A DNA stretch of 64,000 nucleotides, taken from positions 1 to 64,000 of the forward strand of contig JAVJQW010000042.1 in NCBI GenBank assembly GCA_040218735.1, given 5' to 3'. The translations under genes were made by a program, and so were the position numbers. The DNA comes from Deltaproteobacteria bacterium (GTDB taxonomy: Bacteria > Myxococcota > Kuafuiibacteriia > Kuafuiibacteriales > Kuafuiibacteriaceae). The notes beneath the pieces were generated by a model. That model saw only the letters and a program-made list of their open reading frames with translations. It had not been told where the DNA came from and made no database searches. Positions 1 to 64,000 of the stretch are shown here, in pieces (within the stretch, counting starts at the first letter, position 1; every line of letters starts with the position of its first letter).

Positions 1-311
1 GAGAGCTTCGCGACGCCCGTCATGTGCAGCTCGCCGGTCGCGATCATCTGGAAGACCTCGGGCACCCGCCGCGCCGCGCGCACTACGGCGACGCGCCGGC
101 ACGCCTGGTCCTCGGTCAGCCCGAGCCCCTCGACGCAGAACCGAAACAGCGAGCTAAAGCCCCGCTCGACGTAGAGCTTGCGCCGCTCGATCTCCGCCAT
201 GAACCGGAGCGCCTGCACGCCGCTCTTCAGCTCCGCGCGAAGCGCTTCGCGAAGTCCGCTCAGGAGATCGTTCTGGGTCATGCAAGACAGGTTGCAAGCG
301 TTCGGGCTCAT
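1..311 (-). CDS. Partial (runs off the window start) DUF222-like/HNH endonuclease family protein, N-terminal part
   Basis: Not in the ORF track. Manual translation from ATG at 311: MSPNACNLSCMTQNDLLSGLREALRAELKSGVQALRFMAEIERRKLYVERGFSSLFRFCVEGLGLTEDQACRRVAVVRAARRVPEVFQMIATGELHMTGVAKL. This fits the EIxxRxLYxxxGxSSLFxxCxxxLGxxExxAxRR N-terminus of multicopy HNH proteins of Myxococcota/Bdellovibrionota. The HNH domain itself would lie outside the window. Confidence 0.7.
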   Translation of the reverse strand, partial: MSPNACNLSCMTQNDLLSGLREALRAELKSGVQALRFMAEIERRKLYVERGFSSLFRFCVEGLGLTEDQACRRVAVVRAARRVPEVFQMIATGELHMTGVAKL

Positions 312-801
312 GTATCGAAGGTATCATCGAGCCCTCGAAACGCGATTCGGCACGGCTCGAGGATGACGGTCTGACACCTGCGAGGCCGCACGCCATGGAC
401 CGTCAGCGTCCGGCGATGCGTCCAAGCTCGAAAACCTCGAAACGGACGGCGTTCGTCGAGGAGATGGCCCGGACAGGGCCTCCAATTCCGTCAACCCTCA
501 AAAGAGAGAAGAGGACGTTCTTCTGCAACTCAACTTGCGCGACCGCCCATCCCCCTACCCAGCCGGCGAACCTCACCGGTCCATCGCAGCCCTCGACCGC
601 CGCCGGCGCAATCAGCCGACGCTGATTCCAGTGGTCTCGTTGAACGCGTTGAAGGCGGCGTGGATTACTCGCGTGTGAGGCACCGCACGGGCCGGCGGGG
701 CACCAGTGTCGGGCGATGGTTCCAAGGTGCGTCGGGCGCGTCATGCCCCGCCTTACGGCCTTTCCAGGCGGGCTAGGTTCGGCCTGGATTGACCGAGGCT
801 C

Positions 802-1926
802 TTACAGCAGCTTCATGTACGCGATGATGTCGGCGATCTCCTGCTCCGTGAGCACGAGGTTCGCCGGCGGCAGCGCGAAGTAGAACGCGTAATGCTCCAT
901 CACCTCCTCGAGGTCCTTCGCCGAGTTGTCGTGGAAGTACGGCGCGGTCTCGTTGACGCCCCATAGGGACGGGATGCGGAACGCGTTGGCGTCGGCCGGG
1001 TCGCCACTGATCAGCGCGCGGCCCGGGTCGGGGCTGGAGACGACGACGGGGGGCGCCGCGGGGTCGGACGGATCCGCGAACGCGAAGTCCTGCACCGCGT
1101 TGTTCGCGAGGTTGCGCTCGCTGACCGCGACCGAGATGAAGCGTGTGCCCGGCGGGAACGGTAGGAGCAGGTTGGCGGTGGTCTCGTTGAGGTTCGGGCC
1201 GCCGTGGCAGTGGCCGCACAGGCCGGCGGGGGTGTCCTCGAAGAACGCGCGGCCGCGGATCTCGCTCGGCGTGTTGCCGGCGGGGAGCGACGGTGCGGCG
1301 CCGATGCCGAGGCCCCATCGGAAGAGCTTGCCGCTCGAGTAGAACTGGCGGCGCTTGCGTTGGAAGGCGTCGACGCCGTCGAGCTCGCGCTGTGTCGGCT
1401 GACGGCCCGGCTCGTAGTGCGCGTTGACGGCGCCGGCCGCCTGCTCCTGGAGCGTGGCGTTGCGGCCGTCCTGCATGAAGACGGATTCGAGGCCCGGGTT
1501 GTTGAGCGTCGCGGAGGCGCCGCGGTGGAGCAGCGCGGTCGTCGCCGACGGGTCGCCGAGGAGCGTCACGTTCGACGGCAGCGGGATGAAGATGCGGAAC
1601 GTCGCGTCGTTGCGCAGGCGATCGTAGGTGAGGCCGAGGCCGTCGTCGCTGTCGATGGCGCGGAACAGATCGCCGTTGGGATCGGATTGGAACGCGGCCT
1701 CGACGTCGTCGGGCGAGACGGTGCCGGTCCCTTGCAGGTGGCACGTCCGGCAGACGCGTCCGTTGCCTTGGAACTCGCGGCGCTCGAACACCACGCGGCC
1801 GACGGTCGCGAGCGGAATGATCTCGGAGGTCGACTCACCGATTTCAGGCGCCTCCGCTCCGCCGCAGGCGACGGTCATGGCGGCCGCACACACGGCCAAC
1901 GTTGTCTTCTCGAACATCATCTTCAT
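802..1926 (-). CDS. Di-heme cytochrome c peroxidase (CcP/MauG-like) family lipoprotein
   Basis: Lipobox TVAC, two CXXCH motifs (CRTCH, CGHCH), FMQDGR..TLQEQA, DPGRA, FRIPSLWGV..TAPYFHD. Confidence 0.85.
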   Translation of the reverse strand: MKMMFEKTTLAVCAAAMTVACGGAEAPEIGESTSEIIPLATVGRVVFERREFQGNGRVCRTCHLQGTGTVSPDDVEAAFQSDPNGDLFRAIDSDDGLGLTYDRLRNDATFRIFIPLPSNVTLLGDPSATTALLHRGASATLNNPGLESVFMQDGRNATLQEQAAGAVNAHYEPGRQPTQRELDGVDAFQRKRRQFYSSGKLFRWGLGIGAAPSLPAGNTPSEIRGRAFFEDTPAGLCGHCHGGPNLNETTANLLLPFPPGTRFISVAVSERNLANNAVQDFAFADPSDPAAPPVVVSSPDPGRALISGDPADANAFRIPSLWGVNETAPYFHDNSAKDLEEVMEHYAFYFALPPANLVLTEQEIADIIAYMKLL

Positions 1927-2058
1927 CGACGCCCTCCCAAGCGTGACAGGTTACGCGGAGGGCTTACGCGCTCCGGGCCCGGGATCTGACCAGGAACCCG
2001 CGGGAGTCACAATGCGCGGTGCGCGCACATGTGCCGGACCTCGGTACGCTTTTCGGCG

Positions 2059-3387
2059 TCAGTCTTCGTCCGGCTCGCGCGCGAGGATGCGGTGCACCAT
2101 GTTCCGGTGCAGGCCGGCCTTCTGGGCCGCCTTGGTGACGTTGCCGCCTGCTTCCTCGACGGCGTGCTGAACGTACGCCCGCTCGAACGCCGCCTGCGCG
2201 GCTTTGCGGGCTTCGCGGAAGGGCATGTCGAAGAAGGCGTCGAAGCTGTTGGCCGCGGGGATCGGCTCGCCTTCGGGGTGGAGCGCCTGCGCGAGGGAGA
2301 GCTGCTTCGGGGAGAGCGCGCTCGCCTGTTGGATCGTGTTGCGGAGCTCGCGGACGTTGCCCGGCCAGTCGTGTGCCATCAGCGCGGCGACGGCGGTGGG
2401 CGACAGCGCGATGCGTTCGGCGTCGCCCGCCGCCTCCTGCGCGAAGTGGCGCGCGAGGAACGGGATGTCCTCGGGGCGTTGGCGGAGCGGCGGGAGGTGG
2501 ACGCGGATCACCGCGAGGCGGAAGAAGAGGTCGCTGCGGAAGCGGCGTTGCCGGACCTCCTCTTCGAGGTCGCGGTTGGTCGCGGCGACGACGCGGACGT
2601 CGACCTTCTCGTACGTGTTGCTGCCGACCGGCTTCACGGTTTGTGTCTCGAGGACGCGGAGCAAGCGAGATTGCAGGTCGGGCGGGAGCTCACCGATCTC
2701 GTCGAGGAAGATCGTGCCGCCGTTCGCGGAGCGGAACGCGCCGGCGCGGTCGCTGCTCGCGTGCGTGAACGCGCCCTTCACGTGGCCGAACAGCTCCGAC
2801 TCGACGAGGTTCGCCGGGATCGACGCGCAGTCGATGACGATGAACGGGCCGTCGCCGCGTCGGGATTCGCGGTGGATGGCGTCGGCGGTGACCTCTTTTC
2901 CGGTGCCCGTCTCGCCGGTGATCAGGACGGTGGTGTCGGTGCGGGCAGCGCGTTCGAGGACGGCGAAGGCCATCCGCATCGCGTGGCTCTTGCCGCGGAG
3001 GCCGCCGAACGCGGTGGCGTTCGAAGGGGGCAGCGGCTCTTGCGCGCCTTCCGTGAGGAGCTGCAGGTGTGTCTCGCCGACGCGGATCACCGCGCCGGGG
3101 CTCAGCTCGGCGGCTTCGAATCGGTGTCCGCCGAGGTAGGAGCCGTTGGTGCTCTTCAGGTCGATGGCGCGGACGCGTGGGCCGTCGACGCGCAGCTCCA
3201 GGTGCAGGCGGGAGACGGAGCTGTCGTCGAGCGCGACGGTCGCTTCGTCGGACTGTCCGACGATCAAAGGGCGGTTCGCGGAGAGGGCGACGCGGGTGCC
3301 GGCTTGGCTGCCGTCGAGGACGAGGAGCTCGAGGCCGACGTCCGCCCCGGCGAGGAGGTCCGTGAGCTGCCGAGTCTCGTCCGACAC
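2059..3387 (-). CDS. FHA-domain sigma54-dependent transcriptional activator (FHA-AAA+-HTH)
   Basis: FHA motifs (VSRLH, DLKSTNGS), Walker A GETGTGKE, ESELFGHVKGAFTHA, FLDEIGE, WPGNVREL, C-terminal Fis HTH; GTG start at 3387 preferred. Confidence 0.92.
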   Translation of the reverse strand: MSDETRQLTDLLAGADVGLELLVLDGSQAGTRVALSANRPLIVGQSDEATVALDDSSVSRLHLELRVDGPRVRAIDLKSTNGSYLGGHRFEAAELSPGAVIRVGETHLQLLTEGAQEPLPPSNATAFGGLRGKSHAMRMAFAVLERAARTDTTVLITGETGTGKEVTADAIHRESRRGDGPFIVIDCASIPANLVESELFGHVKGAFTHASSDRAGAFRSANGGTIFLDEIGELPPDLQSRLLRVLETQTVKPVGSNTYEKVDVRVVAATNRDLEEEVRQRRFRSDLFFRLAVIRVHLPPLRQRPEDIPFLARHFAQEAAGDAERIALSPTAVAALMAHDWPGNVRELRNTIQQASALSPKQLSLAQALHPEGEPIPAANSFDAFFDMPFREARKAAQAAFERAYVQHAVEEAGGNVTKAAQKAGLHRNMVHRILAREPDED

Positions 3388-3467
3388 GGTGTGCACTGTC
3401 GCAGGGCAGGGTGCCGGCAGCAACAAAACAGGCGCTCAGACCACGAGCTGCGTTAACATCCGCCGCG

Positions 3468-5177
3468 GTGGCGTCGAGGGACCTGCTCGAGGCGTTCGGC
3501 CCCTACCTGCTCCTGCGGACGCTGGGGAAGGGGGGCATGGGTGTCGTCTACGTCGCACGTGCGAACCTCGAGTCGCACCCGTTGGTCGCGGTGAAACGAC
3601 TGCGCGCCGACGCCGCGCGTGTGCCGTCGTTCTTGGAGCGCTTCGAGCACGAGTGTGCGTTGGCGCTCCGGCTGCGCCACGTGAACTTGGTCGAGACGCT
3701 CGACGCCGGGCACATCGACGGCGCGCCGTACGTCGCGTCGGAGCTCGTGCGCGGGAAGAACCTCGGCGAGCTCGCGCATCGCCTCGGGGACCAGGGGCTC
3801 GGAGCGCCGCTCGCGGCGGTGCTTCGCATCATGATCGACACCCTGTCGGCGCTGCACTACGTCCACACCGCGCGGGAGAGCGACGGGCGTTCGTTGATGC
3901 TCGTCCACCGCGACGTCACGCCCGGCAACATCATCGTCGGCTACGACGGGCGGAGCCGCCTCGCGGACTTCGGGTTGGCGAAGTCGTTGCTCACCGAGCA
4001 CCTCGGGCTCACCGCGGAGGGCACGGTGCTCGGGACGCCGAGTTACCTCGCGCCGGAGATGGCGTCGGGGGGGGCGGCGTCGCCGCAGACGGATCTGTAT
4101 GGGCTGGGCGCGGTGGCGTACCGACTGCTCGCCGGCTGCGGACCGTACGAGGGGACGCCACGGCAGGTGCTGACCGACATGCTCACGGGGCCGCCGAAGC
4201 CGATCGAGGAGCACCGGCCGGATCTGCCGCGGGAGTTTCTCAGCGCCCTTCGGCGCATGATGTCGAGGCGCCCGGAGGATCGACCCAGCTCGGCGCGCGC
4301 AGCGATGCACATGCTCGGCGAAGTCGCGGAGAAGACGCAGGTCTGGGTCGAGCACAAAGACCTCGCGGAGTGGTTCACGAAGATGTTCCGCGAGGAGAAG
4401 GCCGAGCAGGACGCGCAGTGGACGAAGGATCTCCGCGTGCAGGCGCGTCCGGATCACGAAGCGGGGACGCGGGTGTTGCCGCGCGTGGAGGCGCCGCTGA
4501 GCGGTGAGGACTCCAGTCACGAATCGCGCATCGCTTCGACGCTCGCGCTCGCGGGGGTGCCGTTGGGCGACGACCTCGAGCCCGCCGCGGACACGTTGAA
4601 GGCGGCGTTCCCGAACGTCCGCGCGCAGGCGGTGGAGATCGCGACGGAGGCGGCGATCCCGCAGCCGGAGCCGGTGGTGCCGTTGGGGCGGGGCCTCGGG
4701 GAGTCGCCGGCGCCGTCGCTCGGGATGCCCAAGGTGTCGCCGCCGGCGGAGTCACCGAAGCGCTCCAACCAGCCGACGACCGCGGAGCGCATGACGATCG
4801 TCCCGGGCTCCGCGCGCGAAGCTCAGAACACGCCGACGGCGACGATCCGCCCGAAGCCCCCGCAGGCGCGCGTCGCGACGTCGGCGCCGATCGCCGAGTC
4901 ACGCGGGCCGGGGTGGTTCTCGATGATCTTCATCGCGGTTGTCTCCGCCGTGGGCGGGGCGTTGCTCGCGTGGTGGATCGTGATGAACCAGGTCGATCCC
5001 GATCTGTACAGGCGCCTTGGCGTCGCGATCGCGAAGGTGCAGGAGCGCCCGCAAGGCGACGAACGCGCCGCGCTCGAGAAGAAGCTCGACCGAGTCGGCG
5101 CGCACCTCAAAGCGGGGGACGCGATGGAGGCGCAGGTGTTGCTGGCGGAGGTCGAGTACACGTTGGAGCCGAAGTGA
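3468..5177 (+). CDS. Ser/Thr protein kinase with C-terminal TM helix
   Basis: GKGGMGVV, VAVKRL, HRDVTPGN, DFGLAK, GTPSYLAPE; hydrophobic segment near the C-terminus; start uncertain (3411 or 3468). Confidence 0.92.
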   Translation: MASRDLLEAFGPYLLLRTLGKGGMGVVYVARANLESHPLVAVKRLRADAARVPSFLERFEHECALALRLRHVNLVETLDAGHIDGAPYVASELVRGKNLGELAHRLGDQGLGAPLAAVLRIMIDTLSALHYVHTARESDGRSLMLVHRDVTPGNIIVGYDGRSRLADFGLAKSLLTEHLGLTAEGTVLGTPSYLAPEMASGGAASPQTDLYGLGAVAYRLLAGCGPYEGTPRQVLTDMLTGPPKPIEEHRPDLPREFLSALRRMMSRRPEDRPSSARAAMHMLGEVAEKTQVWVEHKDLAEWFTKMFREEKAEQDAQWTKDLRVQARPDHEAGTRVLPRVEAPLSGEDSSHESRIASTLALAGVPLGDDLEPAADTLKAAFPNVRAQAVEIATEAAIPQPEPVVPLGRGLGESPAPSLGMPKVSPPAESPKRSNQPTTAERMTIVPGSAREAQNTPTATIRPKPPQARVATSAPIAESRGPGWFSMIFIAVVSAVGGALLAWWIVMNQVDPDLYRRLGVAIAKVQERPQGDERAALEKKLDRVGAHLKAGDAMEAQVLLAEVEYTLEPK

Positions 5178-5383
5178 GCACGCTCGAGGCTCGCGCTCTC
5201 ACGACCTCCCTCGCGGTGGCGCTCGGGGTTGTGTACTGCAAACACGTCCCGACGCCGGAGGATGTGACGATCGAGATGAAGTCGGACGTCAGCGCGGCAC
5301 GGCACCACCGACTCCCGACGCCTCTTCGCGAAGAGAGACACCGCGTGCACCTGGAACACGCGAACGCGGTTGAACCTGCGTCC

Positions 5384-6253
5384 TCAGGGATCGAAGGGCA
5401 GGCGGTAACCCACGCTGACGCGCGCATCCACGAACGCGCCGTCGGCGGCGACGCTCACCTGCTCGCCCACGACGCCGCGCGCGCCGCGGATCGTGGCGCC
5501 GGGGCGGAGCTCGAGGCCGAGGTCGAGGCCGAATGGGAGGACCCTGCGCACGGCGAGCGCGGCGGCGGCGCGGAGGATCGCGCGCCGGTGGTCGCCGGTG
5601 GCGCCGCTGAGGGTGGCCCAGCCGGCGTCGACGTAGGCGCCCGCGAACCACTCGAAGCCGACGGCGTCGGTGCGGACGCCGGCCAGCCCTTCCGCGGAGA
5701 AGTGGATGAGGCGCGCGGACCCGAACGTCTCCTCGGCGCGGGTCGTGAGGATCCGCGCGCCGAGCGCGAAGAGGAACAGGGATCCCGGACGCAAGGCGAC
5801 ACGCGCGCCGCCGCCGTAGAGGAGAGTGCCGACGCCGGGGTAGGCGCCGACCTCGCCGGCGGCTTCGACGCCGAAGCGCGGCGGGGGGACCTTCTTCGGG
5901 GGGGCGCGTTCGACCTCGGGCGTGAACGGCGTGGGCGGACCGGCGAGCTCGGCGCCATCGAGGAGGTCGCCGACGGTGAGCGCGACGGTGCGCAGCGCGA
6001 GCTCCGCCGGGACGTCGGCGAGCGATACGTCGGCTTGCCGCGGCGTGTGACCGGCGCGGAGGACGGCGACCTGCAAGTCGGGTTGCTCGCAGCGCGGGAC
6101 GATCACGGCGACGTAGACCCGCCCCACCGAGGACGTGTCGGCGAGCAGCATTCGTTCGAGATCTTCTGCGTCGAACCAGTCCGGGGGGCACGCGGGCGGC
6201 TCGATCACGAACGACGTCGATGTCGCGAGGGTGAGGAGCAGCGTCAACGTCAT
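5384..6253 (-). CDS. Exported hypothetical protein with C-terminal beta-strand (barrel-like) region; third gene of ECF cassette 1
   Basis: Signal peptide MTLTLLLTLA; ATGA overlap with the upstream FecR gene; alternating beta pattern ending VSVGYRLPF. Confidence 0.7.
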   Translation of the reverse strand: MTLTLLLTLATSTSFVIEPPACPPDWFDAEDLERMLLADTSSVGRVYVAVIVPRCEQPDLQVAVLRAGHTPRQADVSLADVPAELALRTVALTVGDLLDGAELAGPPTPFTPEVERAPPKKVPPPRFGVEAAGEVGAYPGVGTLLYGGGARVALRPGSLFLFALGARILTTRAEETFGSARLIHFSAEGLAGVRTDAVGFEWFAGAYVDAGWATLSGATGDHRRAILRAAAALAVRRVLPFGLDLGLELRPGATIRGARGVVGEQVSVAADGAFVDARVSVGYRLPFDP

Positions 6254-8064
6254 GGAGGCGGGGCCCACCGTCGAATCTGCTCGATGCGGGCGCCCTTTGG
6301 GAAGTTCTCGACGTAGCGCTTCGCCGCCGCGCGCGCGCGCTTGCGTTGGTTCGTCGCGACGTAGCTCTCGACGAGGCGCGCGAGCGCGCGCTCCTCGAGC
6401 GGACGCGGGAGCCCGGCGGCGAGCGCCGCCTCGAGGTGCTTCGCGGCGGCGTCGTGGTCGCCGAGGTCTTCGCGGTAGACCCGCGCGAGCATGAAACGCG
6501 CGAGGGGGACGCGCGGGTCGTCGGGGGCGTCGGCGACGAAGCGGGCGAGGATCTCGGTGGCGCGCTCCGGCAGGCCGGCGGCGCGCGCGCGGTCGGAGGC
6601 GGCGAGGGGATCGTCGTCGTCGCTGCCTTCTCTTCGCTGCGCGGTGGCGCCGTCCTTCGCGGAGGCTCCGTTCGCCGCAGCTCCGTTCGCGGCAGCTCCG
6701 TTCCCGATGGCTCCGTTCGCTCCGCCTCTATTCGAGTTGGCTCCGCTCCTTGCGGCTCCATTCGCGCCGTCTCCGCTCTCGATGGTTCCACTCGCGACGG
6801 CTCGGTTCGCGCCAGCTCGGTTCGCGCGGCCTCCGTTCGTGCCGCCTCCGTTCACGCCGCCACCGTTCGCGTCAGCTCGGTTCGCGCGGCCTCCATTCGC
6901 GCCTCCACCGCTGGCGCCAGCTCGGTTCGCGCCGCCACCGCTGGCGTCAGCTCGGTTCGCGCCGCCACCGCTGGCGCCGCCTCCGTTCACGCCGCCACCG
7001 CTGGCGCCAGCTCGGTTCGCGCCGCCTCCGTTCACGCCGCCACCGCTGGCGTCAGCTCGGTTCGCGCCGCCACCGCTGGCGCCGCCCCCGTTCACGCCGC
7101 CACCGCTGGCGCCAGCTCGGTTCGCGCCGCCTCCGTTCACGCCGCCACCGCTGGCGTCAGCTCGGTTCGCGCCGCCTCCGCTGGCGCCAGCTCCGTTCGC
7201 GTCGCTTCCGTTTGCTTCGCCTCCGTGCCCCGCCTCCGGGTCTTTGCGCCCGGACGAGGCGCCGGCGTCGCCGTCCACCGCGGTCGGGGCGCCGCGCGCA
7301 GCGGCGAGCGCTTCCGCGATGGCTCCGCCCTCCGCGGCGCTTCCGCTGACCGTGTTTGTCTCGTCGCGTCCCGTCGCGCCCTGGCGCTCCGCGGTGGCTC
7401 CGGCCTCCCCGGCGTCACCGAAGGCCAGCTCCCTGCGCGCGTCTGAGTTCGGTTCCCAGGCGTAGGCGCGGCCCCCCGGCGCGCCGCTCTCGGGCGCCCC
7501 CGCGACGGCCCACCGTCGCGCGTTCTCCGCGAACTTCGCCTCCACGCGCAGCGCGTCGCCGCCGTGCACGAGCGTCGAGTCCCCGTCGCGCTCGACGCGT
7601 ACGGTGCCGCGGTCGACCTCCACGAAGAGCTGGTCCGCCGCCCGCCGCACCGTGAAGCGTGTGCCCACCACGACCACGCGCACGTCGCCGCCGCGGACGT
7701 AGAAGGTTCGGTCGGGATCGTGCGGGACGTCGAAGGCCGCGGCGCCCTGCTCCAAGCGCCACCCGGTCACGTCCGCCGCGCTCTCGAGCGGCACGAGGCG
7801 CGCCCCCGGCATCAACACGATCTGCGTCCCGTCGTCCGCCGTCACCACCTCGGGTGTGAACGCTTGCGCCGAACGATTCAGCGGCGCGCGCGGCGTAGAC
7901 GGCCCCGGCCGCAGCACGAGCACCACCAGCGCCGCGACCGCCGCCGCGCCGAGCACCCAGACGCCGCGCTTCGGCCCGCGGTGCCGCCGCGCCTGGATGG
8001 TCTCCCACGCTGTGTCGAGGTCCCGCGCGTCGGCCGGATCGGTGAGGTGCTCCCGCAGCTTCAC
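6250..8064 (-). CDS. FecR-domain anti-sigma factor with low-complexity linker and C-terminal TPR
   Basis: GTG at 8064 overlaps the sigma stop (GTGA); TM helix; FecR motif LEQGAAAFDV...VVVVGTRFTV...VDRGTVRV; C-terminal YVENFPKG TPR-like end. Confidence 0.85.
   Translation of the reverse strand: MKLREHLTDPADARDLDTAWETIQARRHRGPKRGVWVLGAAAVAALVVLVLRPGPSTPRAPLNRSAQAFTPEVVTADDGTQIVLMPGARLVPLESAADVTGWRLEQGAAAFDVPHDPDRTFYVRGGDVRVVVVGTRFTVRRAADQLFVEVDRGTVRVERDGDSTLVHGGDALRVEAKFAENARRWAVAGAPESGAPGGRAYAWEPNSDARRELAFGDAGEAGATAERQGATGRDETNTVSGSAAEGGAIAEALAAARGAPTAVDGDAGASSGRKDPEAGHGGEANGSDANGAGASGGGANRADASGGGVNGGGANRAGASGGGVNGGGASGGGANRADASGGGVNGGGANRAGASGGGVNGGGASGGGANRADASGGGANRAGASGGGANGGRANRADANGGGVNGGGTNGGRANRAGANRAVASGTIESGDGANGAARSGANSNRGGANGAIGNGAAANGAAANGASAKDGATAQRREGSDDDDPLAASDRARAAGLPERATEILARFVADAPDDPRVPLARFMLARVYREDLGDHDAAAKHLEAALAAGLPRPLEERALARLVESYVATNQRKRARAAAKRYVENFPKGARIEQIRRWAPPP
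6655..7222. repeat. In-frame 15-bp-unit tandem repeat (ANRAG/ASGGG/VNGGG/ANGAA pentapeptides)
   Basis: Recurrent gctcggttcgc / ccgccaccgctggcg / cctccgttcac units with higher-order duplications. Confidence 0.9.
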
Positions 8065-8651
8065 GACTCCACCCCCAGCGCTTCGTCCATCGCCTCGCGC
8101 GCCGCCTTGATCCTCCGCTTCGCGGTCGCGAGGGAACACCCACACTGATCCGCGACGTCCTGCAGCGACTCCTCCTCCACGTACCGCAGCACCCAAGCCA
8201 CCCGCAGCGCGGCGGGGAGGGCCGTCAGCACCTCGTCGATCGTCCGCAGCTCCGCGAGCACCTCCGGCGAGGTCCCGGGACGCACCCAGGTCGACAGCCG
8301 CGAAACCTCGGGCGGCGCGAGCCCGAAGAAACACAGCACCCGGCGACGCTTCGACTGCCGGTACACGATCCGAAATGCGATCGTGCGCAGCCACCCCCGA
8401 AACGCCGCCGGCTCGGTCAGCTGCGGGAGCCGCCGGAACGCCTGGACGAACGCGTCCTGCACCACGTCGAGGGCGTCGTCGCGGTTGGACGTCAGGCGGA
8501 TCAGCGTGTTCAGCAGCGGGAGCGCGTGGCGCCGGTAGAGCGCCTCCTCCGCCGCCGAATCCCCCTCCAGCGCTCGGCGGACCAACACATCGTCCTCCGG
8601 CGCGGCCGCCGTCGGCAAACGAACGACCTCCCCTCGCGCCTCGGACACCAC
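8061..8651 (-). CDS. ECF RNA polymerase sigma-70 factor
   Basis: Region 2 DALDVVQDAF...FRGWLRTIA; region 4 LPAALRVAWVLRYVEEESLQDVA...ATAKRRI. Confidence 0.93.
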   Translation of the reverse strand: MVSEARGEVVRLPTAAAPEDDVLVRRALEGDSAAEEALYRRHALPLLNTLIRLTSNRDDALDVVQDAFVQAFRRLPQLTEPAAFRGWLRTIAFRIVYRQSKRRRVLCFFGLAPPEVSRLSTWVRPGTSPEVLAELRTIDEVLTALPAALRVAWVLRYVEEESLQDVADQCGCSLATAKRRIKAAREAMDEALGVES

Positions 8652-8750
8652 GACCCCAGCATAGAGGCACCGGGCCGACGAATCGGCTCACCCGGTCTCG
8701 AAAAACGCCAAAAACCGAGCCGTTTTCCCAGTACGCTGACTCCTCCCCTC

Positions 8751-9917
8751 GTGCGCGTCGCCTTGAGAATCCTCGTGATCGCCCAAGCGGTCGGGTGCTC
8801 CACCGAGGTGGTCGAGCTCGCGATCGTGGACGCCTCGGTCCCCGACGCCGGCCCCGCCGACCCCCGAGACGCAGGCGAAGCCCCCCGCGCCCGGTTGGTC
8901 TGCCCGGACACCCTCGTCGCTGGGTCCGGCGACACCTTCCGCGACGCCATCCCCGACAGCCCCCTCGCGATCGAGGTCTCGGGGGTGCTGTCGATGTCCG
9001 TGTACGGCGCCGATTTCCTCGACGCGCGCGGCTTCGGCTTCCTGCTTCGCCGCCACACGGGGCACGGTGCCTCCTTCGCCTCGGCGAGCCTCGACGGGGT
9101 CCACATCGCGGGCCCGATGCTCGCGCGCGACGGCGACGCGGGCTTCGTCGTCGCACACCACGTCCGATCCTCCACCTGGGGCGAGCTGATTCAACTCAAC
9201 GTCTTCCGCGCGGGGGAGCGCTCGGAGCGTTACATCGTCACCGGACAGGAGTCGCCGGTCTGGGACGTTGCCTACGTGGACCAGACCTTCGTCGCCGCGA
9301 TCGGCGATCCCGCGCGCCCGCGCCTCGAACAGTTCGGCATCAACGGGCGCCCCGTCGGCTTCGGGGAGGCGCCGATCCCCTCCGGCGCGATCGACGCGCG
9401 CCTCGCGCAGCACGGCGGGACGATCTGGTTGTTCACGCGCAGCGCAGCGAACGCGAACGTGGTCGTCGGTCACCGTCTCGTCGACGGCGAGATCGTCACG
9501 AGTGTCCCCTTCGACGCGTGCGGCGCGCTCCTCGGTTGGGACGTGACGACCAACGGCGACGACGCCTTCGTCGCGCTCTCATGCGCGGACGGCGGCTACC
9601 TCATGGCGACGACGACGACCGAACGACGCGCACTCGGCGCGCAGGTCATGACGCCGCGTATCGCGTTCGACGGTGCGGTCATCGGCGTCGTCGGCTGGGC
9701 GCCGGACGAAACGCGCCCAAACGTCCGCTTCGCAGCGCCGGACCTCACGGCGATCGGTGCCCCGCTCGTCGTACCGCTCCCGACGAGTGTGGACGAACCC
9801 GGCGCCGTCGACATTGCGGGGCTCGAGCCGGGCGAGGGCTGGGCGGTCGCTGCCACGTCGAGGAAGGGCGACGGTTGGATCCAGTACTTCGACGGCTGCG
9901 TGCTCGAGGCGCAGTGA
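8751..9917 (+). CDS. Hypothetical lipoprotein (beta-rich), paralog of the next gene
   Basis: Lipobox AVGC, DAG-rich linker, then CP...C...DV...SC...PRIAFDG...FDGC pattern. Confidence 0.7.
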   Translation: MRVALRILVIAQAVGCSTEVVELAIVDASVPDAGPADPRDAGEAPRARLVCPDTLVAGSGDTFRDAIPDSPLAIEVSGVLSMSVYGADFLDARGFGFLLRRHTGHGASFASASLDGVHIAGPMLARDGDAGFVVAHHVRSSTWGELIQLNVFRAGERSERYIVTGQESPVWDVAYVDQTFVAAIGDPARPRLEQFGINGRPVGFGEAPIPSGAIDARLAQHGGTIWLFTRSAANANVVVGHRLVDGEIVTSVPFDACGALLGWDVTTNGDDAFVALSCADGGYLMATTTTERRALGAQVMTPRIAFDGAVIGVVGWAPDETRPNVRFAAPDLTAIGAPLVVPLPTSVDEPGAVDIAGLEPGEGWAVAATSRKGDGWIQYFDGCVLEAQ

Positions 9918-9919
9918 AC

Positions 9920-11188
9920 ATGAGCCGATCCGTCGCCGTCGGGTCTCTGTCCTCCGTGCGCCGACTCATGCTCGCGGTGTTCCTCGTCGGATGCTCGTCC
10001 GACATCGTCCAGATCGGTCCGCCCGACGCCAAGGTTCGCGATGCCGGCGAATCGCGCGACGGCGGCACCCCGGACGCGGGGGCGCGCGACGCCGGCTCAC
10101 ACGACGCGGGCACGCTCGAGTTCGGGTGCCCCGAGCGCATCACCCCGGTCGTCCGCCACGTCCTCACCGACGTCGCCCCCGAGCTCCCGGCGCGTGTCGC
10201 GTACGAAGGCGGACGATGGTTCGCGACCTACGGGCGCGTCGCGGGAACTTCGACGAGCGTCGGCTATGTCGTCGTCGAAGCGGACACCATCGTGCAAGAC
10301 GACTTGCTCGCGATGGACGGGCCGATCGTCTCCGGACCTCACCTGTCTCCGATCTCCGGCTTCGGATTCATCGCCGTCACCCGCGTCGGGTCGGCGACGA
10401 CCGGCGCAGTCCACACCGAAACGTGGATCGGCGACGAGCCGCCAGCGCGGCGTTCGTTTGAATGGAGTGGCTATATCCGCCTCGATGACGCCGTCGCGAT
10501 GGGATCCTCGTTGGTGCTCGCGGGGACGTCGACCGACGGATACGCCGTCCTCGACAACGTCACCTACTCGGGCGGGCGCTCCGGGTTCGGGCGTCGTTCG
10601 CTCGAGCCGTTCTCGCCGGTGTTCGAGACTCGGTACGCCGTGCGCGGCACGGGTCGATGGCGCTTCGACCTCCAGGAAGACTTCTTCAACCCGCAGCTAC
10701 AGACGGTGTTTGCGGTGCCGATCACGCGCGACGGGTTCGGCAGCGGCTGGGCGCCCGCGACGGTGTGCGGGACACACGTGTCGTTCGACGTCGCCGCCGT
10801 GGATCGTGAGCGCGCCCTGATCGCGTCGGACTGCACGCGACTGACTTCGCTCCAGCGCCAGTCCTTCGCGGTCGGAGACGAGAACTTCGGACTACGTCGC
10901 GACATGGAACCTCGTGTCCCGTCGCGCGTCGCCCACGACGGCTCGACGGTCTACTGGCTCCAGTGGCCGGACGGTGAGGACCGCGCCGTGGTGCGCGCGT
11001 TCAGCGAGTCACTGAGCGAGACGTACCTCGAAGCCGCCGCCGTACCCACCGCGCGCGCCGGAGGCACGCCGAGGAGCGCCGACCTCGAGGTCGCGGCCGG
11101 CACGGTGGATCAAGTCGCGGTGATCGCGACGTGGTCGAGCCCGCCGCGCGGCGAGCTGCTGATCTTCGAAGGCTGCGGGTTGCGCTGA
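9920..11188 (+). CDS. Hypothetical lipoprotein (beta-rich), paralog of the preceding gene
   Basis: Lipobox LVGC, DAG repeats, CP...C...DV...DC...SRVAHDG...FEGC; starts 2 nt after the upstream stop. Confidence 0.72.
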   Translation: MSRSVAVGSLSSVRRLMLAVFLVGCSSDIVQIGPPDAKVRDAGESRDGGTPDAGARDAGSHDAGTLEFGCPERITPVVRHVLTDVAPELPARVAYEGGRWFATYGRVAGTSTSVGYVVVEADTIVQDDLLAMDGPIVSGPHLSPISGFGFIAVTRVGSATTGAVHTETWIGDEPPARRSFEWSGYIRLDDAVAMGSSLVLAGTSTDGYAVLDNVTYSGGRSGFGRRSLEPFSPVFETRYAVRGTGRWRFDLQEDFFNPQLQTVFAVPITRDGFGSGWAPATVCGTHVSFDVAAVDRERALIASDCTRLTSLQRQSFAVGDENFGLRRDMEPRVPSRVAHDGSTVYWLQWPDGEDRAVVRAFSESLSETYLEAAAVPTARAGGTPRSADLEVAAGTVDQVAVIATWSSPPRGELLIFEGCGLR

Positions 11189-11189
11189 A

Positions 11190-12833
11190 TCAGACCCAGC
11201 CGCGGAGCGCCGCGGTGAGGTCGTTCGTCGGGCGTCGCTCGCCCTGGTGGTCGACCTCGCGGCAGTCGAGGCCACCCGCGAGCTCGAGCGACTGCTCGCT
11301 CGCGCTGAGCGAACGCGGGCCGCCGCCTTCGCCGCCGATGAACTCGACGCGGTCCACGCCGAGGTCCTTCACGAACCGCGCGAACGCGCGCTCCAGCGGT
11401 TTGATCGTGCTGGCGTTGGTGAGCAGGTACGTCTCGTCGCGATCCGAGGTGCCGGGCACCGCGTTCATGAAGTTCGCGAGGCGGTACCCCGAGAACACGC
11501 CGGGGCTCGGGATGGCGAGCAAGCCGGCGTCCTCGACCTCCTGAACGATCTGGTCGTAGACGTGCCCCATCGAGCGCAGCTCCTGCGACGCGTTTTCGCG
11601 CATCGCGTGAAGCTCCTGCGCTTCCCAGCGCTGAATGCCCGGCTCGCTGAGCGCCTGGTCGATCAGGTCGATGCACACGCGCGGGTGCTGCACCATGACC
11701 TCACCCGGCGCGAGCGGCCGCATGTGCATGTCGATGTGGAACTCCGGCTGCGTCACGAACGCGACGCGGTCCGGCGTCAGATCCATGTCGTGCGCGATGA
11801 CCTGCTTGGTGAGCTCCATCTTCGCGAGGAACTCCGGCGCGCGTGCGTAGTGCTCGCGCGTGACCGAGGTCGGCGCCCACCACGACGACGCACGATCCAC
11901 GTTCGCGAGCTTCTGCGCGGTCGCGTCGATGTCACGCTGCGTGAGCTGCCCGCTCTGCTGCATCCGACGCATCGTCGCGTCGACGTCGCGCTGGTCGAAC
12001 GCGTTTTCGAGGTGGAACGTCGACACCACCAACGAGTCGCGCCCGATGAGCGCGTACGGCTTGCCGTCGCTGGTCGTCCCGCCGAGCAGGTTGCCGCCCT
12101 CGATGTACGAAGCCGTGTTCACGACCTCGCGCCCGAGCTGCCGCGCGGTCTGCCGTGCGTCGACGGCCTCGTTGCGATCCGAGACGGCGCCTTGGAAGCC
12201 GGGGTGGTAGGGGTGGTAGCCCTCGTCCTGCGTGAACGCGATCGCCTTGTTGAACGTGGAGTCCGAGATGCGCGGCGGTACGAGGACCTTCACCGGGTCC
12301 ATGCCCGTCGCGTTCGTCAGGATGTGGCGGTCCTCGCCCCAGACGCTCGAGTACTCGTCCTCCCGCACGACATCGACGATCTGGTCGAGCCGCTCCACCG
12401 GGAGCCCCGTCGCCTGCGTGAGGTAGCCGGCGATCGACGCCATCGGCACCGACGGCGGCGCGGACGCGACGAGGTGGAAGCCGAGCTCCGCACCGAGGCG
12501 CGCCATCGACGCGGTGTAGACGGCCTGGATCGGATCCGAGAAGCCGGGCATCCACACCGTCTTCATGCGCGACGACAGATCCTCCGCCTCCGGGCCCGAG
12601 CTCGGGCGGACGCGCATCGTCGGCCCCGGCGTCATGCGCGAGACGCCGCGCTGCCAGGCGTCCCGCGTAGCGCCGCTCCAGCCGCCCGCGTAGCGCCGCT
12701 CGACGTCCGCGAGGCGCTGGCGCTCGGCCGGCGTCGCGCCGCCCTGATTGGCGGCTCGGAGGATTCGGTCGACCGCCGTCGGGGAGGGGTTTCGAAGGTC
12801 CGTCGCACGCAACGCGGAGACGAGGGGATGCAT
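11190..12833 (-). CDS. Pentein-superfamily (agmatine/peptidyl-arginine deiminase-like) protein without signal peptide
   Basis: Ordered motifs WGED, IEGGN, FHIDMHMRP, ANFMN, GGLDC match the guanidino-modifying enzyme Asp-His-Cys architecture. Confidence 0.7.
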   Translation of the reverse strand: MHPLVSALRATDLRNPSPTAVDRILRAANQGGATPAERQRLADVERRYAGGWSGATRDAWQRGVSRMTPGPTMRVRPSSGPEAEDLSSRMKTVWMPGFSDPIQAVYTASMARLGAELGFHLVASAPPSVPMASIAGYLTQATGLPVERLDQIVDVVREDEYSSVWGEDRHILTNATGMDPVKVLVPPRISDSTFNKAIAFTQDEGYHPYHPGFQGAVSDRNEAVDARQTARQLGREVVNTASYIEGGNLLGGTTSDGKPYALIGRDSLVVSTFHLENAFDQRDVDATMRRMQQSGQLTQRDIDATAQKLANVDRASSWWAPTSVTREHYARAPEFLAKMELTKQVIAHDMDLTPDRVAFVTQPEFHIDMHMRPLAPGEVMVQHPRVCIDLIDQALSEPGIQRWEAQELHAMRENASQELRSMGHVYDQIVQEVEDAGLLAIPSPGVFSGYRLANFMNAVPGTSDRDETYLLTNASTIKPLERAFARFVKDLGVDRVEFIGGEGGGPRSLSASEQSLELAGGLDCREVDHQGERRPTNDLTAALRGWV

Positions 12834-12842
12834 CGTCAGCGC

Positions 12843-12870
12843 TTATCGGACCGAATCAGCCCGACGGTGC
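12843..12870 (-). promoter_or_regulatory. Putative sigma28 (FliA/WhiG)-like promoter
   Basis: Minus strand GCAC-N16-TCCGATAA, ending 9 nt before the ATG at 12833. Confidence 0.45.
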
Positions 12871-12908
12871 TTATTGTATGGATAAGTACGACAATTGACC
12901 GACGGTGC

Positions 12909-14975
12909 TCACCGCTCGAAACGCAGCGTCGACTCGCCGGGCCAAGTCCCCGGTCCGCAGGTCGGGGAGCACCCGAGGGCGTCCGCGCCGCGCGTCCCGT
13001 CGAACGACTCCCACCCGATCGCCGCCGAGGACCCGGCGATCTCCGCGGAGGGCCCGTAGGTGATCTCGACCGCGAGGTCCGCCTCGTACAGCCGCACCTC
13101 GGCGTCCACGCGTTGCCCGTCCTGCGCGTACCGGTGGAACCGGAGGATCGCGATCCGCTCGGGCGCGTCGCCTTCGACGTCGATGTACGTCGCGCTGTCG
13201 GCGGCGCGCGCGAGGCCCGCGTCCCACCACCACGCGAGCAACCCGTTCGGCGCGGACTGCGCCACGAGCTCCGGGGCCGCCGACGGATCCGCGCGGCCGA
13301 ACACGAGGACACCCGGCACCCGGAGGTCCACGCGATCCACGCGGCGGCCGAGGAAGTTGAAGATGAACGGCAGCGCGACCGACGACGTCTCGGCCACGAT
13401 GACTCCGGTCGGCGGCGACAGCTCGGTCGAGTTGCCGGACGTGGTCTCGAACGACGCCCACGTGCATGCGTTCGAGCAGCTGTCGAAGTCGTCGGTGTTT
13501 GCGTCGTCGCACTCTTCGACGCCGCTCCACACGTAGCCGTCGCCGCACGTCGCTTCGACGCACAGACCCACGCAGCCGTCGTCGTTGTCGCTGTTCCCGT
13601 CGTCGCAGATCTCGCCGTCGTCGACCGTCCCGTCGTGGCAGTGCGCGAACTGGCAGTCGGTCCGGCACGCGTCGCGTTGGGTGTCGCTGTTGGCGACGCC
13701 GTGGTCGCACTCCTCGGGGGCTTCGAGGTACCCGTTGCCGCAGACCTCGACCTCACAGCGATCGTTGCATCCGTCGCCGATCGTGAGGTTGCCGTCGTCG
13801 CAGGTCTCGCGCCCGCTCAGCACGAAGCCGTCGCCGCAGAACGCGCCCACGCAGTTCGAGGTGCAGAAGTCGTTGTCGTTGGTGTTGCCGTCGTCGCACG
13901 CCTCGCCGGGGTTCAACATGCCGTCGCCGCACTGCTCGCCGACACACAGGTGCGCGTAGCGAACGACGACCTCGGAGGTCTCGAGCGGGATGAAGCGTTG
14001 TTCGAACTCGACGGTGCGCGCGGCGTAGTCGAGCGACCAGATGAGTGTGTTGCCGTAGCGCGGCGGGATCGAGACGCCGTCCTCCAGGACGACGAGGGAT
14101 CCGTTCGTCGGCGTCGCGTCAAGGTGGAGCCGCTGCACGCCGCCGGGGAAGCGCTCGTCCATCGCGTTGCCTTCCATCCCCTCGCCGCTCAGCCAGACGT
14201 AGTGCAGATCGGTGCCCGCCTGGAGCGCGAGCTGAGCCGCGTGATGGCCGAGGCGCTGCGGCGCGAACCCGACGCGAATCGTCTTCACCGCTCCGGACGC
14301 CACGAGGCCCGGCGGATCGGACTCCAGCGTGAACGCGCTGGCGTCGTCGCCGATGAGCTGCACGTCCACGAACACCGGTGTCGCCGCGCGGTTCGCGAGG
14401 GTGAGCGCCTCGATCTCCGCGTTGCGGCACGCCGCCCCGCGTCGGCCGAAGTCGAGCTGCGCCGGTGACAGGACGACCTCGGTGTTCGTGCCGTGTCCGA
14501 AGACCCGCACGGTGTGCGAGGCACGGTCGGCCGCGAACGTGATCCGCGCTTCGTACGGGCGGGCCTGGTCCGGCACGAATCTAATCGGCACGAACGTGGT
14601 GCTGTTCGGCGCGATCGTCAGCGGCGGCGCCACGCCTGCGATGAATCCGGGCGCCGTGGAGATCGACTGGATGACACACGCCGTATCGGACGCGTTCTCG
14701 AGCGCGACGCGCGCCGCACCCGACAGACCGACCGCGACTGCGCCGACGTCGACCTCCAACGGACCGCGCAGTATGCAGCGCGCGGGCGGGGCACGGTCGA
14801 TTTGTATGGGGGTGTTCGCGAGGAGCACGTCGCGGACGGGGGCGGTGTTCGGCGCGGTGATGCAGCGACCACCGACGAGGGTCTGTCCCGACGGGCACGC
14901 CCCGTCGTCGACGCGCCCTTCCACGGTGCATCCGAACGTCGCGAGCGCGACACAGGTGACAACCCGGGCTCCCAT
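12909..14975 (-). CDS. Cys-rich repeat (DUF4215-type) lipoprotein with ASH/Ig-like domains
   Basis: Lipobox TFGC, two ASH-like domains (LSPAQLDFG), six CGDG..GE.CDDGN-type repeats. Confidence 0.85.
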   Translation of the reverse strand: MGARVVTCVALATFGCTVEGRVDDGACPSGQTLVGGRCITAPNTAPVRDVLLANTPIQIDRAPPARCILRGPLEVDVGAVAVGLSGAARVALENASDTACVIQSISTAPGFIAGVAPPLTIAPNSTTFVPIRFVPDQARPYEARITFAADRASHTVRVFGHGTNTEVVLSPAQLDFGRRGAACRNAEIEALTLANRAATPVFVDVQLIGDDASAFTLESDPPGLVASGAVKTIRVGFAPQRLGHHAAQLALQAGTDLHYVWLSGEGMEGNAMDERFPGGVQRLHLDATPTNGSLVVLEDGVSIPPRYGNTLIWSLDYAARTVEFEQRFIPLETSEVVVRYAHLCVGEQCGDGMLNPGEACDDGNTNDNDFCTSNCVGAFCGDGFVLSGRETCDDGNLTIGDGCNDRCEVEVCGNGYLEAPEECDHGVANSDTQRDACRTDCQFAHCHDGTVDDGEICDDGNSDNDDGCVGLCVEATCGDGYVWSGVEECDDANTDDFDSCSNACTWASFETTSGNSTELSPPTGVIVAETSSVALPFIFNFLGRRVDRVDLRVPGVLVFGRADPSAAPELVAQSAPNGLLAWWWDAGLARAADSATYIDVEGDAPERIAILRFHRYAQDGQRVDAEVRLYEADLAVEITYGPSAEIAGSSAAIGWESFDGTRGADALGCSPTCGPGTWPGESTLRFER

Positions 14976-15025
14976 CGAGCGGACAGAGTATGGCGTCGCG
15001 GCGCAGCGTCGCCAAGCGTCGTGGC

Positions 15026-16483
15026 TCACTCCTTCGACGCGCCCCGGCAACGTGCGATGATTCGTGCACGCTCCTCACCTGACGTACCGGCGCGCTTCAA
15101 GGCGGCGTCGGCCGCGTCGCATGCGCCGAGCATCGCCCGCGACTCGCCGAGGACACGCTCCACGTCGCGCCGACGGTGCGCCGCGAGTGCGCCGCCCCGC
15201 AGGCTCTCGGCGGCGGCCGCCGCCTGCGCGAACCGCTCCGCGGCGAAGAGCGCGTGCAGCTGCCCGAGGCGCGCCTCGGTGCGGAGCCGCCCGTCCGGGT
15301 ACGCGGCGAGGTACGCCGCGAACGCATGGATCGCGGCGGCCGCGTCCCCGTCGCCGAGCAGGCGCTGGGCGCGCTCGTAGGCGTCGAGCTGAGCGGCGAG
15401 ATCCGAAGCGGGCGCCGCGCCGGGGCCGCTCGAGCTGGCCGCGCCGTCGCCCTGCGCCGTGGTCCCGGCGCCGCCCTGGGCGGTGGCTCCGTTGGCGTCC
15501 TTCGCGGAGGCCCCGTTGGCGCCGCCCTTGGCGGAGGCTCCGTTGGCGTCCTTCGCTGTGGCTCCGTTGGCGTCCTTGGCGGTGGCTCCGTTGGCGTCCC
15601 TGGCGGCGGCTCCGTTGGCGTCCTTCGCGGTGGCTCCGCTGGCGTCCTTGGCGGTGGCTCCGTTGGCGTCTTTCGCGGCGGCTCCGTTAGCGTCCTTCGC
15701 GGCGGCTCCGTTGGTGTCCTTGGCGGCGGCTCCGTTGGCGTCCTTCGCGGCGGCTCCGTGGACGCCGTCCTTGGCGGACGCTCCGTGGGCGCCAGCCGCG
15801 GCGCCCGCGTTGGCGCCGCCCTGGGTCGGCGCGCCGTCGACGTCGGTCTTGGTCGCGTGGCCAGCGCGCGCTTCGGTGACCCCGTAGGCGTCGCTCTTGG
15901 CGATGCCTCCGCGGGCACCGCCCTCCGCGGCAGCGTGGGCGCCGCTGCGGGCCATGGCTGCGCCCGCGCCGGACTGGTCGGCGGTCGCGTTGGCGCCGCG
16001 CCCGGCGGCTCCGTTGGCGCCGCGCTCCTCGGCCGCGTGGGCGCCGCGCTCATCCGTGACGCCGTCGGCAACGCCCCTCGCGTTCGCGCCGCCGGAGGCG
16101 CGCTCATCCGTGACGCCGTCGGCGCGGTCCTCGTCGATGTCGCCTTCGGATCCAACAGCGGTCCGCGAGTCGGCGTCGCCGCGCACGGCGCTCGCGCTCC
16201 GGTCCACCGACGCGACCTGCACGGGCTCGGGCCCACCCGTCGCGGCCCACCACGTCGCGGCGCCGCCGAGCACCAGCGCGCCGATCAAGTACGGGACGAC
16301 GCTCGCCGCGCCCACGCCGGCGCTCGCGCCGGCGGCGATCTTCGCCTGCAGCGCCTGCTGCATCGCGCCGAGGTCGTGTGATGCGAGCGACTCGGCCTCC
16401 GCGGACAGATCTCGGCGCAGCGCCTCGGGCACCTCGGGATCGTCGCGCCAGCGCTTGGGTCCGTCCTTCACTTCGCGTCCCAC
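15026..16483 (-). CDS. Putative anti-sigma factor (TM + repeat linker + C-terminal TPR)
   Basis: Overlaps the ECF stop; PKRWRD start, TM helix, TPR end YLAAYPDGRLRTEA. Confidence 0.75.
   Translation of the reverse strand: MGREVKDGPKRWRDDPEVPEALRRDLSAEAESLASHDLGAMQQALQAKIAAGASAGVGAASVVPYLIGALVLGGAATWWAATGGPEPVQVASVDRSASAVRGDADSRTAVGSEGDIDEDRADGVTDERASGGANARGVADGVTDERGAHAAEERGANGAAGRGANATADQSGAGAAMARSGAHAAAEGGARGGIAKSDAYGVTEARAGHATKTDVDGAPTQGGANAGAAAGAHGASAKDGVHGAAAKDANGAAAKDTNGAAAKDANGAAAKDANGATAKDASGATAKDANGAAARDANGATAKDANGATAKDANGASAKGGANGASAKDANGATAQGGAGTTAQGDGAASSSGPGAAPASDLAAQLDAYERAQRLLGDGDAAAAIHAFAAYLAAYPDGRLRTEARLGQLHALFAAERFAQAAAAAESLRGGALAAHRRRDVERVLGESRAMLGACDAADAALKRAGTSGEERARIIARCRGASKE
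15478..15790. repeat. In-frame 24-bp tandem repeat (AKDANGA[TA] octapeptide, about 11-12 copies)
   Basis: Recurrent ggctccgttggcgtcctt(c/g)gcgg units. Confidence 0.9.
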
Positions 16484-17055
16484 AGCTTCCGGAACTTCTC
16501 GCGTCCCAGTCGCAGTCGACTCCAGACGGTATTCTCCGGGATCTCGAGCATCTGCGCGATGTCCTTGCCGCTCACTTCCTCCAGCTCGTACAGCACGAAC
16601 ACCTCGCGCAGCTTGAAGGGCATCTTGGCGACCGTCGCTCGCACGCGCGCTCCTCGTTCACGCCGCTCGAGCTCCTCGTCCGGCAGCGTCGTCTCGGGCG
16701 GAACGTCCGCCGTTTGAATCCGGTCCGCGAGCCGCAGGCGGCGCGCGATCGACCGGCGGTCGTGCCGAAGCACGTTCACCATCACACGATAGAGCCATCC
16801 CCGGACGTCCTCCGGATCCGTCAGCGTAGCCCGCTTCTCGTGCGCGATCAGGAACACCCGCTGCACGATATCTTCGGCACGGTCGCCCGACCCGGTGAGT
16901 CGCTCCACCGTGCGGAGCAAGAACGGTGCATGGTCACCGAACAGCGCTCCGACATCGATTTCGCGGCCAGGTCGGGCAGACCGTCCCGAATTGGCTGCTT
17001 GGTTCCTGTTCACCGGTCTTTCCGGCACTACGTCCTTCCCGCGGTCCGCGTCCAC
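16468..17055 (-). CDS. ECF RNA polymerase sigma-70 factor
   Basis: AEDIVQRVF...RGWLYRV; REVFVLYELEEVSGKDIAQMLEIPENTVWSRL. Confidence 0.93.
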   Translation of the reverse strand: MDADRGKDVVPERPVNRNQAANSGRSARPGREIDVGALFGDHAPFLLRTVERLTGSGDRAEDIVQRVFLIAHEKRATLTDPEDVRGWLYRVMVNVLRHDRRSIARRLRLADRIQTADVPPETTLPDEELERRERGARVRATVAKMPFKLREVFVLYELEEVSGKDIAQMLEIPENTVWSRLRLGREKFRKLWDAK

Positions 17056-17104
17056 CTTCAGAAAAAATCGGGTTCGCGGAGAAAAAAGCGCCCGCCCCGG
17101 CCAC

Positions 17105-17983
17105 CTACCAGCCCCAGGACCACCCGACCGTCACACCTACGCGCACGATCGCCCCCACGTACGCCTCGTCCGTCGAGGCCCGCACGAACCGCGGCTGCGT
17201 GATCGCGACCGGCGCCCACAACCCCAGCATCAAGTCACCGCGCCGCGCTTCGAGGTGCGGCACCACGTCGAAGAGCGGCAAGGTCTCGGACGACGCCGCG
17301 TCGAAGCCCCGCCCCCGCCCGTGTTGGACCCCCGCGACGAACCGCAGCGACGGCGTCCACGTCCACCCCATCCCGCGGATCCGATACGCCGGCCCGAGCC
17401 CCGCGAAGACGGACACCACGTCCAGCGCGCCGTCCCCGATCGCCGCGCCGACGACGCTCCCCACCCCGATCGCCCCGACCATGCTGAAGCCGCGCGCACG
17501 CCCGCCCGACAGCGACACGAGCACCGCCGCGCCGAAGCCTCGCCGGTCGATCCCGGCGATCGGGCCCCCTTCCGCCGACAGGCGAAGCTCGAGCGGCGGG
17601 GGCGGCGGCGGCGGCGGCGGCGGCCGCGGGCGCACCACCGACAACCTGCGCTGCCTCCGGAACGACGCCCAGTCCCGGTGCGGCAGCTCGGTCACGTAGC
17701 GCTCCGCGATGCTGGCGACGAGGCGGGGCAGCAACGGGCAATCCGCTGCGACCAGATCCAGCGAACGCGTCGTGGTGCTCGTGCCCGCGGTGTCCAACGT
17801 GATGTTCGCGGCGAGCGCCGGCCCGTCCGCGGTGAGCTGCAGCGCGACGTGCAGCGGGATCGGCGCGGGCACCTTCGGGTCGATCGCCTCGAACAGCGCG
17901 ACGGTGGTCGTGCACGTCGTCTCGCCCGCGAGCTCCACGTCGACTTCGGCGACGAGCACGAGCGCGAGCGCGACTTCGATCAT
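17105..17983 (-). CDS. Exported hypothetical protein with poly-Pro linker and C-terminal barrel-like strands (ECF cassette 2 partner)
   Basis: Hydrophobic N-terminus, ATGA overlap with livF, long poly-Pro run, ends VGVTVGWSWGW. Confidence 0.7.
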   Translation of the reverse strand: MIEVALALVLVAEVDVELAGETTCTTTVALFEAIDPKVPAPIPLHVALQLTADGPALAANITLDTAGTSTTTRSLDLVAADCPLLPRLVASIAERYVTELPHRDWASFRRQRRLSVVRPRPPPPPPPPPPLELRLSAEGGPIAGIDRRGFGAAVLVSLSGGRARGFSMVGAIGVGSVVGAAIGDGALDVVSVFAGLGPAYRIRGMGWTWTPSLRFVAGVQHGRGRGFDAASSETLPLFDVVPHLEARRGDLMLGLWAPVAITQPRFVRASTDEAYVGAIVRVGVTVGWSWGW

Positions 17984-18753
17984 GCCCAGCGCCTTCTCCG
18001 CCGGTACCGCTGGTAGCCCTTCTTCGACGCGGTCTGTTTGGCGCCGAGGTAGAACTCCTGCACGTCGTCGTCGGCGAGGAGGGTCGCGGTGTCGGCCGCG
18101 AGCACCACGCGCCCGGCCTCGAGGATGTAACCGTACGACGCGAGGTCGAGCGCGCGCCGGGCGTTCTGCTCTACGAGCAGCAGCGCGATGCCGCGCTCCG
18201 CGAGCCGGCCGAGGATCGTGAAGATCTCCTTCGCGACGATCGGCGCGAGCCCCAACGAGGGTTCGTCGAGGAGCAGCACCTTCGGCGAGCTCATCAGCGC
18301 ACGCCCGATCGCGAGCATCTGCTGCTCCCCGCCGCTGAGCGTCCCCGCGCGCTGACCGACCCGCTCCTCGAGGCGCGGGAAGTGTTCGAAGACCCGCGCG
18401 AGGTTGTCCTCCGCGTCGCCGCGCGGCGCGGTCCAGCCGCCCATCAACAGGTTCTCGCGCACGGTCAGGTCCGCGAAGACCTCGCGCCCCTCCGGCACAC
18501 ACGCGAGGCCGCGCCCGACGCGCGCGCTGGTGTCGAGGCGATCGATGCGCTGACCCGCGAGGTGGATCTCGCCGCGCTCGGGCTGGTCTTCGATCAGGCC
18601 CATGAGCGTGCGGATCAGCGTGGTCTTGCCCGCGCCGTTCGGCCCGAGGACCGCGATGATCTGGCCCGCGTCGATCTGCACGCTCACGCCGCGCAGCACC
18701 TGCACGTACCGGTTGTAGAAGACCTCCAGGCGCTCGGCGGAGAGGAGGCTCAT
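17980..18753 (-). CDS. livF: LIV-type ABC transporter ATP-binding protein (LivF-like)
   Basis: GPNGAGKTT, VPEGREVF, LSGGEQQMLAIGRALM, LLLDEPSLGLAP, LVEQN. Confidence 0.9.
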   Translation of the reverse strand: MSLLSAERLEVFYNRYVQVLRGVSVQIDAGQIIAVLGPNGAGKTTLIRTLMGLIEDQPERGEIHLAGQRIDRLDTSARVGRGLACVPEGREVFADLTVRENLLMGGWTAPRGDAEDNLARVFEHFPRLEERVGQRAGTLSGGEQQMLAIGRALMSSPKVLLLDEPSLGLAPIVAKEIFTILGRLAERGIALLLVEQNARRALDLASYGYILEAGRVVLAADTATLLADDDVQEFYLGAKQTASKKGYQRYRRRRRWA

Positions 18754-18820
18754 GCCGGCCTCCAATTGCGTCGGCCGCCGCGCGTCGGTTCGAGCGGCGC
18801 AGCCCGGCGAGCGACGGACT

Positions 18821-19585
18821 TCACGCGTCGTCTCCCACGTACGCGCGCACCACCGCGAGGTCGGTGGTGACGGTCTGAGGGTCGCCGTCCGCGATCTTCT
18901 TGCCGTGGTCGAGCACGATCACGCGCTCGCTGATGTCGCGCACCATGGCGAGGTCGTGTTCGACGATCAGCACCGTGATCCCCAGGTCGCGCGCGAGGTC
19001 GCGCACGACGAACACCATCTCCTCCTTCTCCTCCGACGTCATCCCCGCGGAGGGCTCGTCGAGCAGGAGCAGCCGCGGCTCGAGCGCGAGCGCGCGCGCG
19101 AGCTCGACCTTCTTCTTCACGCCGTAGGGCAGATGCATCACGCGGACGTCGCGCGTGAACTGCAGGTCGAGGCGGTCGAGGATCTCCTCCACGCGCCGCC
19201 GCGCCGCGACCTCTTCGCGTTTCACGCGCGGGCCGAAACCCATCGCCGCGAGCGGGCCCGTCGACGTGTGGAGGTGCCGCCCGAGGAGCACGTTCTCGAG
19301 CGCGGTCATCGCGTCGAACAGCTCGATGTTCTGGAACGTCCGCGCCACGCCGAGCCGCGCGATCTCGTGCGGCTTCTTGCCGAGGATCGGCTGACCGTCG
19401 AACCGGATCGCGCCCTGGTCTGCGCGGTAGATCCCGGTGATGCAGTTGAAGAGCGTGCTCTTGCCCGCGCCGTTCGGTCCGATGAGCGCGACGATCTGCT
19501 GCGGCTCGAGCGCGAGCGAGACGTTCGCAAGCGCCTGCACGCCGCCGAACGCGACCGAGAGATCCGCGACGTCGACGAGCGCCAT
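18821..19585 (-). CDS. livG: LIV-type ABC transporter ATP-binding protein (LivG-like)
   Basis: FGGVQAL, GPNGAGKST, ARTFQN, LPYG...VELARAL, LLDEPSAG, VEHD. Confidence 0.9.
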   Translation of the reverse strand: MALVDVADLSVAFGGVQALANVSLALEPQQIVALIGPNGAGKSTLFNCITGIYRADQGAIRFDGQPILGKKPHEIARLGVARTFQNIELFDAMTALENVLLGRHLHTSTGPLAAMGFGPRVKREEVAARRRVEEILDRLDLQFTRDVRVMHLPYGVKKKVELARALALEPRLLLLDEPSAGMTSEEKEEMVFVVRDLARDLGITVLIVEHDLAMVRDISERVIVLDHGKKIADGDPQTVTTDLAVVRAYVGDDA

Positions 19586-19587
19586 CG

Positions 19588-20466
19588 TCAGACCTTCGTC
19601 ACCTTGCGCCGACCGAGGAGCCCCTCCGGCCTCAGCGCGAGCACCGCGATGATGATGAAGAACGCGATCGACGCCTGGAACTCCGTCGAGATGTACGCGC
19701 CCGCGAGGGTTTCGATGACGCCGAGCAACCACCCGCCGACGATCGCGCCGGGGATCGAGGAGAGCCCGCCGAGCACCGCCGCGGCGAACGCCTTGAGCAT
19801 CGGCGCGAACATCATCGACGGGTCGAGGAACACCTTCGGCACCAGCAGCAGCCCCGCGGCCGCCGCAAGCGCGGATGCGATGCCCCACGTCACCGCGTGC
19901 AGGCGCTTCACGCGCACGCCCATCAGCTCGGCGGCGGTCTCGTTGTCGAACACCGCGCGCATCGCGACGCCGACGCGCGTGAACCGGAAGAACAACGCGA
20001 GCAACCCGACGATCGCGACGGTGACGACGTTGATCCACAGGTTGTGCTCCGACAGGTACACGTCGCTCCCGACGTTCACGACGCCGGGCTCCGAGAAGTA
20101 GTGATTGAAGTCCTTGGTGTCGGAGCCCCACACCGCGCCCGCCGCGCCCTCCGAGACCATGAACAACGCGATGGTGATCATGACGACGGCGTGGGAGCCG
20201 CCCTCGCGCGCGCGGTCGAGGAGGATCCGGAACGTCCCCGCGCCGAGGACGAACGCAACCAAGGTTGCGCCGAGGAACGACGGGACGAGCCCGAGCCCCT
20301 GCTGGTGGAGCGTGTACGCGACGAACGTCGCGAGCATCGCGAACGAGCCGTGCGCGAAGTGCAGCACACCCGAGCTGCGGTAGATCAGCACGAGGCCCAC
20401 CGCGATCAGCGCGTAGACGCTCCCGGCCGACAGCCCGTTGAGGACGTTCTGGAACAACAGGCCCAT
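19588..20466 (-). CDS. livH: LIV-type ABC permease (LivH-like)
   Basis: GLSAGSVYALIAVGLVLIY..SGVLHFAHG, TRVGVAMRA, AAVLGGL, LRPEGLLG. Confidence 0.9.
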   Translation of the reverse strand: MGLLFQNVLNGLSAGSVYALIAVGLVLIYRSSGVLHFAHGSFAMLATFVAYTLHQQGLGLVPSFLGATLVAFVLGAGTFRILLDRAREGGSHAVVMITIALFMVSEGAAGAVWGSDTKDFNHYFSEPGVVNVGSDVYLSEHNLWINVVTVAIVGLLALFFRFTRVGVAMRAVFDNETAAELMGVRVKRLHAVTWGIASALAAAAGLLLVPKVFLDPSMMFAPMLKAFAAAVLGGLSSIPGAIVGGWLLGVIETLAGAYISTEFQASIAFFIIIAVLALRPEGLLGRRKVTKV

Positions 20467-21452
20467 CAGAACGGCCACGCCTTGAAGTAGAGCCGCATGC
20501 GCAGCCAGCGCCCGCGGAGGCCCATCGGTTCGAAGAGTATGACGAGGATGAGGATCGTGCCGATCGCGACGGTCTGGTAGTCGGCGAACGCGGTGAGGGT
20601 GTGCTCGAGCGTCACGAGGAGCGACGCGCCGAGCACCGAACCGAGGATCGACGCGAGGCCGCCGACCATGATCATCACCAGCAGCTCGATCGAAGTGAGC
20701 AGCGTGAAGTTGCTCGGGTTGATCGAGTCCGACTGGTGCACGAGCAGCGCGCCCGCGAGGCCGGTGATCGCGGCGCTGATCGCAAACGCCATCGTCTTGT
20801 AGACGACGAGGTTCACACCCATCGACTCGGCGGCGGTCTCGTTGTCGCGGATCGCCACGAACGCACGGCCGATCCGCGACCGCGTGAGGTTGTACGCGCC
20901 GATGATCACCAGCGTGGTGACGACGATCGACAGCACCGCGTACGCGCGCGAGGAGAGCTCGACGAAGATCTCCGGCGCGGGCACCGGCAGGCCCATGCGT
21001 CCACCGGTGAGGCTCTCCCACCGCCCGAGGAGCTGGTCGACGGCGACCTGGAAGCCGAGCGTGGAGATCGCGAGGTAGGGGCCTTCGAGTCGGAGCGAGG
21101 GGATGCCGACGATGAAACCGAACGCCCCCGCGACCGCCGCGCCCGCGAGCGCGCCGACGAGGAGCGGTGCGCCCTTGGTGTAGAGGATCGTATGCGTGTA
21201 CGCGCCGATCGCGAGGAACGCGGCGTGACCGAGCGAGATCTGCCCGGCGTACCCCATCAGGAGGTTGAGCCCGATGGCGGCGATGACGAACAGCGCGATG
21301 CGCGTGGTGACGAACACCGCGTAGTCGGGCGCGGGACCGAGCACGAAGCCGACGCACGCGGCGAACGCGAGGACGGCGGCCACCATCCAGCGCCGGTCCT
21401 CGAACAGCGCGAGGTCCTCAGCGTAGTCGCGTACGAGGTCCGGTCGCCGCAT
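20466..21452 (-). CDS. livM: LIV-type ABC permease (LivM-like)
   Basis: GLNLLMGYAGQISLGHAAF, LRLEGPYLAISTL, SRIGRAFVAIRDNE. Confidence 0.9.
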   Translation of the reverse strand: MRRPDLVRDYAEDLALFEDRRWMVAAVLAFAACVGFVLGPAPDYAVFVTTRIALFVIAAIGLNLLMGYAGQISLGHAAFLAIGAYTHTILYTKGAPLLVGALAGAAVAGAFGFIVGIPSLRLEGPYLAISTLGFQVAVDQLLGRWESLTGGRMGLPVPAPEIFVELSSRAYAVLSIVVTTLVIIGAYNLTRSRIGRAFVAIRDNETAAESMGVNLVVYKTMAFAISAAITGLAGALLVHQSDSINPSNFTLLTSIELLVMIMVGGLASILGSVLGASLLVTLEHTLTAFADYQTVAIGTILILVILFEPMGLRGRWLRMRLYFKAWPF

Positions 21453-21514
21453 GGGCGCCGCGAGTCATGCCTCGGACGCGACGTCGGCGTCAAAGGTTGG
21501 CAGGATGGGGGCGC

Positions 21515-22228
21515 TTGGCCGCCAAGAAGAAACGGGGGAAGCGCAAGAAGAGGCGGGTGTCTTGGCCGGTCCGGATCGCTCTGACGCTGGTCGCGGCGGT
21601 GGTGCTGGGGGTGGGTTACGTCGTCGTGACTTGGCCGGACGTGGACGCGATGAAGTCCGGCCCGGTGCGGACCTCGGCGTTCATCGCTTCGACGCCGGGC
21701 GCGAAGCAGCGTTGGCTGCCGTACGCGATGATCGACGACGACATGAAGGTCGCCGTGGTCGCGGCGGAGGACACGACCTTCTACAAACACCACGGGTTCG
21801 ACACGTACGAGATCGGGGAGGCGCTGAAGGACGCGCTGTTCGGTGGTGATGGGTTGCGGGGGGCGTCGACGATCTCGCAGCAGGTCGCGAAGAATCTGTG
21901 GCTGTCGCCGGACCGGTCGTTCGTGCGGAAGCTCAAGGAGGCGGTGCTCACCTGGCAGCTGGAGCGGGCGCTGTCGAAGGAGCGGATCCTGGAGATCTAT
22001 CTGAACGTCGCGGAGTTCGGGCCGGGGGTGTACGGCGTCGAGGCGGCGTCGCAGAAGTACTACGGGCACTCGGCGGCGAGCCTGTCGGTCAACGAGGCGG
22101 CGCGGCTCGCGGCGGGGTTGCCGCGGGGGGCCTGGAACCCGTCGCAGACGAGCGAGGCGTACCTGCAATCGGTGGAGCGGTTGGAGCGACGTATGAAGCG
22201 GCTCGCGTGGCTGCGTGATTTGATCTGA
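21515..22228 (+). CDS. mtgA: Monofunctional peptidoglycan transglycosylase
   Basis: GT51 motifs AAEDTTFYKHHGFD, RGASTISQQVAKNL, RKLKE, KERILEIYLNVAEFG; start uncertain. Confidence 0.92.
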   Translation: MAAKKKRGKRKKRRVSWPVRIALTLVAAVVLGVGYVVVTWPDVDAMKSGPVRTSAFIASTPGAKQRWLPYAMIDDDMKVAVVAAEDTTFYKHHGFDTYEIGEALKDALFGGDGLRGASTISQQVAKNLWLSPDRSFVRKLKEAVLTWQLERALSKERILEIYLNVAEFGPGVYGVEAASQKYYGHSAASLSVNEAARLAAGLPRGAWNPSQTSEAYLQSVERLERRMKRLAWLRDLI

Positions 22229-22267
22229 ACGGGAACCGCCGCGGTGGGTGCGGTGTCCGAAGGTCCG

Positions 22268-22924
22268 ATGAAGAAGTGGCTGGGGTTGGCGCTGGGGATC
22301 GCGGGGGTGTGTGGGCTCCTGCTGGTCATGCAGGACGCGGACGGAACGGACGCGGTACCGGCCGCCGAGGCGCCGGCCGAGGTGGCGCCGAACGAAGCCG
22401 CGCCCGAAGCGGCGCCCGCGGCGGCGGAGGTGGCCGAGGCGACGGCGGCGAAGGCGGGCCCCGCGGAGGCGGCCGAGGCCACGTCGGACGCCTCGGCGCC
22501 GCCGACCCAGGCGCGGACGAGCCTCGTCGAGAAGGCGTGGGCGGAGCGCGCCTCGCAGAAGGCGTTTCAGGGCGAGGACTACGAGAAGAACATCAAGTAC
22601 CCGCTTACGAAGGATGGCATCCAGTCCGCGGTCCGGGCGAGGAAGGACGAGCTGAAGGCCTGCTACGAGGATTGGCAGAAGATGCAGCCGGAGCTCGGCG
22701 GGCGGTTGGTGACGCGGTTCGAGATCACCCGGGACGAGGAGAACGCGGACGTCGCGCGCATACGTGAGGTCTCGCTGCCCGAGTCCGAGCTGGACAACGT
22801 GTTCATGGAGGGGTGCGTGCGCCAGGTGATGGAGACGCTGAAGTTCGACCCGCCGAGCAGCGGGAAGCTGATCGTGAACTACCCCCTGTCGTTCTCGAGC
22901 GCGGAGGAGAAAGCGGAAGATTGA
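22268..22924 (+). CDS. AgmX/PglI C-terminal (TonB-C-like) domain membrane protein
   Basis: N-terminal TM, Ala-rich linker, ACYE...PELGGRLVTRFEI...GCV...LKF..P...VNYP. Confidence 0.8.
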   Translation: MKKWLGLALGIAGVCGLLLVMQDADGTDAVPAAEAPAEVAPNEAAPEAAPAAAEVAEATAAKAGPAEAAEATSDASAPPTQARTSLVEKAWAERASQKAFQGEDYEKNIKYPLTKDGIQSAVRARKDELKACYEDWQKMQPELGGRLVTRFEITRDEENADVARIREVSLPESELDNVFMEGCVRQVMETLKFDPPSSGKLIVNYPLSFSSAEEKAED

Positions 22925-22956
22925 AACGGCGGGCGTGCCGGGTGAAACTGCGCGGT

Positions 22957-24132
22957 ATGACCCGGCTCGCTCACGGCGCTCTCTTCGCCTCTGCCTTTCT
23001 CGTCGTCGCTTGCTCCGGGGGAGACGACGGCGACGACGACGGTCCCGTCCTCCCCCGCGACGGCGGGATGGTCGCGCGCGACGGCGGCGAGAACACCGGG
23101 ATCCGTGACGCGGGCCCCCCGCGCGACGGGGGACCGCGCGACTGCACTTCGAACCCGAACGGCTGCGCGATGAACGAGCTGGTCGGCGCAAACTGCGAGT
23201 GCCTCGCGCAGTGTGAGATGGGGTTCATGTGGAATCAGGTCGAGCAGCGGTGTGATCCGATGGCGCAGGGCGAGTGCGCGATGGACAGCGACTGCGGCGC
23301 CGAGAACTCGTGCCTCGACCTCGCGATGGGCAACATCGCGCCGTGCACGGGCGCCGCGACGTGTCGGTGCCTCCCGACGTGTGATCCGTGGGTTCGCTTC
23401 CAGCAGTCGGGCTGCCCGACGATGTTCGACTTCGGCCAGGGCGACGTCCCGGTGTGGTGCACGTGGACGCGCGGTTCGCAGACGCTCCCCGAAGCGCTGT
23501 GCCTGCCTTACGACATGAACGACAACGACTACGCGGAGGCTTGCGTGGTCACGACCGACATGATGACGGGCAACCGCACGTCGGACAGCTGTGACTTCAA
23601 CCGCAACCTGACTTGCCTGATCGACGGGCGCGACGGCGACTTCAATCGCGGCGTGTGCAGCCGCTTCTGCGACTCGGCCCAGAGCCCGGACCACTGCGAA
23701 GACCTCGGTCCGCAGCGGTGTGTGCCGTACGGCTTCACGGGGATCGATCCGGCGATCGGCATCTGCCAGAACAGCGCCGTCATGGACCTCGGCACCACGT
23801 GCACGTCGAGTGTTACCTGCGCGGGCGGGATCTGCTCGCCGATCCTCGGCAACGCGTGCACGCAGGGGTGCGGTGGGTTCGAGCAGTGTGCAGCGGGGGA
23901 CACGTGCATCAACTTCGGCAACACGACGCCGCCGGAGCAGGCGCGGATGTGTGTGAAGGGCTGCAGCACGGCCGACACGGCCGGCGATGCGGAGTGCCAG
24001 ATGTTGCACCCGACCAACGTCTGCCGTGACATCTTCGGGACGGGCACCACGCTCTGCATCCCGCCGTGCACGCAGATCGGGTGCATCGCGGCGGGCACGA
24101 CCTGCGACGTCGCGTCGGGTCGCTGCATGTGA
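22957..24132 (+). CDS. Cys-rich hypothetical lipoprotein
   Basis: Lipobox VVAC, RDGG/RDAG linker, dozens of Cys in small disulfide modules. Confidence 0.75.
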   Translation: MTRLAHGALFASAFLVVACSGGDDGDDDGPVLPRDGGMVARDGGENTGIRDAGPPRDGGPRDCTSNPNGCAMNELVGANCECLAQCEMGFMWNQVEQRCDPMAQGECAMDSDCGAENSCLDLAMGNIAPCTGAATCRCLPTCDPWVRFQQSGCPTMFDFGQGDVPVWCTWTRGSQTLPEALCLPYDMNDNDYAEACVVTTDMMTGNRTSDSCDFNRNLTCLIDGRDGDFNRGVCSRFCDSAQSPDHCEDLGPQRCVPYGFTGIDPAIGICQNSAVMDLGTTCTSSVTCAGGICSPILGNACTQGCGGFEQCAAGDTCINFGNTTPPEQARMCVKGCSTADTAGDAECQMLHPTNVCRDIFGTGTTLCIPPCTQIGCIAAGTTCDVASGRCM

Positions 24133-25904
24133 GCACCCCCTCAACGCTGGTCGAGGCCTTCTTCGCGCGCACCACCGCCGACGCGGATCGCGTCGCGCTG
24201 CGCCGCAAGCACCTCGGCCTCTGGGAAGAGCTGACCTTCGCCGAATACGCCGAGCGCGTGGAGGCGGTGTCGCGCGCGCTGGTGGAGCTCGGCGTGGCGC
24301 CGGGGACGCCGGTGGGGTTGATCGCCGAGAACCGCCCGGAGTGGTTGTTCACGGATCTGGGGATCATCGCGGCGGGGGCGGTGACGTGTGCGATCTACAC
24401 GACGAGCTCTCCGGAGCAGATCGGCTACATCCTGTCGCACTGCGGGGCGAAGGTCGTCGTCGTCGAAAACGAGGAGCAGCTCGACAAGCTCCTCGTCGTG
24501 CGGGAGTCGCACCCGATCGATCACATCGTGGTGATGGACGAGAAGGGCCTCGCGACGTTCTCCGACCCGGGCGTCCGTTCGTTCGACGCGGTGTTGGAGC
24601 TCGGGCGCAACAGCGACGTGGACCTCGCCGAACGACGCGCGGCGATCCGCGGCGACGACCTGGCGATCCTCGTCTACACGTCCGGCACCACCGGTCCGCC
24701 CAAGGGCGTGATGCTCTCGCACACGAACATCATCTGGGCGTGCCACGCGCTGAAGACCGCGGCGGGGGCGTTCGCCGACGACGAGTTCCTCTCGTTCCTC
24801 CCGCTCTGTCACATCGCGGAGCGCATCGTGACGGTGTTCCACCAGATCGTGAACGGGTCGGTGGTGAGCTTCGCGGAGGCGCTCGACACCGTCGCGGACA
24901 ACCTCGCGGAGGTCCGGCCGAGCTTCCTGTTCGCGGTGCCCCGCATCTGGGAAAAGATGATGAACGGCGTCGAGCTGCGGATGCGCGAGGCGACGTGGTT
25001 CAAGCAGCGCATGTACGCGTGGGCGCTCGAGGTCGGGCGCGAGGCGAACGTGTGCCGGCGCGAGGGGCGCGCGCCGCCGTCCGCGTACGCCGCGGCGGAC
25101 CGGCTGGTGCTGCTGCCGCTGCGCGACAAACTCGGGCTGGATCGCGTGCGCATGGCCGCGACGGGTGCGGCGCCGATCTCCCCGGAGGTCGTTGATTATT
25201 TTCAAGCGATCGGGGTGCCGTTGGTCGAGGTGTACGGTCAGACCGAGAGCTCTGCGGTGATCACGCTGAACTCGCCGGGGTTCCGTGCGCCGGGGAAGGT
25301 CGGCGAGCCGGCGGAGGGGCTCGAGCTGAGGCTGGCCGAGGACGGGGAGATCCTCGCGAAGGGCCCCGGCGTGATGCTTGGTTACTTCGACGAAGCCGAA
25401 GCCACGGCGCGCACGGTGCAGGACGGGTGGCTGCACACGGGGGACGTGGGCGAGCTCGACGACGAGGGCCAGCTCCACATCACCGACCGCAAGAAGGACC
25501 TCATCATCACGGCGGGCGGGAAGAACGTCGCGCCGCAGTACATCGAGAGCAAGCTCCGCACGAGCGCGTACGTGCACGACGCGATCGTGATCGGCGACGG
25601 CCGAAAGTTCCTGACGGCGCTGATCGTGCTCGACGAGGACAACCTCATCGCGTGGGCGCAGCGCGAGCGTGTGCAGTTCGGTGCCTACGCGGAGCTGGCG
25701 AAGAGCCCCGACGTGCTCCGGCTGATCGACGAGGAGGTGAGCGCCGTGAACAAGACGCTCACGCACGTGGAGGCGCTCAAGCGGTTCACGATCCTCGAGC
25801 GCCGGCTCGACACCGACGAAGGGGAGCTCACGCCGACGCTCAAGGTTCGGCGGAAGGTCATCGCGGAGAAGTACGCCGACGCGATCGAGGCGATGTATCG
25901 GTAA
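24129..25904 (+). CDS. AMP-dependent long-chain acyl-CoA ligase (FadD15-like)
   Basis: YTSGTTGPPKG, FLPLCHIAER, VPRIWEK, YGQTE, WLHTGDVG, DRKKDLIITAGGKNVAP, TPTLKVRR. Confidence 0.92.
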   Translation: MSTPSTLVEAFFARTTADADRVALRRKHLGLWEELTFAEYAERVEAVSRALVELGVAPGTPVGLIAENRPEWLFTDLGIIAAGAVTCAIYTTSSPEQIGYILSHCGAKVVVVENEEQLDKLLVVRESHPIDHIVVMDEKGLATFSDPGVRSFDAVLELGRNSDVDLAERRAAIRGDDLAILVYTSGTTGPPKGVMLSHTNIIWACHALKTAAGAFADDEFLSFLPLCHIAERIVTVFHQIVNGSVVSFAEALDTVADNLAEVRPSFLFAVPRIWEKMMNGVELRMREATWFKQRMYAWALEVGREANVCRREGRAPPSAYAAADRLVLLPLRDKLGLDRVRMAATGAAPISPEVVDYFQAIGVPLVEVYGQTESSAVITLNSPGFRAPGKVGEPAEGLELRLAEDGEILAKGPGVMLGYFDEAEATARTVQDGWLHTGDVGELDDEGQLHITDRKKDLIITAGGKNVAPQYIESKLRTSAYVHDAIVIGDGRKFLTALIVLDEDNLIAWAQRERVQFGAYAELAKSPDVLRLIDEEVSAVNKTLTHVEALKRFTILERRLDTDEGELTPTLKVRRKVIAEKYADAIEAMYR

Positions 25905-25986
25905 CGGTCGCCTCGGGAATCTGAGATCACCCCTCGCGAAGACATACTGTTCGGTTTGGCCTAGGATGTGCTCTAGCGGTGGGGCG

Positions 25987-26649
25987 ATGAAGCACGAGAT
26001 CCGCGTCTCCCGACACGGCTTCACCGAGTGCCCTTCGTGCCTCGCCCATATTCGTCTCGACGAAGAGTGGGCGCGGACGACGTGCCCCTTCTGCAAGGCG
26101 TCGCTCCTCGGCGCGGTCCGCGAGGGCCCCCGCGACCTGATGACGGTCCTCCGCACCGTGCATCAGCGCACCGGCGGAGCGCTCGCGGCGTCGCTGCTGA
26201 CGTTCGGCCTCGCGACCGCGTGTGAGGAGACGGGGCTCGACCTCGCGTCGCCTCCGCGCGACGGCGGCCCTGCGGTCACCCAGGAGCACGACGCGGGCTT
26301 CGTCGAAGACGGCGGGTTCGTGGTGCCCGATGCCGGTGTGGTCGACGCCGGCGATACGGTGCCCTCCCCCGAGTACGGACTGCCGCCGATGGACGCCGGT
26401 GTCACCGACGCGCAGGTGGTCGACGCCGGTGATACGCCGGTGACTCCGCTGTACGGGAAGGCACCGCCGCTCGACGGTGGTTCGTTCGACGCTTCGACGC
26501 TCGTCGACGCGGGCGACACGCCCGTCACCCCGCACTACGGTCTGCCGCCTTCGCTCGACGGCGGTGTGGTTCGTGTCGACGCCGGTGAGGCCGACGGGAG
26601 CGTGGACGGACCGCACTACGGCTTGCCGCCGATCGACGGGGGCTCGTGA
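25987..26649 (+). CDS. Putative RiPP/protein precursor: zinc ribbon + lipobox + four P-x-Y-G repeats
   Basis: CPSC...CPFC, hydrophobic stretch ending LATAC, acidic DAG/DGG spacers, PEYGLPP, PLYGKAPP, PHYGLPP, PHYGLPP; GTGA overlap with the rSAM gene. Confidence 0.8.
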   Translation: MKHEIRVSRHGFTECPSCLAHIRLDEEWARTTCPFCKASLLGAVREGPRDLMTVLRTVHQRTGGALAASLLTFGLATACEETGLDLASPPRDGGPAVTQEHDAGFVEDGGFVVPDAGVVDAGDTVPSPEYGLPPMDAGVTDAQVVDAGDTPVTPLYGKAPPLDGGSFDASTLVDAGDTPVTPHYGLPPSLDGGVVRVDAGEADGSVDGPHYGLPPIDGGS

Positions 26650-28004
26650 GCGCCCGTCCGCCGAAGCCGACGCCCCCGATCGGCGCGGCGCCCAAGGCGC
26701 ACTACCGTTCGGTGCGGCCGATCGATCACGATCGTCCGCACCCGCTGTACGTCGTCTGGGAGATCACGCTCGCGTGTGACCTCGGCTGTAAACACTGCGG
26801 CTCGCGCGCCGGCCACGCGCGCACGACGGAGCTGACGACGGAGGAGTGCCTCGACGTCGTCCGTCAGCTCGAAGAGATCGGTGTGCGCGAGGTGACGCTC
26901 ATCGGCGGCGAAGCGTACCTGCGCGAGGACTGGGACCGAATCGCCGCGGACATCACGCGGCGCGGGATGGCGTGTGGCATCACGACCGGCGCGCGCAACC
27001 TCACCGACGAACGCGTGCGGCGCGCGGTCGACGCGGGGGTGCAGTCGATCTCGATCTCCATCGACGGTCTCGAGCGCACGCACGACGCGCAGCGCGGCGC
27101 GAAGGGTTCGTGGCGCGCGGCGTTCGACGCCGCCGAGCGCGTGACCGCGACGCCGATGCGGCTCGCGACGAACACGCAGATCAACCGACTGTCGCTCCCG
27201 GAGATCCCGGCGCTCGCGTCGATGCTCGCCGACGTCGGATCGAAGGCCTGGCAGATCCAGCTCACGGTCCCGATGGGGCGCGCGGCGGACCGGCCGCAGA
27301 TGTTGTTGCAGCCCTACGAGCTCACGGTGGTCTACCCGCTCCTCGTCAACGTGAAGCAGCAGCGCCTCGATCCCGGCGGCGTCGCGCTCTACCCCGGCAA
27401 CAACATCGGCTACTTCGGCCCGTACGAAGCGGCGCTCCGCTACGGCGGCGATCGCGGCGCGCACTGGGGCGGCTGCCCCGCGGGGAAGTGGAGCATCGGC
27501 CTGGAGGCGGACGGCAAGATCAAGGCGTGTCCGTCGCTCCCCTCGTCGACGTTCAGCGGCGGCCTCACCACCGAGATGAGCGTCGCGGAGGCCATCGCGA
27601 ACACGCAGGAGCTGACGTACGTGAAAGACCGCGGCCGCCGCGATCTGTGGGGCCACTGCCAGACCTGTTACTACGCCGACGTCTGCAAGGCAGGTTGCAC
27701 GTGGACGTCGCAGGTCTTCATGGGCCGCCCCGGCAACAACCCGTACTGCATCTACCGCGCGATGGAGCTGGAGAAACGCGGCGTCCGCGAACGCTTCGAA
27801 CGCATCTCCGCAGCACCCGGCGTCCCGTTCGATCAGGGCCGTTTCCGCCTGATCGAGGAGCCGCTCGAGGCGGTCGAGTCGATCGCGGGCCACTCCGTCG
27901 AAGCGGTGATGACGTTGGATTGGCGCTCGGGGGGGATTTGGGACCGCGACGCGATGAAGGCGCTCCTCGCCCCGCAATCGGGCCGCCTCCCCGTCCTCGC
28001 GTAG
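26646..28004 (+). CDS. Radical SAM/SPASM peptide maturase, PlpX splicease-like (TIGR03913/TIGR04103-like)
   Basis: VWEITLACDLGCKHCGSRAG (CX3CX2C), LIGGEAYLR, WQIQLTVPMG, LLQPYEL, PGNNIGYFGPYE, GCPAG..GLEADGKIKACPSL, CQTCYYADVCKAGC..NNPYC. Confidence 0.9.
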   Translation: MSARPPKPTPPIGAAPKAHYRSVRPIDHDRPHPLYVVWEITLACDLGCKHCGSRAGHARTTELTTEECLDVVRQLEEIGVREVTLIGGEAYLREDWDRIAADITRRGMACGITTGARNLTDERVRRAVDAGVQSISISIDGLERTHDAQRGAKGSWRAAFDAAERVTATPMRLATNTQINRLSLPEIPALASMLADVGSKAWQIQLTVPMGRAADRPQMLLQPYELTVVYPLLVNVKQQRLDPGGVALYPGNNIGYFGPYEAALRYGGDRGAHWGGCPAGKWSIGLEADGKIKACPSLPSSTFSGGLTTEMSVAEAIANTQELTYVKDRGRRDLWGHCQTCYYADVCKAGCTWTSQVFMGRPGNNPYCIYRAMELEKRGVRERFERISAAPGVPFDQGRFRLIEEPLEAVESIAGHSVEAVMTLDWRSGGIWDRDAMKALLAPQSGRLPVLA

Positions 28005-28008
28005 TGAC

Positions 28009-29760
28009 TCAATGATACTTGAAGCTCGGCTCCGCGTTCGAGATGTCCGAGGGGCTGTCGAACTCCGCGAGGATCTCGCGGGGCATCGGGAACCAGCGCA
28101 GGTGCTGGAAGTCCTCGGTGAGCTCCGGGTCGCGCACGCGGTCGCGCTGGATGCGTTCGCCGGCGGCGGCGAGGATCTTCTTCGCCTCCTCGATGTACGT
28201 CTGTAGGACCCACTCGGGCTCAGACGCGTGGCGTGCGCGGTACTGGAGCTGCCCTTCGGAGTACTTCAGGTCGTGCAGGCGCATCTTCGCTTCCGGGCGG
28301 CCGTCGCGGTGGCGCCACTCGCCGCTCGCCGGATCGAAGTCGTAGTAAGGCAGCAGCTTCCAGCCTTCGTTCGCGACGAGGTCGACGGCGTCGATGATGA
28401 ACTCGAAGACCGCCTCGCTGATGAAGTAGTTGAAGTTCACCCGCACCCAGCCGGGTTTGATGCCTTCACACCCCTTCACGATCTCGCGTTCGAACTGCGC
28501 CGACGTCGTCAGATCGATCCCGAGCAACCGGTGCCCGTACGGCCCGGCGCACGAACACCCGCCGCGTGACTGGATGCCGAGCAGATCGTTCAGCAGCGCG
28601 ACGACGAAGTTGTGGTGCAGGTAGCGGTCGTTGTGCCGCACGACGAACGACACGATCGACAGACGCCACGCGTTCGGGTTGCCGAGGATTCGGATGTTGT
28701 CGTTCTTCGACCAGCGATCGATCGCGCGCCGGATGAAGCTCTTCTCGCGCTCCCGGATCGTCTCGACGCCGACCGCATCTTTCAGCTGGAACACCAACCC
28801 CGCGCGGATCGACTCGATGATCGCCGGCGTGCCGCCCTCTTCGCGGTGGACGATGTCGTCGAGGTAGCGGTGGTGCTCCGGGTTCACGTAGGCGACGGTG
28901 CCGCCGCCGGGCGTCGTCGGAACGCGGTTCTTGAACAGCGTGCGCTTGGCGATGAGGATGCCCGGCGTCCCGGGGCCGCCGATGCACTTGTGCGGGGAGA
29001 TGAAGACCGCGTCCTTGTAGATGAGGTCGCCGTCGGGGCGCTCGTCGCGCATGTTCATCTCGATGCGCACGTAGGGCCCGGCCGCCGCGAAGTCCCAGAA
29101 CGACAGCGCGCCGTGGGCGTGGAGCATCGCGGCGACGGCGCGGGTGTCGCTGCCGATGCCGGTGACGTTCGACGCCGCGGAGAAGCTGCCGATCCGCAGC
29201 GGGCGGTTCTTGAACTCGATGAGCTGCTGCTCGAGGACGCCGAGGTCGATTCGGCCGTCTGCGTCCTCGGGGATCGTGACGACCTCGCAGATCGACTCGC
29301 GCCACGGCAGCTCGTTCGAGTGGTGCTCGTACGGACCGATGAACACGACGGGGCGCTCGTTCGCCGGGATGTGGTCGGAGAGGTTGTAGCGTTCGTCGAG
29401 GTCCGCGGGGATGCGGAGCTGCAGGACCTCGATGAGTTTGTTGATCGCGCCCGTCGCGCCCGAGCCGCAGAAGATGACGACGTCACGTTCGTCGCCGCCG
29501 ACCGCCTTCAGGATGATGTCGCGCGCGTCTTCGCGGAACCGCGTCGTCTGCAGGCCGGTGCCGGACGTCTCCGTGTGGGTGTTCGCGTACAGCGGCATCA
29601 CCTCGTTGCGGATGAAGTCCTCGATGAAGGACAGGGACCGGCCGGATGCCGTGTAGTCCGCGTAGGTCACGCGGCGCGGGCCGAACGGGCCGTCGAGGAC
29701 CTCGCCGTTGCCGATGATCGAGGCGCGGATCGTGTCGATGAGCTGGGAGCCTTCCGCCAC
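28009..29760 (-). CDS. Aminotransferase class V-fold PLP enzyme (cysteine desulfurase-like)
   Basis: YADYTASG, EHHSNELPW, AASNVTG, SPHK, EEGGTP, RGGCSCAGPY. Confidence 0.9.
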   Translation of the reverse strand: MAEGSQLIDTIRASIIGNGEVLDGPFGPRRVTYADYTASGRSLSFIEDFIRNEVMPLYANTHTETSGTGLQTTRFREDARDIILKAVGGDERDVVIFCGSGATGAINKLIEVLQLRIPADLDERYNLSDHIPANERPVVFIGPYEHHSNELPWRESICEVVTIPEDADGRIDLGVLEQQLIEFKNRPLRIGSFSAASNVTGIGSDTRAVAAMLHAHGALSFWDFAAAGPYVRIEMNMRDERPDGDLIYKDAVFISPHKCIGGPGTPGILIAKRTLFKNRVPTTPGGGTVAYVNPEHHRYLDDIVHREEGGTPAIIESIRAGLVFQLKDAVGVETIREREKSFIRRAIDRWSKNDNIRILGNPNAWRLSIVSFVVRHNDRYLHHNFVVALLNDLLGIQSRGGCSCAGPYGHRLLGIDLTTSAQFEREIVKGCEGIKPGWVRVNFNYFISEAVFEFIIDAVDLVANEGWKLLPYYDFDPASGEWRHRDGRPEAKMRLHDLKYSEGQLQYRARHASEPEWVLQTYIEEAKKILAAAGERIQRDRVRDPELTEDFQHLRWFPMPREILAEFDSPSDISNAEPSFKYH

Positions 29761-29802
29761 GCCCCGGAGTCTAGGGGGTCGGGTGGCGGTCGAACACTCG
29801 AA

Positions 29803-30018
29803 TCAGGAGCGGGGCTCGATTTGCTCGACGTCGGAGCTCGAGGTGTAGCCGAACGCCCCGTAGACCAGCAGTCCGGCGATACCGAGCGCCAAGAGCAGGG
29901 CGGCGGCGACGTCCACGACGAGGCCGTTCTCGGACAGCGCGTCCCAGACGCCGGTGCGGTGGAGGACCAGCAGGGCCAGCCCGAAGAGTGCGATCACGTG
30001 GGAGACCGGGCGAATCAT
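29803..30018 (-). CDS. Small two-TM membrane protein
   Basis: Two hydrophobic segments, GC3-rich codons. Confidence 0.5.
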   Translation of the reverse strand: MIRPVSHVIALFGLALLVLHRTGVWDALSENGLVVDVAAALLLALGIAGLLVYGAFGYTSSSDVEQIEPRS

Positions 30019-30108
30019 GCCCGTTTCGTAGATCAAGGACCGCGCCAAGCTCGATCGCCGTGGCATCCGCCCAGGGGTGTCCCGGTATCGCGCACCTGAG
30101 GCGGATCG

Positions 30109-31833
30109 TCACGCGGTCCGAGCGAGCACGAGTTGCAGACGGTCGAGGTCGATCGGCTTGCTGAGGACGGTGGCGTCGAGGCGCATGGCCTTGGCGCGGA
30201 CGTCTTCGTCGCCGAACGCGGTGATCAGGACGACCGGCGTCTTCCAGCCGCGCTGACGCACCCCCTCGAGGACGGACAGACCGGAGACGCCGGGCATGCG
30301 GACGTCGCTGACGATGACGTCCGGCGGCGAGAAGTTCTCGTCGAAGAGCATCTTGCCGCCGAGGTGCTCGAGCACCTCCGTGCCGCTCGACAGCGCGGTG
30401 ACGTGGAAGCCTTCCGCCTCGAGCAGTTTGGTGAGCGACCAGCGCAGCTCGTCGTCGTCCTCCGCCAAGAGGAGTCGACGCGGGCCTTCGAGCGCGCTGC
30501 GATCGGGATCGTCGTTCGCCGTCTCGGCCGTCGCGACCTCGCCGCCACCACCGAGCCAGCCCTCTTCACGGTAGCGCCGGAGCCGGTAGTGCACCTTGCG
30601 CACCGAGATGCCGAGCGCGTTCGCCGTCGCCTGCGCGTTCTCGCCGAGCGACTGGTAGGTCAAGAGTATGGCGCTGCGCTCCAGCTCCTCGAGTGTCATC
30701 CCGGGCGCGCGCGCCATCGGGACGCGGGTCGGCTCGTGCTGCGGGACGAGGTGCGGGGGCAGGTGGCCTTCCTCGACGCGCTGCGCGCCGGCGCGTTGAA
30801 CGGCGTAGCGCGCGACGTTTTGCAGCTCACGGATGTTGCCGGGCCAGTCGTGGCCGGCGAGGCGCATGAGCGCGCGAGGCGTCGTCGTGCGCTGGGTGCC
30901 CACGAAGTGCTCCCACAGCAGGCGGATGTCGATGCGGCGTTCGCGTAGCGCGGGCATCTCGAGCCGGAGCTCGGTGAGGCGATCGTAGAGATCGCGCGAG
31001 AACGTCCCGTTCCCCGTGGCGGCGTCGAGCGAAGTCGTACCGTCGGGCCTGGTCGTGGTGGTCGCGAGGAGTCGCGGACCGACCGGGCTGGAGCTGTAGT
31101 ACGTGCCGCGCTGACGCAACGCCGCGATGACCCGCGTCTGGAGCGGCGCCGGGATCGTGTCGACCTCATCGAGGACGACCGTGCCGCGCTGCTCGACGGA
31201 CAGCGCGGACAACAACCCGCTTCGTGAGTCGAAGAGTTGGTGCTCGAGCTCGCGCTCGTCGTGCGTGGAGCATGCGACGACGCGGAAGTCGCTCGCGGCG
31301 GCGCCGGACAGTCGGTGGAGGATGTGGGCCGCGAGCATCTTGCCGCTGCCGGGTTCGCCGGAGATGAGGACGGTCGTCGGAGTGGCGGCCAGGTTGGCGA
31401 GTGACCGGCGCACGTTGCGCACCGCGGGGCTCTCGCCGATCAGCTCCATCGACGAGGTGTGAATCAGATCCGTTGCGCCGCCTGCGATCAGGTCCTCGAC
31501 GATGCGCGAGAGCACTTCGGGAGGGCTGTTTCGCTCGACGATGCGTGCGCCGTTGAGCTTCACGGCGAGGTCGATGACCTCCTGACTGGTCTCGCTGGCG
31601 ATCAGGACGACCGGGACGCCGTCGAGCGAACGGCTTAGACGATTCGCGAGACCGCGCTCGCTGGTCACCGTGCCGACCTCGGCTACGAATACGCTGAGGG
31701 AGTTCTTCGAGACCGCCGATTTTGCGGAGCCCGCGGGGATGGCCACGGTTGCAAAGTCGGGCGAGAGGCGATCGACGATCGCGCGGTCGTCCGCGCTTCG
31801 GAACAGCACCCCGACTTGTTTTGCGCTCGACAT
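30109..31833 (-). CDS. Atypical NtrC-like regulator (degenerate N-terminal receiver-like domain, AAA+ lacking GAFTGA, HTH, C-terminal REC)
   Basis: GEPGSGKM, LDEVD, WPGNIREL, TLEELER..HTH, then LLLAEDD...SDVRMPG...ITAF...KP. Confidence 0.85.
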   Translation of the reverse strand: MSSAKQVGVLFRSADDRAIVDRLSPDFATVAIPAGSAKSAVSKNSLSVFVAEVGTVTSERGLANRLSRSLDGVPVVLIASETSQEVIDLAVKLNGARIVERNSPPEVLSRIVEDLIAGGATDLIHTSSMELIGESPAVRNVRRSLANLAATPTTVLISGEPGSGKMLAAHILHRLSGAAASDFRVVACSTHDERELEHQLFDSRSGLLSALSVEQRGTVVLDEVDTIPAPLQTRVIAALRQRGTYYSSSPVGPRLLATTTTRPDGTTSLDAATGNGTFSRDLYDRLTELRLEMPALRERRIDIRLLWEHFVGTQRTTTPRALMRLAGHDWPGNIRELQNVARYAVQRAGAQRVEEGHLPPHLVPQHEPTRVPMARAPGMTLEELERSAILLTYQSLGENAQATANALGISVRKVHYRLRRYREEGWLGGGGEVATAETANDDPDRSALEGPRRLLLAEDDDELRWSLTKLLEAEGFHVTALSSGTEVLEHLGGKMLFDENFSPPDVIVSDVRMPGVSGLSVLEGVRQRGWKTPVVLITAFGDEDVRAKAMRLDATVLSKPIDLDRLQLVLARTA

Positions 31834-31950
31834 CGCACCATTTCAATCACTTCCCAGCGGGTTCTCCAAGCATGCTCGGATGAATCGCACGTTTTGCGCG
31901 GCGAGCCCTATGGAGCGAACACTCCGACTTCAGGCAACGTGCGACGACGC

Positions 31951-33195
31951 ATGACGGCGCCCAGTCCAGCCCGGCGGAGCGAAGACGCCCAGGCGACGGC
32001 GCTCATCATCGTGCCCGATCACCGGGTCACGACCACCGTCGAGCCGCTCTTGGCCGCCTTCCACGTGATCGTCGAGTCCTCGGTGCGCTCCAAGGTGTTC
32101 GAGACGGCGCGCCAGGGGCGCATCGACCTGGTCGTGCTGGTCGAGGACGACGCGAGCAAGCTGGCGTCCGGTCTGGCGGTCCTGTCGGAGATTTCGTACC
32201 TCGAGCACGTACCCGTGCTGGTGGTCGCGAGCGAGGGCGCCGACCTCGGTCCGCTTTTGGCGGGGCGCGCCGACGATGCGGTCCGGCGCCCGTTCACGCC
32301 CCTGGAGCTCCTCGCGCGGGCTCGGAACCTGGCCTACACGAAGAACACCCGCGACGCGCTCATGGAGCAGCTGGTCACGAGCCGGGACGAGCTCCACGCC
32401 GTCGTCACGCAGATCGTCGCGAAGCGACGCGAGCTCGAGTCGTCACTCCACGAGACGCGCCTCGCTCGGACGATCGCGGAGCGCGCGGCCGGGATGAAGA
32501 GCAACCTGCTGCGGATGATGGCGCACGAGCTCCGCACGCCCGTCGCCGCGGTGCAGCTGCAGATCGAGCTGCTGGAGCGCGACGGTCTCGAGACCGCGTC
32601 ACAGCGCGAGATCGTCGTACGAATGCGGCGCACGCTCTCGCGGTTGCTCGAGTTGATCGAGACGGCGCTCGAGTATGCGCGCATCGAGAGCGGACGTTAC
32701 GAGCTCCACGCCACCTCGTTCGCTTTGCAAGATACCTTGCACGAAGTCGCGAAGGACCACCTCCCGCTCGCCGAGCACAAGGGCCTCGAGCTCAACGTGG
32801 CGGCGGAGGTGATGCCGCAGGTCGCGTCCGACGAGAACCTCGTTCGTCTCGTCGCTTCGAACCTGTTGGGCAACGCGCTGAAGTTCACTTCGGAGGGCGG
32901 CGTCGTGGTGCGTGCGTGGCACGACGAAGATCGACACGTCTTCGCCGTGGAGGACACGGGCCCGGGCATTCCGCCCGAGCGTCACGCCGAGGTGTTCGAA
33001 CCGTTCAGCCGCGGAGACGACGTCCGCTTCCGAACCGGGACGGGCTCGGGCCTCGGCCTCGCCCTCGTCAAGGAGATGGTGAGCGCGCTCGGAGGTACGA
33101 TTCAGCTGTCGTCTGCGCCGACCGGCGGCGCGCGCTTCGAGGTCGCGATCCCGTCGGAGCCTTCCGCGCTTGCGCCGGACCGAGAGCCTGGCTAG
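31951..33195 (+). CDS. Hybrid sensor histidine kinase (degenerate REC + HisKA + HATPase)
   Basis: AHELRTP, NLLGNALKFT, DTGPGI, GSGLGLA. Confidence 0.9.
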   Translation: MTAPSPARRSEDAQATALIIVPDHRVTTTVEPLLAAFHVIVESSVRSKVFETARQGRIDLVVLVEDDASKLASGLAVLSEISYLEHVPVLVVASEGADLGPLLAGRADDAVRRPFTPLELLARARNLAYTKNTRDALMEQLVTSRDELHAVVTQIVAKRRELESSLHETRLARTIAERAAGMKSNLLRMMAHELRTPVAAVQLQIELLERDGLETASQREIVVRMRRTLSRLLELIETALEYARIESGRYELHATSFALQDTLHEVAKDHLPLAEHKGLELNVAAEVMPQVASDENLVRLVASNLLGNALKFTSEGGVVVRAWHDEDRHVFAVEDTGPGIPPERHAEVFEPFSRGDDVRFRTGTGSGLGLALVKEMVSALGGTIQLSSAPTGGARFEVAIPSEPSALAPDREPG

Positions 33196-33204
33196 GGATG
33201 CGCC

Positions 33205-34179
33205 ATGCTCGACGAACGCATGCGCCCGCGCCGTAACCGCAAGAACGAAGTCATCCGCTCCTGGCACCGCGAGACGTGGCTCGCGCCGCAGCACTTCGTG
33301 TACCCGGTGTTCGTCCACGGCAAGGCGGCCGTCGAGCCGATCGCATCCATGCCCGGCCAGTCGCGCATGGGCCTCGACGCGCTCAAGCGCGAGGTCGAGG
33401 GGGCGATGTCCGAGGGCATCAAGTCGATCGTCCTATTCCCGGCGATCGAGGAGAAACACAAGAGCAGCGACGGCAAGGAGAGCTACAACCCCGACGGGTT
33501 GGTGCCGCGGTTCATCCGCGCGCTGAAGAAGGAGTTCCCGGAGCTGGTGGTGTGCACCGACGTCGCGCTCGATCCGTACTCGAGCGACGGCCACGACGGC
33601 ATCGTCCGCGACGGCCGAATCCTCAACGACGAGACCGTCGAAGTGCTGTGCATGCAGGCGCTCGCGCAGGCCGACGCGGGGGCCGACGTGATCGCGCCGA
33701 GCGACATGATGGACGGTCGCGTCGGTGCGATCCGCGACGCGCTCGACGAACACGGCTACACCGACGTGTCGATCCTCTCGTACACCGCGAAGTACGCGTC
33801 CGCGTTCTACGGGCCGTTCCGCGACGCGCTCGATTCGGCGCCGAAGTTCGGGGACAAGAAGACCTACCAGATGGACCCGGCCAACGCGCGCGAGGCCAAA
33901 CGCGAAGCGGAGCTCGACGAGGCCGAGGGCGCCGACATCCTCATGGTCAAGCCGGCGGGCCCGTACCTCGACATCATCCGCGACCTCCGCGAGGAGAGCT
34001 CGCTCCCGATCGCCGCGTACCAGGTGAGCGGCGAGTACGCGATGATCAAGGCCGCCTGCCAAAACGGCTGGCTCGACGAGGACCGCGTGGTGCTGGAGAG
34101 CCTCACCGCGATCCGCCGGGCCGGGGCCGACGTCATCTTCACGTACTTCGCGCGCCAGGCGGCCAAGCTGCTCCGCTGA
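33205..34179 (+). CDS. hemB: Porphobilinogen synthase (ALA dehydratase), Asp-rich metal site
   Basis: DVALDPYSSDGHDG, APSDMMDGR, AKYASAFYGPFRDA, KTYQMDP, MVKP, AYQVSGEYAM. Confidence 0.97.
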   Translation: MLDERMRPRRNRKNEVIRSWHRETWLAPQHFVYPVFVHGKAAVEPIASMPGQSRMGLDALKREVEGAMSEGIKSIVLFPAIEEKHKSSDGKESYNPDGLVPRFIRALKKEFPELVVCTDVALDPYSSDGHDGIVRDGRILNDETVEVLCMQALAQADAGADVIAPSDMMDGRVGAIRDALDEHGYTDVSILSYTAKYASAFYGPFRDALDSAPKFGDKKTYQMDPANAREAKREAELDEAEGADILMVKPAGPYLDIIRDLREESSLPIAAYQVSGEYAMIKAACQNGWLDEDRVVLESLTAIRRAGADVIFTYFARQAAKLLR

Positions 34180-34215
34180 CCCCCGTCGCGCGGGGGAAAC
34201 GATCCTTTACAGGGC

Positions 34216-34250
34216 GTAAGGTCTTCATTACCTACCGTCGGTAGGTGAAG
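34216..34250. promoter_or_regulatory. Palindromic putative operator overlapping the start of the mod regulator
   Basis: ACCTACCG-T-CGGTAGGT (34230-34246) covers the GTG start; also GTAA-N8-TTAC (34216-34231). Confidence 0.45.
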
Positions 34251-35321
34251 GGGCAGGTGATCGTACGCGTGCGAGAGCGTCGTGAGGCGCACGGGCTCTC
34301 GCAGGCCGCGCTCGCGGAGCGGGCGGAGATCTCTCGGCAGGCGCTAATCGCGATCGAGGCGGGGCGGCAGGTCCCGTCGACCGCGATCGCGCTGCGGCTC
34401 GCGGATGTCCTGTCGTGCCGCGTCGAAGATCTGTTCGGGCTCGAACGCGGCGCCGAGCTGACGGTGCGCGGTTCGCTTCGACCGGGTGCGCGCGCATTGG
34501 TGGGTCGCGTGGGTGGCGCGTGGGTCGCGCACGGTCCGGCCCGCGCGAACCAAGCCGCCGACGCCGTCGCGCTGCGCGGCGACGCGGAGGGGGCGGTGGT
34601 CGAGCCGCTGTTCGACGTCGACGCGCTCGAGAAGAACGTGTTCATCGCGGGGTGTGCGCCGATCCTGGGGCTGCTCGGGGAGCGGCTCGGTGTGTTCCCC
34701 GCGGACGTCCGTCTGCGGTGGCTCCCGGTCGGGAGCACGGCCGCGCTCGATCGACTGAAGGACGAGTCGGTGCACTTCGCGGGCTGTCACCTCGTCGACC
34801 GGCGCACCGGCGAGTGCAACGTGCCGGCGGTGCGCGCGCGCTTCGAGGAGCGGATGTACGTCGTGAATCTGGTGCGGTGGCGGCAAGGTCTGTTGCTCGC
34901 GCCGGGCAACCCGCTCGGGGTCGAGGATCCCTCGGAGCTCTTGCAACGTAGCCTGCGGATCGCGTGGCGCGAGCGCGGATCGGAAGCGCTCAAGCTCCTG
35001 CTCCGCGCGACGGGCGTGCGCAAGCCGGGGGAGGGGCTGCGCGCGACGAGCCACGTCGAGGTCGCGCAGGCGATCGCGCTCGGCGCCGCCGATGCGGGCG
35101 TCGCGATCGAGAGTGAAGCGATCGCACACGGTCTCGACTTCCTTCCGCTGACGGAGGAGCGCTTCGACCTCGTCGTCCCCGCGCGGTGGGCGAGCGACGC
35201 GCGCGTTCGCGCGGTGCTCGACGCGCTGGACCGGCCCCACCTACGCAGCGACATCCAGGCGATCGGCGGCTACGACGCGTCGTCGGCCGGGCACGTCGCG
35301 ACCGTGGAGGGGGCGGCGTGA
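34245..35321 (+). CDS. XRE-HTH + periplasmic-binding-like (molybdate-associated) transcriptional regulator
   Basis: [26 protein letters not shown]; [33 protein letters not shown]. Confidence 0.85.
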
Positions 35322-36052
35322 ACGTACGTGTCGCGCCCTTTGGGTTCTTGTTGGTCTGCGCGTGCACGCAGACCTCGTCCCCGCTGGTGGTCTCGGCGGC
35401 GAGCTCTTTGACGGAGGTGCTTCGAGCGCTCGAGCCGCAGGTCGAGCGGAGCCTCGAGCGCGACGTCGACTTCGCGTTCGCGGGGAGTCAGGCACTTCGC
35501 CTCCAGATCGAGCAGGGCGCGCCGGTCGACGTCTTCCTCTCCGCAAACGCCGCGCACGTCGATGCGCTCGTCGCGGCCGGTCTGGGCGGAGCGCCCCGCC
35601 GCTTCGCGGCGAACGTGTTGACGGTGGCCGTGCCCGAGTCGAACCCGGCGGGGCTGGAGCGGTTCGAAGATCTCGGGCGTGCGTCGCGGATCGTGGTCGG
35701 CGCCGAGGAAGTGCCGGTCGGACGGTACACCGCCGAGGTGCTGGGGCGGGTGACGGCGCGGGACGACGCGCTCGCCGCGAGGATCCACCGCGCCGTCGTG
35801 TCGCGCGAGAACAACGTGCGGTTGGTGCTCGCGAAGGTCGAGCTGGGCGAGGCCGACGCGGCGATCGTGTACCGCACCGACGTCACGGGGCGACGCGTGA
35901 AGACGATCGAGATCCCTTCAGAGCTCCAGGTCGAAGCGAGTTACTTCGCGACGGTGATCGAGGACTCGGACGAAGCGCGTGCGTTCGTCGAGCTGTTGAC
36001 CGGGCCGGTGGGCCGCGCCGCCTTACGAGCCCACGGGTTCGTCGCGCGATGA
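35318..36052 (+). CDS. modA: Molybdate ABC transporter substrate-binding protein
   Basis: [45 protein letters not shown]. Confidence 0.92.
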
Positions 36053-36813
36053 AGGGCGGTTGGCGACAGGCGGCGTTCGCGGCGCCGGGGTTTGTGTTGC
36101 TCGCGTTCCTCGCGGTGCCGCTGCTCGCGTTGGTGGTGACGACGTCCCCGTCGGAGCTCGCGTCCGGGCTCGCGCATCCGCTGGTCGGTCCGGCGCTGTG
36201 GCTCTCCGTCGAGACGAGCGTGATCAGTATGGCGATCGTCGTCGCGTGTGGCCTCCCGCTCGCGTGGATCATCGCTCGCGGACAGGGTCGGTGGGCGTCG
36301 GTGGTGGAGACGTTCGTCGCGCTGCCGATCGTCATTCCGCCCGCGGTCGCGGGCATCGCGTTGTTGCTCGCGTTCGGTCGGAGCGGTCCGCTCGGCGCGG
36401 CGGGGCTCCCGTTCACGACGGCGGCGGTCGTCGCCGCGCAGGTCACGGTGTCGGCGCCGTTCTTCCTGCAGTCGGCGATCGCGGGCTTCCGGAAGGTCGA
36501 CCCGGATCTGATCCTCGTCGCGCGCACGCTCGGCGCCTCCCCGGTCGCGACCTTCTTTCGCGTGACGATCCCCCTCGCGTGGCCGGCGATCCTCGCGGGG
36601 CTGGGCCTCGCGTGGGCGCGCGCGCTCGGCGAGTTCGGTGCGACGCTGTTGTTCGCGGGCAACCTCTCCGGCCGAACCCAGACGATGCCGCTCGCGATCT
36701 ACGCGGCGCTGGAGTCCGACGTGCGCGCGGCGCAGGCGCTCGCACTGTTGCTCGCCGTCGCGGCGTTCGGGCTGCTGCTCTTGCTGCGGCTCATCCCGAC
36801 GGGTGCACGATGA
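36049..36813 (+). CDS. modB: Molybdate ABC transporter permease
   Basis: [33 protein letters not shown]...TQTMPLAIY. Confidence 0.92.
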
Positions 36814-37514
36814 GCTGGTCCGTTCGGCTGTCGGGTCGCCTCGGTGACCTGGACCTGTCACTCGCGTTCGAGTCCGACGCGAAGGTGGTCTGTGTCGTGG
36901 GGCCGAACGGTTCCGGCAAGACGACGCTCCTCCGCGCGATCGCCGGCGCGTCGTTGCCCGTCGAAGGGCACGTCTCGGTCGGCGAGCGGTTGCTCCTGGA
37001 CACGACGCGCGCCATCGACGTCCCGCCCGAGGCGCGCCGGGTCGGTTACGTGCCGCAGGGGTTCGGTCTGTTCCCGCACCTCACGGTCGGGGACAACGTC
37101 GGGTTCGGCGCACGCGACGACGTGCACGACGCGCTCGAGCGCTACGACTTGCTCGCCTACGCGGACCGGCCGGTGTCGGCGCTTTCGGGGGGAGAGCGTC
37201 AGCGTGTCGCGCTCGCGCGCGCGGTCGCGATGCGGCCGGCGTGTCTGCTGCTCGACGAGCCGCTGTCCGCGCTGGATGCGCAGACCCGCCGCACCACCCG
37301 CAAGGACCTCGCCGCGTACCTCGCGGCGGAGGCTGCGCCGGCGTTGGTCGTGACGCACGACGCTCGCGATGTCCGGGCGCTCGGGGCCGAGGTGGTGGCG
37401 GTCGAGGGGGGCGTCGTGGTGCAGCAGGGGCCCTGGACCGACCTGGCGGAGGGCCCGGCGTCGGCCTTTCTGGCCGAGCTCTTCGACGCGGATTTTGTTG
37501 CATCGCAACAATGA
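36810..37514 (+). CDS. modC: Molybdate ABC transporter ATP-binding protein (no TOBE extension)
   Basis: [37 protein letters not shown]. Confidence 0.9.
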
Positions 37515-37597
37515 CCGGTTGACGCCACTGGCTGATTCACCCTAGATCCTCGGACTATGATGCTGCGGTGCGGTTCCTGGGTGTTGCGGTGCGGCAT
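37495..37597. promoter_or_regulatory. PhaR-like TGC-N3-GC boxes upstream of and overlapping the 37557 operon
   Basis: Palindrome TTGTTGC-ATC-GCAACAA (37495-37511), plus TGCTGC-GGT-GCGG (37561) and TGTTGC-GGT-GCGGCA (37582), 21 bp apart. Confidence 0.55.
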
Positions 37598-38246
37598 CCT
37601 GCTGCTCCTGGTGGGGTGTGACATCGAGGATGTGTACGTCTACCGGGACGGCGGGGTGGCGGAGGGGGGCGAGACCCCGATGGAGCAGACCCCGATGGAG
37701 CCGATGGATCCGGAGCGTCGGCCGCTCGGCTCGGAGTCGCAGATCCTGGCGTTCCTCGACGGCAAGACCATCACGATGTCGGCCGACGCGGTGCCCACCC
37801 ACCCGAACGGGTTCGATTCGAACGTGAACTTCGGGCAGGCGTCGCAGTGCATCCACGAGGTGCAGATGTCGGTGGCGGCCGGGGCGTTCCGGGTCGAGAC
37901 CGCGATGGGCACGTTGATGGACGCGCCCGAGCTCGAGGACATCGGCACCTGCGATCGGTTCACGCCGGACGGCAACGGGCTGACGTTCGACACGACGGCC
38001 TCGCGTATCGAGAACGTGCGCGACGACGGCGGGTGCTTCGACATCACGCTGACGTACGCCGGCTTCGGTCAGGAGGGGCGCGGTTCGATCTCGAACGATC
38101 GCACCGAGATTCGCCTCGAGTTGTTCTTCAGAGATCAGGCGGTCGGACACCGCTGCGCCGACGGCGACGTCGGCGACCCCACCATTACGCTCAACCAGGA
38201 AGCGTTCACAGGCGACGCGGTGCAGCGCTACCGCGTCGAGGAGTGA
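37557..38246 (+). CDS. Hypothetical lipoprotein with 4-Cys domain, paralog of the C-terminal domain at 52408-53004
   Basis: Lipobox LVGC; shares LDGKT, HPNG, NFGQA.QC, GTLM, QEGRG, LELFF.DQAVGHRCADGDVGD with its paralog. Confidence 0.8.
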   Translation: MMLRCGSWVLRCGILLLLVGCDIEDVYVYRDGGVAEGGETPMEQTPMEPMDPERRPLGSESQILAFLDGKTITMSADAVPTHPNGFDSNVNFGQASQCIHEVQMSVAAGAFRVETAMGTLMDAPELEDIGTCDRFTPDGNGLTFDTTASRIENVRDDGGCFDITLTYAGFGQEGRGSISNDRTEIRLELFFRDQAVGHRCADGDVGDPTITLNQEAFTGDAVQRYRVEE

Positions 38247-38250
38247 TGCC

Positions 38251-40629
38251 ATGAGACGGTGTTTACTGATCACGCTTCTGCTCGGCGGCTGCAACGCCGG
38301 GAACATCTGGTTGGTCGACGAGCCGGCCGGGGCCGACGCGGGTCCGCGGGCTCCCGGGACGCCGCTCGACGCCGGCACGCCCGCGACTTCGCGCGACGGT
38401 GGTCCGGGCGGAATGTCCGAGCGCGACGGGGCCGTGGTCGCGCCGAACCTCACCGTGGCGATCACTTCGCTGGCGGAGGGTGACGTCGTGTCGGGTGTCG
38501 TCGCCGTCGCGGTGACGGTGTCCGGCGGCATGGCGGAGCGCGTGGAGCTGCGTGTGGACGGCGCGGTGGCCGCGACGTCGGAGAGTGGGCCGTGGATGCT
38601 CTCGCTCGACACGAACACTTTCGCCGACGGGGAGCACGCGCTCGTCGCGGCCGCGTTCGACGCGCAGGCGCGTGAGGCGACGTCCGCGGCGGTGCGGGTG
38701 CGTGTCGACAACGCGTTCGCGGAGACGTTCGCGAACGGGACACCGGACCAGCAGGGGTGGACGCTCGGCGCCGGGTTCGCGGTCGACACCGCTGAGGACC
38801 ACTCGCAGGCGGCCGGGAGTGGGTCGCTGCTCGGCGCGCTGACGACGACTTCGCTCGAGACGATCTCGGACGCCGCGGAGCTCGCGGTGACGTTGGGCGC
38901 GCAGCCGAAGATGTCGTTCGCTCGAAGGGTCCACATCGATGCGGATGGGTTCGTCTACGGGGGGGCGTTCCGCGTGAAGGTCGACGGCGATGTCGTGCAC
39001 GAAGTGACGGCGACGAACTCGGAGCACGAGGACTCGGATTGGGTGCTCGTCGAGGATATCGATCTGTCCGCGTACGCGAGCTCGGCGGTGACGATTCGGT
39101 TCGAGCTGTCGTTGACGAACTGGTCGTTCAATCAGGAGGCGCGTGCGCGGGTGCGCCTCGATGATCTCACGCTCGACGTGGGGGGTGCGAACCCACCACC
39201 ACCTCCTCCTCCTCCGCCCCCGCCGCCTCCGCCGGGCGGGTCTGGGTATGACCACGCGTCGGAGCAGGCGAGTGACTTGGTCGAGGTCTTGGATATCACC
39301 GGACCGTATGGTGTCGCGGTCGCGGGTGGCCAGCTGATCGCCGGGGATGCGAGCGGTGGATCATCGTTGCCGCGCGAGACGCCGGTGTCGTCTTCGTCTT
39401 CGATCGAGATTCCGGCGGGAGCGACGGTTCGACATGCGGCGCTTTGGTACACCGGAGTCATCTTCATGAAGCCACACGCGGGCGGGCAGGGTGACTACAC
39501 GCCGGATATCGGTGGAGCGCTCGACGATGCCGCGGACGTCGCGGGGAATGGAATTACCTTCTCGATCGATGGGTCGTCGTTCGGACCCTTCGACCCGTCG
39601 GCGCGGTTGGCGCCGAACCCGTCGACGTTGGGATCCGATTCGCAGATCTCGCCGCGAGCGTACGACCCCTCGTTCGGGACGTTGACGGGGGTGAAGGAGA
39701 GCGTCTGGGGGAACCGCATCGATGTGACCGGGGTGTTCTCGGGTCGTACGGGGTCGATGAACGTGCAGGTCCAGCCTCCGGAGAAGGTCGATGTGAGCGG
39801 GAACGACGCCACGCGGAACGGTGGCAACCCGGCGGGCAACACGACGTACAACCTGTGCACGAGCGGCGGGTCGTGGACGCTCGTCGTCATCTACGAGAAA
39901 TCTGATTTGCCGCAGAAGAACTTCGTACTCATGGACGGCGCGTGGGCGCGGGCTTGGGATTATATGTTCTTCCACAAGGGTGAGTGGGTTCGTCCGAAGG
40001 TGCGGATCGATCACGCGCCGATCGAGCCGGGCGCCAAGTTTACGATTTACGCAGGGAGTGGTGCGCCGAGCGGCGGCCCGATTCCCACGAGCCCGGCGTG
40101 TAGCTGCGGTTGCGGCGGTCAATATACGTTGCGGAGCACGAACAGCCCGCTGGGTCGCAACAACTACTTCTCGGACACCCACGTGGATCCGGCGGCGGCG
40201 CAGAGTGATCCGATGTCGCGCGATCGAACCAACGGACCTTGGTACCTGCACTCGACGGGGGCCCAACCCATCGCCGGGAACGACTGGACGCTGTTCCAGT
40301 CGGGCACGCGGTACACCGAGTTCCCGAACCTCTTCGAGGGCGAAGAGACGCCGAGCCCCGACAGTCGGCAGCCCTCGACCGACGAGGATGACCCGGACGC
40401 CGCGCAGGACACGTACGGCGGGCACCCGTGGGCCGGGCGTGGAACGGTGGAGTACCTCGCGCACGGCAACGCGATGAGCGTGGTCGAAGTGGAACCGGAG
40501 GCGACGCAGGTCGAGCGCGGCGAGACGACGTCGTATCTGTACTTCAAGGGCGACCAGAAGGACGTGTGGAAGCCGCAGGCCGTGGTCAGTGTGAAGTTCA
40601 TCCTCTTCGAGACGCCGGTGGGTCCGTAG
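38251..40629 (+). CDS. Large lipoprotein: Ig-like (Big) domain, beta-sandwich, poly-Pro linker, uncharacterised C-terminal domain
   Basis: Lipobox LGGC, VAITSLAEGDVVSG...LDTNTFADGEH...AAFD, long poly-Pro run, IPAGATVRHAALWY. Confidence 0.78.
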   Translation: MRRCLLITLLLGGCNAGNIWLVDEPAGADAGPRAPGTPLDAGTPATSRDGGPGGMSERDGAVVAPNLTVAITSLAEGDVVSGVVAVAVTVSGGMAERVELRVDGAVAATSESGPWMLSLDTNTFADGEHALVAAAFDAQAREATSAAVRVRVDNAFAETFANGTPDQQGWTLGAGFAVDTAEDHSQAAGSGSLLGALTTTSLETISDAAELAVTLGAQPKMSFARRVHIDADGFVYGGAFRVKVDGDVVHEVTATNSEHEDSDWVLVEDIDLSAYASSAVTIRFELSLTNWSFNQEARARVRLDDLTLDVGGANPPPPPPPPPPPPPPGGSGYDHASEQASDLVEVLDITGPYGVAVAGGQLIAGDASGGSSLPRETPVSSSSSIEIPAGATVRHAALWYTGVIFMKPHAGGQGDYTPDIGGALDDAADVAGNGITFSIDGSSFGPFDPSARLAPNPSTLGSDSQISPRAYDPSFGTLTGVKESVWGNRIDVTGVFSGRTGSMNVQVQPPEKVDVSGNDATRNGGNPAGNTTYNLCTSGGSWTLVVIYEKSDLPQKNFVLMDGAWARAWDYMFFHKGEWVRPKVRIDHAPIEPGAKFTIYAGSGAPSGGPIPTSPACSCGCGGQYTLRSTNSPLGRNNYFSDTHVDPAAAQSDPMSRDRTNGPWYLHSTGAQPIAGNDWTLFQSGTRYTEFPNLFEGEETPSPDSRQPSTDEDDPDAAQDTYGGHPWAGRGTVEYLAHGNAMSVVEVEPEATQVERGETTSYLYFKGDQKDVWKPQAVVSVKFILFETPVGP

Positions 40630-40631
40630 TC

Positions 40632-41444
40632 ATGGATCTGCAGGCGGGGCTTCGAATCCGAACTCAGTTGGAGTTCACGCAGGAGCAGTTCGACGCGTTT
40701 GCGTCGATCAGCGGGGATGACAATCCGATTCACGTCGACCCGGAGTTCGCGGCGCGTACGCGGTTCGAGCGGACACTCGCGCACGGAATGTTCCTGTTCG
40801 GGACTTCGCTGGCCGGGTTGCCGAGGACACGAATCGGTCGTTCGGCGCGGGTCGTAGCGCAGTCACTTAGGTTTCCCGGGCCGACGTTCGCCGGAGACAA
40901 GGCGCGTTTGGTCGTCGAGGTGGTGGAAGCCACGGCGACGATGGCGCGCTTGCGTACGGTGATCGACAAAGCCGACGGAACGACCTGCTGCGAAGGTGAG
41001 ACGTGGTTGGCGTCCGGCGGCGCGGCGCCGGTGCTCCCGGCGCCTTCGTCGGGAGAGACGGCCGAGGCCATGGGCCGGTTCGAGGTGGGGCAGCGCGCCG
41101 AGAAGCAGCGCGTGTTCACCCGCGGTGATGTCGCGGCGTACGCGACGCTCACCCGGGACACGAGCGCGCTCGCCGACGGCGCCGTACCCGAGGCGCTGAT
41201 CGGCGGGTTGTTCTCGGACTTGCTCGGCACGGAGCTCCCGGGCCGAGGGACGAACTGGATGAAGCAGAGCTTCGAGTTCGTGCGACCGGTTCGGATCGAC
41301 GAAGTCGTGACGGCGTCGGTCGAGATCGTGCGTTTGCGTCCCGAGAAGCACCTCGTGAACCTGACGACGATCGCGCGGGACACGGACGGTGCCGTCGTGT
41401 GCCGAGGCAACGCGCTGGTGATGGCGCGCGAGATGGCTTCATAA
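40632..41444 (+). CDS. Double hot-dog MaoC/PhaJ-like (R)-enoyl-CoA hydratase
   Basis: [18 protein letters not shown]...AHGM hydratase motif; second MaoC domain ([18 protein letters not shown]) lacks the motif. Confidence 0.85.
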
Positions 41445-41451
41445 TGACCGG

Positions 41452-43806
41452 ATGCCGCCGGCGCTGAGCTTGCTCCTCTGCGCGAGCGTGGGGTTGTCGG
41501 CCGACGATCCCACGGTGCGCGGGCGCATCGCGTTGCTGCTCGTGGATCGTGGCGTGGACGTCTTCGCGGCGTCCGGCGCTGACGCGGCTTCCGTGGAACG
41601 TCGGGGCGCGCAGTACGTGCTGCGCTGGGCCGGCGCGCAGACGCAGATCGATGCATCGGTTCCGTCCGTGGCCGAGCTGGAGCTCGCCCAACGGATCGCG
41701 CTCGGCGCGCCCGGGCGGCCCGACGCTCCGACCGTGCCCCGAGTCTTCCTCGAAGCGCGCGGCGAGGTCCCCCTCGCGGCCCGCGCGCGCGCGGCGGAAG
41801 CGGTGCTCGCCGAAGGGCTGACGCTGACGGGCCAGGTGGAGCGAGCGCAGCAAGGGAGGTGCCTCCTCGCGACGCCGCGCGGCGTCGAGCTGAGAATGGG
41901 CGAGCCGGGACGCGCGTGCCGCGCCGAGGTGGCGGCGACCGCTTCGACGCCGTCGCGGGGTGGAGACGCAAGGAGATCCGTGCCGGCGCAGGCGGCGGGC
42001 TCTGGGGCCGCAACGAAATCTGTGGCGCGGGCGGCTGGGGGCTCCGGCGCCGCAAGGAAGTCCGTAGCCGAGCCAGGCGCGGGCTCGGCCAACGCAAAGA
42101 AATCGGCGGCGGGGCCGGGCTCGGCTTCGGCCGACGCAACGAAATCCGCAGCGGCGCCGGCCTCGGCTCCGGCCGCCGCAAAGAAATCCGCAGCGGCGCC
42201 GGGCTCGGCTTCGACCGCCGCAAAGAAATCCGCAGCGGCGCCGGCCTCGGCATCGGCCGCCGCAAAGAAATCCGCAGCGGCGCCGGGCTCGGCTTCGGCC
42301 GACGCAAAGAAATCCACAGCGGCGCCGGGCTCGGCTTCGACCGCCGCAAAGAAATCCGCAGCGGCGCCGGGCTCGGCTTCGGCCGCCGCAATGAAATCCG
42401 GAGCGGAGGCGGCGTCGGGCTCCGGCGCCGCAAAGAAATCGGCGGCGGCGTGGGCCTCGGCATCGGCCGCCGCAAAGAAATCCGCAGCGGCGCGGGGCTC
42501 GGCTTCGGCCGACGCAATGAACTCCGCAGCGGCGTCGGGCTCGGCTTCGGCCGCCGCAAAGAAATCCGCAGCGGCGCCGGCCTCGGCATCGGCCGCCGCA
42601 AAGAAATCCGCAGCGGCGGCGCCACTGGTATCAACCGACGCAAGGAAATCGAGCGGGGCGCTGGCAGCGGCTTCGGAGGACGCAACGAAATCCGGTTCGG
42701 TGTCGACGACGGCTTCGGCGGGCGCAACGAAATCCGGTCCGGAGTCGACGACGGCGGCCGCGGACGCAACGAAATCCGATTCGGAGTCGACGGCGGCGGC
42801 CGCGGACGCAACGAAATCCGCTTCGGGAGCCGGAGCGTCGAGCGGGGGCGCAACGAAATCCGCGTCGGAGCCAGGGGCGGCGCGTGACGGTGCAACGAAG
42901 TTCGGAGCAGGCACACGCTCCGCAGCGAGCGCCGGCTCGAAGAAGCGTGGCCCCGGGCGCCCCGTGGCACCTAGCTCGGCCCCCGGCGTGGGCCCGAGGG
43001 CAGCGGCCGACTCGGGCTCGGATTCCGGCTCGGCGACGGACTCGGATTCGGCCTCCGACCCGGATTCGGCCACGGATTCGGATTCGGACTCCGACCCGGC
43101 CACCGACTCGGATTCGGACTCGGATTCGGACTCGGATTCGGACTCCGACTCGGACTCCGACTCGGATTCGGATTCGGCCACGGACTCGGATTCGGACTCG
43201 GATTCGGACTCGGATTCGGACTCGGATTCGGACTCGGATTCGGATTCGGACTCGGCCACCGCCTCGGTTCCCCGCGCCGCGGCGCCGCCCCCCTCGCTCT
43301 CCACCTCCCCCGCGCGCGCCCCCCACGCCCCGGCCCGCTGGGCCGTCGACGCCTACGCCGGCGCGCTCGTCCGCGCGCACGGGGTCGATCCCGCCGCGGG
43401 CGTCGACCTCGCCTACCACCCGGCGTGGTACGGCCTGCGCGCGGCGGCCGTGTTCGTCGACGGTGGCCGCATTCCGCTGCGGGTCTACGAGCTGCTCTTC
43501 GGCGCGGGCCCCTCCGCGCGCCTAGCGATCTCACGTGTATTCACCGCGGGCGCCGCGTTGCTGTTCGGGGCGAGGATGCACGCCTATGACCTCGACGCGT
43601 CCGATCGAGGAGTTCGCTGGGACTTCTCGGTCGACGCGCCGTTCGATCTCACCTACTCCGGCCTCGACCCCGTCACGCTGGCCGTCGTGATCCGCACCGG
43701 AATCGACAGTCGCTCCCGCCGCCACGTCGATGACGACGGCGTACTGTGGGAACGCGGCGCGTTTCGCTTCGGGGGAGGGGTTCGCGTGGGCCTGACGCTC
43801 CCGTGA
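41452..43806 (+). CDS. Exported protein (ECF cassette 3 partner) with a large in-frame repeat insertion and C-terminal barrel-like strands
   Basis: Signal-like N-terminus, globular N- and C-terminal parts flanking KKSAAA and DS repeats; ends [11 protein letters not shown]. Confidence 0.7.
41968..42902. repeat. 23-unit 42-bp tandem array with conserved GCAANGAAATC core
   Basis: Core checked at 41968, 42010, 42052 and 42892, all in exact 42-bp register; 23 units counted in the translation. Confidence 0.92.
43009..43256. repeat. Hexanucleotide GACTCG/GATTCG microsatellite (Asp-Ser repeats)
   Basis: Directly visible (gactcggattcg)n. Confidence 0.95.
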
Positions 43807-43854
43807 ATCGAACCGAAGGAAACTTCGCGGCACTTCATTCGTGAGTTCTTCGCG

Positions 43855-44409
43855 ATGTCGCTCAACACCCTGCAGCTTGCGGCGGACCAGGCACCGTCGC
43901 GCACCGCCGTCGATCGCGTAGAGCGCCTGTTCGAACGGCACCACGCCGACGTCTACCGCTGGGCGCTCCGCTACACCGCGGGGGACGGCGCGCTCGCGGA
44001 GGACGTCGCTCAGGAGGTCTTCGTCGCGCTCCTGAAGACCGTCGATCGCCTCCAAGACGACGACGACCTCGCGCGGTGGCTCTACCGCGTCACCGCCAAT
44101 CGCTGCCTCACCGTCCTCCGCCGCCGCCAAGTTCGCACGACGGTCCTCCGCGCGCTGCGTGTCGCCGAGCCGACGGCGCACGTCGTCGACGACCGCATCG
44201 CCGCCCGCGACACCCTCGCTCGGGTGTTCGAAGCCATGGCCGAGCTGCCCCCCAAAGAACGCGTGGTGTTCACGATGCTCCACGTCGACGGCCTGAGACA
44301 CACCGACATCGCCCGCGCCCTCGGCTACTCGAAGGGCTACGTCTCCAAGCTAGTCCAACGCGCGACCCAACGAATTCGCGCGCTCGGCTACGAGGTGAGT
44401 GATGACTGA
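43855..44409 (+). CDS. ECF RNA polymerase sigma-70 factor
   Basis: AEDVAQEVF...WLYRVTANRC; LPPKERVVF..VDGLRHTDIARALGYSKGYVS. Confidence 0.93.
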   Translation: MSLNTLQLAADQAPSRTAVDRVERLFERHHADVYRWALRYTAGDGALAEDVAQEVFVALLKTVDRLQDDDDLARWLYRVTANRCLTVLRRRQVRTTVLRALRVAEPTAHVVDDRIAARDTLARVFEAMAELPPKERVVFTMLHVDGLRHTDIARALGYSKGYVSKLVQRATQRIRALGYEVSDD

Positions 44410-45256
44410 ACGTTTCGACTTCGTCTCGGAGCTGCGTCACGCCGACGCCGCCATCGCCGCGCTGGGGCCGCCCCCCCGCCTCGGCGCGCAGATCCGCGCG
44501 CGCCTCGAACGTGAGCGCACGAGTGTCACCTGGCCCTTCTTCGCGATCCCCTTCGCGGCGATCGCCGCGCTGTTCGTCGCGGTGTCCGCCGAGCCTCCTC
44601 GATCCCCCGACGTCGCTCGGTTCACCCCGGCCACCTGCGCGCCCGCGTCTCCGGCGCCCACGCTCTCGCTCGAACCCGGCTGCTCCGTCCAACTCATCGA
44701 CCCACGGATGAAACTCATCGCGCTCGATCTCACGGAGCTCCGACGCACCTCGGAAGGCTTCGTCGTCAACGTCGGCCGCGTCGAGTTCAACGCCGAGCTC
44801 ACCGCGACCCCCTTCACGGTCTACGTCGCCACCCGGCGGCTCGAAGCCATCGCCGCTCGTTTCGAAGTCGACGGCGATACCGTTCACGTCCACGCGGGAC
44901 GCGTCGTCGTGCACGACGGTCACGGCGGCAGCGCCGACCTCGCCGCGGGCGACGCGCTCTCCTGGGCCGAACCCGAGAAGTGGTCCAACGAACGCATCGA
45001 AGCCGAGGTCCGCCGCACAACGCAGCTCCGCGTCGACGGCGACTACGAACGCGCCGTCGAGCTCCTCGAGCAGCTCCTCGCCTCGCCCATCGGCGAGGAC
45101 CGCGCCGCCGTGCTCAGCTACGAACGCGCCTCGCTCCTCGAGACGCGTCTCGGCGCCCACGAACGCGCGTGCGCGCAGTTCGAGAAACACCGCGCAAGGT
45201 TCGGACGTGATCGCTACGCCGCCGCGGTCGACGCTGCGCTCGAACGGTGCCCGTGA
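44402..45256 (+). CDS. FecR-like anti-sigma factor with C-terminal TPR
   Basis: Overlaps the sigma stop; TM; GRVEF...ARFEV...VHAGRVVV; LSYERASLLE...AC...HRARF. Confidence 0.8.
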   Translation: MTERFDFVSELRHADAAIAALGPPPRLGAQIRARLERERTSVTWPFFAIPFAAIAALFVAVSAEPPRSPDVARFTPATCAPASPAPTLSLEPGCSVQLIDPRMKLIALDLTELRRTSEGFVVNVGRVEFNAELTATPFTVYVATRRLEAIAARFEVDGDTVHVHAGRVVVHDGHGGSADLAAGDALSWAEPEKWSNERIEAEVRRTTQLRVDGDYERAVELLEQLLASPIGEDRAAVLSYERASLLETRLGAHERACAQFEKHRARFGRDRYAAAVDAALERCP

Positions 45257-45300
45257 ATCGCTGGCCACCCGCGCCGCACTCGGCATAGCCTCCGCGCCCC

Positions 45301-46089
45301 ATGGCGCTGTTCGAGGGGCTGTTCTCCAAGACTCAACCGTCGTCGCTCAATCGATGGCAGGAAGCGTTCATTCGTTGGAATGCAGCGCGCCTCGACATCA
45401 CCGAAGAGGAGAGTCGACAACGTTACCTCGCGTCCGCCGCGGCGGCAGAGGGCGGACACGCGGGTCGTGAGTTTCGCAAGCACTGTGAAACCGCGCACGA
45501 GGTGTTCCGCGTCCTCTGGTCGGACACCCAACACGAAGTCCTCGACGCATACCGCTTCCACGCACCCATGCACTTCCTCCGCATGATCGCGTACACCGAA
45601 GCCACTTGGGCCGACGACGATCCGATCGTCCAAGCCATCGACCGAAACAGCGATGACTTCACCATCGTCGACTACGGCTGTGGCCTCGCGCAGAAGTCGA
45701 TCAACCTCGCCCGACGACACCCCGACCGCGCGCACCTGTTCCTCGTCGACATCCCCACGATCCGAAGAGAGTTCCTCGCGTGGTACGCCGCGGACCTCGG
45801 CATCCCATGTGAGTTCGGGGACGTCTCCGAAGACCACCCGATCCCCGAGCTCCCGCAGCACGACGTCTGTATCGCCGAGCAAGTCTTCGAACACATCTAC
45901 AACCCAGGCGAGGTCTTCGAAGTCATCCACGCCGCGCTTCGACCCGGCGGCTACCTGCAGACCAACGTCGCCGACCACAAAGAAGAGTTCATGCACGTCA
46001 CGCCCAAGCTCGAGGCGCTGCGCGAACGGATCCGTGCGCTCGGGTACGAAGCCCTCGTACCCGATCGGTTGTTTCGGAAGCCGCAATGA
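45301..46089 (+). CDS. Class I SAM-dependent methyltransferase
   Basis: IVDYGCG, LVDIP, VFEHI, LRPGG. Confidence 0.85.
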   Translation: MALFEGLFSKTQPSSLNRWQEAFIRWNAARLDITEEESRQRYLASAAAAEGGHAGREFRKHCETAHEVFRVLWSDTQHEVLDAYRFHAPMHFLRMIAYTEATWADDDPIVQAIDRNSDDFTIVDYGCGLAQKSINLARRHPDRAHLFLVDIPTIRREFLAWYAADLGIPCEFGDVSEDHPIPELPQHDVCIAEQVFEHIYNPGEVFEVIHAALRPGGYLQTNVADHKEEFMHVTPKLEALRERIRALGYEALVPDRLFRKPQ

Positions 46090-46164
46090 AAGTTTCAGTC
46101 CCTCTCAGACCTACACACAACCCCTTTTCCCAACATATTTAGGGACTTACGGCTCGATTTCGAC

Positions 46165-46192
46165 GCAACGCCGCCCGGCGTCGCCGCGATAC
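46165..46192 (+). promoter_or_regulatory. Putative sigma28-like promoter (weaker match)
   Basis: GCAA-N16-CGCGATAC, ending 7 nt before the ATG at 46200. Confidence 0.3.
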
Positions 46193-46199
46193 ACGAACC

Positions 46200-47855
46200 A
46201 TGGTCCGGGTCGAATCTCCCACCACGCAACGCAGCGGCTCGGTCGTCGACCCGGTCAAGACCGAAGACAAGCCGGACCTCACCGCAGTGGCGGATGGGGG
46301 CACCGAGGACGGCGGCGCCGAAGACGTCACGACGCCGACCACCACCCGACGCCCCGACTCACGCGTCGCGCTCGCCGCGCGCAATGGCGTCGCCGCGGAC
46401 GAACGTCGCCGCGCCGCGATGCTCGCCGCGCCGTCGAGCCTTCGCACCGAACGCCTCGGCGACGGCGAAGAGAACTGCCTCGAGACCGCGGTCAACGGCG
46501 CGCGAGGGCACCACGAGATCGTCTTCATGGAAGACACGCGCTCCGCCGAGGCCGGCAACACCAACGGCGCCGGCCACGCGCTCGTCCGCGATCCCGCGAC
46601 GGGCCGTGTGTGGGATCCGAACGACGGCGCACCGCCCCCCAACGCCAACGCCTGGCCCTACCGAAGCGCGGACGCCTGGGCCGCCTCACAAGGGCTCGGC
46701 GAAGGTGGGCCCGCCTACCGTGAAGTCGGATCCGCGCGCGCGTCCGACGTGCAAGCTGTCTTGCAGCTCCCGCCCGAGGAGCGCGCCGCGAAGATCGCCG
46801 AGAACCCCGCGCTGGCTCGCATCGCCGACCTCCAGGTCGCCGACGGTGACGACGACAACGGACCGAACGGCGCCGCCGCCGGGTTTGCGTTCCCGCTCGC
46901 GAACGTCGTCGACGGCACGCATGGCACGGCCGCGCAGACCGCCGTGCAGATCCTCGAGACGATGGCCGACGGTCGCCCGCCCTTCGATCCCAACGCCGGG
47001 CGGATCGGCGGCGTGCAGTGGTTCGTGACCGAGGGCCAGCCGCACGTCGGTCGCGGCACCAACAACCCGGTCACGATCCCCGTCGAAATCGAAGCGCCGC
47101 GCGGCACGGTCGAGTTCCGCGAGGCCGACCTCGTGCGCATCTTCGACCAGGAGCTCCCCGCCGCACAGCAGCTCGCCGAGCAGCAGTACCGCACGCGCCA
47201 CAACCTCGGGCCGGACGACGCGCTCAACAGCCGAGCGCGCAACACGATCCGTTACAACGCGGAGCGGATGGCCGAGCGCCAGATGTGGACGCGCGTCGGC
47301 GAGCGGGTCGCCGCCTCCGACAGCGGTGTCGGCCGCGTGCGCCTGGAAAACAGCCGCTTCAGCCGCGGGGGCAACGGCACGTTCATGCTGACGAGCCGCC
47401 CCGAGGCGGTGCGAGTCCGAGGCGGCGCGGGCGCACTCGTCGACATCATCCAGCGCACCGGCGAACCCGTCGAACGTGGCGTGCAGGAAGCCGCCGAGCA
47501 GCTCGCCCGAAACCAGCGATGGGCCGGACGTCTGCAGGGCGCCGTGCGCGTCGGCGGACGTGTGTTGCTCGTCGTCGGCGCCGCGGCCGACGGCTACCGC
47601 ATCTACACCGCCGAGGATCGTCCGCGCGAAACGGCGCGCGTCGTGGGCGGCTGGGCGGGCGCGACCGCCGCCGGCGGCGCGTTTGCGACGTGGGCCTCGC
47701 CGTCCCTCGCCACCGGGCCCTGGGGTTGGGCCGCTTACGGTCTGGGCACACTCGGCGCGGGCGCGGTCGGGTACTTCGCCGGTGAGTCGATCGCCGAGGA
47801 AGCCTACGAGCTCATCGTCGACGGCGACCCGATCTACATCGGGCCCAACGACTGA
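46200..47855 (+). CDS. Putative toxin/effector: papain-like Cys-His-Asp domain + C-terminal Gly/Ala-rich hydrophobic region
   Basis: Disordered N-terminus without signal peptide; ENCLE, AGHALV, VWDPN; C-terminal VGGWAGATAAGG...GPWGWAAYGLG..GAGAVGYFAGE. Confidence 0.6.
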   Translation: MVRVESPTTQRSGSVVDPVKTEDKPDLTAVADGGTEDGGAEDVTTPTTTRRPDSRVALAARNGVAADERRRAAMLAAPSSLRTERLGDGEENCLETAVNGARGHHEIVFMEDTRSAEAGNTNGAGHALVRDPATGRVWDPNDGAPPPNANAWPYRSADAWAASQGLGEGGPAYREVGSARASDVQAVLQLPPEERAAKIAENPALARIADLQVADGDDDNGPNGAAAGFAFPLANVVDGTHGTAAQTAVQILETMADGRPPFDPNAGRIGGVQWFVTEGQPHVGRGTNNPVTIPVEIEAPRGTVEFREADLVRIFDQELPAAQQLAEQQYRTRHNLGPDDALNSRARNTIRYNAERMAERQMWTRVGERVAASDSGVGRVRLENSRFSRGGNGTFMLTSRPEAVRVRGGAGALVDIIQRTGEPVERGVQEAAEQLARNQRWAGRLQGAVRVGGRVLLVVGAAADGYRIYTAEDRPRETARVVGGWAGATAAGGAFATWASPSLATGPWGWAAYGLGTLGAGAVGYFAGESIAEEAYELIVDGDPIYIGPND

Positions 47856-47860
47856 ACGCC

Positions 47861-48250
47861 ATGACGAAGGACCTCACGTGGGCCGTCGAAGGCGCCCCCA
47901 TCGGAACGTGGACGACCAGCAACGGTACGTTCGATTCGATGATGCAAGACACGTTGACACTCGCCAAGGACGGCACCGGTTGGCTGCGCACGCGCTCGGC
48001 GATGCGCGGCGTGGAGTTGATGCCGGTGATGTGGCGCCACTCTGCGCCGGGCGTCATCAAGCTCGCGCTGTTGCTCCCCGGTGAGGACCCGAGCGAGCCG
48101 CCGGACTTCGAGACCATCCGCTACGGAGCTGTCTCGGTGAAACACGACATCGGTAACGAGAAGGTCGTCCTCAAGAACGACGACGACGACGTCTTCTGGA
48201 ACCTCGCCGGTCCGGTCGTCCTCGCATCGCGAACGCCGCGCGCACCCTGA
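47861..48250 (+). CDS. Small hypothetical protein, candidate immunity/partner
   Basis: Starts 5 nt after the toxin-like gene; 129 aa; typical codon usage. Confidence 0.6.
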   Translation: MTKDLTWAVEGAPIGTWTTSNGTFDSMMQDTLTLAKDGTGWLRTRSAMRGVELMPVMWRHSAPGVIKLALLLPGEDPSEPPDFETIRYGAVSVKHDIGNEKVVLKNDDDDVFWNLAGPVVLASRTPRAP

Positions 48251-48283
48251 CGGGATCGCAACCCAAGTTGCGAGGCTTCTCTT

Positions 48284-49258
48284 TTACAGCGAGGGCGCGG
48301 CGTCGAGCGCCCGGTCGATTCGGTCGCGGATGCGTTCGAGCTCCGCGGTGAGCTCGGGTGGGCTCTCGACCTGGAAGTCCACGCCGAACCCCGAGATCCA
48401 CCACGCCATGCGCGCGAGGTCGTGCCCCTCCAGCTCGAGGCGGCAGCGTTCGGCGTCGATGCGTTCCAGTCGGGCGGACGTCGACGAGAACAGCGTCAGC
48501 ATCTGCTCGTATGGGGCCTCGAGTCGCACGGAGGCGTGGTGCAGGCATGCGCCGTAGGCACCCGAGTGGGTGACGTACGCGCGTAGGTCGTCCGCCGGCT
48601 TCGGGCGCGCCACGAAACGTTCGCCGTCCTTCACGTCCTCCATGCGGTCCACGCGGAACGTTCGCCAGTCGTCGCGATGACGGTCGAACGCGACGAGGTA
48701 CCAGCGTCGCCCCGAGTGAACGAGCCCGGCCGGCTCAGCAGTGCGCTCGGTCGTGCGGTCCGGTGCGCGGTAGACGAAGTGCAACACGAGTTGCTCGTCG
48801 CAAGCGGCCGCGAGTGAAGCGAGCCGCGCGGAGCTCACGCGGGGTTGGGTTCCGTCGACTGTGACGATCGCTTCGCGCAACGCGTTCGCGCGTCGCCGGA
48901 GTCGCTCCGGGAGGACACGTTCGAGTTTTACGAGCGCGCGGAGCGCGGCCTCCTCGATCCCCGCGCCCACGCCGGCGGTCGCCGTTCGAAGCGCGAGCGA
49001 CACCGCGAGCGCTTCGTCGTCGGCCAACGACAGAGGCGGCAAATCCGCACCCGCGCCGAGCCGGTAGCCGCCCGCGACGCCGGCGGCGCCCTCCACCGGG
49101 TACCCGAGCTCACGCAGGCGATCGATGTCGCGCCGTAGCGTTCGCGGCGTGACGCCGAGCCGCTCCGCGAGCTCCGTACCGGGCCACACGCGGCGTACCT
49201 GCAGGAGGCTCAGCAGACGCAGGAGTCGTGCAGGCGCGTTCGACACGGACGGGAGCAT
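48284..49258 (-). CDS. YafY-family HTH-WYL-WCX transcriptional regulator
   Basis: RLLRLLSLLQ..ELAERLGVTPRTLRRDI..GGYRL; RRWYLVAFD..RDDWRTFRVDR. Confidence 0.93.
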   Translation of the reverse strand: MLPSVSNAPARLLRLLSLLQVRRVWPGTELAERLGVTPRTLRRDIDRLRELGYPVEGAAGVAGGYRLGAGADLPPLSLADDEALAVSLALRTATAGVGAGIEEAALRALVKLERVLPERLRRRANALREAIVTVDGTQPRVSSARLASLAAACDEQLVLHFVYRAPDRTTERTAEPAGLVHSGRRWYLVAFDRHRDDWRTFRVDRMEDVKDGERFVARPKPADDLRAYVTHSGAYGACLHHASVRLEAPYEQMLTLFSSTSARLERIDAERCRLELEGHDLARMAWWISGFGVDFQVESPPELTAELERIRDRIDRALDAAPSL

Positions 49259-49271
49259 ACCCAGACTCTGC

Positions 49272-49317
49272 GGACACGACCTGTCCTCGATTCGATCTTC
49301 GAGGACAGTTCCTGTCC
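49272..49317. promoter_or_regulatory. Twin GGACA-N5-TGTCC palindromes, putative WYL-regulator operators
   Basis: 49272-49286 and 49303-49317, between the divergent WYL and GFA genes. Confidence 0.7.
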
Positions 49318-49340
49318 CCGGGCCCCGCTACAACGGGCGC

Positions 49341-49739
49341 ATGAAGAAGACCTACCGAGGCTCATGTCACTGCAAACGCGTCGCCTTCGAGGCGGACATC
49401 GACCTGGCCCAGGGCACCAGCAAGTGCAACTGCACGTTCTGCTGGAAGAACCGCAACTGGGGTGCCCAACTCATGCCCGAGGACTTCCGGCTCGAGAAGG
49501 GCGTCGACGATCTGAGCGGCGGCGACCGCGGAGGATTTTGTAAGTCCTGCGGCGTTCGCTGCTTCGGCGTCTACAGCACCGACGGCTGGGGCGAAGGGTT
49601 CGGCGGAGATCGCGTCTCCGTCTCCGTCTCCGTGCTGGATGACCTACCGGTCGAGGCGCTGGTGGAGGCACCGGTGCGGCACCTCGACGGCCTCCACGAC
49701 GACTGGTTCACCATCCCCAAGGAGACGCGCCACTTGTAG
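49341..49739 (+). CDS. GFA/CENP-V family protein
   Basis: YRGSCHC, CNCTFC, FCKSCG zinc ligands. Confidence 0.9.
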   Translation: MKKTYRGSCHCKRVAFEADIDLAQGTSKCNCTFCWKNRNWGAQLMPEDFRLEKGVDDLSGGDRGGFCKSCGVRCFGVYSTDGWGEGFGGDRVSVSVSVLDDLPVEALVEAPVRHLDGLHDDWFTIPKETRHL

Positions 49740-49741
49740 CG

Positions 49742-50749
49742 CTAGTCGAGCGTGTCGAGGAAGTCGACGACGGCGCGGTTGTACTCACGCGGGCAATCCA
49801 TCTGCACGGTGTGACCGCAGCCGCCCAGCTCGACGAGCTTCGAGCCTTTGATGCGGTCGTGGCCGTACTTCATGATCTCCTTCGTCGGCGCACCGTGCAT
49901 GAATGGGTTCGGGATCAGGCGGTCCTGATTGCCGAAGATGATGACGGTCGGGACGCGCACGAGCGGGAGGTTCTCGCGGACGAAGTTGTTGTCCGCGAGC
50001 CCCTGCACCGAGCGGACGTTTGCGTACGCATAGGCGTCGAAGTCCGGCGTACCCACCACGCGAACGCGTTCCTCCACGAGCCACTCCAGCTCCGGACGCC
50101 AGCGGAAGAAGTTGTTGTGCTGGATCGATCCCCAGATGGCTTCTTCACTCGTGCCCTTGATGAAGGTCGTCGACATGACCTTCCGGAACCAGCGCTTCTC
50201 ACGCTTCGAGAACTTCTCGAGCCCGGCGGGTGACGTCAGGATCAACGCCTTGGGAATCTCCGGGTATTGAATGGCGAGCGCGAGCGCCGTCTGGCCGCCC
50301 ATCGAGTGCCCGACGATCACCGGTGACTCGATCTGGAGCCGCTCGGCGAGCTCCTTCACGACCTCGGCCATCGCGGGCATCGTGTACGGGAACGTCGCCG
50401 GCTTGTCCGACTTCCCGAAACCCACCATGTCGAGCGCGACGACGCGGTAGCCGCTCGCCGCCATCGTATCGAGCTGGTACCGCCAGAACTTCAGGTACGA
50501 GCCGAGCCCGTGGACGAAGATGAGCGTTCGTTCCCCCTCGGGGTTGAGCTCCACGTACGCGACCTCGGGCGCGGCGCGGAGCCCGTAGCGCTCGGCGACA
50601 CCCGGGAGCGCGAGCCGCTCCACCGGCCATGGGTTCCCGTCCACCGACGAATAGGTGAACTCGGCGAACGGGAGCCGCTCCTTGTTGGCGTAGGAGCTCA
50701 CGCAGCCGGTGAGCAGGCAAAGAGAAACGAAGATGGGATACGACCGCAT
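49742..50749 (-). CDS. Alpha/beta hydrolase lipoprotein
   Basis: Lipobox LTGC, HGLG, GFGKSDKP, GHSMGG, GNQD, GH. Confidence 0.9.
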   Translation of the reverse strand: MRSYPIFVSLCLLTGCVSSYANKERLPFAEFTYSSVDGNPWPVERLALPGVAERYGLRAAPEVAYVELNPEGERTLIFVHGLGSYLKFWRYQLDTMAASGYRVVALDMVGFGKSDKPATFPYTMPAMAEVVKELAERLQIESPVIVGHSMGGQTALALAIQYPEIPKALILTSPAGLEKFSKREKRWFRKVMSTTFIKGTSEEAIWGSIQHNNFFRWRPELEWLVEERVRVVGTPDFDAYAYANVRSVQGLADNNFVRENLPLVRVPTVIIFGNQDRLIPNPFMHGAPTKEIMKYGHDRIKGSKLVELGGCGHTVQMDCPREYNRAVVDFLDTLD

Positions 50750-50759
50750 GACATGAACC

Positions 50760-52388
50760 TCAGAACGCGTACCAGGTGAACGTCGTGAAGGCCGCCCAGG
50801 GATCACTGAGCACCTGAACGTTGCCGTCGAAGAAGTTACCCACCGCGAGGTAACCCACGTGCAGGCCGACCGTCATGAGATAGCGAATGTGCCAGTTGAG
50901 CTCCGCGTTGACCTCGAGGCCCACCGTCCGCCCGCGCTCCACGCCGTCGGAGGTCGCCGGGGGCTTCACCATGCTCTGTGCGTAGGCGACGCCGCCCTTG
51001 ATGTTGAGTTTGTACGGGATGAGGTCGTAACTCATGGTCGCGATGGCGCTCATGAGTCCGAACCCCTGGTTCGAGATATCGGTGACCGCTCCGGTGTAGT
51101 TGCTCACCGTTTGTGTGAAGGGGAAGAGGAGCAGCGTCTTGTGGTTGAACCAGACCGCACCCGGGAGGCCGTAGTTGTTGAGGGTGAAGGCGCCCGTGTA
51201 TTTGTCGTCGCCGGGTGTCGAGTCACCGCTCGTGAGCATGGTCTCGAACGTGATCTTGTCGTTGGTGGTCTTGCCCCAGTTGTACATCAGCTCGAGGTTG
51301 GCCGACATGCCGAGGATATCGATCGATTGGTTGAGCGCCGTGTCTTCACGCTGACTCGTGAACCCACCCGCGTTCAGCATCGCGAAGCCGGAGGCGCCGA
51401 ACGGGCCGGTCCTGAAGTTGATGTTGTGGTGGAAGTGCGCGCCCAGATACTCCACGTTGCCCGACGCCGCCTCGATGCTCTGACGCGCGACGCCCGTGTA
51501 CGGGAAGAGCCCGGTCGAGCCAGGGCCGCTCTTGACGAGGCCCTCGAACGCGAAGGCCGAGCCCTGCGTGTCGTCCTGCAGGTGCCAGTAGGAGACGCCA
51601 ATCACCGTGCCGGGCTGGATCTGATACGCGTAGTCGGCGGTCGCCATCCACGCGAAGGCCAGCGATGGGTCGTCCTCGGTCGCCTTGTTGGGTTGCCCGG
51701 CCCCAATCGGGATGAAGCTCGCCTTCCACAGACCGCCGATGCGTGAGTACGCGGAGATGCCGGTCGCGTCCGTCCCGAAGAACGTGAGTTTGTAGCCGGT
51801 GCGGACGATGTCGAAGAGCGACGTGATGGCGGGGTCGTAGATCGTGTCGTAGATCGATTGCGTTCCGACCGTGATCGCCAGCTTGTACGGGTTGCGGGTC
51901 GGGTAGATGGAGACGTTGACGTTCTTCGTCTGGATGTTGACCTGGTCGGCGTTGAAACCACCGCCCTGGTTGTTCTGAATCTGGTTCGCAGCCTGGCCCC
52001 AGAGGTAGTCCACCTCGAACTGCGCGCGGAATGTCGCCAACCCATCCGCGAAGTCCGGGCTGTACGCGAGCACCGGAATCCATCGCTGCTCGATGTAGAC
52101 CGCCTCGGTCCCGGGACCGACACGGGTCTCACTCCCGGCGGCCTGCCCGAACGGACCCAGCGACACGCCGCGAAGACCAGCGGGATCCGCGAGCTGATTG
52201 GTCGCGGTGCCCCGCGTGAAGAAATAGTTGATGAGCGTGAACTCGGAGGGGTTCGGGTCCTCGCTCCGGTCGTTGCGCTCCTGCCAGTCCAGGTAGAGGA
52301 GGCCCGGTCCTGTGGGCGGGATGGCGTACGCAGCGCGCACGTCGAGCAGCGCCGCCGCCACGGCGAGCGTGATGATTCGAGCTTTCAT
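50760..52388 (-). CDS. Putative outer-membrane beta-barrel (porin-like) protein
   Basis: Signal peptide (AAYA), amphipathic beta pattern, aromatic C-terminus TFTWYAF. Confidence 0.7.
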   Translation of the reverse strand: MKARIITLAVAAALLDVRAAYAIPPTGPGLLYLDWQERNDRSEDPNPSEFTLINYFFTRGTATNQLADPAGLRGVSLGPFGQAAGSETRVGPGTEAVYIEQRWIPVLAYSPDFADGLATFRAQFEVDYLWGQAANQIQNNQGGGFNADQVNIQTKNVNVSIYPTRNPYKLAITVGTQSIYDTIYDPAITSLFDIVRTGYKLTFFGTDATGISAYSRIGGLWKASFIPIGAGQPNKATEDDPSLAFAWMATADYAYQIQPGTVIGVSYWHLQDDTQGSAFAFEGLVKSGPGSTGLFPYTGVARQSIEAASGNVEYLGAHFHHNINFRTGPFGASGFAMLNAGGFTSQREDTALNQSIDILGMSANLELMYNWGKTTNDKITFETMLTSGDSTPGDDKYTGAFTLNNYGLPGAVWFNHKTLLLFPFTQTVSNYTGAVTDISNQGFGLMSAIATMSYDLIPYKLNIKGGVAYAQSMVKPPATSDGVERGRTVGLEVNAELNWHIRYLMTVGLHVGYLAVGNFFDGNVQVLSDPWAAFTTFTWYAF

Positions 52389-52407
52389 GGTGATTCTCTC
52401 GGGAGCG

Positions 52408-54987
52408 CTACTGGATCGAGTAGACCTGCAAGGCGTTACCCATGAATGGGTTTTGGCTCAGGGTCACGGTGGTATCGCCCACGTCGCCGTCCGCGCAGCG
52501 GTGACCCACGGCCTGATCCTTGAAGAAGAGCTCCAAGGTCATCTCGGAGCCGTCTTCGGCGATCGTTCCGCGACCCTCCTGGGCGAACCCGGGGTAGGTC
52601 ACGGTGAAGTCGAAGCACTCACCGTTCCCGCGGACGTTGTTGATGATAAACGCGGTCGAGACGAACGTGAGCTCACTCGACAGCCGCGTGTGGTCACAGC
52701 TCCCGGCGTCGCCGACTTCGTCCGCGTTCATCAACGTGCCGAGCTGACTCACGACGGTGACGCGCCCCGCGGACGGGGTCATCATCACACTCTGATAACA
52801 CTGCGTGGCCTGCCCGAAGTTGATGTTTTCGTCGTAACCGTTCGGGTGCGACGGAATCTGCATTCCGGTCATCGTGAGCGTCTTGCCGTCGAGGTACGCG
52901 TTGAGCTTCGAACCGGTGCTGTACGCACCCGTCGAGGTCTGGCCGCTACCGTAGAGGTCCTCGCCGCTGCACGCCGCGAGGAGGCACGCCGCGACGAGCG
53001 CCATCCACCGACGCCGGCGGAGCAGCGCGCCTGCGCAGATGAGTACGAGCCACGTCGCGGACTCGGCGCCCCCGGGCATCGAAGTGCAGCCCCAGCGCTT
53101 CTTCCCGAGCAGCACCGGCTCGCTCGGCTCCGGCTCTTCCATGTGCTGGATGGTCACGCCGATGGTCACGTTGCCGAGGTTGCCGGCGGCGTCGAACGCA
53201 CGCGCCGTCATCATGTGCGAGCCCTCCGCGTAGGTGTTGAGGTCGACGAGGAACTCATAGGGCGCGTTGTAATCCGTCGCGACGAGGTCGTCGTCCAGGA
53301 ACAGCAGCACGGAGTTCATCGCCACGTCGTCGGTAGCGTTGGCTACGATCGTGTAGACGCCGCCGATCGTCGCGCCGTCTGCCGGGTCGGTGATGGAGAC
53401 GGTGGGCGGCGTGGTGTCACCGGCCGAGCCCGCGACGACGGTAACCGTCACCGAGGACTCGCCGGTGTTGCCCGCGGCGTCGGTCGCCCGGGCGAGAATG
53501 GTGTGGGCGCCTTCGGCGACCGAGCCCGCGTTCCACTGCACCTCGTACGGCGCGGTCATCGCCGTGCCGGCGGGCGCACCGTCGACCTCGTAGTCGACGC
53601 GCGCGACGCCGAAGTCATCGGTGGCGTTCGCGGTGAGTGAGACCATCCCGCTGACTTCGGCGTTGTTCGTCGGAGTCAGGAGCGTGATCGTCGGTGCGGT
53701 CGTGTCGTTGACGCCGCCGGTGACGGTCACGGTGGTGTCGGCGTCGGAGGCGTTGTTACCCGCGGCGTCGTAGGCGACGGCTTCGATCGTGTACGCGCCG
53801 TTCGCGAGACCGACGAGGCTCCACGAGTACATGTACGGAGCGCTGTTGAGCGTGGTCTCGAGGTTGCCGTTGATCAGGATTTCGACGCGCGTCACGCCGG
53901 TGTCGTCCGTCGCTTCGACGGTGATCGTCGCCACCGAGGAGACCATCGCGCCGTTCGCCGGCGCCGTGACGTTCACCGTCGGTGGCGTGCGGTCCCCCAT
54001 CATCATCCCGCCGCCGTCGAGGCCGAACGACTCGGCGATGCGACGCGCTGAGCAGATGCCCGCGTCGAGGAAGAACGCGCCCGCCTGACCGCAACCCTCC
54101 GCCGGGACGACCGGTGTGCCGTGACCCATGCCGGGGATCTCGAAGTACTCGACGACCTCCTGGCCGTTCGCGATGTGGACCTCGTGGGTTGCGCCGTCGA
54201 CGGTCTCCGTCATGTCCGGCGTCGCATCGATCCCGTGGACGTTCGTCCACTGCTCGACGGTCTCTTCGGCGGTGCGCGGTCGCACCGTGCTGTCGCTCGT
54301 TCCGTGCCAGACGCTGACCTTCGGCCACGGCCCCGTGTACCCGGTGAAGCCGGCGCGGGCCCGGTCGCCCCACTCCGAGGCGGTGCGGTCGATGCCGGGG
54401 TTCAGGCAGGTCGAGACCTCGGTGAACGTCGTCGTGCAGTTGTACGGGATGCCGGCGATCGACGCGCCACCCGCGAAGACGTCGGGATAGACCGCGAGCA
54501 TCAGGTTCACCTGGGCGGCGCCGCCCGAGTGACCCGAGAGGTAGATGCGCGCGGGATCGATCGAGTAGCTCGCGAGCATGGTGTCGACCATCTGCTTGAT
54601 GGAGAGGTTCTCACCTTCGCCGCGCATCAGATTGGTGGGGTCGCCGTACTCACCAGCCCAATTGAAGCAGCGCAGCGCGTTGTTGCCGGTCTGCTGCTCA
54701 GGATAGAGGACGTAAAAGCCCAGCTCGTCCGCGAGCTCTTCCCAACCGGCCTTGCGGTACTCACTCGCCGTCTGCGAGCACGCGTGCAGCGCGAGCATCA
54801 ACGGCGCGTTGTTCGGAGCGTTCGGCGGGACGTACTCGAACGCCTTGAGGCCGCCGGGGTTCGAGCCGAAACCCGTGAGCTCCGAGTAGGTGCCGGCGCC
54901 GAGGCCGGTGACCGCGGTGTCGAAAGAATATTCGGCGCCGCAGGCGGTCGTGAGAGAGAAAATGAGTACGAGGCTCTTGGTTTTCAT
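52408..54987 (-). CDS. PHB-depolymerase-family (LpqC-type) esterase + 3 Ig-like domains + MYXO-CTERM-like signal, read in frame into a second lipoprotein
   Basis: FGSNPG, ALHACSQ, YPEQ, CFNW, GHSGG nucleophile, WHGTSD, GMGH; DRTPPTV/DTTAPTI/DTTPPTV; WGC..hydrophobic..RRRR, then W-MALVAACLLAAC. Confidence 0.85.
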   Translation of the reverse strand: MKTKSLVLIFSLTTACGAEYSFDTAVTGLGAGTYSELTGFGSNPGGLKAFEYVPPNAPNNAPLMLALHACSQTASEYRKAGWEELADELGFYVLYPEQQTGNNALRCFNWAGEYGDPTNLMRGEGENLSIKQMVDTMLASYSIDPARIYLSGHSGGAAQVNLMLAVYPDVFAGGASIAGIPYNCTTTFTEVSTCLNPGIDRTASEWGDRARAGFTGYTGPWPKVSVWHGTSDSTVRPRTAEETVEQWTNVHGIDATPDMTETVDGATHEVHIANGQEVVEYFEIPGMGHGTPVVPAEGCGQAGAFFLDAGICSARRIAESFGLDGGGMMMGDRTPPTVNVTAPANGAMVSSVATITVEATDDTGVTRVEILINGNLETTLNSAPYMYSWSLVGLANGAYTIEAVAYDAAGNNASDADTTVTVTGGVNDTTAPTITLLTPTNNAEVSGMVSLTANATDDFGVARVDYEVDGAPAGTAMTAPYEVQWNAGSVAEGAHTILARATDAAGNTGESSVTVTVVAGSAGDTTPPTVSITDPADGATIGGVYTIVANATDDVAMNSVLLFLDDDLVATDYNAPYEFLVDLNTYAEGSHMMTARAFDAAGNLGNVTIGVTIQHMEEPEPSEPVLLGKKRWGCTSMPGGAESATWLVLICAGALLRRRRWMALVAACLLAACSGEDLYGSGQTSTGAYSTGSKLNAYLDGKTLTMTGMQIPSHPNGYDENINFGQATQCYQSVMMTPSAGRVTVVSQLGTLMNADEVGDAGSCDHTRLSSELTFVSTAFIINNVRGNGECFDFTVTYPGFAQEGRGTIAEDGSEMTLELFFKDQAVGHRCADGDVGDTTVTLSQNPFMGNALQVYSIQ

Positions 54988-56471
54988 CGGGAGGCTCCCA
55001 TCTGAGCTTCATGCACGGGCGCAGTCTTGGTCTTGCGCACCAGGCTGAGTACGCCGAGCGTGAGTAGCGCGGCGAAGATGCCGAACGTCGCCGAGAAGGC
55101 GGGGTTCAGCACGCCGCCGTCGACCCACACCACCGAGCCGTACACGGCGACGTGTACGAGCGGTGCGACGATCGACGCAGCGAAGACGTCGTTGGCGGCG
55201 GGCTTCGCGAGGATGCCGCAGGCGATCGGGACGAGCGACGCCGCGACCAGGCCGTAGATGCCGACCTGCGCGAAGATGCCGACGAGCTTCGGCGGGTCGA
55301 GCGCGAGCACGAAGCTCACGACGCCGAGGCCCACGAGGATGTAGCGGCTCGCCTTGAGCGCCATCTGCTGGCGCTGTTCTTCGGGGAGCTTCTTGCCGAC
55401 GAGGCCGAGGAAGACGTCGTTGGCGGCGATGGTCGAGGCGGAGACCAGGATGCCATCCAGCGTGCTCATCCCGGCCGCGAGGAGCGCGACGCTGATCAAC
55501 ACACCGACGATCGGCGAGAACGCGCGCGCCAGGTACGCGGGCATCACCGCGTCCTGCGCGGCGAGGTCGGGGTAGGCGACGCGAGCGTAGAGGCCGGCGA
55601 GGAGGACGGCCGTGTAGATGATGCACACGACGGAGCCGACGAGGAGGTAGCGCGGAACGTCGGAGTCCTTACCGAGGTAGAGCGACTTGGTGAGGATGTG
55701 CGGTTGCGCGACGAGCGCGACGCCGACGACGAAGCCCGCGATGTACACGGTGAACACGTCGCCGAAGAGCGGGCTCTTCGGGTTCACGAACGCGACGAGG
55801 TTCGGGTCGATGGCGTCGACGCGCGCCATGAACGGTCCGATGCCGTCCGCGAACAGGTGCAGGCCGGAGGCGACGATCGCGAGCGCGACGATGACCATCA
55901 GGCCGCCCTGAAACGCGTTCGTGAAGACGTGCGCGTAGGTGCCGCCCATCAGGATGTACGAGAAGACGAACCCGACGATGATGACGAGCGACGCGATGTA
56001 CCCGATGTGCAGCGTGTGCTGCATGACGAGCGCCGAGCCTTTGACGATGAGCACCACGAACGTGACCGCGGCGATGAGGTTAAGGACCGCGAAGTAGGTG
56101 CGCATCGGCCGGTGGCCGTAGCGCGCGCCGATCCAGTGGGGCAGAGTCAGCGCTCCGTCGGCCATCCCCTGTTTCCGGAACCCCTTGCTCAGCACGAGGA
56201 GGCCGAAGAGGACCCCCGAGAACGACGCGACGCCGAGGTGCATCAGCGCGGACAACCCGTGCGCGTAGACGAAGCCGGGGTTGATGACGAACGTCGCCGT
56301 GCTGGCGATGGCGGCCGCGAGCGTGATGCCCGTGACGACCGGTCCGAGGTCGCCGTTGCCCAGCGCGAAGCCGGACAGCGTGGTGGTCTTCTTCATCCCG
56401 CGCAGGGCCAACCCCGCAGTGACGAGCGCGTAGGCGCCGAATGCGATCCAAGCGACGAGCTCCGGTGTCAT
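54984..56471 (-). CDS. Sodium:solute symporter family transporter
   Basis: About 13 TM, TLPHWIGARY, YILMGG, QPH, AAGMSTLDGIL; ATGA overlap with the esterase gene. Confidence 0.9.
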   Translation of the reverse strand: MTPELVAWIAFGAYALVTAGLALRGMKKTTTLSGFALGNGDLGPVVTGITLAAAIASTATFVINPGFVYAHGLSALMHLGVASFSGVLFGLLVLSKGFRKQGMADGALTLPHWIGARYGHRPMRTYFAVLNLIAAVTFVVLIVKGSALVMQHTLHIGYIASLVIIVGFVFSYILMGGTYAHVFTNAFQGGLMVIVALAIVASGLHLFADGIGPFMARVDAIDPNLVAFVNPKSPLFGDVFTVYIAGFVVGVALVAQPHILTKSLYLGKDSDVPRYLLVGSVVCIIYTAVLLAGLYARVAYPDLAAQDAVMPAYLARAFSPIVGVLISVALLAAGMSTLDGILVSASTIAANDVFLGLVGKKLPEEQRQQMALKASRYILVGLGVVSFVLALDPPKLVGIFAQVGIYGLVAASLVPIACGILAKPAANDVFAASIVAPLVHVAVYGSVVWVDGGVLNPAFSATFGIFAALLTLGVLSLVRKTKTAPVHEAQMGASR

Positions 56472-56519
56472 GGTGATCCCCTCCTGGCTTCGGGGGAGGA
56501 AGCGGTCCCGCCGAAGCGC

Positions 56520-56556
56520 ATGCTGCATAGCAACATTTGTTTTTGCATAGCAACAT
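56520..56556. promoter_or_regulatory. Tandem PhaR-like boxes upstream of the symporter-esterase operon
   Basis: TGCATAGCAACAT direct repeat at 56524 and 56544 (20 bp apart); each is a YTGC-N3-GCAA palindrome in AT-rich DNA. Confidence 0.6.
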
Positions 56557-56613
56557 CGGATGTTCGACCGGGGTGTTTTCGCAGCGGCGTGATACCTGTG
56601 TCGGGTGCAGCGG

Positions 56614-57582
56614 ATGCTCGAGCTGACCTCGGCGCCGACGCTGGCGGTCGAGGCGGACGCGTCGTCCGCGCCCCAGCCGTTCCAGTATCAGGGCTCGAAA
56701 CGGGCGCTCGGCGACACGATTCGGCGGGCCCTCCCCGAGGCCCATCGGCTGGTGGAGCCGTTCGCCGGCTCCTCGGCGGTGACCCTGGCGGTCGCGGCGG
56801 ACGGGGGGGCCGAGCGGTTCTGGCTGAACGACTTGAACGCGCCGCTGATTGCGCTGTGGGGGGCGATCGTCGAGGACCCCGACGCGCTGGTCGACGCCTA
56901 CGCCGCGTGGTGGCGACGGGGCCAGGACGAGGATCCGAAGGCGGTGTTCTTCGAGGCGCGCGACGCGTTCAACGCAGCGCCGCGGCCCGAGCTGATGCTC
57001 TATCTGCTCGCGCGCTGCGTGAAGGGGGCCGTTCGGTACAACCAGGCCGGTGCGTTCAACCAGTCGGCGGACAACCGGCGGCTGGGGACGCGGCCCGAGA
57101 CGCTGCGGACGCGGTTCGCCCAGATCGCGTCCGCGCTGCGCGGGCGGGTGGAGCTGACCTCGCTCGACTTCGAGGCGGTCCTCGACCGGTGCACGCGGCG
57201 CGACGTCGTGTACCTGGATCCGCCGTACGAGGGCGTCACGCGAGGGGCCTCGAAGCGCTACCTCGAAGGGATCGACCGCGACCGTTTGTTGGATCGGCTC
57301 GACGATCTCGTCCGGCGGCGGGTGCCGTTCGTGCTCTCCTTCGACGGGAGCTCCGGGGGCCGAACGTTCGGCAAACCCCTCCCGGCGCGGCTCGGGCTGG
57401 TCCGGATCGACGTCCGCGCGGGGCGCTCGAGCACCCAGACGCTCCACGGCCGGACGGCGGAGACGGTCGAGGCGCTCTACCTGTCGCCCGAGGCCGCGAA
57501 GAAGTCCCATTTGTGCGTTGCAGCATGCGAGAACGGTCCGGAAACCTCGCACCTCGACTCGGCCGGGGCCGATAAGGTCTGA
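56614..57582 (+). CDS. Orphan Dam-like (D12 class) N6-adenine DNA methyltransferase
   Basis: PFQYQGSK, EPFAGS, LNDLN, VRYN..G.FN, YLDPPY, FVLS. Confidence 0.9.
   Translation: MLELTSAPTLAVEADASSAPQPFQYQGSKRALGDTIRRALPEAHRLVEPFAGSSAVTLAVAADGGAERFWLNDLNAPLIALWGAIVEDPDALVDAYAAWWRRGQDEDPKAVFFEARDAFNAAPRPELMLYLLARCVKGAVRYNQAGAFNQSADNRRLGTRPETLRTRFAQIASALRGRVELTSLDFEAVLDRCTRRDVVYLDPPYEGVTRGASKRYLEGIDRDRLLDRLDDLVRRRVPFVLSFDGSSGGRTFGKPLPARLGLVRIDVRAGRSSTQTLHGRTAETVEALYLSPEAAKKSHLCVAACENGPETSHLDSAGADKV
57511..57575 (+). promoter_or_regulatory. PhaR-like box and sigma28-like promoter upstream of 57588
   Basis: TGTGC-GTT-GCAGCA (57512-57525); GCAC-N15-GCCGATAA (57549-57575), 12 nt before the ATG. Confidence 0.5.
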
Positions 57583-57587
57583 CAGGT

Positions 57588-58874
57588 ATGGGCAACACGG
57601 TCGACGGCAAGCGCGCTTCGATCCAGGTGCGCTCCTCGGCGGCGGTCGAGGACGTCCCGACCAGCGGCTCGGGCGTCTCTCAGACCCCGCTCCAGGTCGG
57701 GCTCGCCCCCGCGCAGATCCCGGTCTCGACCGGCACCCCCACCAACCTCACCGGTCGCGACTTCCCGCGCAACGGCGCGACCGGCGCCCAGGCCGCGCTC
57801 ACCGTCGGCCGCTGGAACCGCGCCGGTGGTTTGCTCGTGACCGCGAGCTCCGTCCGCGCCGTGCTCGACTCCGGCGACCTCTCCTCGATCCACCCACCGA
57901 TCCCACGAGCCCTGTGGCCGGTCGCGACGTCGCTCGCGCAGGCGCTCTCCCTCGATGGCGTGCTCGGGAAGAACAGCCCGCTCGGCGCGCGCGGCGCGGT
58001 CGGCGACGACCCGATGAACCCGTCGTTCTGGATGCGGCTCATCGGCGACTGGTCGGGCTTCGCGCAGATGATGACCCAGTACGGCGGCGCGCTCAGCGGC
58101 ATGGGCTCACTCGGCGGCAAGGGCCCCCTCACGCCGGAGGCGATCGAGGCGCTGAAGGTCCTCGGTCCGATCGCAACCCAGCTTGCACCCGGCGGGTTGT
58201 TCACCGCGGTGGGTCCGGCCGGTGGTCTGGGCGCGGCCGGTGGTCTCGGCGCGGCGGGTCTGGTCGGAGGCCACGGGTTCGCCACGAACGACCGCGGTGA
58301 CTTCGTCGACGAAGAGGGCGAAGTCGTTCGCCACACCGACGTCAGTTACAAGGGCACGGAGCGCCGTGTGCAACTCACCGAGCTCTACACCGAGGCCGAC
58401 CTCGAGGGCCGCGCTTCGACGGACGCCGCGTTCATGGTGCGCGGGACGTTGCCGGAGGGTGACCCTGCCGATGAGTTCGACTTCACGTCGAGGCACGATC
58501 AGTTCGTCACGCTCACCGTCGTCCCCGAGACCAACGACGCCTATTACCTCGACCTCCTCGACCGCGACGGTAACGTCATCACCACGTCGGCCCTGGACGA
58601 CGGCGTGAACTACATCCAGGTGCAGACCCAGGCCGGCGACGAGCTACGCGCACGTGTCCGGCGCGGTCCGTCGGCCGAGAACCGGATGCCGCACCCCACC
58701 GCGATGATGATCGACGCCGCGCTCGCTCCGCTGGAGATCTGGGCCGCCGGGATGCGCGGGTGGATGGGCATCGAGAAGCCGGAGCCTGGGTACCGGTTGG
58801 TGGTGACACCTTCGACGAAGGAAGTCAGCACGACCGACATGCGCGGGGATCACCAGATCCAGCCGCCGGTCTGA
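57588..58874 (+). CDS. Hypothetical protein without signal peptide; Gly-rich amphipathic middle, PPC-like beta-sandwich C-terminus
   Basis: S/T/P-rich N-terminus; DPADEFDF...YLDLLDRDGNVI...YRLVV. Confidence 0.65.
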   Translation: MGNTVDGKRASIQVRSSAAVEDVPTSGSGVSQTPLQVGLAPAQIPVSTGTPTNLTGRDFPRNGATGAQAALTVGRWNRAGGLLVTASSVRAVLDSGDLSSIHPPIPRALWPVATSLAQALSLDGVLGKNSPLGARGAVGDDPMNPSFWMRLIGDWSGFAQMMTQYGGALSGMGSLGGKGPLTPEAIEALKVLGPIATQLAPGGLFTAVGPAGGLGAAGGLGAAGLVGGHGFATNDRGDFVDEEGEVVRHTDVSYKGTERRVQLTELYTEADLEGRASTDAAFMVRGTLPEGDPADEFDFTSRHDQFVTLTVVPETNDAYYLDLLDRDGNVITTSALDDGVNYIQVQTQAGDELRARVRRGPSAENRMPHPTAMMIDAALAPLEIWAAGMRGWMGIEKPEPGYRLVVTPSTKEVSTTDMRGDHQIQPPV

Positions 58875-58882
58875 TCGGGAGG

Positions 58883-60427
58883 TCACTTCTCCAGCGCATC
58901 GAGTCTTCGCTCGAGCGCCCGCAACCGAGCTTGCGCCCCTTCGTAGTCCGAGGACAGGCGCTCCCGCGTCACGTCACCGATCAGTAGATCGATCCGATCC
59001 GCGCGATCCGGACGGGCGGCCCGTACTCGCTGCGCGCGCGACAGGAGCGCCGCGGCCGAAGCCTCGAAGCGCTCCCGCGGTGTTTGTTCGGGAGGCGGCT
59101 CCGTCTCCACCGGGCGGCGCCGACGTCGGACCGTGCGGGTCGGTGTGCTCGTCGCGACCTCGCTCGCGGCGTCACGCGTACCGGCGTCGCGCACCGCCTT
59201 GATCGGCGAAGGGCGCACGCCCGGCTGCGCGACGACGGTCGCCACCGTCGCGTCACGCGGCGCTGGTGTCACGTCGCGGCGCGCCCAAAGCACACCGACG
59301 GCGATCCCTATCGCCGTGAACAACACGGACGACGCGGCGAGCGCCACGATCCATCGCGTCGCACCGGTCGCACCGGTCGCCGGTGGCTTTCGCGCGGGCG
59401 GCGTCACGTCGTAGACGTCCGACGACGCGTAGATCTCCACGGTCGGGTACACGTCGCGTCGTGTCTCGTCCTCGAACGACAGCGCGGTGACGCGAGGGTC
59501 GGGCCGAATCGTCGTCTTGGCGAGGACGTCCTCCATACCCGCCCACGCATCCGTCGCCTCCGCGTTGCGACGCACGGCTTCGAGCGCCGCGACGAACGAA
59601 GCCGCGTCCGGATACCGGTCCTCCGGGGTCCTCTCCAGCGCGCGCTCCACCGCCGCGTCGAGGACCGGCGAGACGTCCGCGCGCAACTTCGAAGGTGGAA
59701 CGAAGCGCACGGCGGCCGCGTTCTCCAGCACCTCGGCCACCGACTTGCTCGTCTTCACGTACCGCCGCAGCGTCAGCATCTCCCACAGCACGACGCCCAC
59801 CGCGTAGAGGTCCGCGCGGCGGTCGACCTTTGCGCCGACGAGCTGCTCCGGAGACATGTACCCCGGCGTCCCGACCACGGCGCCGGTCGCCGTTCGCCAC
59901 GATTGCCGGTTCGACTTCCCCACACCCAGGTCGACGATGACCGCGCGCTTCGAGTCGGTGATGATCACGTTCTTCGGAGCGATGTCGCGGTGTACGAACC
60001 CGAGGTGCGCGCCGCTCTTGGGGTCCTTCGCGTCGTGCAGCGCCTCGAGCCCGCGCAGCATGTCGAGCGCGATGTCCACCGCATCGAACACCGGGATCCG
60101 TCGGTCGCGACTCGTCAGCATCCGGAGGATCGCGCTCAGCGGTGCGCCCGAGACGTGCTCCATCGCGATGTAGAGCTGACCGTCGATCGCACCCAACGCG
60201 TGCGCGCGTGCGAGGTACGGGCTGTCGATCCGCACCGCCATCGCGGCCTCGTGTTTGAAGCGTGCGACGACGCGCTCGTCGTCGAAGAGGTGCCGGTGGA
60301 GCGCCTTGATGACCAGCAGCCCGGGCGTGCTCCCGGCGAGGCGCGCGAGGTAGACGGTGCTGGAGGCGCCTTCGCCGAGGCGCTCGAGCAACAGGAACGG
60401 CCCGAACCTTTTCGGGAGGCTCTCCAA
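58883..60427 (-). CDS. Ser/Thr protein kinase with TM helix
   Basis: GEGASSTV, LVIKAL, HRDIAPKN, DLG, GTPGYMSPEQ, DLYAVG. Confidence 0.9.
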   Translation of the reverse strand: MESLPKRFGPFLLLERLGEGASSTVYLARLAGSTPGLLVIKALHRHLFDDERVVARFKHEAAMAVRIDSPYLARAHALGAIDGQLYIAMEHVSGAPLSAILRMLTSRDRRIPVFDAVDIALDMLRGLEALHDAKDPKSGAHLGFVHRDIAPKNVIITDSKRAVIVDLGVGKSNRQSWRTATGAVVGTPGYMSPEQLVGAKVDRRADLYAVGVVLWEMLTLRRYVKTSKSVAEVLENAAAVRFVPPSKLRADVSPVLDAAVERALERTPEDRYPDAASFVAALEAVRRNAEATDAWAGMEDVLAKTTIRPDPRVTALSFEDETRRDVYPTVEIYASSDVYDVTPPARKPPATGATGATRWIVALAASSVLFTAIGIAVGVLWARRDVTPAPRDATVATVVAQPGVRPSPIKAVRDAGTRDAASEVATSTPTRTVRRRRRPVETEPPPEQTPRERFEASAAALLSRAQRVRAARPDRADRIDLLIGDVTRERLSSDYEGAQARLRALERRLDALEK

Positions 60428-60471
60428 CGACGCGAGGTTATCACCTCTGTGATGGGCGTATAGTACGCAGC

Positions 60472-63021
60472 GTGCGGCGCGTGCTCGCAGCGTTGTTGTG
60501 CCTCGCCGGCTGCAAGGCCGACGTCGTTCGTGTCGTCGACGTCGCCGAACCCATCAACTTCTTCGCGACGTTCGATGACTCCGGCGCCATCGTTCGCACC
60601 GGTCGCCTGTTGGCGGAAGACGATCGCGCTCAGCTCCTCGCGGACGACGGCGCGCGACTCTGGGTATGGTCGTACGCCGCAGACGGTGTCGTCGGAACGG
60701 ACGGCGCTCCGCTCGACGCGGATGCCCTCGCTTCCGTCGAGATCACCGATGGCCGGGACTGTAGTCGTTGCCCGTTCACGAACACGGGCCGCGTCGTCCT
60801 CGGTCCGGGTCACGCGTGCCCGGCGGGCGCGCCCGTGGCTGGGTATGGTCCCGACGGTCCGATCGATGCGCCGCCCCCGATCGTGTTCCTACGCCGCGCC
60901 GGCGAGTGCCCCGTCGATCCGAGCGAGCCCCCCGTGGCGGGCCCAGATTTCGAAGTGTGCCCGCTGTGGCCGCCCGAGGGGCTCATGCACGCCTCGAAGA
61001 TCGCCGTGTCCGACACCGGGGCCGTCGCCGGGGTCCGCGAGTCGTACCTGTTTCATGCCCCGCTCTACGAGGACGCGTCGGTAGCGCCGACGGTCGAGCC
61101 CCACCGTGAGATCCAAGGCGTCACCGCCGTCCCCGGAACGGATGAGTTCGTCTTCGTGGCGAAGTCACAGGCCAAGAACGACGGCGAGCTCCGCTTTTAT
61201 AGGTTCGGCGCAGACGTTTCGCCGCGCCTCGCGTTCGACCGTGACTTCGGCCTTCGGTCTCCCGTAACCGTCCACGGGCTCCCCTTCGACGTCGGTCACT
61301 TCTTCGTCGTGGGTTCCGGCGCAGGGACGACACAGATTCAACGCTGCTCGTTCGACGAAGGGTGCGACTCCGAGACCGTCGATCGCAGCGCCTGCAACAC
61401 GACCACGGGCCTCGACGAAATCGCTGCGGATACCTCGGGTCACATCATCGCGATCGACGCGGGCGGCGGACTCTACGAACGGGGCGACGACGCGCGGTGG
61501 ACGTGCCGCGACAACCTGGCGAGCGCAGTGCTGCGCGAAGGTGAGATCTTCCGCCTTCAGCGCGCACAAGGGCTCGCGGTGCTCGGCGATCGCTGGTTCA
61601 CCTGCGGGGAGAGCGCGGATCGCACCGCGATGATCACCGGGCAGCTCGACTTGGACGGCACGATCGTCGGGGAACCGCACATCGTGGCGGCGCTCCCGGG
61701 GGGCACGTGCCTGGGCGTCGGCGTGCTCCTGCACCGATTCGACCAAGTGGTCGTGAACACCGGCGACGGTCTGATCGTCGCCTTCGAAGACGGTCGCATC
61801 GACGACGTCTGCTCACCCTGGCAACGGTGCGTCGAGCTCGGTATCGACCTCCGCCCTGACGAGCTCCAGTACGTGATCGGCCCGGTCACCAGCGGATACG
61901 GAACGGCGTACACGACCGACCGGGGCCATGTCTTTCGTCTCGAACCACCCGACCGCTTCGTGCGGGTGCTCGGGGCTTCGCTGTCGCGGACGCCGGCGGG
62001 CGCCATCGCGCCGACCGACGACGGCGCCGTCCTTTTTGTGCCCGGCCCCGGACCAGTGCGACTGCGCCACGACGGCGCAGGTTGTGACGGGTTCACGGTC
62101 GAGGAACCCAGCGAAGGCGATTGGACGTACGCCGTCGACGACATGACCACGACGTCGACCGTGTTCCCCGGCTCGCCGTTCGAAGCCTACCGCGAAGCGG
62201 TCCAGCTCGAAGGAGATCGGTACCTCGTCGTCGGCGCCGACGCGCAGCGATCTTGGTTCGTGCGGACGGTGGACCTCGCGCGGCGACACGTCGCTCAGCG
62301 TTTCATCGAGAACGAGCGCATCCTCGACATCGCGCGTCTCGATGCTCGGCGCGTTCTCGCGATCACCCGCGACCGGATCCGGATCATCGACACGACCTCG
62401 TTCGAGATCACCGATCCACCGATGCAGTGGGATGACCCATCGACCCCGGACGTGGAGCCTCCGCTCGCGTCCTTCGATGCGCTGACCTCCGTCGATGCTC
62501 GCGATGGCGTCGCTTGGATCGTCGGCGGTCGAGCGATCGTTCGCGCGGTCGCGTTCGAATCCGAGGTTCGCCTGGAGGGGTGGTGGACCACCGCGCTTCG
62601 CACCGAGGAGATGCTCGACCACGAGATGCAGGCCGTCCGCGTCCTCGCGCCGGACCGTTGGGTCGCGATCACCCGCGAACCCGTCGGCAGCGATGGCGCG
62701 ATCCTCGGCGCGTGGCGGATGGGGCCCATCGGGCTCGATTGTCCGAACTCCCCCGCGCAGAGCGGAGGGCTCGCGATGTGCCCGTACGCGGCGTTCGACT
62801 TCGGTGCTCTCAACGCGCCGGATCGCGCGGAGGCCGCGCTCGGTGCGACGGGGCCCGGTGGCCAAATCACTTGGACCTTCGGCAACGGGACCGTGTACCG
62901 GCACGGAGGCGCACGCGCCGTGGTGCCGATCGAACGACCCGCCAACCTCGTGTCGTCGGGGGACGCGGTCTACGTCGCTGGCGACGGACCCATCTTTGGG
63001 CTCGTGCCGCGCAGCGACTGA
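60472..63021 (+). CDS. Large hypothetical lipoprotein (beta-propeller-like)
   Basis: Lipobox LAGC, beta-rich sequence, paired Cys. Confidence 0.72.
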   Translation: MRRVLAALLCLAGCKADVVRVVDVAEPINFFATFDDSGAIVRTGRLLAEDDRAQLLADDGARLWVWSYAADGVVGTDGAPLDADALASVEITDGRDCSRCPFTNTGRVVLGPGHACPAGAPVAGYGPDGPIDAPPPIVFLRRAGECPVDPSEPPVAGPDFEVCPLWPPEGLMHASKIAVSDTGAVAGVRESYLFHAPLYEDASVAPTVEPHREIQGVTAVPGTDEFVFVAKSQAKNDGELRFYRFGADVSPRLAFDRDFGLRSPVTVHGLPFDVGHFFVVGSGAGTTQIQRCSFDEGCDSETVDRSACNTTTGLDEIAADTSGHIIAIDAGGGLYERGDDARWTCRDNLASAVLREGEIFRLQRAQGLAVLGDRWFTCGESADRTAMITGQLDLDGTIVGEPHIVAALPGGTCLGVGVLLHRFDQVVVNTGDGLIVAFEDGRIDDVCSPWQRCVELGIDLRPDELQYVIGPVTSGYGTAYTTDRGHVFRLEPPDRFVRVLGASLSRTPAGAIAPTDDGAVLFVPGPGPVRLRHDGAGCDGFTVEEPSEGDWTYAVDDMTTTSTVFPGSPFEAYREAVQLEGDRYLVVGADAQRSWFVRTVDLARRHVAQRFIENERILDIARLDARRVLAITRDRIRIIDTTSFEITDPPMQWDDPSTPDVEPPLASFDALTSVDARDGVAWIVGGRAIVRAVAFESEVRLEGWWTTALRTEEMLDHEMQAVRVLAPDRWVAITREPVGSDGAILGAWRMGPIGLDCPNSPAQSGGLAMCPYAAFDFGALNAPDRAEAALGATGPGGQITWTFGNGTVYRHGGARAVVPIERPANLVSSGDAVYVAGDGPIFGLVPRSD

Positions 63022-63024
63022 CGT

Positions 63025-63282
63025 TCACCACAGCCGCTTGGTCTTCGTCGTTCGCCGGAACGAATCAGCAAACGTCGCGGAGAGCTTTGTGCGAAACCAC
63101 GCGGCGATCTCATTGATCCCCTCCGTTGAATCGTCATCGTTCAACTTCACCCGCACCTCTCGACTCGGATCCTCGATGAAGTCGGCGACCATCTTCACGT
63201 AGTCGTCGATAGGTACCCCGAGTCCCTCGGCGACGCCGATGATTTCCGGATCACGTCTCAGCACGTCGATGAGGGCGCTCAT
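63025..63282 (-). CDS. Small hypothetical protein (chaperone-like)
   Basis: ATGA overlap with the upstream gene; 85 aa helical. Confidence 0.6.
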   Translation of the reverse strand: MSALIDVLRRDPEIIGVAEGLGVPIDDYVKMVADFIEDPSREVRVKLNDDDSTEGINEIAAWFRTKLSATFADSFRRTTKTKRLW

Positions 63283-63701
63283 GCCGCGATGTCCTCCAGT
63301 CGCTCCGTCGCCTCGCGCACGAGGACGTCTTCCGCCTGCTGCTTCGCGAACATGAGCGCGATGTTCTCCAGACCGGCGCCGTTCGCCGCGGGCGTCGCGC
63401 CCAGGATGCTCGCGAGCGGAGCGAGCTGGGCGGGGAGCGCGCCCTGGATGAACGCACCCACGGGACCCAGCGCTGCGGCGGTGAGTAGAGCGGCAGGATT
63501 CTGGAGGAAGCTGTTCGCAAAGTCCTTCACGACGTTCGGGAGCGGAAGTCTGTCGACCAACTTCGTGAGCGGCTCCGTTATGGGTGCCGCGATTCGGTTC
63601 ACGAAACTCAGACTCTTTTCGACCAGACCGGTCACCTTGTCGAGGCCGGTCGCCTTCGCGAGGGGAGCCAGCGCGTTCGTAATACTCTTGAAGATTCCCA
63701 T
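63279..63701 (-). CDS. Hypothetical amphipathic helical protein
   Basis: GAGGAG RBS; MGIFKSITNAL start; no signal peptide. Confidence 0.7.
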   Translation of the reverse strand: MGIFKSITNALAPLAKATGLDKVTGLVEKSLSFVNRIAAPITEPLTKLVDRLPLPNVVKDFANSFLQNPAALLTAAALGPVGAFIQGALPAQLAPLASILGATPAANGAGLENIALMFAKQQAEDVLVREATERLEDIAA

Positions 63702-63712
63702 CTGCGTTCTCC

Positions 63713-64000
63713 TCAGGGCTGACCGATCGACTGGATGATCCCGTCGAGGGTCCGGTTGAAGCTGTCGGCGATGCTGTCGACCAGGAGGAGCAGCTGCCCC
63801 TTCCGCTCGAGGTGCGTCTGAACGCGCCGGGCGATCAACTCGTGGTCGCCCGGCGCACCCGCGCCGTCGGCCGAGACGTTCGCCGTGACGTCGTCGGCCA
63901 ACGCTCGGCTGGCTTCGAGAGCGAGCTCCTCTTCCTCGCGCGCCATCAGCGTGATGAAGATGATCAGCGCGTCCTCGAACGCGAGGCCGCTGTCGAAGAC
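63713..64000 (-). CDS. Partial helical protein (start beyond the window) with secretion-filament-like C-terminus
   Basis: Open to the window edge: VFDSGLAFEDALIIFITLMAREEEEL...RKGQLLLLVDSIADSFNRTLDGIIQSIGQP. Confidence 0.6.
   Translation of the reverse strand, partial: VFDSGLAFEDALIIFITLMAREEEELALEASRALADDVTANVSADGAGAPGDHELIARRVQTHLERKGQLLLLVDSIADSFNRTLDGIIQSIGQP

Follow-up and report, generated by a model that had tools for sequence, protein, structure and literature searches.

A probable binary spliceotide-type cassette of Myxococcota pairs a splicease-branch enzyme with a zinc-ribbon precursor predicted to be exported

Introduction

Type I spliceotide systems, PlpX/PlpY/PlpA and PcpXYA of Pleurocapsa, were reportedly described by Morinaka in 2018. 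With the locus presented here they share a homologous radical SAM (rSAM)/SPASM enzyme and an x-Y-G target (PMC11414181, PMC10533398). In experiments, PlpXY accepts splice tags with R-P-L/G-Y-G-L-P-I (Table 1 of PMC10533398). The type II systems of Rheinheimera, RhaX/RhaA, RcsX/RcsA and RasX/RasA, have two components only, as is the case here (PMC11414181, PMC11626197). In these binary systems a leader element of the precursor binds and activates the enzyme, and the products inhibit proteases in vitro (PMC11414181, PMC11626197). With engineered PlpX-PlpY and RhaX-leader fusions, it was shown that the activating element can do its work as part of the enzyme, as part of the substrate or on its own (PMC11414181). 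A 2022 review notes that neither the native products of spliceotide systems nor the biological roles of these products are known yet.

Here we describe a two-gene locus from a Myxococcota contig (JAVJQW010000042.1, assembly GCA_040218735.1); the window, i.e. the whole stretch analysed, was 64,000 nucleotides long. Compared with the type I Plp and Pcp systems, there was no Y protein or RRE gene among the neighbours by Pfam, and no recurrent third gene in 51 loci. The leader was not of the Nif11 or nitrile-hydratase type, and epimerase, PCAT and protease were absent. The substrate protein, 220 aa long, combined four sites with a zinc ribbon and a lipoprotein-type signal. The leader element of the Rheinheimera systems is an alpha-helix, whereas here it was a four-Cys zinc ribbon plus a helix. 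Also unlike this locus, the Rheinheimera systems yield short peptides that have disulfide bridges and one or two sites and are encoded beside graspetide clusters with exporter-peptidases.

Results

The precursor gene (25987..26649, + strand; 220 aa plus stop), an ORF with a conserved family, was followed by the gene of the rSAM/SPASM enzyme (26646..28004, +; 452 aa). The GTG start of the enzyme gene shared 4 nt with the TGA stop of the precursor gene (GTGA, 26646..26649, +), an overlap that suggests translational coupling. An alternative ATG of the precursor was present at 25966, and the family alignment favoured the start at 25987. Third codon positions held five of the six strain differences listed within the precursor gene. 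A two-gene unit coupled by GTGA, without an adjacent PqqD/RRE gene, peptidase or exporter, was what the preliminary description had claimed; both ORFs and their overlap were found, and Pfam detected none of these three functions in the 16 neighbouring ORFs (11190-40629). The sole transporter parts among these ORFs were an ABC ATPase and a permease of the branched-chain amino-acid type. No third gene or flank family recurred in more than 3 of 51 loci, which speaks against a functional link with the FadD-like ligase upstream or with the class-V aminotransferase in convergent orientation. A scan for transcription signals returned 0 promoter-like sites, and 2 terminator-like sites where 0.8 were expected; in DNA so rich in G+C, these numbers are not informative. 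In one metatranscriptome run, both genes were matched by short contigs with 90-99% likeness, for which library DNA is a possible source and which give no expression level.

Three parts were recognised in the precursor. The N-terminal zinc ribbon (residues 1-45; 25987..26121, +) carried C15, C18, C33 and C36 (CPSC/CPFC) in invariant alignment columns, and R6, S8, R9, H10, H21, P34 and F35 were conserved as well. It was followed by a helix (residues 51-79; 26137..26223, +) with a basic n-region and a short uncharged h-region, ending in a lipobox-like L-A-T-A-C with Cys79. The remainder, presumed to be the mature part, was an acidic tail (residues 80-220; 26224..26646, +) of low complexity, rich in G, P and D, with a net charge of -23. 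In the AF2 model, pLDDT was 86-95 for residues 1-40 and a helix spanned residues 51-77, while the tail had pLDDT values of 50-64 and no secondary structure, as expected from a disordered region.

The only tyrosines of the precursor were residues 130, 156, 184 and 211. All of them lay in the tail within P-x-Y-G-x-(P/A)-P, with x being E, L, H and H. Site 1, P-E-Y130-G-L-P-P (26368..26388, +; Tyr codon at 26374), agreed with the family motif. Site 2, P-L-Y156-G-K-A-P (26446..26466, +; Tyr codon at 26452), had Y156 and G157 conserved to at least 90%. Sites 3 and 4 were P-H-Y184-G-L-P-P (26530..26550, +; Tyr codon at 26536) and P-H-Y211-G-L-P-P (26611..26631, +; Tyr codon at 26617). The ribbon cysteines, lipobox, acidic tail and four P-x-YG tyrosines reported earlier could all be located in the 220-aa translation. 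In 200000 composition-preserving shuffles of the tail, four Tyr-Gly occurred in 132 and four P.YG in 0. The P-x-Y-G-L-P context of the sites is shared by the tags that PlpXY accepts.

Searches with the precursor against Pfam and NCBIfam gave no match at E <= 0.01; for residues 1-80, only weak, generic zinc-ribbon matches appeared at E up to 1. A fold search against 48161 PDB chains returned nothing usable (best Z 2.5). The nearest clusters in the ESM Atlas were unnamed Myxococcota proteins, with structural TM scores of at most 0.28. An anti-sigma factor, which could combine a ribbon with a membrane helix, was considered and dropped, because no sigma factor gene was present among the scanned neighbours and the linkage is to the rSAM enzyme.

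The pairing was widespread. Of 31 distinct Myxococcota loci, 23 had a frame on the same strand that held 2-6 x-Y-G sites and ended at the rSAM start, and a zinc-ribbon ORF lay beside the enzyme in 62 of 80 related loci from species genomes. Ribbon, hydrophobic stretch and Cys occurred together in 68 of 81 zinc-ribbon ORFs, and 66 of these 68 complete precursors had at least one YG. YG-repeat neighbours were thus present beside nearly all homologues, and the preliminary description, which had made their absence a ground for rejection, withstood this comparison. Tail tyrosines were within YG in 178 of 190 cases (68 complete family precursors). At the family YG sites, Pro stood two positions before Tyr in 121, at the third position after it in 143 and at the fourth in 130. 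His as x was rare (1 of 178 family sites and 0 of 387 among library matches). A search with a precursor profile retrieved 628 cluster representatives at E <= 1e-10. Among the best library matches, 133 of 145 had the same architecture, with 387 of 413 tyrosines within YG. All sister enzyme clades were likewise paired with x-Y-G repeats. The cultured Lujinxingia vulgaris TMQ2 carried a cassette with a single site. None of the 20 precursor relatives examined was named as a known family in any source. The two-gene unit is a variant, widespread and as yet without a name, of a known system.

Profile scores place the enzyme in the splicease branch, and not among the heme or cofactor rSAMs. Its radical SAM cluster motif C44-x3-C48-x2-C51 (26775..26798, +) was invariant in 56 sequences. 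The SPASM region (27474..27749, +) held seven invariant cysteines (277, 295, 338, 341, 347, 351 and 368). All three enzyme signatures quoted in the preliminary description were present, and most of their residues were invariant in the 56 clade members. The best models were TIGR04103 (498.5 bits) and TIGR03913 (452.5 bits), followed by TIGR04133, the rSAM_w_lipo model of Bacteroidota, to which the enzyme was only distantly related (155.5 bits; cut-off 425, not reached), and by a heme b synthase model (126.5 bits). The splicease models therefore scored about three times higher than any other, the reverse of the clustering with heme or cofactor enzymes that would have spoken against the proposal. 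Pfam Radical_SAM matched with 73.7 bits, and the closest PDB sequences were SkfB and PqqE. The earlier identification as a splicease stood as far as these two models were the best by far; it did not reach family membership, since both scores stayed below the curated cut-offs of 725 (TIGR04103) and 591.75 (TIGR03913). By its profile scores, the enzyme thus represents a third, unnamed clade, a relative of both families and a member of neither.

The Nif11-class precursor typical of TIGR04103 enzymes (nif11-class peptide radical SAM maturase 3) was replaced by one with a zinc-ribbon leader. TIGR03913 (GDL motif peptide-associated maturase, rad_SAM_trio), whose systems are common in Myxococcota and have precursors with two M-Y-G-V sites, includes the same kind of zinc ribbon. 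There, the ribbon is found at the C-terminal end of the enzyme model or in a small downstream gene, whereas here it is on the substrate. Of the 477 positions of the TIGR03913 model, the match of our enzyme extended to 415, and the ribbon segment (positions ~421-477) was found neither on the enzyme nor just after it.

A small ribbon ORF lay just downstream of TIGR03913-like enzymes in eight of ten such loci, and all eight of these ORFs matched the TIGR03913 enzyme model at positions ~420-477. An HMM derived from the precursor ribbon located ribbons upstream of the enzyme in one clade and downstream of it in another. The ribbon therefore occupies three genetic positions: a free small gene, the C-terminal end of the enzyme (in the TIGR03913 model) and the substrate. 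In the stand-alone ribbon proteins, an amphipathic helix was seen at the place of the precursor helix. The three positions are those taken by the engineered activating elements, which are helical laboratory constructs, whereas the ribbon takes them in natural loci.

A complex was modelled from the enzyme, residues 1-80 of the precursor, SAM and three 4Fe-4S clusters, together with three controls. Ribbon and helix docked on the enzyme with an ipSAE of 0.72, compared to 0.01 for the best control. Among solved complexes, 116 of 157 scored this high, and among mismatched pairs 2 of 215; these counts apply only roughly to a model made with its own alignments and riding ligands. The runs shared at least 32% of contacts, and partner pLDDT was at least 57. 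No similar complex was found among solved PDB structures by sequence search. The modelled contacts involved conserved ribbon residues, and in the best run helix residues 51-74 touched the enzyme. On the enzyme side, H273 and Y342 were kept in all three ribbon-linked clades and replaced in the ribbon-less TIGR04103-like clade, a pattern confounded by phylogeny. Together, the model and the comparative genomics suggest that the ribbon recruits the splicease as a recognition leader, a role that had been put forward as a possibility and is now backed by the three genetic positions as well as by the docking.

The signal-like stretch of the precursor read ...QRTGG-ALAASLLTFGLATA-C79. Cys79 was at least 90% conserved in family alignments, and 66 of the 68 family members had A, G or S directly before the Cys. 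In the family, the median length of the uncharged stretch was 15 residues; mean charge was +2.2 in the flank preceding the stretch and -3.4 over the 15 residues that follow the Cys. The genome encoded three Lsp and three Lgt genes. On this evidence the precursor is probably lipid-anchored, and the earlier lipobox reading gained from the family-wide small residue and Cys after a short uncharged stretch. Two features deviated: position -3 of the lipobox was Ala instead of Leu, Val or Ile, with Leu at -4, and the Cys, as residue 79, was not at the extreme N-terminus and stood behind a folded 45-residue domain, an arrangement that is atypical for lipoproteins. Export by Tat was dropped, because no twin-arginine motif was seen before the helix in this precursor or in the relatives read. 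If the lipobox is used, the ribbon is cleaved off and the mature product is not a zinc-ribbon protein. Of the membrane-anchored zinc-ribbon product proposed earlier, the anchor would accordingly be retained and the ribbon lost. A place at the cell surface, as proposed earlier, and one in the periplasm would both fit these data.

In other splicease precursor types, the YG sites were so placed relative to a membrane anchor that they presumably face the cytoplasm. Export is therefore not a general rule for splicease substrates.

Discussion

In our view, the unit is rather probably a binary cassette of the spliceotide type that acts on an exported protein and not on a small peptide. Docking on the rSAM/SPASM enzyme would take place in the cytoplasm and involve the precursor's N-terminal zinc ribbon, perhaps together with the next helix, as the complex model and the comparative genomics indicate. 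Homology and motif suggest that the enzyme would handle each P-x-Y-G-x-P-P as known spliceases handle x-Y-G. A tyramine equivalent would be excised at every site, leaving an alpha-keto-beta-amino amide derived from Glu, Leu, His and His. The helix would then serve as a lipoprotein signal peptide, as motif conservation implies: Sec would export the tail, Lgt would lipidate Cys79 and signal peptidase II would cut before it. This cut would remove the ribbon leader without a dedicated protease or exporter. The predicted product is a disordered, polyanionic protein that is held in the envelope by its lipid anchor and bears four electrophilic ketoamides. Speculatively, it would most likely act as a tethered inhibitor of serine or cysteine proteases. 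The mechanism carries a constraint: a cytoplasmic enzyme must complete four sites ahead of export.

Different fates of the helix have to be weighed against lipoprotein sorting. Splicing and ribbon docking would be alike if the helix were an uncleaved signal anchor, and the product would then be a bitopic membrane protein, its ribbon cytoplasmic and its ketoamide tail external. Signal anchors are common 50 residues into a protein, where lipoprotein signals are not, and conservation of the LAASLL-type stretch is higher than usual for signal peptides (A67, A68 and L70 invariant in one alignment; A67 and L70 at least 90% conserved in a further one). An anchor, however, has no need for the A/G/S-Cys ending of 66 of the 68 members, nor for an uncharged stretch with a median of only 15 residues, which is short for a stable span; we consider this topology unlikely, though worth keeping in mind. 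Since residues 51-74 touch the enzyme in the best model run, conservation of the helix could also reflect docking instead of export. It might then be merely an enzyme-activating leader helix as in RhaA, the product being cytoplasmic or freed by unlinked factors. A leader helix does fill the activator site on the splicease in known binary systems (PMC11414181), and the amphipathic helix of the stand-alone ribbon proteins lies at the same place. Basic and acidic flanks and a small residue before Cys are signal-peptide features that a docking helix would not require, and docking of hydrophobic helices is a common modelling artefact, which makes this the least probable of the fates considered for the helix.

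The chemistry at the Tyr-Gly sites could differ as well, with a crosslink, hydroxylation, epimerisation or similar radical modification in place of tyramine excision. Reaction type shifts between close rSAM/SPASM clades, and our enzyme is in a separate clade below both equivalog cut-offs. Against this, the P-x-Y-G-L-P target equals experimentally spliced tags, x-Y-G repeats accompany all sister clades and the splicease models outscore the others threefold; a different reaction is accordingly improbable. That the two genes are neighbours by chance, with the YG pattern a by-product of a low-complexity tail rich in G, P and D, is already contradicted by the shuffles, by the repeated pairing in 62 of 80 loci and by the 4-nt overlap, and its probability is negligible.

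In a literature search, to which the classification of splicease types reportedly given by Scott et al. in 2022 (Chem 8:2659) did not belong, no paper pairing a spliceotide with a lipoprotein was found. Queries on splicease with myxobacteria, ketoamide, lipobox or zinc ribbon gave nothing relevant, and the available part of a 2023 review on RiPP leader proteases had 0 occurrences of 'signal peptidase'. We tentatively propose, as a possibility that goes beyond the exported-protein reading favoured above, a RiPP-like pathway grafted onto lipoprotein sorting. A portable ribbon would recruit and activate a tyramine splicease on a nascent lipoprotein precursor, and Sec, Lgt and Lsp would act as exporter and leader peptidase. 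The outcome might be a genetically encoded, envelope-tethered, multi-ketoamide covalent protease trap in hundreds of uncultured Myxococcota lineages.

The family would be a case in which the sequence predicts the fate of the product, namely export and a lipid anchor without dedicated protease or exporter, and multiple warheads are predicted on a protein instead of a peptide. As a recognition element for RiPP-type enzymes, the zinc ribbon appears to be of a new kind, compared with the PqqD-like RRE or the leader helix. Its placement in nature, free, on the enzyme or on the substrate, appears to mirror the positions chosen by engineers, and it could yield compact splice-tag tools and a handle for genome mining.

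Precursor and its gene

The precursor ORF (25987..26649, + strand) encodes 220 aa and lies on the same strand as the enzyme ORF (26646..28004, + strand, 452 aa), whose GTG start overlaps the precursor TGA stop. A CPSC...CPFC pair spans precursor residues 15–36, the stretch after this zinc ribbon ends in L-A-T-A-C79, and the acidic tail of 141 residues has a net charge of −23. Tyrosine occurs only at positions 130, 156, 184 and 211, each time in P-x-Y-G followed by L-P-P or K-A-P. When the tail was shuffled 200,000 times, Gly followed all four Tyr in 132 shuffles and four P.YG sites arose in none. The AlphaFold2 model, computed with 52 relatives as input, had a confident small beta-rich domain (residues 1–40, pLDDT 86–95) and a helix (51–77), and was unstructured beyond residue 80. 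Because ORFs, motifs, shuffles and model all agree with it, the preliminary description of a ribbon, a LATAC-terminated hydrophobic segment and a tail with four P-x-Y-G tyrosines was accurate.

The locus recurs in several metagenomes, and one 19.7-kb metagenome contig spans the whole stretch with 32 differences. Among the differences listed inside the precursor gene, five of six fall on third codon positions (manual count). Several studies contributed metagenome runs (aquaculture, biofloc, sponge) with DNA near-identical to window positions 25900–28010 (50–82% of sampled words). Short contigs of a single biofloc metatranscriptome map to both genes, which is not proof of transcription.

Placement of the enzyme

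The CX3CX2C motif and the seven SPASM cysteines of the radical SAM (rSAM) enzyme were invariant among 56 relatives. The two NCBIfam splicease models scored 498.5 bits (TIGR04103, cut-off 725) and 452.5 bits (TIGR03913, cut-off 591.75), followed by TIGR04133 (155.5), TIGR04053 (145.2) and heme b synthase (126.5 bits). Because both splicease models are far above the next ones and both are below cut-off, family-model scores place the enzyme in the splicease branch, yet as a member of neither named family. Other Myxococcota clades favour one model, with 610–643 bits for TIGR04103 or 556–570 for TIGR03913 even in partial sequences; enzymes linked to ribbons score about equally with both. A PDB sequence search with the enzyme returned no splicease structure, the best matches being SkfB and PqqE.

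YG repeats and gene order at related loci

Enzyme homologues (E ≤1e-60) were found in 95 of 401 sampled Myxococcota genomes. The Myxococcota search and the window's own genome gave 31 distinct loci, after duplicates and two unrelated rSAM loci were left out. YG-repeat neighbours, on whose presence beside homologues the preliminary description depended, were found: 23 of the 31 loci have a same-strand frame with 2–6 x-Y-G sites ending at the enzyme start. The repeat type is specific to each enzyme clade, e.g. R-P-M-Y-G-V-F, V-A-R-Y-G-V-I-R, A-M-R-Y-G-L-P and P-M-Y-G-M-P. Tags accepted by PlpXY contain R-P-L/G-Y-G-L-P-I and A-A-G-Y-G-V-V-F, so that, as far as the available part of that paper goes, the local YG contexts are the same as at these loci (PMC10533398, Table 1).

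Enzyme phylogeny is tracked by the gene order of the ribbon precursors. In a midpoint-rooted FastTree of 108 enzymes, built after removal of duplicate and partial loci, of fragments below 330 residues and of rows identical to others, the window enzyme belongs to a 60-row clade (support 99), and in 51 of these rows the ribbon precursor lies upstream. In another clade, of 13 rows (support 96), the ribbon precursors follow the enzyme in 11 rows, singly or in tandem arrays of up to four. No flanking ORF family recurred in more than 3 of the 51 upstream-type loci, and a Pfam scan of 16 window neighbours found no peptidase, RRE or peptide exporter, which bears out the earlier statement that none is adjacent. 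What is conserved is therefore the enzyme together with its precursor(s).

Downstream, a class-V aminotransferase/SufS-like gene (28009–29760, − strand, 583 aa; Pfam 124 bits, far under the SufS cut-off) meets the rSAM gene tail to tail, the two stops 4 nt apart. It is also found in a same-genus genome (L018) and is not a recurrent neighbour across the family. Upstream lie a 439-aa Cys-rich ORF (22813–24132, + strand) that begins like a lipoprotein (...F-L-V-V-A-C-S-G-G-D-D) and matches neither Pfam nor NCBIfam, and a 713-aa protein (12909–15050, − strand) that combines DUF4215 repeats with Ig-like domains and has no relation to the cassette.

Precursor family

A word-based search retrieved only 20 precursor relatives, all of the same architecture; the sources gave no family name for any of them, and two carried a generic zinc-ribbon label only. 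From a species-genome collection, 80 loci with 3-kb flanks were taken, and a ribbon HMM built from the first 48 alignment columns of the precursor family matched 81 ORFs in 62 of them. The complete arrangement (C..C-gap-C..C, hydrophobic stretch, Cys) was present in 68 of these ORFs, 66 of which carry one or more YG behind the Cys, and 178 of their 190 tail tyrosines are in YG. Pro stands two residues before Tyr at 121 of the 178 sites, and at the third or fourth residue after it at 143 and 130, respectively. L is the commonest residue x (68 sites), ahead of E (25), A (23), V (19), P (16), R (10), M (9), D (7) and H (1).

Searched against 1.84 billion representatives, a 52-member profile matched 3078 proteins at E ≤0.001, a count that may take in ribbon-only or low-complexity matches, 628 at 1e-10 and 61 at 1e-30. 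Among the newly listed matches examined, 133 of 145 had the full architecture, 130 of these 133 had at least one YG, and 387 of 413 tyrosines were in YG.

Two to five tandem ribbon/lipobox/YG precursor genes stand beside one enzyme at six loci (L051, with five, L083, L112, L116, L118 and L122), which suggests diversifying duplication of substrates. The window genome has a second ribbon-type cassette (contig C28, locus L003, ~2685–3107, − strand), where a 140-aa ORF lies upstream of a 50%-identical rSAM gene. Its product combines a CSDC...CPNC ribbon with a hydrophobic stretch that closes with L-M-A-C and runs straight into Y-G-L-P-P, which holds the only YG; the tail is Cys- and Asp-rich.

The ribbon as a probable docking module

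In the TIGR03913-like clade, a small ORF directly follows the enzyme stop at 8 of 10 loci. These ORFs encode a ribbon and then an amphipathic helix, without hydrophobic stretch or YG. All eight free ribbons tested matched TIGR03913 model positions ~420–477 (E 4.5e-12 to 4.4e-4), so in the sequences behind this model the ribbon is evidently part of the enzyme polypeptide. As the precursor-derived ribbon HMM also finds two of the free ribbons, the same module appears to occur on the enzyme, free, or on the substrate. These natural positions match those tested for the activating Y protein or leader helix, which works free, substrate-fused or fused to the enzyme C-terminus (PMC11414181).

At all eight loci (L002, L021–L024, L027–L029; manual arithmetic), the free ribbon ORF is read in frame +2 relative to the rSAM gene, and the TIGR03913 model includes the ribbon as enzyme C-terminus despite these separate ORFs; fused forms, coupling and frameshifting are candidate explanations. 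At L022, the ribbon GTG appears to overlap the enzyme TGA. L002, on contig C59, holds a third paralogue of the window genome (TIGR03913-like, 556 bits on partial sequence), with the ribbon-plus-helix ORF directly after the enzyme stop and a 207-aa upstream ORF with no YG at all.

Putative binding of the ribbon to the enzyme is supported by a model of the enzyme with precursor residues 1–80, SAM and three 4Fe-4S clusters. It scored 0.72 (runs 0.80, 0.70, 0.72), and the best of three controls 0.01. Among solved complexes 116 of 157 attain this mark, and among mismatched pairs 2 of 215 do, a rough guide here given our own alignments and the riding ligands. At least 32% of contacts agreed between runs, and partner pLDDT was at least 57. 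Ribbon residues 8–12, 18–21 and 34–35 make the contacts of highest confidence, with enzyme 257–263, 271–275 and 342–346. Helix residues 51–74 contact enzyme 227–239 and 409–422, the latter close to the C-terminal end at which a TIGR03913 ribbon would be attached; these hydrophobic-helix contacts need particular caution. Enzyme H273 and Y342 are each kept in 49/52, 11/11 and 10/10 members of three ribbon-linked groups, and the positions are mostly F/I and E/D in 25 TIGR04103-like ribbon-less sequences, a pattern confounded by descent.

Predicted export and membrane anchoring

In the 68 complete family members, position −1 to the conserved Cys is mostly occupied by A (39) or G (24), with S in three. 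The uncharged stretch before the Cys has a median of 15 residues, and mean charge is +2.2 over the eight residues before this stretch and −3.4 over the fifteen after the Cys. This pattern is that of a predicted N-in lipoprotein signal peptide and not that of a transmembrane segment. In the window genome, Lsp and Lgt are each encoded by three genes. A folded 45-residue domain in front is unusual for such a signal. Should the signal be functional, ribbon and helix would be lost in a single cut by signal peptidase II, which would explain the absence of a protease or exporter gene beside the cassette. The term 'signal peptidase' is absent from the available text of a 2023 review of RiPP leader removal. 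In minimal family members the lone YG comes 1–3 residues behind the Cys, which allows the mature lipoprotein to carry its modified residue right at the N-terminus.

In acidobacterial and other variants, the YG repeats precede a membrane helix or lie between a ribbon and membrane helices at the C-terminus. Judged from these layouts, export is not a general rule for splicease substrates; membrane tethering would be common to all, and the membrane side would not. Among loci L097, L091, L080 and L015, the Acidobacteriota layout has A-P-V-Y-G-G-P-P repeats before a membrane helix; L080 has, in order, ribbon, YG sites and C-terminal membrane helices; and at L015 a gene downstream of the enzyme encodes a tail-anchored protein with three V-Y-G-L-P-P sites.

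Novelty and possible function

The splicing chemistry and the enzyme superfamily are already known. Scott et al. 2022, as given in the available parts of later papers, reported that 27 pairs had been characterised and 939 systems predicted across 189 genera. Our literature search found no mention of a ribbon or lipoprotein precursor type; Scott et al. 2022, outside that search, may list one. New here are the proposed docking role of the ribbon and the predicted recruitment of lipoprotein sorting to remove the leader. Serine and cysteine proteases are inhibited by ketoamide spliceotides and not by the unspliced forms (PMC11626197, available part). For this reason, the most economical guess is that the product would be a tethered multi-site protease inhibitor, in a predatory, protease-secreting phylum.
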